Under the pieces are notes generated by a model, which saw only the letters and a list, made by a program, of their open reading frames with translations, had not been told where the DNA came from and searched no databases. The position numbers were made by a program, and so were the translations under genes. A stretch of DNA of 44,129 nucleotides from Paraphysomonas bandaiensis (lineage: Eukaryota > Protista > Chrysophyceae): assembly GCA_965644295.1 (NCBI GenBank), contig CBFFRP010000100.1, positions 1 to 44,129 of the forward strand. The letters run 5' to 3'. This document shows, piece after piece, positions 1-44,129 of the stretch; position 1 is the first letter of the stretch, and every line of letters begins with the position of its first letter.

Positions 1-76
1 AATTGTGGAGTTTTATTATTAAAATTAAGGGTTTTTATATAAATCAAGGTTTTTATATAAAAATTGGGACGTTTTT

Positions 77-184
77 GCTTAAAGCTTCGCCATTATATCA
101 CTACAACTACATTCCAGAGCTTAAAGCATATTCGCCATTATATCACTACAACTACATTCCAGAGCTTAAAGCTTTGCCATTATA
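77..184. repeat. 45-bp-period tandem repeat (~2.4 copies) in AT-rich DNA
   Basis: TTCGCCATTATATCACTACAACTACATTCCAGAGCTTAAAGC is identical at 86-127 and 131-172, with partial copies on either side. Confidence 0.9.
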
Positions 185-484
185 CATTATTATAAAAAAG
201 TCATATAGATAACAAAGTAGATTTAATAAGTAGTTTTCATGGTAGAATCCCGGGGTTTTATAACCTTTACAAATTTAAATTATTTTTCATTTTAATTTTT
301 CCCTCTCTCTATATCTACTATTAAATCTACTTATTAAATCTACTTTGTTATCTATATTACTTTTTATTATAACAATATAAATAATATATAAAGTTATTAA
401 TTTTATTTAAGAATATAAATAATATATAAAGTAATTATAACTTATTAATAATAAGTTATAAGTTAAACTTACAAAGAGAAGGAA

Positions 485-1806
485 TTACAACCGAAGGTTG
501 TAATTGGAAACACTCGAAGAGAAGAGGCCCCTTGAGGGGTTGGGGTAGAAAAAGGCTTGTCCTTGTCCCTCCCCTTCGTTTTTTGATATCCTAAAACTCG
601 AGCGGTCAAACATATATATACAGTGACCTTGGGTACAATGTATGATTTTAATAATAGTGATAATATCAAAAAATAATGCATATAACGGTACGCCTAACAC
701 ATCCCTTTTAAAGCAGGCGATGAGCGAAACGACCGAAGCGAAAGGCCTATGGAATTATGAAGCGTTTCCTGTATACTCGGGGGGCGGTACCTCACAGCAC
801 GACGAGCTCCCTCCACTGGCATTGTCACTACAGCCTCCCCCCTCTCACCAAAGTGTCTCCCAGGGTAGGAAGAATATGAACAGTCAACAGCAATTTCACC
901 ACTTTCCCTTGCCCAGGCTCCTGCTATCGCCCTCCCATGGTGTGGTGGCATGTAGTCGTCCTCGATGGCAGATAAAATATGACCCGGTATATTTAGTCCA
1001 GGCACGAAGTCCATTGGAACCACCGTATAAGGGTCGCTACCGAGACGTGACTGAAGGGTCTTGCGGACAACGGTGGCACAGAATAACAGAGCTCGTTGAG
1101 GGACAGGCATTCCATATGCCGTTACAGACCGTGTTGCATCTAAGTATACATAATAACTAACTGTTAGAAAAACATACGTTACGCATAATAGCTGACCTTT
1201 AACCATCTGCTTCACACTCAAGAATGGTGAGTCAAGAACAATGAATTTAATGGGACTGGAGGGTGCCAATTCACTGCAATACTCTATGGCAATAGCAGTA
1301 GACATTCCACGTGCCCAGAGTATTACTTCGCTACATTCGTATCTGCTTGTCAACTCATTCAAAACAATAGAGAGATCATTCACCATCGCAAATGACAGAT
1401 TGCCGCCCGACTTCCCACAGCCGGGAAGGTCAAATGCTACAAGATTTGCGCCCAATTTATGGCAAAAAGGGAGTACCTCTTTAGCATCGACAAGAGCACG
1501 TGTGTTAGTATGCAGGTATAGCACATACAGTTTCGAACTCGTGTTATGTATCCATGCAGCACATTGTAAAGATATATCACGATTTCTAACAATAAACTCT
1601 TCTATAATACATGGAGGATCATCTTCAGAGGTCACATGCAGGTCATTCATAGTATAATCTAATCGCTTTGGTTGTGTGAGCATTTTCATTAAACCAGAAA
1701 ATGAACGTGAAAAAAAATGTCCCATTGATTCGTTTTTGGGACCATGAGCTTTCCAAAAAGATTCTTCAAGTTCCCCTTCAGCAAATACATTAATATCGTT
1801 ACCCAT
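485..1806 (-). CDS. Alpha/beta-hydrolase fold protein (YqkD/ABHD-like), probably catalytically inactive; 3' exon boundary uncertain
   Basis: ORF 694-1821 has YLHTN, FDLPGCGKSGG, WARGMSTAIA (family WGRSMGA), LDSPF, AIEDDY and GRH. Probable start is MGNDIN at 1806. There is an in-frame GT-AG intron at ~1140-1196 and a further likely intron near 630-700. Confidence 0.75.
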
Positions 1807-2393
1807 TATAACACTATGCAATGAATCAGTCCCTCTATGGTTATATTTATATATATGGGTGTTATGCTATTAGTTTATTATAAGTATAGTGAGTAGTAAG
1901 GAGAGGATACACATATATGTCTCATGTGCATGTATCTTAACACTTCATCCATATATATATATGGTGTCCTGACACTCGTCTCGTTCTTATGACTGGGTTG
2001 ATAGGACTGTGTACTGCTGTATTAACAAGTACTGGTAGAGTTGTATATGTACTGCTGTATAGAGATCTATTGTACTTCTATACAACACTTTGGGCTTACT
2101 CTGCAGTACGTACTGGATATGCTGTGAAATCTTAGATTTTATGGTAGAATTAAAAGTAAGGGGCATGATTCTCCAATATTTTTATTGAAATACTGTATTT
2201 TCTAACTTTTTGAATATAAAACCATGAAATATTGTTGTTATATCTAAAAAAACCTAACATATATAATCAAACCGTACCATCTGCAGCATCCAACACAACA
2301 CCCACACTCACTAATTGATAAGGCAGTAGAGTTCGTAATAAGCCATCAATAGAATTGAATCTATATCCAACATCTCTACATTCATTCAAGCTA

Positions 2394-3071
2394 ATGACTG
2401 ATAACTTTAAAAATTCCCACACTAAGACGGCTGGAGAGCAGTTGGAGTATCAAAATAAGGCAGAAGGTCACAATCAGTAATATGATTGATTAAACTTATA
2501 ATATAATCTTGATAGGTGTACATGCTGTCAATCATGAATGTTCTGATGTAAGTTTTCATATAGTTTGTATCTTTCTAATGTTTTTACTATAGGTGTTCGA
2601 AGCAATGAAATTGCGGAGGAAACACAAGTACATTATATATCAAATTGGGGATTTTGAAGTGCAGGTTGAGAAAGCTGGAGGGAGAAATGAATCTTATGCT
2701 GACTTTAAAGCATCTCTTCCCTTTTCGGATTGCAGATATGCTGTCTATGACCAGGAATATACTACTCACGATGGCCGACCAGCGTCTAAGATATGGTTTA
2801 TCAGCTGGTTTCCTGTAAATTCAACACCATACAATAAAATGGCATACACCACGGCCAAAACTCATTTTCGAGAGGCTATTCCTGGTGTTTTTGATGCTAT
2901 GGCTTCCAGGTATGTGATGTAATGGGAATGTATAATTTTCCGAGTGTAATGCTGTAATGGGATTTTTGTTAAAGCTTGGAAGAATTAGATGGGGTGCTTG
3001 GACCCGATGGCAAAGGGGCGCGAAAGTCAGATGAAGATGACGACGACGATGACGAAGACTTTGATTTCTAG
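2394..3071 (+). CDS. Actin-depolymerizing factor/cofilin, 4 exons, acidic C-terminal tail
   Basis: Spliced product MTDNFK...GVHAVNHECSDVFEAMKLRRKHKYIIYQI...DCRYAVYD...KIWFISWFP...KMAYTTAK...SSLEELDG...DEDDDDDDEDFDF*. Three GT-AG introns keep the frame. Confidence 0.92.
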
Positions 3072-3986
3072 AGAATTTATAGTCATTTGGTAACTATTTG
3101 CTAAGCTGCATGTACTAACTCTAACACTGCAATCACTGTAATTTCTCTATTAACACGTTAATTACACATATTTGTGATGACAACTTTCGATGCACGTGAA
3201 ATACTCTTAGTGATGATGGGCTGAGCGTAGACTAATATTGAAGAATTCGTGACATATATTAATCGATGTAACAATATATGGAACTAGGGGTCGAAGTACA
3301 GAAATATTTAGTTCTAAATTAGCAACTATTATATCCACCGACACACACTTTATCTCCTGTAACCAGTAACTACTAAAGCCGCTTGCAATTGATCCCGATA
3401 ACTTTAGATACAGTATAACGTATATCTCTTTCGTAAAGGAGTTGCCTGGCATTTGTAACAGCAACAACATTATAGTCGTCTTGGGCTATAGTTGTGCAAC
3501 ATAGTCACATCAAAAATAAGGGGTAGAGAAATTAGTAGTTAAATAATTTATATTTTCAGCAGTTTACTGTGACTGAATGAACTAGGATGACTAAATGTTT
3601 ATGATTGATGGCATTCACTTAGCCATAATAAACAATTAAATATTTTAGATACGAAAATTAGTGTGAAAAGGTTGTATAATGTTCTGAAAGTTATCAGAAC
3701 GAAAGTATAGTTTGTAAGTGTGCATCGCAAATGATCAAGACAACTCTTTCATTTCGACCACTACCTAGAGCTGTTAAGTATTTGTTGAATGAGGTTGCAC
3801 TGCTGATTGCTACACACATTATCATAACACCTAACTTGTGTATAGGAAAAGACAGACAGGGTAACAAGTAACTAGTCATCATACGAACAATGAACAACAG
3901 TATGTTTGCTCTTCGTGGAATAGTATTAATATTTACTATGAACATAAATAATAATGAAGCTATGTTGTAGTAGTCATTCATAAGTT

Positions 3987-4679
3987 CTACGTATTTCTAA
4001 TATCTCCGTCAGTGTTTCTCGCTACACCCAATAACTTTTTCATGGCGAGATCCATATTGCGAGATCCTATGCGTTTCATCGCCGCAATATTTCGTTCCCA
4101 TATTTCTTCAGTATCTCCATCATAATCATCAACAGCTTTAGCAACCTCTGTTACTTTCAAAAGGTGGATAGTAGGAAACGGTGATCTACTTATCCAATTT
4201 TCGGGACTATTCGGTTTCGTGTTTTCGTATTTAAAATCAGGGTGGAACGTTGCTACCTGAATTTTGAAATCCATTCCCGTGTTCTCTAGAATTTCTGTGA
4301 AAGTTGATGAAAATCTAACAAAATTCTCAAAATCAGTGAGTTGAGGAACAACGACTAGTGTGGAACCAACTTCTTTGTCAGGTACTAAGTCAAGTGCATG
4401 CTGTAGTAATTCTTCGTGGGCTGGTTTATGCAATCTCTCATCTGAAGGGTCTTGTAGATCAGCACGACATACGTATATTCTCAAGTGATTCAAGTCTCGA
4501 GCAGCCCATGGACAAAGACCGAACTTGACAACGATAGATCTAACCCATATATACGTGGCGTTTATCATAGTCGACTCATTGTCCACTGCATTGCAAAAGG
4601 ATCGATATATGGGCATTGTTTTGACTACTCTTCGTAGAGAAGGTCGAATGGGTGTAAAGAGGTTCATCACAGGCTTCAT
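3987..4679 (-). CDS. DUF1415-family protein with a putative mitochondrial presequence
   Basis: Motifs WVRSIVVKFGLCPWA, QVATFHPDF and SRSPFPTIHLL, plus IWERN. The N-terminus from Met 4679 is Arg-rich and lacks acidic residues. Confidence 0.85.
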   Translation of the reverse strand: MKPVMNLFTPIRPSLRRVVKTMPIYRSFCNAVDNESTMINATYIWVRSIVVKFGLCPWAARDLNHLRIYVCRADLQDPSDERLHKPAHEELLQHALDLVPDKEVGSTLVVVPQLTDFENFVRFSSTFTEILENTGMDFKIQVATFHPDFKYENTKPNSPENWISRSPFPTIHLLKVTEVAKAVDDYDGDTEEIWERNIAAMKRIGSRNMDLAMKKLLGVARNTDGDIRNT

Positions 4680-5141
4680 ATTATGAATAGATTGACTTAC
4701 GATCACTGACTCTAATGAACTGTGTGTGTGTATAGAATATATGGACTGTTCTAACACATACATACACTGCCTGTAGCTATACATACATACACTGTCTGTA
4801 CGAATACATCATAAACTGGCCTGGTATACGCGGTATACGGATAATACATGGCTGGCGTCTCATTACACTGTTGAAGCAGGGCAGAGGTATCATATCGAAT
4901 CATATTAATTTGAAACATTATCATTGGATATTAAGTAGAGAACTGAGATATAGTGTATGTATGGGTCTGACGCATGACTGTGTGGTACATACATATACAG
5001 CAGTGCAAGTCTATCATATATGTATATATGTATGTATATATGTGTGGTAGTATCCGCATGGAACAAATGGGGACGTGGGAGTTGTGGACAGAGGATCATG
5101 CCCTGATACATCGTGCGATACCTTGATCTCATATCTGCTGG

Positions 5142-5247
5142 TGTTCTCATTACGCATAGAAGCGTCTCAACTAATAGAGTGTGTTAGCCGTTACTGTTCA
5201 GCTAGCACACTCTATAAGTTGAGACGCTTCTACGCGTAATGAGAACA
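5142..5247. ncRNA. Long inverted repeat: candidate pre-miRNA/hairpin RNA or tiny foldback element
   Basis: Arms 5142-5190 and 5199-5247 are 49 bp with 4 mismatches; the loop is the 8 nt TTACTGTT. The hairpin is seen directly; RNA function is inferred. Confidence 0.45.
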
Positions 5248-5958
5248 TTACCATCAATGTAGATCAGGTCCCTTGTGTTGTAATAGAGTCTAGAGAAGGA
5301 CACAATACACCGATGACCAGTGCAATGCCATTTACTAAATCTATTCCACTCTATATACATATATATGGGAAAGTAAATCATAAGCCCTTTAGATTCATTC
5401 TTGTGATAACTATCAGCTTCGATCTAGTTGAGTATGTAATTAATAGTTCTAGTTGTAACATACACTGCGTCTCAAAAGTGAAATGACACTTGTAATAGTT
5501 TGATATTTGATATTATATTACTAATACCTATCTAGCAGGGCTAGGAAGCAATATATTGCAATATTTCTGGTTTACCACTAATAACCAGATATACATTTTA
5601 CCTTTCTTTCTGATTCTTTGTGTGTCGATATTCTATATGCCTACAATACTTGCAAACTACGTAGTAAATAAGTTAAGCCTTGTAAATTACTGTGACGCAG
5701 TAATATTTAGTTAATGGGAAAAGAGGAGCTGTATATTCCTATTAGTCACTATTCTCTCCATATAGCAATATATATGGAATATGGACAAAGAAGTCCAGTC
5801 AACATATTATTTATTAAGAAATGTTTGCCTCGTAGAATTCTTGCCTTGATTCTTTTGAAAGCAAAATACTGCATTATTAATTGTTTTGGGAACTACTCCT
5901 ATGATAGTAACAGCACTGAAAACACTACAAACAAATGTATGATAGGTCACTACTCTGT

Positions 5959-8900
5959 TTACTCCGATGGGCTAAGAATACTCTTCACCAGTTTTGCCTT
6001 TTCCTCCTTACAGGACGCAGTATTTTCATCATCAACTCCGGCCCATTTACCTGAAACTACTTCTTCCAATTCATCTTCAGCCAGAGTTCTCAACATTCGG
6101 CCAACAAAAAGTCTCACATCTGGAGCAATTTTTAAGATCCCTTTAAGCTGTGGAAAAGGAAGGCCCAATACTGCTTTTAAAGTAGGCTCTGAATCTCTAT
6201 GTCCAGACATCGTTTTTATGCACATGACAACACCATCCCACACTTTGAGTTTGGGATCAACTTTCCAAACCTTCGAGCGAATCAGTTTAGGAATAACTGT
6301 GATTAATGCAAACTTCTTAATTTCAGGAATATTTTGCGACGAAAGAATCACAGTTCGCATTAGAGCCTTTGGCGGAACTTGGTCGTTCAACAAAGTTGTC
6401 ACAGCTTCCCTAATAACATCCGCCTTGAACTCGTCCTTAGCACTTAAACAAAGGCCAATTGCCTCCAAGAGATCTTTAAGTTTCATGTCGTGTGATTCAT
6501 TGTCTATCCTGTAATCGTATTAGAGGATAAAATAATATATGCAGTGTAGAAACCGTACCGATGTAGTGATACGAGAAGGTTCGCCCGCGACAAGGGTGGA
6601 GGCCTCGCACGGGTAATGCGGGAAAAGCTTTTGCGGAGATAATCGAGCTTCGTATTACTACCCTCTCCCTTGACATCGTCCTTGAGTTCCAGGATCAGTC
6701 GAGGCAATATGGCCTCCACGGCCGCAGTACTCATTCCACCCAACATTGGAATCATTAGTCTAATATCTCGACAGGAGTCTGGGAGTGATTCAAAATATTT
6801 GCTAACCAAACCCACCAAATGCTCCGACGGAGGAATTTGAGTATCACTAAGAACACTATCTAATACCAAAACGAGCATTGGCAGAGCCTGGATATCACAC
6901 TGGAGCAAAGTTTCGAACCAATTGTCGGCGTCTCGAGATGAAGGGGACACCGCAGGTATGATATTCAATACCTCAGTTTGTAGAACTCCACGAACAACTT
7001 TTCCATAGTTTTCAGGTAGTGACTCAACAAAGCTACCAAATGCGCTGCCGCTAATGGAATCTATCTCCGTGCCCAGACAGTATCCCTCTAGCATCTTGCA
7101 CGTGCCATAGAGATCTAAAAACGCTACCAGTAAATGGGGTCTTGTCAGCGTGAGCTGAGCAAGTAAATGCAAGTGGCGCTTCGAGAAGGTGGTAACTTTA
7201 TCAGATTCAATAGTATTTATCGCTGTAAACTTCCGTCCAAACAGAATCCCACCATCAAAACATCCAGCTGCAACAGTTATATCCAAACTATTATTATAAT
7301 CAATGTCACAAAGGAAGTGAAACACGTCCCAAGACGAAGCGAAAGGCTCGTTGTGACAATGGAGGGCGCATTCTCTCTCTGCCATTCGGCGGCGATAGCC
7401 CTCGATACCCACTGCATTCACAGCCAGTTGCAATGCAAAAAGTATTATAGTCGTTCTAACGTGAGACAGACCTTGTCCAGGCTCGTGGTCACGGTCTATT
7501 TTATTAGCCACCCTGAAAAATCATCAGATTAAATTGCTTCAGCCAACATTAGGTAACCTACCCCACTAGAGCGTTTACCGCTGCGTTCCTCGTCGCAAAA
7601 TCATCAGACTCGCAAAGCCACAGCAGAGGAAACAGACAGGCGCGAAATGATTCGGCATCCATCATGCAACTCTCGTGCAGCAGGAGGCTAGTCATGAGCT
7701 CCATCGCAGCTGTCCTGACTCCCCTATCAATTCCGCCATGACTCCTCCGTCGTCCTGGTTGCGCCTGAGATGAAGCCGTCTGTCTGGTGCCCGTGACAAG
7801 AAGCAACTCAAGAAGGTGCAAACAGACGAGAGGAATACGGGGGAGTGATCGAAGGACACGACCTGCATAGGGTCGCAAAGCCCGGCGCTGTAGTATGCGC
7901 GAGGTTACGACCAAACACATTGCATCGTATAACCCAACTGGAAAATCTTCTCCTTCATCTTCATCTATAACAAATTTTCCGTCCGCTTTCCCCTCACTAA
8001 CCTCCATGGGTTCATCTGCTGTTTTTACATTTACGCTATTGGGAGTGGGAGAGCCGGGGAGACCTAATAGCTGGCCCTCTGCATGTGCCGCCCTACATGC
8101 GAACACCTCACGCACCAATGTGAGCACAAGGTCGAGGCGGTCAAACCGCTTCCCTGCTTGGCACTCTAAGTTACTTTCCTGGGTATTCTTATCTACCCCA
8201 GATGCACCCTCTTGAGCCTGCAATGAATGGCTCAGATACAACCATACAGACCTGATGTCATTACTCATTATCTTATAGCGTGGGACAAATATAATATACC
8301 TGGGCAGCATAACCTCCAAGGGTACTCTGTTTATAGGAGGTACTTCACCACGTACTCCTCCAACAAGTCGGTGAGAAGTTACCCGCGGTTTTAATGTCAC
8401 TGAGACTGTTGCAATATACCCCACAGCAGATGCGGGGGACGTTTTTTGGTGCTCCAAATCTGCTTGAGACATCGCCAGAACTGTGCGCAAGAGCAGCTGT
8501 AGATGTAGAACAGACTAACAAGATATAATAAGATACACAAAATGTGATACAAAGATAAAACACACACCTTAAGAACAGGTGGACTACAAGGTAAGAGAGT
8601 AGTCTGCAGAATCTTGCTAAGACTACCCAGTGCAAGATCTCCATATACATCGCAGGACGGGCCAAGTGACTGGAAGCCCGCTGATAGTTTAGAACCAGGC
8701 TGTGGATCCATCCCCGCTTTAAGAGACACCAGTCGCATAGAAGTAGTTGCTTCTGAAACGAATGCTCCAAGATCTCCAGCCAGTACAGTACACCCCTCTT
8801 CAAACATACCAGAGGAAGAATTTCTGGAGAGAGCAGGCGCCGTTACAGTCTTGTCTTGTGCGCTCCCTATACCAGCTCCTCCTTCCAGTATGTCTTCAAG

Positions 8901-10160
8901 ACGAATTTTTTTGGACCCAGAGACAAACTTACTCTCTGCTGCATCCACTGCAGCCAGGGCTGATGAACGAATCTCCTCCTCGTCCAACAACTCCCCAGTC
9001 TCATCCCAATCCTCCTGCGGACCTTCAGGTTCGTCTTCTTCCGAGCTGTCGGATTCTAGAGTTAACAACCCCTGGCTCCCAATCATAACAGGTGGAGCTG
9101 TGGAATCAGGAAGCAATTTTCTTTTCCTTGAATCTGACGGAGACGGTTCTGACATCGGAGTTGGCGCTGGGGCGGAGTTCAGTTTGTCAAGAGCACTCAG
9201 TGCTCCTTGCAGACGTGGAACAAGGCCGTCTGGATCCGAGACATCGCCAGCCGCTCGAATGATGCGCAGCAACGTTACAGACAGCTGCTGACGACTGCTA
9301 GCGGTCATCTGACTACATAGGTTATTCTTCCCCTCTACTAAAAACACCAAAGCTGGTACGGCGATCTTGAACACTGAGAGCCGTTCTGAAGCAACAACAC
9401 CAATGCTCTGTCCTAGCTGAGCCGTCACTGCTGATGAGAATGGAAAGCCCTGTGGTCCGCCCCTACGAGCCCACAAAACCATCTTGGAGAGAGTGGCATC
9501 TGCCTCTTTCTCCACATCATTACGGTCTATAAAAGGGTGGTATAGGGGAATCTCCAGAACGGTATGAGCATTGCTGGCGCGCATCATCCGTGGATCCTTT
9601 ACAGCGCTGCCGCTTGAAGGAGGCAATCCAAAAAGTATAATGCGCTCACACAGTTGAATACATTGAATGCGTAATATATCTGTTCTATGAGAAGAAATTG
9701 TTTCCTTGAGAACGCTGGTGAGTGACCGAAGCTGATGCCAGAGATCACGAGGGTCAGTCCTTGACTCATGCTGATACTGCCCTGTATCCGGCTTGGAGGG
9801 CATTGTTGCAACAAATATTGACATCTTATCATAAAATATTGATAATTCATATGCAATTGACTGTAATACTCTATCATTTCCATCGACCACAAGATAAGAA
9901 AACAAACCAAGTACATGAGGTGTATGGGCAATATCTGATCTAAGGGCATCACCTGCTAATTTAACAAGAAATCTTCGTATAGGTATTGATCTTTCTAACA
10001 TTAATTCAAATATTTCAGGTAATATAATTGATAATAATGATTTTTCTCTATGAAAGACAATCTCTTTAATTTGTTCAAGATTAAATAGTTTTTGTTTAGC
10101 ATCTGATGCTAGTTTGGTTTTATTGATCAGATCAGATGCTAAATCTAAGAGTGATGACAT
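5959..10160 (-). CDS. SYMPK: Symplekin/Pta1 (mRNA 3'-end processing scaffold), multi-exon
   Basis: N-terminal HEAT region (KLFNLEQIKEIV...IRRFLVKL). C-terminal Symplekin_C-like LSRANLLVSLHR...EAIGLCL...LMRTVILS...LIRSKVWK...VWDGVVMC. Four consecutive minus-strand ORFs can be joined by short introns. Confidence 0.85.
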
Positions 10161-10937
10161 GATACAAGATATGTTTTAATGTCAGTTTAGTATGATTTAT
10201 ATGGTGATTGGTAGATGGATATGTTGAGAGCTTGCATGTTAATGGTAGAAGTATGCTAGTTGCCATAGATGTGTGTATGTAGAGTATATATGCAGGAGTA
10301 GAGCAGTACACTGCTGTATATGTACAGTAGGACGTAGTAACTAAGTACGTAGTAGATATGTACATGGACAGCTTGTACGTATAATGACCACTCTGCCTGC
10401 CACATACATAATATACGTACTGCAATATACTCAGCACTGTGACATTGTTTGTAAATGCTATATTTTTATAACTATAAAACCCCGAGCTATAAATACAATA
10501 GCAGAAATCCCCGATTTATATATTTCCATCCATATTCTGAATTCAAAACCACTTTCATACACATTTTCCTGTCCATTTTTGTAAAACATATGCTGTGTAT
10601 TGAGATTTTCCATATACATACATCCTGCTGTGTATGTACAGTATATCGTAGTATATGACATGTATACGTAGCAGTGGGCAGGTCGTTGTCAGGGGTATTT
10701 TTTTTTAAATTAGAAAGGAATCACCTCCCTATATATACATATACATACATGGCAGTATCTACATCCCTGACATCATATCACTGTAATTGATAAGATCACT
10801 AACAATTCACAATCTTCATTCATTAGTGGTAGTGAGAAGCCCCTCTCCTTATATGCAGGGTGTCTTTTAGCTGTATCTCTGCAGCTATCTCGTATATTAT
10901 ATAGATAGATACGTATAGAGAGAGGTAGAGGCCCGGT

Positions 10938-13900
10938 ATGGATCTACAACTCCCTCCATCACTTGCTATTAGATCCTCTAGTACATCAGATGTATTTGCT
11001 GACTATACAGGAGCGGAATATGATCCACATCCGAAAGTTGCGGTCCCATTAAAGTATCCCAATAAACCGCATAAGGGTCATGGTAATGCTCCTGTGCCTA
11101 TAGAGGGCTCTGTACCAGATATTAATCTCAATCCAGAGGATTATGTCGTCAGTAATGGTCAGGCTTATCGGGTCACTCGCTCCCCTAGAGGTTTGACTGT
11201 GCCTAGTTCTGGTAAATGTATAAAACGATCATCAAGTGGGCTCACGTCTGGAGATGGTACTGCACCCAACGCATCTGAACAAGGGAAAGTCAGAATGCTT
11301 CTCAAAGCATTGGATGAGGCTAACCGTAAGATCACAGAACAGAACAATCTAATATCACGGCAACAGCAGCGCATCCATGAGCTTGAAAAGGCACTCGGTC
11401 GAGAGCCGTCTTCGGGTGGGTGCCATATTGGAATTGGCGATCCATTGGTTAAAAGTGGGTGCGCCATGCTTGCAGATGAAAATTCCTCTTTAACTCCGAG
11501 AGGACGGAACAGAATTCACACCGCTATACGCACTGAAAAAGAGCTACAGACCCGGGCAGCAGCAGCTGGTACTCCTCCTATTGTGCAACCTGCTTCTTCG
11601 CACCCATCGCCTTGCGGGAGCAGTTGTCCTGAAGGTGACCGCGAGCCTCTCACTTCTCCTCCCTCCCCAGTCCGGTTCATATCCAAACAGCGGAGCGGAA
11701 GTTACAGCAGCAGTAGTATCGGTAGCAGTGCCTATGACTCATCTCCTGATCTTTCGAATCTGCGTAAGACCAGGGGTGAAATAGCATGTACTGAGAGTCC
11801 TGTCGGTCCACGGGGTGCTCTGGCAGCACGATTAAGTATGTCTACCAAAGAGAGGCGGATGCAGGGTGGGAGGGTCAGAGGCCCGAAGACAGGTGGATCT
11901 GTATCATCAAAGCGGGGCGTTCCAGTTGGTGTACAGGGGGGTAGTGTATGCGACGGTGTAACTTCTTCGAGCCCACCCCCAGTGTATCTATATACCGGCT
12001 CCTCTAAGCCTTGCCTATTCATTGCCCACGACAATCCGCAGTTGGGGAAGAGCGTAGCGACCCTTTTGCAGACGTCTTCGGAAAGTAGCATAATGATAGA
12101 GAGTAAGGGAAGCAATGACATGACCTGCGTTATATTGGGGACCATAACTTTCAGCGGTGAAACGGAAGGTGTAATTCGGGAGGGCACTGTCGATGCTGTT
12201 GTACCTGCTGACCAGCACAGGGGCTCATACTGCATTGCATGTGAGAATATGAGCGCATTCAGGTTTCGTTTGTCTGAGGTGGAGAAGCGAATGAAGGGGG
12301 TCATAACTGAAATTAATTTATCAGCTAGGGCGGGCTCTGGCTCCGTTACAGAATGTGCGGATATCTCCTCGTCAGACCTGCTTGCTGCATTTTTAGAGCC
12401 TTGTGCGTCGCGTGTAGATGTAATTCTTGCACCTTGCCACTCAGACTCTTGGTATCCTTACTGGGAGCTGGACTCATCCACCCCCCCAGCAGAAACAGTT
12501 ATGCCCCCACCAGGAAGCAGGAGACTAGCACCTCAGTTCAGGTCAAATGGTATTGGGTATTTGCGCCTTGGAGATGATATGAGTCGATATGGAACATCCT
12601 TCCTTTCATGCGATGGGTTTCAGACGTACCTTGACAATGGTAACAGTAAAAATATTACTGGTGAGTGTCAGAAGAACGCAACTGGTAGATCTGTTCCGGG
12701 AGTACCGTTGGGTGAACTACTTAATGGTGCTGTGGGTAGTAGTGTAGGCCGCAAGAACGTGGAAGCGGGACTAGCGGTGCTGGGTGTAGGGTCTCCGAAG
12801 TCCCCCCGAAGAAGGAGGTTGTCAGGTGGAAGTAGTGTGGATCTGTCCACGGATGGTGTGTCTGGAGAAAATTGCAAGCAGAATAGTGTGCTATCAGTCA
12901 ACTCCGACCAGAGCATGCCTTTACCAGATGCTTCTGACAGAAAGATCCAAAGCAAGGAAGAACTGTTGGAGCATGTGCAAATGATTAGTCAAGTGGAAAA
13001 TACAGAAGGAACTGAGCTGAAGTGGAGCGACAGAGTTGGTATTCTTCATAAGTGTTACGAGTATATCGAAAAGTGCCTACCACTGGAACTAGATGCTGTG
13101 GCCGAAGTTGCATTTTCGATCCAAGAGCAACTGCAGCGACAGCACAACCCTCTTGTACTGAAAGAGTCCTTAGGATGTATATGTAGTCTTGCGCGTCATA
13201 TTCAGATCCTTTTATCTGCGGAGGACTTTCAGACGTGGCTGAAAGAGAAAGCTGACTCGAAGGCAGCCGTAGCTTGCAAAGCACTTATTACCTCCGCCGC
13301 CAATGCCCTGCGGCATTCCAACAGAGGCGTCAGCGATTCAGCTCGATCCGCTCTTAATTCCCTATTTATATCTGGGCAAGGCGGAGATACATACCGATCT
13401 AGAGTTCTGTTTATGATATCCTCTGTAAGCAGCGAAATCATGACTGGACCCCGCGGTGGGTCCAGTGCTGGAGTGGCCCGAGTGGTGCAATGGCTGGTGG
13501 GGATACTTGAAGACCACGCAGGGTATGTCCTATCACGGGAGAATATTGCGGAAGAGGGCCTTGCTGCCCTGGATGTAAATAGTGTAAGTGCAATATGTGA
13601 GGGTACTCCATCTCTGCTGCAGCACAGAGAAAAGTCCGTGCGTGAGGCTGCAGTCACATTGACTGCACAACTATTTGCACTGGACGTAAGACTGCATTGT
13701 GGGGTGGGTGGACTTGATAGTAGCTGCATTCCTAGGGATAAAGAGTCTCTTGCTGATTCCTTGTCATCTTCTGGTCGCTCTATTCTCATGACTGCCATAC
13801 TGGATACTGTTATATCTCAACATGTGCAGAGCAGAGTTGTGCAACGGAGCATAGAATACATCGCCCACATGTGTAGCAGAGCCAGTGGCGACAAACTCTC

Positions 13901-14680
13901 TAAAACTTCTGGTTGCTGTGATAGTAATATTAAGCCCGACCAGAATACTGCCCTCAGCAGCCTGACAGAAAAGCGATTAAGTGGTAAGCTACGCAGTCTG
14001 AAACGGAAGACCAGTCAGGTGAAGCCGCCTGCTAGAGATTCTGATCGTTCTACTAGAAGCTCGCAGAATGGCACGTATGATGTAGATATTCCTCGTCTTT
14101 CCAGTATGCTATTCGAAGCTAAACTTATACTCCGAAGCCCTGTGCTGAATACAAAGCAAGCGTGGGAACAATTTTCTGAGGTATTTTATATGCATAGTGT
14201 GAATAGCTTGTAATAGTAATTTCCAGACGGTCAGTAACGCTCCTGTATTTTTTCGAGTACTCGACGCCACCGCCCAGTTGCTATATATGCCTCCAGGATC
14301 TCTTCTGCGGCGTCTGTTACCGTTTGATGAGAACACTTCCTCAACCGATCAGAGCGATGTCAGTTCGCAGGACGCTCTACAAGATATTCTTTCCGGCGAG
14401 GGTGGTAGTGTTGTTGACCCCCAGGTGCTGTCGTCCCTCCAAAATAGTGCAAAAAATATCAGGGGGACTATACGAGTGAAGATGGCTGACGAGGCTGATC
14501 TAAAGCAGGTATGCATAAGAACTTAAGAAGTTTTGTTTTTATATGACGTTCTCACAGGCGGAAACTGCGGTCGAACAATTAAATGCCTTTCGCGTAGCGG
14601 TGTTGGACGCATGTTCTAAATCTAGCACGAGTGAGCGTTGTGTGCACCCCTGTGAGCTCATAGATAGTATAACTGTTTAG
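10938..14680 (+). CDS. Large protein with coiled coil, Ser/Pro-rich region and HEAT/TOG-like repeats; 3 exons
   Basis: 1091-aa ORF continued by GT-AG introns after 14180 and 14508 to TAG at 14678-14680. WSDRVGIL and LLQHREKSVREAA resemble TOG/CLASP HEAT motifs. Confidence 0.6.
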
Positions 14681-15389
14681 TATATATATCGCATGTAGTT
14701 AATGACAGCGTGTGGCGTGTATATGTTTATTAAATGTGAGCCACAGCAAGTAGTGGGGAAAAGTTTCATATATTCACCTGATATCTCCAGGTGCTCAAGG
14801 TGTAATATTACGATAATTATACATAAGCTGTCACTCTGCTTTATTGTGTGACAACATGTTGCCTTTAGGCAACGTGTGGAATGTAGAATTATGGTGCGAT
14901 CACGCGATCACAGAGTTACTCACTTCATAGTGGTTGCGTTGGAGAAAATTATAAATTATACTTTGGTGTAGTGCACGCTGTATCAGCGGAAAAGACATTG
15001 CTCACAAAGCTTTAAGTATCATCTCAAAGTGCGACACTGGACACTAAGTAGCTAAGTAGTATGCACGACCTCTTATCTTATATGGTGCATTCGTGCATTC
15101 CTTTACGGTTTACGGTTAGAAAGTTTAATGTATGTATGTATTGCTCGGAGAGTTCGGTTTAAAGTGGTTAAGTGTCAAATAGATATTCAGTAGCTCTATT
15201 GCCATTATCACTGCTTCAAATGTGGAAAGTGGAAACTGTACTATAAACTATAAAGTGAAGAAGTAATACGTAAACTCATTCTACATACACAAGTATCATA
15301 ATAAATAATATGTAGATGACCATCAATACCCGTCTCAACAAAAATAAACATTGATCGAGGGTGCATTGTTGATATCCCATTGTCCTGAT

Positions 15390-15596
15390 GCAATCATTTC
15401 TGGGGTATTCTTGGAGTCCAGGTAACTTGTACAGTCCTCGTACTGCTGTTTTCACGTAGCCAGTATGAATGTTGTCCTATAAACTCACCTGCGCCGTCAG
15501 TCCTTTGCAGCTTCAGTCCTTGTTTCACTAGTTAGATCACCACTATATCCTTCATGTATTTCAATACGTCACTCCCGCTTTTGGTTTCTAATTCTT
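15390..15596 (-). pseudogene. Degenerate Copia integrase fragment
   Basis: Reads LETKSGSDVLKYMKDIVVI*LVKQGLKLQRTDGAGEFIG...VTW, then frameshifted NTPEM. This parallels LVHRTGEAVLEVFK...HADGARELI...TWSSTDSPEM in the element at 33.7 kb. Confidence 0.7.
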
Positions 15597-16301
15597 ATTA
15601 ATGCTCATAGTTTCTTTGCATCGCTGTGTTTAGAGATGAACACATGCTTGTTAGAACCTTCATCGTGAGTGAACTGAGCCCCCCTCGCTCACTGGGGCTA
15701 TCGTCAAAGTTGATAACATGGCGTGTAGTCTTAAAGTTTTGTTTGATGAGTTTATGCAGTGTGTATATATACATCCGCCATGTGTGTATGTGTGTGTGTA
15801 TGTGTATTAAAGGGTCATTACTGATGCAGGTAATCGTTATGTGGGTTACTCAGATCATCAGATTCATAGCTGCCACAGACATTGTTTGATTCGGGATTCT
15901 TTACAAGATTGGAGTGAATGATATCACAGATATGCGCCTGTAGCGGCTCTATGAGCTGGATGTGTATGTATATACTCACACAACTACTCGTACTATCCTA
16001 CTGTACTGTGACAGTGGTATATACGTACGATGTGTACATAAATAGCAGAGTACGCTTTATCTATACATGACTTCAATGAAATATTTGTATTCGAATATTT
16101 TCTATGAATATGCTGCTACATCGTCTACAGTATGCATATATACATACATACATACATGTGTACATACATACATATACATACATACACGCACATGCATCCA
16201 GTCCAGTCTCTCATATATATATGCGATTACAGGACATCCATATAGATATATAGCAGATTGACTATGTCTTAACTTCTCATCGAATCAGACACTTATTATC
16301 A

Positions 16302-16842
16302 ATGGAAAACATCTCCTCATCTGTACAATATAAACTAGATGAAAACAATAAGCTTCTTATGCAGTGGGAGTCCATATTAGACTGTAAAGGTACACACCTC
16401 TCGATACATAACCACATACATCACACACATACATACATACAGAATGGTCTACTAGAGAGAACTTAAATAAATGCACGATATGCAGAAAGAAACTACATGA
16501 TAATTTAGCAGTGTTGGCTAAACTAATGGAAGTACAGGTGAGGGAGTGTGTGTATTGGCTGGTAAGTGACACTATGAATCATATGGTTATATGCAGATGA
16601 AAAGACATAAAGAGAAAAAACATGCTGCAAATCAGTCAGCGATAGCAGCCTCTCAACAGAGTTCTTTGAAAGTACCTACACAAACTACTGTCACACTGCC
16701 AGGTGTGCAAACTGAACAAAGTAAGCCTCATGATGATCAGAATAATTCTAAAGTGGAAACATCTGAAACATCGGCGCCCTCATATTCTCAGTCAGTTGAA
16801 ACCACTTCTGTCCTTGGCAAACGCTCATCACAAGATAGTTGA
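16302..16842 (+). CDS. Small SSXT (SS18/GIF)-like protein, 142 aa, 3 exons
   Basis: Exons 16302-16389, 16443-16537 and 16597-16842 give VQYKLDENNKLL...KCTICRKKLHDNLAVLAKL, resembling the SSXT pattern IQKxLDENxxLI...LHxNLxYLA. Confidence 0.6.
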
Positions 16843-17743
16843 TATAGAATGTGTTCTGTGTATTGTAGTTGTCAGCATTGACAATTGTAGATGGAGTACA
16901 AGCCTATGAATCACCTGCTGATTAAACGGTATACTGTTGAGTAAATATCATGTGAAGTGAAATTATTTCAAGCGATATGAGTAAGTATGTTGGTATTTGT
17001 TATGTTAGGAATTTATCATTGTTTGCTTGCATACCTATCGTGGGAGTAAGAATAATCGTTTTGGCCATTCAAAAATATGATATGTCCACTCTGTTCAGTA
17101 GGTCTAAAATCTACCTCGGTCTCGTGTTCGTTTTCGTAAGCTGTGTATATCTCATGGTAAAACTATCTGTTGGATTATTAAGTATAGAGATCAACTGCGT
17201 GTATAACAGTTGATTACAGAGTACAGTACAAATGTACATCATATCATTCAACATAAGATCTTACATCAGTACTTACACTGCATATCTAAGAATACTTTCC
17301 ATGCTATCATGGGTGTCCTTATGGCTATTAATATCTTTTATTCCGTTACATCTGTGACACATACACACATTCTACAATCTACAATTTATCTCATCGATCT
17401 TTTAGTAGTTCTGCTGATAATTCGGTGATGAGTACAGTAGTTGAAGATTGAAGATATTAGTATTTCATGGGGCCAATGATGTGTATTATGTAAATTGAAG
17501 TGTAGTAGCTGTATAAGGTCATCACAAAAGTGTTTATCGAATAGCCCGATAAATATTCATGTACATGCTGTTGGTTACGATAACATAATGTAATTGAAAT
17601 GCCGTCACATTACATCATTATTACTACAACCTACTACAAGGCAACGGCAAAAATTATTCACAAGAAAATATCATAGATATAGCCCACATTCTGGTGGATA
17701 GGTTCCATATTATACAATAAATAGTACAATAGTTGTTATGTAC

Positions 17744-20700
17744 TTATTCCTGATTAGAACTGTTCTGTGCGACTTGCATTCCAGCCCTTGTCAGTTGTTG
17801 GCGTTTTTCCATTTGAATAAGCTCTTTTGCTATATCTCTAATAGATATCACTCCAAGCACTTCCCCTTGGGTATTTACGACAAACCTTTAAAATAGTCAT
17901 TCAACAACTTACGAAGCATGTAATACTTACGACTTGGATGATCGATATTGATGCATTACTTCCAGTGCAGTTGCAATTGTGTCATGAGCCTAGAACTGAG
18001 TCACAACAGCAATCACTCTCTATGTAAATAATACCTGTATAACTCCCATTTCCAGAAACCACTTTTTTAATTTCTCATGCTTCGCAGCTCGCTAGGTATA
18101 ACTACTTTAGGACAAGTTACCTAACCATTGCAGTAATACCTCGGCTTGGCGGCGAATTTCATCCTCAGCTGTACTTGGACGCTTTGTAGATCCCACTGGG
18201 CTAGACGGACCGCTATTTTTATGCGAAAGGGCCATGCCCTTGTTTCTGAAAAGGAAGAAATGATCTCAACACGACGCTAATCAAATAGAACTCACCCTCT
18301 AGAAGACCCCCTTGAAGAACGAGAGTCCATTCGGTTTATGACAACGTCTTCTGACGTTGCCGTTGCACTGCGTTGATAATAAGCAATGAATGGAGTTCAA
18401 TATTCAATCACCACCTGCTCTGAGTTCTATGACGGGACACTCCATAAGCAGCCCCCTTTACACCTAGTTGTGAGTGAGTTTCACTTGTTTCTGACTCATC
18501 GCTATCACTGAAACATATATCAAACAGTAGTCAAAATAAGTATACATCACTCTAACATTACCTATCAGTGGTGCTTGAGTCGTCAGTTGTACTTTCATCA
18601 CTTTCGTTGAGGTCTTCAAGTGATGGTGGCTTGTCAGACATGAACTCATCAAAATCTACACAACTGTCAAACAAGTATGACACCAACAAATACTTAACCT
18701 TTGATATGTATGCCTATGATGCCACATTCTTTGAGTGGACTCAGTAACATGCTAAAAATCGAGAAGTTTGAGATGCTATTGAAGTCGATAGCCTGTAGAT
18801 AGTCAATGTTAAACAACTTTGCAAGACATTAGACTTCTACATCAAGGTATCCTCTGGTGAACGCCACTCTCAAATCCTCCCGGGTAAGATGCCTGAGTCC
18901 TGGTCTATAGAGATGTCATTGAATTTCAAAACAGTATGTCATTACGCACTTAATAATGTGTTCTCTCCACGCCCACCAGAATTCTGAGATGCATTTGGCA
19001 TCAAGCCTATTCGAATTACGACTGTCAGAAGGGATTGAGGTGAACAGCTCACTATTCACCTGCCGCACCACCGGCCCATTTCATCGACAATAGCCGCAGC
19101 TTCAACTTTTCGCTGCGCAGTACAGTTAAATTTAAAACAGAGTCACTCAATATGACCTCAGCTAGAATTTGAATTGCACTTCCAAAATTACTAGACACAT
19201 CTACAAGCACTGGACTTCTCATCATACCACTCTCTTCAACAGTCATCGCCGATAGCTTGCCAAGTATCTGAAACAAAGATATGTAAATGTAAATTTTCGG
19301 GATTCATAGGCTACCTCGTGAGAATACAACCGCAGAAAAGATGCCATTTTGGTTGTCGTAATAATATGTGATACTACATACGCAAGTTAGTCTGTATACA
19401 TAAATCTAACGAAGGTACCCGTACCTTTATACGGCTCTATTCTTGATGCTGCAACTGGAACATTACGATAACCCTTAGCCATCATATCCAACACATTATA
19501 CACGAACTAATAAAAAAAATTATAACGAAACCATGCGCATTCATATTTCGTGCCTGATCTGTCTGGTATATGTTGTGACAACTATACATCACTTCACATC
19601 TTTGGGGTCCTGTCGGCGAGTCAGAATCTGCATGCAATTTTTAAAGAGTACAAAGGGGAAAAACAACTAACTTGGCGTAATTTTTTTCAATAAGCTCTGC
19701 ATGGTACAGCCAGCAAACTCCATTGCCAACTTAACAAAAATAACCCCATCATAAAACGCACAAGCGATTATCACACTGACCTCTTGCCACTGATTTTGCA
19801 CGGATCCACCAAACGACGATCTTCTATTTCTGTTCGCTACATACAAGGCATTAAATAAAATAGGGATCGTAGATTATAAGCAACATACACTAACCTAGAG
19901 TTGGCATTGCAAACATGAGACTTCCACGCAAAGAAGTGGGAGAGACAAGATCTCTTCTGTAACTCGTGCGTCTATTTCGTACAGCACCCGAATAACACAT
20001 TGCTTTGAGCAAAGCACATACTAACATACCTGTCTTCTGTAGGATTAACTACACCGGCAGAACTCTTCCGTTTCTCAGAAAGGGCAGACACTGATAATCT
20101 AGGCACGGCGGGTTGAAGAATGGTTTTCGGGCAAGCTTCAGCAAGCCACAACAGGATCTAAATATTATGTCAGCCCAGGCTTAGCGACCTGTACTTTAAG
20201 CACAACTCACAGTAAACTCATCTACAATCGCATGTAGATGAAACGTGCTTGCCGGATGTCCTGCCATCTCAATTCTCTCTGCTTCTGCAGCGGCCATGAG
20301 TGCCTTTTCATTCGCCTTTATCACTTGCGAACTCGTCATTGTGCGCTTGTTCTCGCCCCCCTCAGCTCTCGGAACAGGTTGGTGGTTTATAATAGTGTTA
20401 GTCACAGATATAGATGTGGCCGTGGCACTATCAGGAGCGGATAATGCTGTGTACACTGGCAGGGCAGATTTTCCCGAGCAAAAAATGAGCTGTGCATCCA
20501 GTAGAACAAAAATAACAAACACATTACATAAATGAACACGTTGGCAAAGCAGTAACAGCACCTCGAGTATCGAGAACACAGTCGTGTTGACATGAACCTG
20601 CGGTAGCGAATGTAGCCAAGAATCGTCGTACATATCCATTATAGTGAAGCGCCAAAGGGGAAGCCTCGATTTTGGCCGTGTTTGGTTCTGCACATACACA

Positions 20701-21598
20701 GCCATGATTAGGTCAATAGCAATCAATATACGCGTACTTACATTCGAAGCCATGAGTTTGGACTCCGCCAGCATATTGGTAACTGCTGAAGTAGAATACG
20801 AACTGGTGGTGACAGACTACACGTACGATGATGTTTCATATATGTGTCAAAAGAATATACGACCTGTGGTGATAAGCTCATCTGCAACAAAGAGTCCGCC
20901 AACATCGACACAGCGTGATTCTCCTGCACACTCTGCATCACATCTGCAAACCGCAGCGATCCTCCAGTGTCCCTCTCTTCCACCTCAGAAGACATATTGA
21001 GAATCTCATTTTCTGTTCTCTGAGCTGACTTCAAATGCTTTACACATGCTGCAGCTGCATCTCCTGCAACATCTCTCATACACACTTCCATGTCGAATAT
21101 GCTGTGCATCCCATCCAATACATGCCGAAACCAACGAGCAAAACATGCCTATTAAACATATTATCATATCCCATATTACACTAGTAAAACATACCTCTGA
21201 ATTTTCTTGTTTACCCTCAAAATAAAGATGATAAAAGAAATTAATCTTAGCAGTAACTGAATCTACACAGAATAAAGCTAATATACAAAATGTTGGATAT
21301 GGATCAACTACACGATATCCTTTTGGTAAAAACATTTTAAAATGAATATCAGAATCTTTAAATATATGTCCAAATATCTGTTTAATTTTATGATTAATGA
21401 TATATTGGGTTCTATATTGGAGGTCTTTACCTCATCAAACTCTTCTCTGTTTACACTCTCTTTACCATCTAATTCCATTCCTGTTATCCAGAAATCAGCT
21501 GCTTCTCTAATATCCACAAGTTTAGATGTTAAATATTCATTAAAATATTTTGGTTTCTTAATATTTTTTGTATGAGGTGTACTAATATCGTTCCCCAT
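17744..21598 (-). CDS. Intron-rich protein: MG start, degenerate CBL/recoverin-like EF-hand region, CBS domains
   Basis: N-terminus MGNDIST...VNREEFDEVF...ILALFC...AKINFFYHLY. Middle CBS-like FVYNVLDMMAKGYRNVPV. C-terminal CBS HDTIATALEVMHQY...LFVVNTQGEVLGVISIRDIAKEL. Stop at 17744-17746. Not every internal exon was verified. Confidence 0.65.
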
Positions 21599-22942
21599 GT
21601 TTAGATATGAGATACCCTGTTGATGATATGTATGTATAGTGTATAGAGGGGTGTGTAGAGATATAGAGAGAGAGATATGCTGATAGTCTTATATACTAAC
21701 ACACTTCAGTCTTGTGAATAGGCTTGTTGGCTATTGGCTATCTATATGAAGTCGAAGTACAATCATATCGAAGTCAACTTGATAACGTTCCTTACAGACA
21801 TCCCACTATACATACATGTACACTGCTGTACATATATACACAGCAGTATACAACACGGATATATGGGAACATACAGTAGCGTATATCATGTAACGTCCCG
21901 TTTGTCCCAATAAACTCTTCAGCTGTATACAGCAGTATACATTGCTGTATATAGAGAAACGGCTCCTCTGTCATGCATATCTCAACAGTGAAGCAGAGGA
22001 TATCAGCATATCTTAAACTATTTCTGCCATAAGGAGTGTATATTCCAGAATATGGAGGTAATTTTGGTGCACATATTTCTACGCTTTTAACGATAATCTA
22101 TCTGCACAATGCGTGTATCAATAGAAGTGGGACTATACTGCACCTGCAGTATAGACACGATGCTGCAATTGACTATGCTTGCATTGCACTCGTCACATAT
22201 GATACAAAAGCCGTAGCTATTACCAGATTGTAAGATGAATTTATGGCAGAGTACTGCGAAGTGTCTGACACTTTGGTGAGAATATTTTGGATGTCAAGAG
22301 CGCGATAGTGGTTATTGCTACACTGTGATTGTAAAAACATATAAAATATACGCTATCTTGATGAAACTATGTTTAAGAATACCATAATTGTAAACATAGA
22401 TATAACATTCTTGTGTTATTTTTTAAGATTTTACATCAAAGGACTTGATAACTGCCTAAACGCCAAAATTCAGTGTTATAGTATTCACGTGTTCAAAAAC
22501 ATATGCCTTTTCCTAATGAAATACACTTATGAGTACTTATTACTATTATTGTTAGGTATAATAATACGCCCAGGCAGGTTAGCTAATGTTATTGAAAAGG
22601 ATGTATGATATCTGACAACAATGTATTATGTATTCTCCCCTAGCAATTGTAAACTGTAGAAATTAACCACTGATAGAAAACAGAATTTCAATATCTACCT
22701 CATGAGAATGGAATATTATAGTCGTAGAAGTATTGTCTAAATATAAAAGTGTCGAAGGCATGCACATTCTGAGCAGTCAATACAACTTGCAACCAAATTA
22801 TAACGACTTCATGTGTATTTGTATTGAGTCAAGAGCTGTAGATATTTAGACAGATTATCTATTGACAATAAAACACCAACGACTTCAGTTGACAATCAGC
22901 GTACAGCGAAACCACATCACACTACTATACAAAAATGCTACT

Positions 22943-25900
22943 TTACATATGTAATGCAGGAGACATATACATAACCGCCTCTCCTACTGCTCTTCTCTTC
23001 CATATTTTCTTGTAAGATATATTGTAAAGTTCTTCATGGAGCTGAGCCACGAGCAGCTCTTTTTCCGACGGACCCGCTTCTTCTGGTCCTACTTCAAGTG
23101 GAACTTCGAGCTCATTGCTATTATCTTGGCCCATTTCTGGGGGAACTTCATCTCTGTCTTCCCCTAGCCCGTCGCCAGCATATTCCTCTTTGCCATCCTC
23201 TCCCTCTGCTGTAGGAAGCTCTTCTTCATTTTGTGCCTCTGTGGCAGCCTCTGCTGTACCATATTCCGCCTCATTCTCAGTGGTTTGTTCAGTTGCTGCA
23301 GGAGGCGCCTTGTAAATATCACCTTCTGCCCCTACCTCATCATCCATAGGCTCTATCGAACCCATGTCATACTCATTCTCACTTCCTTCATCTTCGGACA
23401 CATACGCCACGTCGTCGTCTTCTGGGAACTCAGGCATATCATGAATGTGCTGATACTTATTTACATCAGGCGACATAGCTAATTTACATGCTAAGAAAAG
23501 TTGTGCAGACGACAAAATCATTATTCTCATTGATTTTGCAAACGTCACAGGAGATGAGAGAGATGATTCTACATTAGGAAAAGCACGTGACAAACAAAAG
23601 GATCGAATGAAATCATCTGTAAGGGTCAAGAGTCTGCCCCTGAGTTCCGCTGGAAGAATATTTTTCCATATTGTTTCTATTGTTCGTTCGAGCCACATCT
23701 CAACCATCCCAGGAACGTCCATATCCACATCTCGCAAATCTGGAGGGCGTGAAAGTTCGCTAAGTCGTGATTTCTGATACGCCTCGCACATACCATTAAA
23801 TATATTTTCGTCCTGTTCAATCATTTGAAGAATATGCCGATAGCTTGGGTCCTGACGAATTATCAAGTTGATTTCATCTTGAACAAATACTCCAGGGGTA
23901 CCAGGACAAAACTTTGTGAACCATAGGGGAAGTGAAAGATAGTCAAACAGAGACGGTTTCGGGTTCAACTCATTGCCATACTCATCAACAGCACCATCTA
24001 TTCTGGACCCCATATTTTTCATTTCTGTATATACAACTGTAACAGTATCTCCGGAAGATGTCGTCCCTGTTCTTGTTTTACACTCGTATATAATATATCC
24101 ATCGGGGGTTAACTCGGTACACATAGCCTGCAATTCAATTTGCATTTCAGCTTTCAATCTCGTTTCTTCGTCTTTTTTCTTCGCCAATGCTTTCCTGCTG
24201 TTCCCCATTTTCTGGGTTTTCTTTTTGATTGCAGCAAGTTTCTCACGTTTTGCCTTCGCCAGTTTCTTCTCGTTTGAGCAGAAAATAGAATTCACCATTT
24301 GAATTACTAGCTGCCCATAGACCACAGTATATTCCACAGTACATAGAATTGTGCCTTCCTGATTGAACGACGGACACACAAGATTTATCGCCCTGCTAGG
24401 ATCACCAGAAATCCATATGTTCATCCACTCTTGCAATTTGTATCCAACCCGACTTTGGGGACTGAAAAGATTCCCAATTTTCGGAAGTACGATAATACGG
24501 GAGCCATAGGTTACATTAGAATTAACAACTTTCTCGTAAATTTCCCGAATATTTTCATCGTCATCGGTACAAAAATTTTCAATGGTCACCTTTTTGTTCG
24601 GAGATTCCCAAGGAATCCAAAGTGGTGGAGGAGGGACAAGATTCCTCATCCATTGCTGTAGAATAGTCTCCGCTGCACTGACTTTTGGGTCAAAATAAAT
24701 TCTATCTGGTTTTCTTATCCTCGGAATTTTCAATATATCGCTATCATTTATGTTGTCGGGTGTCAAGATGAGCATGTCGCCAATATAGGCATCAGGATCG
24801 CGGTCTTCTAAGTCCGCCTGATGTTGCTCTGCTTGGTTTTGCATCATTTCTTTAGTTTTCTTTACCCTAGGCCAAGCAGAATATATACGATCATCTTGAC
24901 ATACAAATTGATCGAAATACTCCTGTCGCACGCGGGACACAATAAGATTCAGAAGAGATGTGAGACTTCCGTCGTCATCCCCTGGCTCTTCGAATACATC
25001 CTCGCGTGACATGAATACGTTGAATCCTCTCATGAGCAATTCCCTATATGAAGGCTTGGAGAAAAATAATCTGTACTCCTGTCTGATTCTATCCATAACT
25101 TCATTAACGAATTTCTGCAATAAAGCTGCAATTTCTACATTCGGTGTTTTAGCCTTTTGAATTAACTCATTTAACCCCGGCATTGTTCTAACTTCATCTA
25201 ATATGGCCCCCACATCTACGTCTACATTAATATGTAGAACACAAGTGAGCCCATGAAACGGAACTCTGAAACGATTAATCAAGTCATGAATATAGTCCGA
25301 CGAATTTCTGGCAGGATCTTCTGCACCATGAGTTTCCGCATTCAATATCGCAATGTTTGTTTCGTCCCAGTTTATCGTAGTCTGAATCACGAAACTGTAG
25401 GCTTGCGTATTTTGAACTCCTTCATTGATATCAATGGTATATCTAGAGTCCAATTTCAACGGTCCAATTCGAACAACAATTGGTTTATACCTAACAAAAT
25501 TCATAGTACGGGCTAATTGTTTACCCGAAAAAAGATCCGTTGCAATCATAGTGATAGATACATCTCTATCAACTTCAAATAAAACGGGAACCATCATTCG
25601 CGAACCGTCCTTCGTATCCGTCACGTATGGGGCACCTAACACAGGTCCCACCAAAAGTACAGCATCTTTCCCGGAACATATTTCCCGTGGACCAGATGAT
25701 GGGATTTTTTTGAAATCCCAAGTACCAGTAGCCATCCATGTATCAAACCAGAATCTCATCACTCCATATACACCGTTACTAGGCTCCTGCCATATGTCCA
25801 TTTCGCCTGAGTGCTTTCCACCTACGCCCGTTCGACTAGAGTCTAGACGAACTGTGTCTAAACCATGCAGTCTATGGCTATACTTTATACCTTCAATGCG

Positions 25901-28900
25901 TCCCTTCAGTCGAAAACTGTCAAGTGTTAGAGGGGGGAGTCCACTGAAAGCCTCTGACACACATGAAAACTTCCCGAGGCAAACCTGTTGAATTTTCATT
26001 CCCGACCTAATGTCTTGGATGTTAGTGACATAAGACACATCCGAAGTACACACAAGAGTTGCAGTTTTCCCAGAGTATTGGTTCTTTTTAGGCACAAGCC
26101 ACTTAAATAGCTGTTGCAAAAACTTTAACGTGTCTTCAGTAGGTGGGTTCCAGAGAGGTCTTGTTGAAGACATATCAGGATCAACCAGCTCCAAAGGAAC
26201 AACAGGATATTGAGAGCAAATTACTAATTGATTTACTGTCTTATCCACAAGAATCTGTCGAACTTGTTTCCACTGATTCTCACTCATGAAAGCAGCCGAA
26301 AATGTCAACGCCTTGATTCCACTTTTCTCGGATTCATTTTTCTCATCAGGTTCCTCATCATCAGCGTCTTCTATTTCATCTTTACCAACTTCACTTACAG
26401 TTTCACTGCCACCTGTCAGGTTAGTTACTGTTCTCATTTTTGTAGAGCTCTCATACTCGAGCTGCTGTGACGTTTGATCGAGGCAGGCCACACACACAGA
26501 ACCCTCATCCCACCTGAAGAAATGATTGTATGACCGTTTATTCCAATTGCGAAGGGAATATATGTAAGACAATAAATTCTTTTGGTACAGCTTCCTGATC
26601 AGACCCAGTGCAATAAAGTCTCTATTGGAACATACATGTTCATCGATCGTGTCCCATATATCTTTCTCTGACAGCCAATACTCAGCATTATAGAGAGGAA
26701 TATTTGATGCACTTTGAAACACATCTTTTATGGCAGGTTCGATAATCCATATGAGTCGTAGTGAATCTTCAATGGTTTGTATCAATTGCATTTGATAAAG
26801 CCTGGCAAGTGCAGATGTTTTTGCCTCTTCTTCGTTGTCCAAATTATACCTTTTTACGATTTGAACTAGTGGTCCAGCCAGTTGGCGAATTATGCGAGAA
26901 AGTAACGCATGTGACCCTATATGAAATACAGCACTACTTGTGCAAGCCAGGCCCTTCATTCGCGAGCTGAGTGCTAACCAAGGACGTCTATACGAAGGGT
27001 CGTTTCCACCCGTAAAAGCAACTGGATTCCGTACACTACTTACTTTCGAAACGTACGACTTCACCATAGCTTCAGTTTGTATATGGGCAAAGCTGACCAT
27101 TTGCTGAGTTGATATATCTGCAATGAGATTCTTCGCGACAGGAAATAACTCCAAGTGCTCTTCTCCAATAAACACGACCTCGGAATATAAAGACGTCGCA
27201 GAAAGTGTTCTGAACTTTCCCAATGCAACACTCCCATTTATCTCAGGTAAGAATATTTCGTAAACTTCGCCATTCTGTAAACCTTCGAAATCAAACCGAA
27301 CAGGAATATACGGGGTAAAATTTTTCAAAAGTTCTATGCTATTCTCTGGGCTCTCCACAGATCTCAAAACACATTTCAGATTGGCAACACGGCGATTTAT
27401 TTCAAAGAGAATACTGCATGTCGAGCTCGTAACTTTTCCTACTATAGGCCCAACAACAATCTCAATGTTATCTATGTCATGTGCAATCATCTTCACGACA
27501 ATATGATTGTGGTACCCGTAGTAGTCAACAATCTTGGCCCTGTCATCCAACGTATCTTCCTGAGGGCCAGCAACAGACACAACTTTGTATATGATATGGT
27601 TCTTAACACCATTCTTACCACCGTTTCCATGCAAATGAAAAAAAGGTTTAACTACCTGAAAAGGTGTTCCATATGGTAGATCCGTTTTCGGATTGTTCCC
27701 ATCACATGTGTATGTGGTAAAGTGAAAATTACTGTTCAATTTGCAATGTCCGAGTGGAACCATAATAGTTTCATCAGCCGCGTTTATTCCGGTATATATG
27801 GGAAATATAAAATGACGAAACCCACTCTTCGCTGGGGTAGAAGCACGATGAATATAACACACCAAAATTTCCGCAACGTTAACCACAGTGTATAGTTGAC
27901 AATCTCTCCCAACACCACCCGATTTCCACAATAATAGTTTGTCGAAAACTTCCGTTAAGACACTGCCATACTTTCGATTAGTGTAGTGTTTACTCCTATC
28001 CCATATTGTACATCCCTCTACTGTGTTTTCAGTGTAGCGCACAAGTGGTTTCGAAGAAAATATCTGTATATTCTCGATATCAGGAAAATTTGCTATAGTA
28101 TTCAATGCCTCCGACAACTTAAGGAGAGAATTTGTAGAATTTTGTAATAATGATAGCCGACAGAACCTTCCATTCGACGAAACACTGATACCACCAATGC
28201 TTTCATCTTCCATCTCAAGATATCCTTTGTTTATTCGGTTGGTGGACCTCGACTCTTCTCCAAGTCCACAATGTACAACGCTGCTCATTCTGCATAGAAC
28301 TTTCATTTCCTCACTATAGTTCTTGGCAAGGAAAGCAGGCAATTCATTCTCCAGCGAGCTCAACTTCACATTTTTGAGAGTATTGCTCTGAATAATATGC
28401 ACTGCTGCAGCAAGTGGTCGCCTGGAGCCATCAAGTTGATCTTTCATACGATGAACGATTTCCGACGCATACATACAATCGACTTCTGACATGGCAGACA
28501 CAAGAGAAGTGCTGACACAGCTTGTCGCCTTATCAAATGTTCTGAAATGAACAAACATAGGAGGGATTGATGAACCATGTGTGACTTCCTCGTGAACACC
28601 ACAATTACTAGGTGCTGGAGGCGTCAAAGATGTTTTTATCACAATACAATAGGCGCAAAACGGCGTAAGGTTTTTGAAACTACATTTTATTCTTGAACGT
28701 TCAACACATCTCCCGTACTCTACATCCAAAAGAGTCATCGAATTCAGTTCTTGCGATACTAACCGACTAACATCATCATAAGTCACCATACAGGGTACCT
28801 CATAAAGATTACACACTATATACCCATGCCCTTTTGCAGAGACCTCAACACAAACATGAGTATCCGAAATGTCCGTAATTTTTGGACCGTCTGTTACATC

Positions 28901-31420
28901 AGCACCACGCAACAACAATGGAGAGCGCGTCATACACATGTCAGCCGCACGGCTGAAAGGAACAAATGATAATGGAGATGGATTTCGACCGTGGGTAGAA
29001 TCCAAAACTGCGCTTCTGGGTGTCGAACAAGGCAGGGCGTACTCGATTGTCGTTTTCTGGTTAAATGACGCTTTAATCCTATCAAATAACACGATCGTCT
29101 CGTAACATTCACTCGTGGACACTTCTTCGGTTGGCTCCAGCGAGACATGACTGATACAACGCTCCAGATCTCCATCAAGACAAAGAGAAAAATCAGCTCC
29201 ATGACTCCAATTACAAGAAATAATTGTTATCCTCCGGCTTCCAACAGACGCCAACTTCATCCACCCATGCAAAGCGCGTACGATACCATTAAACACTCTA
29301 TCGCCACCACGTTGAACTTCGCTATCAAGGTTCGGGTAGCGGTAAGTTGTATCTACTACAGGTGTAGATGTTGCTGCAGTATACGCACCATGGATGAGCT
29401 CGTGTTTGCCTCGCAGTTTTACTTCCGGTTTATCTGATTCTATAGACTCCTGCGACTGTATATGAGGTGTGCTGTCATCCTCGTCCCACAAAGATACAGG
29501 TTTCATTAGGTCATGAAGGGACGAAACCACAATAAGAATATGATTCGGTCCATTATCTCCGAGTATGTTATCTCTAGCGGACATATCCCTTACTTCTTCT
29601 GCTATGGCAACTCCTATCTGTGGTGAAGGGCACACTCCAGGTAGTGCAAGGAAGACCCGAGCTCTTCCTCTGTCAAATTTATGTACTGGAGGACGGAAGG
29701 GGGCAGCGTAGTCCATATAAATCGATGCAACTGTCTTATTAAACTCTTCAAAATAAGTAGAAGAAAGTGTATCGTTTAGTTTTTTCTTCCATTCAGGAAT
29801 CGTCCAGTCACAGCTGCAAGCAAATATTTGATTCAAACCAGTACGCTCACACATCATGCCGTCGATGGCAACATCACCGAGTCCAGTAATACTTGTGAAC
29901 TTTTCTTCACATTCACGCCAAGAACAGCGATAGTGCGTTTCCACCATGGAGCCCAGGACACCTGCGAGTCGCTGAGGTGAGAATATAGATCCTTCCATCG
30001 CAACAGAAGCAAAGGTTTTGCAGATCTGGTTTAACACCTATATCAAAGAAAAGTTAGGTTGGAAGGGTCGATTTTAGGTGCTTTACCGTATCAGCGGGAC
30101 AGAGACACCCGGTGAACACACTCGTTAAACTTCCAACAGAGAGTGGCTGACGCCCATGCAACATTGAATCCAACTGAGTCACTGACATCGTTGCAGGATG
30201 AAAGCTAACCTTCGACTGTCAAATGCATACATCACAAACGCCAAATTAAGAAACATCTGGAATACCTCTTTTGGCGAGTCACTAACATGACCCTGCAAAG
30301 TTCTAAATGTAACCGGTGGAAACCTCATGGTCGCGGTATATATCGTAATTACATACTGAGAGTCAGGTTGCATGTTGGATGATATATCCAGTCGTAATGA
30401 AGGCACAGCAGAGCCGCTACCATTCTGTGTACCATTACGCCCCCCCCAGTGAACCTGCTTCCGTGACCGAGCTCGATACGTCTTTTCACAGCATTCTTTG
30501 GGGTCATTGTCCATGCGCTGGTTTTTGAGGCGCTTCGTAAGTTCGTAGAGAGGGTACGGTGCGGAATACACTGTGTCGATCTGTGCAAACACATCGCTAC
30601 AGTAGATGTCTGTTGCTGGCACAAGAAAAGAAACTGATTTATCTCCCAGATACAATATATGAGGAATAGTTTTACACAACTCTGTGCTCTGATGGTCCAA
30701 TTTTAAAACACCAAAACTTCTGTCTGGAGTACTGGTGATGGTAGAGAGCATACTGGACAGGGCATCAACCCGTGCGTCTAATGACAAACATATCTCCAAC
30801 ATACGATTTATAAGACGAACAAATTTGAAGGTCACATTGGTCTCTGTGCTATTTTGGACCCATTGATAAAACTCAGTAAATGATAAGCTAGGGTGAAACC
30901 CACTCCGTCCACCATCATTTCGTATTCTTGCCTTGAATGCCAGGTAGGCAGCATCGTCTTCGGTCAGCTCTGTGCTCTTCAGAGCTCCAATCTTTTTCAG
31001 ACATAAACCAACTCGGTGAATGAGTGTGGCATGTTCTGATTCAAGCATACCTTCTGGTGCAGACACTGCAAAGAAGCTATACAATAACTCCGATTTTTCC
31101 TTCATACGACCCCGGCAAGTTATCGTAAGGATTATTAGCACGTCCAATATGTTTACCAGGGGTTCCTCACCATTGTGGTAGTCAACAGACAAGCGTTGTA
31201 GTAAAGGTTGTATGACTTCTCTATGCTCAGGAAAATATCGTAGACAATAGTCTGCTGATTCCCCACAAAACTGCAGAGTGTCCCCATGCCGCCTGGCCAC
31301 ACTCTTGTCTTGCTCAAATAGAACGATGGCATCTTTAACCACAACTAAAGGTAGTTGGAAATACGGTAATATAGAATCCACAAACTTGACTAGTTCGTTA
31401 TCTAGAAATGAACTTGTCAT
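22943..31420 (-). CDS. ~2790-aa protein: EF-hand-like N-terminus, repeated FN3/PhoD-like N-terminal modules, acidic tail; 3 exons
   Basis: Exons 31420-30266, 30215-30087 and 30037-22943 join in frame. Recurrent GPKITDIS, VVGPIVGKVTSSTCSILFE and LVGPVLG motifs. Confidence 0.7.
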
Positions 31421-32084
31421 TTAATGATTTAACATATGAGTATAACCACAGGCCCAGTTAGTAATAGATAGGAGCAAGCAGCGTCTATATCACACCATAC
31501 AGCATGATATAAAGTTGCATAAAAAACTCATATGTAATAAGAGAGTAGATATGAGATAGTATAGTGAACTTATGTCATTAATACATGTATCAGTGTACAT
31601 ATGCTGTTAAAGTCTATTGTATGTGTATATATACATACATGTTTGACAGAGTATGTCAATCTATGCACTGTATTGTACAGTATGTACAGCAGTATAATGT
31701 ATCCAATCAGCTTCTACTAAAAAAATATCGAAACGTTTACAATATTTTTCAGTTTTCAGTTTTCAGTTATTAGTTTTTACATACCATATCCTACGTACCA
31801 TACATACTGCAGTACAGCAGTGGAGTATATGAACGTCATACATACAAGTACACTACAGTTGTATTTGGATCCCACAGTGGGCTATATGAGAGTTCACTGT
31901 ACTATTCATCACACTTACATGCATAGGCATTACATGGATAGAACTATCTTGAATTCCATTAAACTATACTATTGAGTTTATCATTGAATTATATTCTAAC
32001 GAACATATTCTGAGTATTCATTTTTATTTAATTTCATTTATATTTCAAGTTATTTATTAGGATTTATATCTACACACACTCACC

Positions 32085-33389
32085 ATGCACTCTCCTTATC
32101 TAACTCCCACCTCTCGTTATAGAAAACAACATCAAGGTTCCAATGAATCTCCTGCTTCTAATTACAGTAGTGTTGCAGTTGTTTGTATCAGTATGGGATA
32201 TATATTTGCGATGGGTGTATGCGGATTTATTGTGGTGGCACTTGGATCAACTCTGTCTTCACTAGCTGCTAATGTCGGCTACTCTGCCTATGATATTGGT
32301 ACAGTGTTTGTTGCTAGAGGTGCGGGATGCATACTAGGAACTGTGGCTAGCTCAATTCTCTATAAACACTACAATGGAAACATTTTGATTACAACTACAG
32401 TTGTAGCTACTGTGTTTATATTGGGTTGGTTGCCTTATTGCGTGAGCTGGTATATGCTACACTTTGCGTACTTTGCTCTAGGATTTATCACTGCTGTGAC
32501 TGAAACTGGGAGCCAATTGATGATGGTAAAGTTCCACGGTGAAGATGCGGGTCCGTGGGTAGGCGCGAACTCAATGGCATTCTGTGTGAGTGGTATCATT
32601 GTGCCAGGAGTGCAGCTAATAACCACAGATATACGTGATGAATTTCTCTGCTACGCTTTATGTGTAGCATTTTCTGGGGTGTGGCTACTTATCTGTCCCG
32701 ATCCTGAGCAGAATGGCAGAATTAGTCCTCGCCAGAGCACTGATGATGATGATATGACAGAACACTACTGGGTAGAAGCTACGATTAGTCTGATGATTTT
32801 TTTAATGATTGGCGGGGGTGAATCGATTATGTTCTATATAAAAGTCTATGTAATGGACACGGATGTCATCGACGATAGCTACGCTACATGGCTTTTTCTA
32901 ATATTCTTTGTCTTCGTGACAGTTGGAAAGATACTCGGCATTGTTGACCAGAGTTACCTGACTAATGATACTATTGTACCTCACTTTTTAGTCCTTTTAA
33001 TTGGCTCCGCACTTCCATTAGCTGGAATATGGGCGTTTCCTGACAGTTCCTGGTTCTTATGGGTTGGTATTTCTCTCTTTGGTGCTTGTCAAGGACCCGC
33101 AATTAGTTATTGTTTCGACTTGTGCAACCGTTTCACTTATCCCTCAGAGTTGTCGATGTCAATACTTATGCTGGGTCTAAACCTCGGTGTGTCTATTGTG
33201 CCCTACTTTTCTTCTCTTCTATGGGCTCTTTATTTAGGGCCTATAGCGATTATAGTAGTGGGTGTCGTGACAATGGGGCTCTGTGTGCCTTTGCTTTTGT
33301 TGTGCAGACGGCTGTCTTATATTACCGCTATCAATAACTACACTCGGATTGAAGATGGTGGAAGCACTATTCAAATGATGAATGCGTAG
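32085..33389 (+). CDS. Major facilitator superfamily transporter (MFSD4/fucose-permease-like)
   Basis: Intronless 434-aa ORF with about 12 hydrophobic segments in a 6+6 arrangement; motifs ALGSTLSSLA and ARGAGCILGT. Confidence 0.88.
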   Translation: MHSPYLTPTSRYRKQHQGSNESPASNYSSVAVVCISMGYIFAMGVCGFIVVALGSTLSSLAANVGYSAYDIGTVFVARGAGCILGTVASSILYKHYNGNILITTTVVATVFILGWLPYCVSWYMLHFAYFALGFITAVTETGSQLMMVKFHGEDAGPWVGANSMAFCVSGIIVPGVQLITTDIRDEFLCYALCVAFSGVWLLICPDPEQNGRISPRQSTDDDDMTEHYWVEATISLMIFLMIGGGESIMFYIKVYVMDTDVIDDSYATWLFLIFFVFVTVGKILGIVDQSYLTNDTIVPHFLVLLIGSALPLAGIWAFPDSSWFLWVGISLFGACQGPAISYCFDLCNRFTYPSELSMSILMLGLNLGVSIVPYFSSLLWALYLGPIAIIVVGVVTMGLCVPLLLLCRRLSYITAINNYTRIEDGGSTIQMMNA

Positions 33390-33688
33390 TAAGCATTATA
33401 TAATAGCCTTTAGAGTACACTATTTCTCTAGTACAATATAATAGTATGACGTTGAATGTTTAGACAAGTTTAAGTTAATTAAATATCGAACTCAATCGAA
33501 CAGAGTCTATTAAATATTTAGAAGCAACCCAGCTGCCGAGTGTGATGGATGCTGAGCCGAAAGTACCATAATTTAAAGTATGTGATTTATCCTGCAACAA
33601 CTCATTGAATTGCCAATTAAATTAATTGGCTTGAAATGATATTGCAATTATTGTTGTTGGATGTTTCTCACCAATTATTCGACTGGCC

Positions 33689-33982
33689 TATTAGAATATG
33701 GATCTTATTCTAGTATATTCAGTATGTCACTTCAAGACAATGTACGAGAATACAGTGAAATATAGTGATGTACAAATGCTGTGATGATATTGAGAAACTG
33801 AAATAGTTTGATCGTTCAAGATATGTTCAGTAACGAGAGGTTCGCATATGTAGGATATTATGCAGGGATTATAATGAGTTAGTGTTGGTTATCACAACTT
33901 CGTGTAAACGATATTAATAAATCTATCTAGTCTTACGACAAATTCTCTCTGTGATCTAGTGTAAAATGAGCGTTTCTCAACA
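33689..33982 (+). repeat. 5' LTR, 294 bp, TATT...AACA
   Basis: Matches 43840-44129 with no mismatch seen and is followed directly by TGGTAGC. Confidence 0.95.
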
Positions 33983-36200
33983 TGGTAGCGAGCGAGGAGG
34001 AGAGAAGGAGGATAGAGGAGTAGTGCCACAGTTTAATGAGAGCAATGTTGAACAATGGATTGAAGACTTCGAAACGTTCCTCATGAGGAAAGAGCAAAGT
34101 GAAGTAGCTGTGGAGCCACCACCGAAGGAGAGCGACTTCGGGGAACAGCCACTCACGTTAATGGAGGAGAAGTCTTACAGACAGGCTGTGAAGAAGTACT
34201 GGAAGGCGAATGCCATAGCGTATTCGTACTGCAGAGAGGCAGTGCAATCATCTTCGAAGGCGCTTCAGAAATTCCATCTTCTACATAAAGGGTTCAAGGC
34301 TGATGGAAGTGGAAGCAACAGGTTTAAGGCGCATATTATGATTGATGAGTTGAAGAAGTGCTTTGCTGGAGGAAAGCAAAACAAGATCAGTGAGCTGTTG
34401 ACTCAGTATGGCTCTTTCCGTATGCGTCCGGAGGAGACTGCGAAGGACTATATAATACGGTTTGAAATACTGCTGAAAGAGCTACAGGAGCAGCAGCAGG
34501 ACATATCGGAGCTCTCAAAAATAACACGGTTACGAGAAGGTCTGTTGAATGAAGAATATGCTCCTCTGAATGTTGCTTTGTATTTGATGCCTGATGATGT
34601 TGATTATGCAACATTATCAAGGAAGATAGAACGGTATGATGATACCATTCCTGGAAGGATTGCGTTAGAGCGGAAACGCAAGAAGGTGGAGGAGCTGAAC
34701 TTCATTGAAAAGAGCAAACGGTCTCGAACGGAACGGGATAAGCGTAAGAAGGGCAACTGTAGATATTGCAGGAAAGAAGGAATTCCTCATAGCCATTCAA
34801 CTGAACAGTGCAGGAGGAAGCAGAGGAAGAAGGATGGAGAGATATCAGGGCAGCGTCCTGGAAGTGCTGAATACACGGGATGCAGAAATTGCAAGTCTCT
34901 GGAACATCTTGCTGCTGATTGTCCAACGACGAAGAAAAAGCATTCTAGAAGAGGAGAGAAAGGGAAGAATCATGGTAGGAAGCCGGACAAAAGGCTGCTG
35001 ACAGTAGAGAATATACGGCGTGGAGAACCAGCAGATTTCTCTGATGAAGATGAAGCTAATATGATCGAGGATGTTATGAAATTGTCATGCAATATACATG
35101 AAACGAATATATGTAGTGTAAATGATGACATGCATTATACATATATTGACACCTGCTGTTCATCATCAATGTTCTTGATGAATGATGTGACCATGCTTGA
35201 CACTCATATGAATACATCAAAGGTGATAAACGGATCTAAGAAGGGATCAGAGATTCATATCACAAGTGTGGGTTCCCGTGGAGCATGGAGAGACATAGAA
35301 ATTTCAGATCAGATCAATCGATGCCTGTGCTCCGGACGTAAGCTGAACGAAATGGGCTATCGATTCACGGTGTGGTATGGGATCCAAATTTATGACTGTA
35401 ATACCGGTGAGCTGGTACTGGAGGGACCCATGAAGAATGGAATGACTGCAGTTCCAACTCAGCAGCTGTTGGAGCTTCCAGATGTGTCTACACCGAGTAA
35501 TTGTGAAGTAAATCTTAGCGATAGGACTGGTGAGGACGAGCTGGAGTTGCTGCATCGGAGAGCGGGTCACTTCAACAAACATGCTTTAGTAGAGGCACAT
35601 AAGAGGATGCTCATCATGGGTACAGGGTTGAAACGGAAACACCTCACAGCCAAGGTACACAAAAATCAGTGTTTGTGTGATGTGTGTGCCAGGTCTAAGA
35701 TAACCCGAGTCAGCTTCCGAACGAAGGACGAGAATTCCGTTAGACCGAATTTTTCAGCAGATATCGCTGTGTACTTAAATTGTCCTGCTAGAGGAGGTGA
35801 GAGGTATGTGTTAAAGATAACGCATCATGCCAGCAAAATGTTCTGGGCGACGGGTTTAGTCCACAGAACTGGGGAAGCGGTCTTAGAAGTCTTCAAAGAG
35901 CTATTTAGAGGAGATGTTAGAAGGTACAAGCTCAAGATGGAGCACTATCATGCAGATGGTGCAAGAGAGTTAATCAGTGAAGAGCTGCGTCAGTATCTTA
36001 GGACACAAGAGTGCTATCAACATACGTGGAGCTCAACAGACTCTCCAGAAATGAATGCCATAGAGGAGAGGAAGTTCAGAACTGCTGGAGAGATGACTCT
36101 TGCAATGCTAATCCAATCTGGACTGCCACCGCAATTTTGGCTGGATGCATACATGGCAGCCAGATATATTTTGATTCGATTGCCAACGAAAACAGATAAA
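33966..36200 (+). CDS. Copia polyprotein part 1: Gag with Zn knuckles, protease, integrase
   Basis: CRNCKSLEHLAADC, YIDTCCS, LHRRAGH...CDVC, ADIA, ADGARE and EERKFR. Cut at RLPTKTDK by element A. Confidence 0.93.
33983..33993 (+). promoter_or_regulatory. Primer-binding site (TGGTAGCGAGC), tRNA-iMet-like
   Basis: TGG follows the LTR-terminal CA immediately. It resembles TGGTA(G/T)CAGAGC; the tRNA identity is inferred. Confidence 0.7.
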
Positions 36201-36505
36201 AAGTTGATGTGATGAACAAACCTGGAGAAGCGCTCTAAACCTGGTGAAATTTTGAAAATGTCGATTTAAGTTGTGTTTTTTATATGTTTTGCAATAAGTA
36301 ATGTAGTAGGTGTAAAGAGAACATGTTTTTGGAGACATTTAATAAGTTTTATATTAGTTACAGGTCCAAAAAGTGAGAATGTAACGGTTAATGTAACGGT
36401 TAATACATGCATACTATAGATAGCACTATTATATATATTACAAAGTGCTATCTATACTTACAAGCGATAATCAACTGAACTTCTGGTACGTTTACCAGTA
36501 ATAAT

Positions 36506-38245
36506 TAGACTAAACCATAGTCTGTAACCATAGTCTGTAACCAATGATATAAAGTGGAATTATTACAACACTGAGCAAAGCAATCACGGTACCCCTCTAT
36601 TCTATAGTTTCCTTAGATAGAGTATCAGCATGTGTGTACAGTTCGCTAGCTAACGCGTTACAGAAACTATAATAATCAATACTATTTGTATCTATCGAAC
36701 GAATATTACAATACGCATGGAATGTATTTTGCAGAACACAGCCGAACGCAAACGAGCTAAACTTTCCTCTTTCGCCTAGATGCCCTCCACCACCATGCCG
36801 ATGAGGCCATATCCTCTCTTTAATCTGTAAATTGAATACATCACATGCTGCAAACATCTTACCATAGTCGGAGCACACAGGCACAGAATTGGTGGTAGAC
36901 CTCGTAGGTGATCTATGATAAGCATTGGACAAGGCGGTATATTTCTTGCCATCCTTCGTATAAGAATGAACTATGAGTTCTTTACGCTGTTGATTCCACA
37001 GTCCATTCCACTGTCCTCGTATATTGACACCTTCACGAACTTTACGAGTGAGTGCTTGGAAGCGCTGTGGATTCACAGCCCCGATATATTTTACTTTCTT
37101 CCTTGCAAGTCCCTCTCGTGCAGCTTCATCAAGATAATACGAGTCGAATACAAGAACAGTGCTACTCATTCGTGTAGAATTAAAAGAGTGTATGATTTTG
37201 CCCCAGTGTTCCACTACAGCGCTGACAGGTATAGACTCTCCTAGATCAGCTATTGCATCATGCAACCACATGTCCAGCATATATGCGTGTTTATTGGAGA
37301 GCTTCACACACAACTCATACACCCACAAGCCCATTCGTTCAGGCTTCATATAAACTACTCTTATATTAGGACTATAGCCTATAAATCACTTGTTAATAAT
37401 AGTATTCAATTGATCAATATACACACCTGAGAAATGCAGCAACTTCTCATCGCCAGCTACAACATTGCCAATACCACGTAAAATAGATCTAAAATTATGA
37501 GACAACTGCTTTGAATATCGACTATCAAATAAAAAGTTCGTTGTCACAATTTCCATGAATCGTATGCCCAGAGAATCAATCCTTGGATAACAATCCTTAA
37601 AGTGGTCTCGGTACCATATAAGTTGCTCACGCAATGGTCGCGAATGACGTATTACACCTCTTGGGGCATGTTGTTCTCCATAAATTCGAATCCAAATTGC
37701 AAGAAGCTTATATATAGAACACAATGAAAGCAAAATTACCGATCCACAGTCATATGTCAAGTCGGCAGGGTCAATATCCTGGGCTATTTTCGTCACAAGG
37801 GATACTGTAACAAAACGCAAGAATATCTTGAGGAAGCTGGCAGTGCGAAAATTAAACGTAGGGTATCGATCTGCATCAACCGTATGAGGCAGATGGAATG
37901 ACTCATTGGCCGAATCAACTGGTCTCCAACGCCCAATGATCTCTATTTCCTGAGCACGCTCTGAGCTTCTTGTCGCGTCATCTTCATCGTTGCAAAGAGA
38001 ACCTGATTTGCGCTTTCGAAATGCCATGTCAAACTATGAGTGAATGGGGGATACAATGAACTTACCAGCACATTAATTTGACCTGCAATTCGCTGACTCA
38101 ACACTGTGATATGAAGTGTGAAGTGTGGTTCACATTGTCTGATTTCGACTGATTTTATGACAGTTATTTTATGTATGAAAATCGACGTTATTTTCAGTTT
38201 TTTTTCAATTTTTTTCAGTATGGTTGCAGACTATGGTTTAATCTA
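36506..38245 (-). mobile_element. TIR DNA transposon B (1740 bp), TAG...CTA, 3-bp TSD AAT, nested in A
   Basis: 27-bp TIR TAGA(C/T)TAAACCATAGTCTG(T/C)AACCATA. AAT at 36503-36505 and 38246-38248. Excision restores the A cargo ORF. Confidence 0.9.
36597..38027 (-). CDS. piggyBac-like (PGBD/DDE_Tnp_1_7-type) DDD transposase, 460 aa, one intron
   Basis: Exons 38027-37427 and 37378-36597 with a 48-nt GT-AG intron. Motifs VAGDEKLLHFSG...MKPERMGLW, VLVFDSYY, YIGAVN and YGKMFAACDVFN. No C-terminal Cys-rich domain. Confidence 0.85.
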
Positions 38246-39114
38246 AATAGAAGCAGAATCAACTGCACCTGTGTCTACCCACTCCTTAGTGGGTTCCTGG
38301 ATATATCTCCACCTCGGAATATTGTCTCTTTTACTGGAGGGAATATTATGAGGCTTATCCTGGTGGGCTATATTCAATATTAGGTACAGTACACAAACAA
38401 GCATATATATAAAGTATACCAGATGCAAGCGAGAAGTATTTGGAGCGCACTGACTTATCCTCCCTGGTGGCACCACATCTCTTCTTGCTTTTGTAAACAA
38501 GATGATAGGTACCATCATCATTGACAGCATGGACAATACCACGCATCCTAGTCACAGTAACAATTTCGTCCCCAGGAGAATACGTGATAGAGGGGTTACC
38601 ATCGTCATCAGACGATGATGACTCCACCTCTTGTCCTGATATTGTACAGATATAAACATGGCATAATAATATAATATCTACAACACAATAACATACCAGA
38701 TTGATTACTATCGTCTGAGTCATTGACGATTATATCACCACAATCCCAGCCTTCCTCCCTCCTCCTGGCATCAAGCCTCGCCTTCTTTGCACGTGCTTCT
38801 TTTCTTTCAACATTTGTCTTCTTCCTCGCCGCACGCTGCTCTTCTCTGCCGGGGTACACATTGGGCAAGACTCCGACCATATCGGTGGGTGTAGAACCAT
38901 CACAATTCCGGACGACAACTCGTGGGGGTATCTTCCTTGCGCCGTAGTTGCTGAAGCAACTGATGTGGTTGCTAATGCTGCTACAGCAGACGGAAACGGT
39001 GACGTGGCCGCCGTAGATTACCTATCTACATTCGTTGCACTCTTCAAATCTTCGTCAGAGTCACTCTCTGTTACGTTAGCAGGGTGTGAGCAATGTTTTG
39101 TTCACAAACCATTT

Positions 39115-40313
39115 ATGAGTGATCCTAATAACACCCCGCTGAAATTATTCATTGACCTCGAGGTCCATGATAAGTGTGGGCTATTATATCACTATATATT
39201 GCTGTCTGCTCATTATAACAGGAGGTTGGATAACCTGTCAATAAGTCGTGCAATCGTCGAAGACCGTAGAGGCCAGAGATTTTACGTCGGCTGCTTACTC
39301 CGGACCAAGTGCGTTGCCCCAAGGTATGATGCCATGCTTCTACCGTTAGCAGATGGCACAATGGAACAGTGGTTCCGCGTACAGGGGATCTCGAAGTTTA
39401 AGAAGGAATACAGATATCTTCCTCTGGAGTTTGAGGACCATGATAGACTGATATCTTCCTTAGGTAATTGGTTTGAAATCCATGACTTTACCTATGTCCC
39501 GGAGAGAGGACCAAACAAGGATGAAACGGGGTCATTTGTTGTTGTTGAGACGGATGGCTGGGACCAGGAACCCTCTGAAGGAAAGCGAAAGGGGGCTGGC
39601 CGGAGAACCAAGAAAGTTCATTCGGACAACAGTATAGTGGTGCCAAAAGTGTGTGGGCGGCGCAAGAAGGCCTGCGCCATGAAGAAGGCGCAGGAACTGG
39701 TCGAGAAGATCTCTTCTAAGAAACCGAAGCGGAGTAAAGTCGTAAGAAATGTCTGCTTTTATGCTTTGGATATTTTATTTAACTTTTGACTTTTATTGTG
39801 CAGGGGAAGTACCATGATGACGAAGTAATCACGATTGAGGATAGAAGTATTTCTCATGCATCCCCTCCCACCCACCAGGATGGGGGTATTCCTCATCCAC
39901 CCCCTCCCCTTCACCAGGATGCTGTCGTCAAAGAGTTGATGCAACAACTGAAAGAGTCCCAGGCTATGTGTATGGAGTTGAGAGACGAGATGAAGCAGAT
40001 CGTATCAAGCAGAGAAGTGGCTCCCTCACCTGTACAGCACGATCCCTCTGCTCAGCCTGCATCTATTGTTGGTGTTTCCGAACCGCCTGTACCTCCTACT
40101 ATCCCTGTGGCACGTACTGCTTCTCTTGGTGCTTGTGATGATACTGGTGTGTCTCTTGCACCTCAACAAGCTGTTCATTGTAGTGATGGTCGAAATTCTT
40201 TTATGCTTATGTCTACAGTGCAAGATCAAACTGATCGACTGCATCGATTACATGATGCGGAAAAGAAGAATATTTTGTACGAGAACTTAGTGTTGCAGAA
40301 TTACTTCAAATAA
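39115..40313 (+). CDS. Element A cargo gene 2 (~378 aa), unknown function
   Basis: Exons 39115-39741 and 39804-40313 joined by a 62-nt GTAAG...TGCAG intron. Globular N-terminal half, K/R-rich NLS-like tract, Pro-rich linkers and coiled-coil-like segments. Confidence 0.7.
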
Positions 40314-40650
40314 AATATCGTTTTCGGTGAAGCGTAATTAATTCAGGGATATTGTGTCTGCATTTTATTACTTCGTGTATGTGTTGTCTGTGCATAATAT
40401 ATATATAGTAGTGTTACGTTGATGTGAGATTTTCATAAGTAGTAATACAGTAGATTTATATGAGAAGTAACAATATAATACAGTATTTTAGTAAAATATT
40501 TTTAAAATAATATATATAATTGATAATATACAACAACTAAGTTATAACTAATATTAATACAGACTTCAAATAAGCACTTATATGAAACTTTTCCATATAT
40601 GAAACCTGGTGAAATCACTTTACCAGGTTTCATGATCACACCGACTTAAA

Positions 40651-41530
40651 GGGTATATGTCTCCTATAGAGTTTCTAACGGGTGAGCCTCCAAATTTGAG
40701 ATATCTTAGGGTATGGGGGTGTCGAACTTATGTTCTTTCACCGAAGGCGGATCGACGAAAGGATTGGGAGGATAAGGCTCTAGTTGGATATTTAATGGGT
40801 TACTCTGATGAGAAGGTAGGATACCATGTATATCTTCCTGAATCAAACAAGGTGGTGACTACAGTCCATATATTGACTGATGAGTCAACGCCATCACGAT
40901 CAGAGAAGTATTTCGCAGAGATTGATGCTCTTCGAGTGCGGGAGGCCGCTAGACCCAAGCTTGCATCCGACTATGTCAGCTTAGAAGGAACGTATCATAT
41001 TGATGATGAGGACGGACTTCTGTATAAGACAACAAGAGTTGTAGAACGTAAGGGTGTGATTGTAGCATACCGTTCACTTGTTACTGCAGGTCGCGAGCAT
41101 ATAGAGCACCGGGTGCCTATACACGTCGAAGACGTGGTGCGTATGACTGCAGAAACCCCCGGGAATACCGGGTACATAGGAAAGGGGGACGCCCTGAGTA
41201 CTACGCCAGCCAGGGAGCTGGACCAGGGAAGACCTGGAGGGTTCCAGGAGAGTCCTGACCCGACCTGTCAACAGACAGTCGTGAGGTTGCAGACCTTGAC
41301 AGACCGTGGGTCTGGGGATGCGAGCGGGGCTCCTCCCACACCGCAAGATTTGCGGGCTCAGGATGAGCAAGGTATGGGTTCGTATATATCTACTAGACGA
41401 CCTATTGAACTAGATGGTGATGGTCGTGTACGGCGGAAACGGCTACAGCGTAGGTTGGCGAACGCATCGGTGTTAGGAGAAATAAATATGGTTGAGGTGC
41501 CAGATGCATGCACTGTTAACTTTAAACATG
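40651..41530 (+). CDS. Copia polyprotein part 2: integrase C-terminal/SH3-like region
   Basis: GYMSPIEFLTGEPPNLRYLRVWGC...GYLMGYS...GYHVY. Confidence 0.92.
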
Positions 41531-42014
41531 AAGCAACCTTAAGACAAACGTGGGAAAAATTTTTTCCCACGTTTTGGACCCTTTGTACCTCATCCTATAC
41601 TTATGGTTTTCATTAAACTAGTGTTATTATAACAGTGTAATAATATTATATAGTGGCTACGAAACTATTTTAAGTGCTTGAATTTTGTAACAAATGAATA
41701 GGAGATTTCAATAGAATTATTGGTATAGTAGTAAATTATAGTTATAAGCACCTTACAATAATAACTATTCTTGTGTCTGTAAGAATCGTAGACGGCGTAT
41801 TTCTTGGGCCTGTCTACTGTTAGTTGCAATTAATTCCGAATCACGTTCATACATATATTTTATTAAAATATCATATTATTATTATGAAAACTTCTTGCAA
41901 ACTACTCGAATAACACTTCGGGACAAATCAACATTAAAAATACTCGTAGAATATAGCTTTCAATCAAAAGTCCCAAATTTCAACATTTGTCCCACGTTTG
42001 TCTTAAGGTTGCTT
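41531..42014. mobile_element. MITE C (484 bp), AAG...CTT, 3-bp TSD ATG
   Basis: 30-bp TIR AAGCAACCTTAAGACAAACGTGGGA(A/C)AAAT. ATG at 41528-41530 and 42015-42017. AT-rich non-coding interior. Excision gives FKH-AEFQHDDFKIP in frame. Confidence 0.95.
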
Positions 42015-42017
42015 ATG

Positions 42018-43660
42018 CAGAGTTTCAACATGATGACTTTAAGATACCAGACTCCTATGCTGAAGCGGAGAGATCTCCACAGTACATGAAGTGGCGAGAA
42101 GCTCGGAAGGTGGAGAAGACCTCACTACTGAAGAGACGTGTCTTAAAGATTGTGCGGACTCCACGGGGAGTGAAGTTGGTGCGAGCAAAGTATGTTCACA
42201 CGGTGAAGAGAGACCTTCTGGGGAATGTAGTCAAGTATAAGGCGCGGCTGGTTGCATTAGGGAATCTACAGGAAAAAACGGAGGAGGAGCAGTCCACGTT
42301 TGCTCCAGTGGTCAAAGGAATAACCATTCGACTGGTCCTCGCGATTGCGTTTATGTTCCATATGCATGTACATCAGTTGGATGTATCATCAGCGTTTTGT
42401 TATGCCGATCTTGAAGAGGATGTGTATATGGCACCTCCACCTGATGAAGAGTTGCCAGCGGGGTGGTGTTTTCAATTGATCAAGGCCTTATATGGTTTGC
42501 GGTCATCACCGAGGCAGTGGAACAAGCATATTGACAAGTTTATCAAATCGTTACATTTTACTGCTTGCATTTTAGATACATGCTTGTATATGCGATGGAG
42601 TAATGGTCAATTGCACTTATTGCTGATATATGTTGATGATATTATCATTGCATCTGCTGATCTCACCTACTTAGAAAGTGTTAAACGTAGGTTCTGCGAA
42701 ACGTTTGAAATGCACGATCTGGGTGTGTGCAAACGGTTTCTGAATATCAGAATCACGAGAGGAGAGGACTGGTACATGTTAGATCAATCGGAATATGCCA
42801 AGAATATTGTAAAGAAATTCGATTCGTTTATGGGGAAGAGCAGTAAGAATAAGGAGACTCCACTACCTACCAATGTTCAGGATTTGTTGGCAGAGCAACG
42901 TGAGCTGACGGAGGAGCAGAAGCAGTGGGTCGAATCATTTCCGTATAGAGGAATTATTGGAGCGGTGTTGCATTTGGCGATTCACACTAGACCTGATCTG
43001 GCTTACGCTGTGGGGTTATTGGCTCGATTTAGTACTTCTCCAACATATGCGACTTGCAGATTAGCTATTCATTTGTTGAAATATTTACGTGGTACAGTTG
43101 ATAAGGGAATCAGATTCAGTGGGAGTGAGTTTGATTTACATGTATTCAGTGATTCAGACTGGGCTGGTGATAGGATGACTAGGCGGTCCACAACGGGATA
43201 CATCGTGCTTTTATGTGCGGGCGCTTTGGCCTGGCAGTCCAAGCTTCAGACCACAGTTGCGACTTCGAGCATGGAATCTGAGTATATGGCGGAGTATGCG
43301 GCTTTGCAAGAACTGGTGTGGCTTCGGGGGGTGTTCAAGGAGCTCGGACTCTTGGTAGCGAAGCCGACTCCATTCTTTATGGATAGTAAGAGTGCAAAGG
43401 ATCTTTCAGAGAATCCAGTGTATCATAAGAGGTCGAAGCATATTGACATCAAGTATCACTGGATAAGAGAACATGTTAATGGCAAATTTCCTACAGCAAA
43501 ATTGATTCATGTATCTACGGATGATATGGCGGCCGATATTTTTACAAAGGCGTTGTCCACGAAGATCTTCAGCCGTCATGAGAAAACGATTACCGGGGTT
43601 AAGAGGAGTGTGTCTAACAGTGTGGAGGAGCAGCAGAAGAAACGACCCCGAAGAGGTTAA
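42018..43660 (+). CDS. Copia polyprotein part 3: reverse transcriptase and RNase H
   Basis: YKARLVA, QLDVSSAF, KALYGL, YVDD, SDSDWAG, KHIDIKYH and ADIFTK. Confidence 0.97.
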
Positions 43661-43830
43661 AGGTGTGTTTTAGTGGGTGAAAATCCCACATAACTGTATA
43701 TCTAGTTGACTGCTAGATATATATGTATCTTTAAAAGATTTCACATCTGTTTTTACCTATGGGACTAGATAGTCATAGCATTATCAGATTATTGTGATCA
43801 CTGTTGTTTTATCTCACTGCATTCTACATT

Positions 43831-43839
43831 GAGTGGGAG
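43831..43839 (+). promoter_or_regulatory. Polypurine tract GAGTGGGAG
   Basis: Lies immediately 5' of the 3' LTR. Confidence 0.8.
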
Positions 43840-44129
43840 TATTAGAATATGGATCTTATTCTAGTATATTCAGTATGTCACTTCAAGACAATGTACGAGA
43901 ATACAGTGAAATATAGTGATGTACAAATGCTGTGATGATATTGAGAAACTGAAATAGTTTGATCGTTCAAGATATGTTCAGTAACGAGAGGTTCGCATAT
44001 GTAGGATATTATGCAGGGATTATAATGAGTTAGTGTTGGTTATCACAACTTCGTGTAAACGATATTAATAAATCTATCTAGTCTTACGACAAATTCTCTC
44101 TGTGATCTAGTGTAAAATGAGCGTTTCTC
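43840..44129 (+). repeat. 3' LTR (290 of 294 bp, cut by the window end)
   Basis: Identical by eye to 33689-33978. Confidence 0.95.

Follow-up and report, generated by a model that had tools for sequence, protein, structure and literature searches.

The frame read on the minus strand at positions 36458–38950 of the Paraphysomonas bandaiensis contig CBFFRP010000100.1 (the window, which is the whole 44,129-nucleotide stretch that was analysed) is the final ~209 codons of a transposon's own ~900-aa DDE transposase. A preliminary description had taken this frame for a cargo gene, in which a Tudor-like barrel is combined with a CHZ-like histone-chaperone motif. That the sequence is transposon-encoded is confirmed by the anatomy of the element that carries it (element A) and by the full-length copies of this element, but a separate cargo gene is contradicted by the continuous frame of the full-length copies, by spliced RNA and by homologues in which all parts lie in a single ORF. 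We regard the transposase anatomy, the structural part of our best explanation, as close to certain. The whole explanation, in which anatomy is taken jointly with a function of the C-terminus as a nucleosome tether, is one that we favour to a modest degree.

The transposase gene and its nested insertions

The outermost mobile element in this region is a Copia-type LTR retrotransposon on the plus strand (33689–44129), the two 290-nt LTRs of which (33689–33978 and 43840–44129) are 100% identical. Its gag-integrase ORF (33966–36212) breaks off at ...PTKTDKK and continues from 40657 as MSPIEFLTGE..., because element A inserted there. Element A (36201–40647, minus strand) is a non-autonomous internal-deletion derivative of a DDE transposon with 3-bp target-site duplications (TSDs). 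It is bounded by imperfect 25-nt terminal inverted repeats (TIRs; 36201–36225 and 40623–40647, 20 of 25 positions matching) and flanked by the TSD AAA (36198–36200 and 40648–40650), while two further copies are flanked by ATT (C132) and CAA (C369); position 36201 is a sharp boundary common to all copies. The full-size parent is a multi-copy transposon of ~7–8 kb with 3-bp target duplications. Between 38944 and 38945 element A lacks 5,028 bp that are present in the full-length copy L031, and this loss, which removed the whole catalytic part, most likely occurred via abortive gap repair. Other deletion derivatives have different junctions. To one side of the breakpoint lies the remnant of a second, divergent gene (38945–40313, plus strand; ORFs 38965–39789 and 39786–40313), which is 5′-truncated: its first exon in L031 encodes 415 aa and starts MSCDSDSS..., of which the window retains only ...VANAATADGNG... 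onward. The ORFs of this second gene matched no Pfam family.

In the full-length copies L031 (5335–7521) and L032 (4438–6585), the frame seen in the window runs upstream through an ORF of 715–728 aa that matches Pfam DUF7869 (3e-29), and in two relatives from the same genome, L042 (890 aa) and L043 (905 aa), one ORF spans DUF7869, the Tudor box and the tail. The start of the ORF near 38950, as given in the preliminary description, is wrong; this is where the deletion breakpoint 38944|38945 falls, and the frame of full copies runs ~690 codons further upstream. The window frame itself is a dead remnant and no gene, because of the 5,028-bp loss and because a second transposon, element B, inserted 14 codons before the stop. 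The intact ~900-aa enzyme is encoded by four exons, and comprises an N-terminal Cys-rich and DNA-binding region, a DDE core with the motifs DGMQQNH, QIDGGSEN and GHTHEDID, a K/R/E-rich and acidic linker, a single Tudor-like barrel (exon 2), a further linker of ~35 aa and a tail of ~30 aa (exon 3). The model of the core (pLDDT 87.8, pTM 0.87) has the order beta-beta-beta-alpha-beta-alpha-beta-alpha; its top 17 VIA matches (Z 8.3–9.7) are all retroviral integrase cores, Mos1/Metnase, TnsB or IstA, and the D, D and E/D positions do not vary across 36 sequences. Foldseek returned no match below E 1e-3 for either the core model or the barrel model, and full scans with VIA-align were more informative for both. 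A literature search for DUF7869 found no papers.

All exons of the window copy are minus-strand. What remains of the large transposase exon (38697–38944) contributes ~82 codons of basic linker, ...VRNCDGSTPTDMVGVLPNVYPGREEQRAARKK...DSNQS, and is followed by intron 1 (38636–38696; 61 nt, GTATGT...CAG, phase 1). Exon 2 (38420–38635) encodes an acidic/serine tract and then the five-stranded Tudor-like barrel (YSPGDEIVTVTRMRGIVHAVNDDGTYHLVY...), and is separated from exon 3 by intron 2 (38368–38419; 52 nt, GTATAC...TAG, phase 1). As the preliminary description had it, this upstream exon reads ...YSPGDEIVTVTRMRGIVHAVNDDGTYHLVYKSKKRCGATREDKSV... and is preceded by basic (RAARKKTNVERKEARAKKARLDARRREE) and acidic/serine tracts. 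Exon 3 is in two pieces: the proximal piece (38246–38367) reads (A)HQDKPHNIPSSKRDNIPRWRYIQEPTKEWVDTGAVDSASI, as it does in L032, and the distal piece (36458–36502) holds the last 14 codons, ITGKRTRSSVDYRL, which form the basic half of the conserved tail, together with the stop. Downstream of this TAA stop (36458–36460) lie the 3′ UTR and the element terminus (36201–36457, minus strand), which are conserved in all copies to 36201.

The interruption of exon 3 is due to element B (36506–38245, minus strand), a 1,740-bp TIR transposon unrelated to element A. It has 31-nt terminal inverted repeats that are 90% complementary, TAG...CTA ends and a flanking 3-bp duplication of AAT (36503–36505 and 38246–38248), and it is present in at least seven full copies that are 97–100% identical; a comparison of its two ORFs with the DDE core of element A by hhalign found them unrelated (probability <4%). 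Read on the minus strand, the frame ...GAVDSASI ends at a TAG that is the reverse complement of B's terminal CTA (38243–38245), and the apparent stop is thus, as proposed, the end of B. Six other copies (L002–L006 and L009) have precisely the unoccupied site, ...CCAGTAATAATAGAAGC..., in which AAT occurs once, and therefore the frame before insertion read ...VDSASIITGKRTRSSVDYRL* with its stop at 36458–36460, which is the extension that had been predicted from excision of B. The two pieces of exon 3 are contiguous in these six copies and in L032 (6828–6992).

Splice junctions were read on L032, a full-length copy that is 99.5% identical. Intron 1 is removed in RNA contigs of X1, X2, X4 and X5 (junction L032 6495|6557), and intron 2 in those of X1, X4 and X5 (junction 6772|6825); the X4 and X5 contigs, which come from poly(A) metatranscriptomes, carry both junctions, with introns of 61 and 52 nt. 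Both introns had been predicted at these positions from the DNA. A search of the genome DNA for the intron-less exon junction found none. In the RNA contigs 465 nt of the transposase exon are continuous with exons 2 and 3, and the transposase gene is therefore both transcribed and spliced.

It is extremely improbable, given these data, that element A carries an independent chromatin-reader cargo gene of ~190 aa. The impression of such a gene is created by an in-frame ATG at 38880 in the window copy and by a compact, three-exon look, divergent from the second ORF, and a similar 183-aa ORF is found in another nested deletion derivative (L031 3981–4532). The apparent start coincides, however, with the deletion breakpoint, and different deletion derivatives retain different lengths of the frame; every full-length copy leads from it without interruption into the transposase, RNA joins transposase exon to exons 2 and 3, and L042 and L043 hold all parts in one ORF.

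The element probably belongs to the Zator superfamily of eukaryotic DNA transposons, which are relatives of prokaryotic ISAzo13. The assignment is based on TSD length and on one Atlas DUF7869 cluster that is partly annotated as such, 11% of its members carrying PF07592 (DDE_Tnp_ISAZ013). In common with Zator it is a cut-and-paste TIR element with 3-bp TSDs and a DDE transposase of RNase H-like fold. Zator and ISAzo13 share 3-bp TSDs (PMC10045372), and the presence of Mos1/Metnase among the best structural matches agrees with the membership of Zator in the IS630-Tc1-mariner group (PMC7386202). Unlike Zator, the element has a second gene and shows no direct sequence match to ISAzo13 models: searches with Pfam and NCBIfam, in which distant members were included, returned only DUF7869 from Pfam and nothing from NCBIfam. 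A text search of the literature for Zator with Tudor gave a single transposon paper, on pogo transposons, and no account came to light of a Zator transposase that ends in a Tudor barrel and a basic tail.

The Tudor-like barrel and the conserved tail

The exons were searched one at a time, unjoined, and where barrel, linker and tail had to be contiguous the naturally unspliced relatives L042 and L043 served instead. The AlphaFold model of exon 2, based on 19 homologues, has a pLDDT of 85 and strands at 23–26, 31–37, 43–47, 57–62 and 67–69. Its best VIA matches include a PWWP domain (Z 7.4), the Tudor domains of TDRD3 (6.7), a trypanosome protein (6.5), PHF19 and LBR (both 6.3) and SMN (6.0), and KOW, PWWP and NdhS barrels reach structural scores equal to those of Tudors. 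Exon 2 alone matched no Pfam family. When profiles were compared with PDB sequences, A2 found the second Tudor domain of PHF20 (3P8D, 3QII and 2LDM; E=6e-5 to 1.3e-4), while A4 found PHF20 (E=0.004) and the KDM4C Tudor (0.12). The Tudor-like barrel of the preliminary description is thus supported both by fold, as a five-stranded barrel of ~50–60 residues that is typical of the Tudor/Royal family, and by profile similarity. The likeness to PHF20 Tudor-2, the best match of the barrel profile, lies in KVTAVNKDGTYTVKFYDG, which corresponds to (I/V)xxxNxDGTYxVxYxDG in the transposases.

Judged on alignment as opposed to coordinates, the barrels do not have the aromatic cage that binds methyl-lysine or methyl-arginine. 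When the family is aligned to PHF20 by HMMER, four residues are missing at 'acwS', the site of the PHF20 cage Trp (within 'lacwSDC'), and the transposase barrels therefore have no complete cage; the only cage elements retained are the beta3 aromatic and the Asp of Y-x-DG. Since the beta1–beta2 cage tryptophan is missing, a reading of methyl-lysine by this domain is doubtful.

The tail has the consensus W-x-D-x-G-x-(V/I)-x-x-(S/A)-(N/H)-(V/I)-(V/I)-x-G-K-R-x-R-x3-6-(Y/F), and is located at the extreme C-terminus of 22 retrieved homologues, which extend down to ~38% core identity and come from many marine samples; some homologues have the tail without the barrel. In the window the proximal piece of exon 3 matches the tail profile (A1) only at positions 2–36, because of element B. 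The C-terminal tail is under purifying selection: dN/dS is 0.15–0.23 for each of the three tail-encoding exon segments and 0.20 overall (dS 0.35 between subfamilies). A six-frame search of this genome with the tail profile identified at least 105 loci, and the few that were opened (copies of this family, L042 and L043) all lie in transposase frames. Old copies with stops and indels in these exons do exist (L023–L026), as would be expected of a host gene fragment that had been passively captured and is decaying neutrally, a reading to which we nevertheless give almost no credence. It is opposed by the dN/dS of ~0.2 between intact subfamilies, where neutral decay would have spoken for such a fragment, by DUF7869 transposases of many other samples, which likewise end in this module, and by the few tail loci that were opened, which lie in transposase frames.

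CHZ (PF09649) is the only Pfam family that is matched repeatedly by the tails. For the tail of this element the match scores 12.0–12.3 bits (E 0.12–0.14), below the gathering cut-off of 23.3 bits; among the tails of 24 relatives, five match at E<1, with a best E of 0.055, and none exceeds the cut-off. The CHZ motif noted earlier thus stands as the most frequent Pfam match, but not as a match at threshold (12 bits versus 23.3). Chz1 (2JSS) is not among the matches of tail profile A1 in all PDB sequences at E≤10. The best match of a six-frame genome search for a host CHZ gene scored 22.6 bits, but it runs antisense to a different ORF and is interrupted by stops (IINIIMSGGRRRGRQ*), and no host CHZ gene emerged with which to compare the tail. 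The best PDB match of the tail profile is the peptide ISLDNLVEGKRKRRS of the 53BP1 UDR (5KGF_L), which is short and not significant (E=0.18, 15 bits), and the second is a basic stretch of NFAT, VINGKRKRSQPQ; a combined barrel-plus-tail profile did not recover 53BP1 from the PDB. A phmmer search of exon 3 against the PDB produced only designed TIM barrels, which were dismissed as noise.

Candidate functions at the nucleosome

The barrel and tail may together constitute a chromatin-tethering module, a function to which we assign somewhat less than an even chance. The extended tail would lie on the H2A-H2B surface of the nucleosome, using the invariant arginine of G-K-R and the preceding N-(V/I)-(V/I), in a placement that can be likened to those of CHZ motifs and the 53BP1 UDR. 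The Tudor barrel would supply another, weaker contact, either with a histone tail or with nucleic acid. Anchored to chromatin by the module, the transposase or transpososome would be biased in its choice of integration site; the tail may double as a nuclear-import signal. When co-folded with H2A and H2B of this genome, the tail gave an ipSAE of 0.40 (0.38–0.41 across runs) with a partner pLDDT of only 46–48, compared with 0.00 for the best control; the runs shared at least 36% of contacts, and the outcome was graded as weak support. Of 78 solved complexes 51 came up to the pass mark, as did 2 of 108 mismatched pairs, and scores of 0.60 or below contain only five of the 78 solved complexes, but all four mismatches that passed. 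Distant members of the family end instead in SAP/HeH DNA- or chromatin-binding domains, and therefore the C-terminus looks like a swappable tethering slot.

The resemblance to 53BP1 is one of order and of motif. In both proteins a Tudor barrel is followed by a short extended motif, and the tail consensus V-d-s-s-N-v-v-t-G-K-R-k-R aligns with the UDR peptide such that counterparts of I1617, N1621, L1622 and R1627 are conserved (four of five, with numbering inferred from the 1484–1631 construct). On the nucleosome the UDR occupies the H2B/H4 cleft and the acidic patch (PMC9464978). L1619, which is needed for ubiquitin-dependent recruitment (bioRxiv 10.1101/2020.06.01.127951), has no conserved counterpart in the transposase tail, and the transposase differs further in its single barrel (53BP1 has a tandem), its longer linker and its want of a cage tryptophan. 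Common descent of the two modules is not implied. On a more specific version of tethering, barrel and tail would act as a two-point nucleosome reader, analogous to but independent of the 53BP1 Tudor-UDR, with the tail on the H2A-H2B surface or acidic patch and the barrel on a histone tail; a protist Zator-like clade would then pick integration sites by chromatin state, and related clades would have swapped in SAP/HeH tethers. This version we consider distinctly unlikely.

Could the tail instead serve nuclear import and nothing else, as a monopartite K-R-x-R signal with its flanks, the barrel being a generic contact and tethering playing no part? A ~900-aa nuclear enzyme needs an import signal, G-K-R-(K/Q/T)-R conforms to the classical K-(K/R)-x-(K/R), and the NFAT stretch is the second-best PDB match of the tail profile; all CHZ and UDR matches are below significance, and the co-fold is graded weak. 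Against this, a stretch of ~20 residues ahead of the basic cluster is conserved as well: its W is almost invariant, its G fully so, and D-x-G and (S/A)-N-(V/I)-(V/I) are kept, none of which an import signal requires. The fixed position at the extreme C-terminus and the terminal aromatic are not features of such signals. Long K/R-rich linkers that could serve import are already present, and unrelated control peptides score 0.00 against H2A-H2B versus 0.40 for the tail. We hold import alone to be unlikely.

Much further from acceptance is the proposal that the tail is a true CHZ domain, by which the transposase acts as, or hijacks, an H2A(.Z)-H2B chaperone; we rate this as very improbable. The known CHZ motif sits along H2B alphaC and extends to H2A alpha2 (PMC10854748), and the likeness to Chz1 and HIRIP3 resides in a core of N/S-I-I-x-G-(K/R)-R-x-R that is followed by an aromatic and preceded by acidic tracts. 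CHZ ranks first among the Pfam matches of this copy and is matched by five of 24 tails, the aligned stretch DSASIITGKRTRSSVDY spans profile positions 8–25 of 34, an acidic tract is located upstream of the tail, and the co-fold with H2A-H2B scores 0.40 for the tail versus 0.00 for the best control. Every score falls, however, under the gathering cut-off, and Chz1 is absent from the PDB matches of the tail profile. HIRIP3 needs an extended region of ~124 residues about the motif to bind H2A-H2B with full affinity (PMC10854748), and the transposase tail is without the extended flanks required for full binding in HIRIP3 and Chz1; moreover, its motif is at the extreme C-terminus of an enzyme, whereas theirs is within a disordered chaperone. 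It is not obvious what purpose a chaperone role would serve in a transposase. The preference for H2A.Z is not the same in Chz1 as in HIRIP3 (PMC10854748), and therefore the motif alone confers no H2A.Z specificity. Nothing points to the histone-chaperone activity or H2A.Z specificity suggested by the preliminary description, nor is its anti-silencing role supported, while target selection or tethering by the tail and barrel is reasonable but unproven.

Implications for transposon biology and annotation

Fusions of mobile-element enzymes to readers or tethers include the chromodomain integrases of chromoviruses and the Ty5 integrase with its Sir4 targeting domain. As in those cases, a small C-terminal module on a DDE enzyme would bias integration; the differences here are that the module consists of a Tudor barrel and a basic tail, and that the enzyme is a DNA transposase. 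How DNA transposases choose their targets in chromatin is known for few elements only. In this enzyme family, which is widespread and actively transcribed in marine protists, a Tudor-fold barrel joined to a peptide that resembles two nucleosome-surface binders offers a compact and testable candidate for nucleosome-guided integration, and if the tail does bind H2A-H2B it could be of use as a portable tether. Deletion derivatives in this genome repeatedly yield small, spliced-looking 'chromatin genes', such as that of element A in the window and the 183-aa ORF in L031, which are stumps of transposase genes and should not be annotated as host or cargo genes.

Mobile elements nested in the window

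The window is eukaryotic DNA with a G+C content of approximately 40% and short introns with GT...AG ends, and belongs to an organism with a 62.6 Mb assembly whose sequences are present among the reads of marine poly(A) metatranscriptomes. A Copia-type LTR retrotransposon extends from 33689 to 44129, bounded by LTRs of 290 nt each (33689-33978 and 43840-44129) that are 100% identical. The Copia integrase frame is broken off at 36212 and picked up again at 40657; the DNA between its two halves is element A (36201-40647, minus strand), an internal-deletion copy of a DNA transposon, which is interrupted in turn by element B (36506-38245). Because the LTRs are identical even though Copia holds A and A holds B, the three families must all have been mobile very recently.

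Element B has TAG...CTA termini, 31-nt inverted ends and the triplet AAT at both 36503-36505 and 38246-38248. The minus-strand frame ...WVDTGAVDSASI meets a TAG that is the last three bases of B, and the preliminary description proposed that this stop is only apparent and that excision of B restores a longer ORF. A search for uninterrupted copies of A bore this out: the empty site ...CCAGTAATAATAGAAGC... is present in six other copies of the repeat surrounding B, giving the reconstructed pre-insertion frame ...VDSASIITGKRTRSSVDYRL*. B belongs to a young family with at least seven copies of 1.74 kb that are 97-100% identical (including the sequence pieces L038, L040 and L041), together with many forms of approximately 1.36 kb without positions ~640-1011; its target-site duplications (TSDs) are AAT, AAT, AAT and ATT. 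It is also inserted in the copy of A on contig C93 (C93:109-1850), at a position other than that in the window. The two ORFs of B match no Pfam family, with DDE_Tnp_1 found only weakly (E 0.09), and are unrelated to the DDE core of A.

A transposase gene and its stump

A separate cargo gene had been proposed for this reading frame, and comparison with other copies overturns that proposal. Used as a query against the genome, 38246-38950 found more than 40 matches. Window position 36201 is a sharp end common to all copies; most match the window over 36201-38944 only and then run into other sequence, while the remainder of A (38945-40652) lies 3.7-5 kb farther off in C132, C93 and C346. Alignment of the full-length copy on C132 (L031) to the window places 5,028 extra bp precisely between 38944 and 38945. 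In L031 and in L032, the full-length copy on C93, the proposed exon 1 forms the last part of an open frame of 715-728 aa, which matches Pfam DUF7869 (E 3e-29). The gene model, for which exons were searched one by one, comprises four exons and ~900 residues, counting an upstream exon seen in RNA. Two unspliced relatives in the same genome, L042 (284-2953, 890 aa) and L043 (272-2986, 905 aa), each encode DUF7869, barrel box and tail in a single frame.

The window feature is thus the dead stump of a transposase gene, retaining only the last ~209 codons with no catalytic part attached, and B then splits what remains. The other two ORFs of A, on the plus strand at 38965-40313, are what is left of the element's second gene after 5' truncation; one deletion cuts short both genes. 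Other deletion derivatives, such as those on C164 and C106, have different junctions, a variety that is the expected product of abortive gap repair in a cut-and-paste element. L031 itself contains a nested 1.55-kb insertion (3777-5327), missing from L032, with a 183-aa ORF (3981-4532, minus strand) that has its own Tudor-like box and the C-terminus WVDTGAVGAAPVLIGKRNRKRIENYSY*, and a divergent second ORF at 4609-5109. This layout of two divergent stumps is that of A in the window, in a different subfamily near protein P0071.

The parent gene in intact copies is active, spliced and under selection. Both proposed introns (61 and 52 nt) have canonical ends and are in phase 1, and both are removed in poly(A) metatranscriptome contigs from runs X4 and X5, which align to the 99.5% identical L032 at 6031-6495, 6557-6772 and 6825-6969. 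These splice joints are also seen in the organism's runs X1 and X2, as is a third intron (L032 4326|4397). The spliced junction of exons 1 and 2 is absent from the genome assembly, and the spliced form therefore derives from RNA. Neutral decay, which the preliminary description had named as grounds for abandoning its reading, is contradicted by dN/dS between two intact subfamilies of 0.18 in the linker, 0.23 in exon 2 and 0.15 in exon 3 (dS ~0.35); introns and UTR differ by 0.14-0.22 in the same comparison.

The model of the core (371 residues, 36 homologues, pLDDT 87.8, pTM 0.87) has the order beta-beta-beta-alpha-beta-alpha-beta-alpha, as in RNase H-like enzymes, and retroviral integrase cores, Mos1/Metnase, TnsB and IstA make up its best 17 structural matches in the full library (Z 8.3-9.7). 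Invariant acidic residues lie in DGMQQNH, QIDGGSEN and GHTHEDID. The terminal inverted repeat is imperfect and 25 nt long, and three copies are flanked by 3-bp duplications (AAA, ATT and CAA). DDE_Tnp_ISAZ013 is co-annotated on part of one Atlas DUF7869 cluster, and Zator has been linked to ISAzo13, both having 3-bp TSDs (PMC10045372); on these grounds the transposon is probably Zator-type, although a direct sequence link to Zator/ISAzo13 was looked for and none was obtained. The N-terminal part (L032:4107-4326 and homologues) has a conserved Cys cluster, SSCCCIMCMMTCACDGC..., followed downstream by weak matches to RFX-type winged helices (E 0.13 here, 2.5e-4 in P0034); these are probably the end-binding domains.

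Full-length elements carry a second gene (L031:787-2558, minus strand), in which a 415-aa exon with N-terminal CxxC...CxxC and DATDV-type repeats precedes one of 175 aa that contains a direct repeat rich in proline and ends in a coiled-coil-like stretch. It matches no Pfam family, and its product may be an accessory DNA-binding protein. Between the two genes lie 249-bp tandem repeats (L032:3130-4186, L031:3041-3776). C93 has three to four units and C132 has fewer, a difference in repeat number between elements that are otherwise 99.5% identical.

The Tudor-like barrel and the C-terminal tail

Exon 2 (38420-38635) is modelled from 18 homologous segments as a five-stranded barrel (pLDDT 85). In structure it matches several kinds of barrel with moderate scores (PWWP, Z 7.4; TDRD3 Tudor, 6.7; KOW and NdhS similar), and the sequence profile is more specific, finding PHF20 Tudor-2 at E=6e-5 and, when lengthened, KDM4 Tudors as well. 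The earlier designation of the barrel as Tudor-like is supported. A methyl-lysine cage is unsupported: where PHF20 Tudor-2 has its cage tryptophan, the transposase barrels align with a 4-residue gap.

The tail encoded by exon 3 is a conserved C-terminal peptide. The 22 homologues retrieved terminate in W-x-D-x-G-x-(V/I)-x-x-(S/A)-(N/H)-(V/I)-(V/I)-x-G-K-R-x-R-x3-6-(Y/F); they are 770-970 aa long, with core identity down to ~38%, and come mostly from marine metatranscriptomes. The tail profile matches at least 105 loci in the genome, and some homologues have the tail without the barrel.

The tail had been likened to the CHZ histone-chaperone motif. CHZ is the sole Pfam family matched repeatedly (five of 24 tails, best E 0.055), but none of the 24 reaches the Pfam cut-off. 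A six-frame search of the genome found no convincing host CHZ-domain gene; the only near-threshold match (C143:125234-125290, 22.6 bits) runs antisense to another ORF and has stop codons within it. The best PDB match of the tail profile is the UDR peptide of 53BP1 (E=0.18), which lies C-terminal to a Tudor domain and sits on the nucleosome H2B/H4 cleft and acidic patch (PMC9464978). This resemblance is short and not significant, if suggestive, and 53BP1 was not recovered from PDB with a combined barrel and tail profile. In the proposed histone check, co-folding of the tail with the organism's own histones, whose genes lie at L036:151-570 (H2A, minus strand) and L036:867-1217 (H2B, plus strand), scored 0.40 against 0.00 in three controls, with low partner confidence; the tool grades this result as 'weak support'.

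A possible nucleosome tether or import signal

Our tentative reading is that the barrel and tail would hold the transposase on nucleosomes and thereby bias integration. The main rival, somewhat unlikely in our estimate, is that the tail serves only as an import signal; its K-R-x-R fits such a signal, and the next PDB match of the tail profile is a basic NFAT stretch.

All copies of A that could be placed lie within other mobile elements or beside CCCTAA repeats. That in the window is inside the Copia integrase (flanks 36198/40650), that in C369 inside an RVT_1-like frame (E 5e-4) and that in C346 inside a hAT dimerisation-like frame (E 6e-4); flanking frames are found at L014:3527-4288 and L013:3568-4299. 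Runs X1 and X4 also gave loose ends at L032 7249. One flank leads into CCCTAA repeats. Such placement could equally reflect survival bias outside genes or the chromatin-biased insertion that a nucleosome tether would produce.

More distant homologues have SAP/HeH domains at the C-terminus in place of the tail. Among DUF7869 relatives from other samples, P0077, P0087, P0091, P0110 and P0116 end in SAP/HeH-like helix-extended-helix segments, not barrel and tail (P0077 is annotated PF02037; P0116 matches HeH, E 0.01). The C-terminus of this transposase family looks like a slot for interchangeable DNA or chromatin tethers.

Follow-up and report, generated by a model that had tools for sequence, protein, structure and literature searches.

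A transposon superfamily is usually recognised by the length of its target duplication, by its terminal nucleotides and by its domain composition. In piggyBac, a widely used gene-delivery tool, function, including footprint-free excision, is held to depend on the TTAA target, the CCC termini and the Cys-rich domain. What, then, is an element whose transposase looks like that of piggyBac but which begins with TAG, ends with CTA and is flanked by AAT? Such an element lies in a contig of the chrysophyte Paraphysomonas bandaiensis (CBFFRP010000100.1, positions 1 to 44,129; the window, meaning the whole 44,129-nucleotide stretch that was analysed). Our analysis makes it very probable that this is an autonomous, probably still active cut-and-paste transposon, encoding a two-exon DDD transposase of 460 amino acids (D193, D279, D380) from a large and compact clade distantly related to piggyBac.

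Boundaries, copies and target sites

The cut-and-paste transposon measures 1740 bp and has 27-bp inverted ends, TAG...CTA, whose two arms are identical at 25 of 27 positions (TAGAYTAAACCATAGTCTGYAACCATA). Its parts, in window coordinates, are:

36506-38245: whole autonomous 1740-bp element, transposase gene on the minus strand; same boundaries in seven full-length copies
36503-36505: left target site duplication, AAT (flank comparison and empty sites)
38246-38248: right target site duplication, AAT (flank comparison, RNA joint and empty sites)
36506-36532: terminal inverted repeat (TIR) on the 3' side of the gene, beginning TAG; 25/27 match to the other arm
38219-38245: TIR 5' of the gene, last bases CTA; 25/27 match to the other arm
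36513-36538, plus strand: two tandem 13-nt subterminal repeats, AACCATAGTCTGT (direct and inverted repeat detection)
37148-37521: segment absent from a 1363-bp non-autonomous derivative (copy comparison; transcript joint 37145->37521)

A reading of this DNA made from the sequence alone (the sequence-only reading) had proposed these TIRs and had taken the AAT on both flanks to be a 3-bp duplication. Both proposals held. Nine empty paralogous copies of the interrupted repeat read unbroken ...ccagtaat AAT agaagcag..., with one AAT each, and at the insertion site contigs of polyA RNA skip exactly 1743 bases, with three letters common to the two sides of the joint. Because the empty sites in DNA and RNA contigs alike hold a single AAT, the insertion amounts to 1740 + 3 bp. 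The same reading had noted that removing the element plus 3 bp restores the frame of the interrupted gene; this follows arithmetically, since 1743 = 3 x 581 and the host reading frame is kept. The empty paralogs may be sites that were never occupied or sites from which an element was precisely excised. At least 40 places in the genome match the host repeat (window about 36200-36505 and 38246-38450). The nine near-identical matches are empty at this point, and the host unit contains a 52-nt GT..AG intron seen in RNA contigs (38368-38419, minus strand).

The genome that was searched for copies comprises 62.5 Mb in 669 contigs. It contains seven full-length copies at 97-100% identity (mean 98.9%), with 100% identity over all 1740 bases in three; six of the seven keep open exons and the remaining one is broken. 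There are also at least ten two-ended copies of the 1363-bp deletion derivative, with the same ends and with 3-bp duplications. The 37148-37521 deletion has removed D193, the intron and part of the FDSYY motif from this derivative, which, having no catalytic core, is amplified in trans.

How constant is the 3-bp duplication? Identical 3-bp flanks were found in 16 of 17 two-ended copies, whereas a chance match of this length is expected in about 2% of copies; a 2-bp match occurs once, matches of 4-7 bp do not occur, and one copy has a damaged end. The 16 duplicated triplets comprise nine sequences: AAT six times, ATT three times, and AGC, ACA, TGT, ACT, TTT, GTT and GTG once each. The genome-wide tabulation of flanks that the sequence-only reading had suggested as a check thus gave variable 3-bp duplications and no 4-bp or TTAA ones. 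Its claim of a 3-bp stagger free of any TTAA requirement stands (16 copies, two further subfamilies, three relatives), but the target is not random. The consensus is a palindrome, T-A-W-T-A (T in 10, A in 12, W in 12, T in 13 and A in 12 of the 16 sites), the middle three bases of which are the duplicated ones. A palindromic preference of this kind fits a symmetric dimer on the target.

The opposite end of the element carries one 13-nt repeat of the AACCATAGTCTGT type and one degenerate repeat, and AACCA-type subterminal repeats also occur in both other subfamilies of this genome and in a relative from another sample (L062, see below). These repeats are likely binding sites of the transposase. 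The TAACCATAG motif is not enriched elsewhere within the window. A separate 484-bp MITE-like element, at window 41531-42014, has 33-nt inverted ends of the form AAG...CTT, unlike the TAG...CTA of the piggyBac-like element.

The transposase gene and its product

Read on the minus strand, the transposase gene is divided between open stretches that encode 213 and 250 amino acids. Its features are:

37427-38027, minus strand: exon 1, with the ATG at 38027 and the GDEK motif containing D193 (D codon 37451-37449); from the open reading frame and motif positions
37379-37426, minus strand: 48-nt intron, GT..AG, in phase, with one in-frame TGA; from polyA RNA contigs
36597-37378, minus strand: exon 2, with the stop codon; from the open reading frame, motif positions and family conservation
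36597-37378, motifs within exon 2, minus strand: KPERMG (37346-37329), FDSYY with D279 (codon 37145-37143), ACDVFN with D380 (codon 36842-36840), WPHRHGG and LQNTF
38013-38065, minus strand: second splice, 53 nt, GTAAGT..AAG, by which the start codon is removed; from a joint in RNA contigs

The 48-nt intron is skipped exactly in two polyA metatranscriptome contigs (676 nt and 645 nt long), which differ by 0-2 other letters and whose shorter arms beyond the joint measure 255 and 238 nt. Intronless relatives have no residues at this position. The intron is real on both counts, and the joined exons total 1383 nt and give 460 codons free of internal stops. The intact spliced protein anticipated by the sequence-only reading is thereby borne out, as are the motifs it had listed, GDEK, FDSYY, ACDVFN and KPxxxG, which correspond to D193, D279, D380 and KPERMG. 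The 53-nt splice joint has just 24 nt on its shorter side, and all genomic copies keep the segment; its product may be a non-productive or regulatory isoform. DNA deletion as the source of these two RNA joints was rejected after comparison of the genomic copies.

Spliced polyA transcripts of the gene come from at least two marine studies. Transcripts of the deletion derivative, about 93% identical and carrying the joint 37145->37521, are present alongside the full-length transcript in the same metatranscriptomes. Identical copies, open frames, spliced polyA transcripts and an amplified core-less derivative that has the ends and the 3-bp duplications together make it probable that the element is active, which had earlier been raised as a possibility, and transposition is probably recent or ongoing.

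What kind of transposase is it? The two exons were searched separately. Neither piece matched PF13843 (DDE_Tnp_1_7), the piggyBac family of Pfam; DDE_Tnp_1 alone appeared, below threshold, and phmmer of the exon pieces against the PDB gave nothing relevant. Since the exon pieces fall under the Pfam thresholds, kinship to piggyBac rests on the profiles of relatives and on structure. A HMMER search with exon 2, run exhaustively, retrieved 608 representative clusters (50% identity) at E<=0.001, 332 of them at E<=1e-10. The full-length relatives among the matches listed are mostly of 445-485 amino acids, and the match reaches to a few residues from the end of the protein. In 60 relatives PF13843 was the only recurrent Pfam family (16 of the 60 at E<=0.01, best E 7e-7; above the 22.4-bit cut-off in three of ten relatives, at 23-29 bits), the one other match being to DDE_Tnp_1; NCBIfam models gave noise-level hits to IS701 and IS1634 only, and none to IS1380. 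The PF13843 model run against the genome matched nothing, a weakly informative result in that control genomes were equally without match.

A profile built from the family had a single match in the PDB, the Trichoplusia ni piggyBac transposase (6x67), at E 0.007-0.02. The alignment places GDEKLxxFxG...KPxxxG on DEQLLGFRG...KPSKYG, with the first Asp on the catalytic D268, and in two family alignments the conservation of D279 (DSYY) and D380 (CDxFN) is complete or no lower than 90%. D193, D279 and D380 are the predicted DDD catalytic triad, and their spacing of 86 and 101 residues is like the 78 and 101 of D268, D346 and D447 in piggyBac. Taken alone, the sequence evidence for kinship is weak. 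Database homologs are all unnamed or labelled 'hypothetical protein'; the one exception, a 'Spirulina sp.' record from a contig of 1.9 kb, is probably contamination.

Structure speaks more clearly. An AlphaFold (AF2) model of a relative, P0002, which is 38% identical to exon 2, has a pLDDT of 93.6 and a pTM of 0.91. Over 360 residues (model 56-460, chain 117-517) it matches piggyBac 6x67 with a Z score of 27.8 and an rmsd of 3.8. Lower scores were obtained for piggyBat (9c0f, 24.7), Tn5 (about 17.8) and the truncated Tn5 inhibitor protein (13.9), and all else scored below 8. Foldseek also matched the model to piggyBac (E 4e-11), and in the ESM Atlas every one of the nearest clusters belongs to PF13843. 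The model of this relative argues strongly for a piggyBac fold, with the N-terminal domain, the RNase H-like core and the insertion domain. The piggyBac kinship seen by the sequence-only reading therefore finds support in relatives' profiles and in structure; the window's own exon pieces do not supply it.

The C-terminal Cys-rich domain is absent. PF13842, which describes it, matched none of the 60 relatives; the structural match of the P0002 model ends at piggyBac residue 517, ahead of the domain; family proteins mostly stop about 10-25 residues past the last conserved helix; and the last 60 residues of the 460-aa transposase hold only three Cys and two His.

Relatives with TAG or TGG ends

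Matches to the family profile number at least 100 in this genome. Are the unusual ends and stagger confined to the window element? Five further groups or members show both:

Subfamily 2, same genome, three copies without DNA similarity to the window element: 1726 bp, ends TAGGGCTAACC...GGTTAACCCTA (TAGGG..CCCTA), duplications ATT, AAA and AAT
Subfamily 3, same genome: 1742 bp, TGG...CCA, duplication AAT
L062, other sample: 1743 bp, TAG..CTA, duplication GTA
L063/L064, other sample: 1773 bp, TGG..CCA, duplication ATG
L082, other sample: TGG..CCA, duplication AAG, read by eye from the flanks

TAG or TGG ends with a 3-bp stagger are a family trait. A clean 3-bp duplication was not found in three metagenome relatives with TIRs (L066/L067, L083 and L084), and a simple TIR scan of three loci of the same genome (L038, L039 and L047) gave nothing convincing. 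Family members typically lie on contigs of 1.7-2.0 kb, which is the size of the element itself. L066 (38-1822) and L067 (732-2516) hold the same member, which encodes a 553-aa protein and has the apparent ends TGAAGTCAACC..GGTTAACTTCA, in different flanks; in both contigs it is nevertheless preceded by AAG and followed by ATG.

Relatives of the P0073 cluster (for instance L061, 5001-7220) are longer, at 739-749 amino acids with an N-terminal extension of about 300. They adjoin genes with weak IQ and WW domain matches, have no recognisable TIRs, and may be domesticated or a larger variant.

Place among known transposons and possible mechanism

The element is not a canonical piggyBac, since the TTAA or 4-bp duplication, the CC(C)...(G)GG termini and the Cys-rich domain were each looked for and none was found. 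Has its clade been described under another heading? A survey of 157 piggyBac-like elements reports the TTAA target, with rare 4-bp variants only, and TIRs whose first C is conserved (PMC5381638), and a 2023 review gives 4-bp duplications and CC..GG termini as common to piggyBac and IS1380 (PMC10045372). One study describes the Cys-rich domain as essential for piggyBac transposition (PMC5861402). The largest mining study retained only elements with this domain and a TTAACC motif (PMC13461360) and, having required both, would have discarded the present clade. A full-text search of a literature collection for piggyBac with 3-bp duplications found no paper linking the two. Only one possible prior sighting of the family came up: Maumus et al. 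2009 (PMC2806351) mention, from two diatoms, an uncharacterised element 'weakly related to piggyBac'. Prior description, for example among piggyBac-class diatom families in Repbase or Dfam, would leave the biology unchanged and take away the novelty; the diatom element speaks for it, but the published duplications, the selection rules of the mining study, the empty literature search and the 'hypothetical protein' names of the database homologs make it rather unlikely.

The clade is large, without a name in protein databases and apparently uncharacterised. We regard it as a sister lineage related to piggyBac, whose mechanism is probably that of piggyBac with another stagger. We tentatively go further, giving slightly less than even weight to an undescribed sister clade of superfamily rank, widespread in marine protists and defined by a DDD transposase of about 460 amino acids, the lack of a Cys-rich domain and a 3-bp stagger at a loose TAWTA.

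Likeness to the piggyBac superfamily (IFP2, piggyBat and PGBD; PF13843) extends from the modelled fold over the N-terminal, catalytic and insertion domains to the triad spacing, the block DE-x-L-x-F-x-G...KP-x-x-x-G, and the plan of short TIRs, subterminal repeats and a single gene. The differences are a variable 3-bp duplication in place of TTAA, TAG/TGG..CTA/CCA termini in place of CCC..GGG, 460 amino acids without the Cys-rich domain against 594 with it, and sequence similarity near or under the Pfam threshold. IS1380 is a distant prokaryotic DDE/DDD relative in the IS4-like group; unlike the present element it has 4-bp duplications and CC..GG termini (PMC10045372), and no NCBIfam IS1380 model matched the 60 relatives. 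Tn5/IS50 of the IS4 family is the second-best structural match, about 10 Z units under piggyBac. It differs in its 9-bp duplications, in a DDE triad with a YREK signature and in being bacterial. Its transposase, too, carries a beta-strand domain inserted into an RNase H-like core, and it forms a hairpin on the transposon end.

Could the gene be a passenger, or domesticated, in an element moved in trans by some other transposase that makes 3-bp duplications, such as a Sola-like one with AAG...CTT ends? An element with AAG..CTT ends does coexist in the window (the 484-bp one at 41531-42014). The transposon, however, consists of nothing other than gene and ends, in 1.73-1.77 kb, and this gene-plus-TIR unit with 3-bp duplications recurs in other samples and in subfamilies without DNA similarity. 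It begins with TAG or TGG, not with the AAG of Sola-like elements, and the subterminal repeats vary by subfamily, which is what one would predict if every transposase recognised sites of its own. Mobilisation by a foreign enzyme is thus very improbable.

Membership of another superfamily is more improbable still. A 3-bp duplication is typical of PIF/Harbinger, Zator/ISAzo13, Academ and CACTA, Harbinger even prefers TWA targets, and the sequence-only reading had noted an association of TAG ends with Academ. Against this, the 60 relatives gave only DDE_Tnp_1_7 and one DDE_Tnp_1 in Pfam and noise in NCBIfam, and the modelled fold matches piggyBac far above any other transposase. PIF/Harbinger and Zator have unrelated transposases (DDE_Tnp_4 and ISAzo13-like), with no match found here, and PIF/Harbinger needs a second, Myb-like gene, whereas the 1.74-kb element has a single 460-aa gene and no Myb-like second ORF. 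Academ elements make 3-4-bp duplications and encode a large transposase that includes an XPG-nuclease or helicase region; no such Pfam domains were found in the present family. A canonical piggyBac with a misread or decayed TTAA duplication is hardly credible as an explanation and can be set aside, A/T-rich targets notwithstanding, with matching 4-bp flanks in 0 of 17 copies against 3-bp flanks in 16, empty sites that differ by exactly 1743 bases, and TAG..CTA termini instead of CCC..GGG.

How might a transposase of the piggyBac-related lineage work? Lacking a Cys-rich domain, it would bind subterminal repeats of the AACCATAG type, cut at the TAG/CTA termini and join the ends to the target with a 3-bp stagger at the preferred palindrome T-A-W-T-A, whose central three bases would be duplicated. 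One candidate for end recognition is a short basic N-terminal helix together with a hairpin (the 'GW' region). By analogy with piggyBac and Tn5, the 3' ends would be nicked and hairpins formed on the transposon ends before the staggered insertion. In this scheme we infer catalysis by the 460-aa protein, the binding sites, the hairpin step and seamless excision alike. If a hairpin of the piggyBac type is used, each flank would be left with a 3-nt overhang. The duplications being direct repeats, these overhangs would be complementary to each other regardless of sequence, so that repair could in principle be seamless without a palindromic TTAA.

If the sister-clade reading is true and the hairpin has been kept, excision could be seamless at any 3-bp duplication, and the family would be a natural piggyBac-like system free of TTAA. 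The clade keeps the piggyBac fold but departs from piggyBac in duplication, termini and Cys-rich domain together. It raises the questions of what fixes the distance between the two active sites on target DNA, and of what reads the ends in place of a zinc finger. A small, possibly seamless transposase with no TTAA requirement would also be of interest to genome engineers.

A minor observation concerns the host: its genome carries at least seven silicon-transporter (PF03842) genes, for example at C348 (104740-105963), C406 (324812-326035) and C398 (55702-56922).
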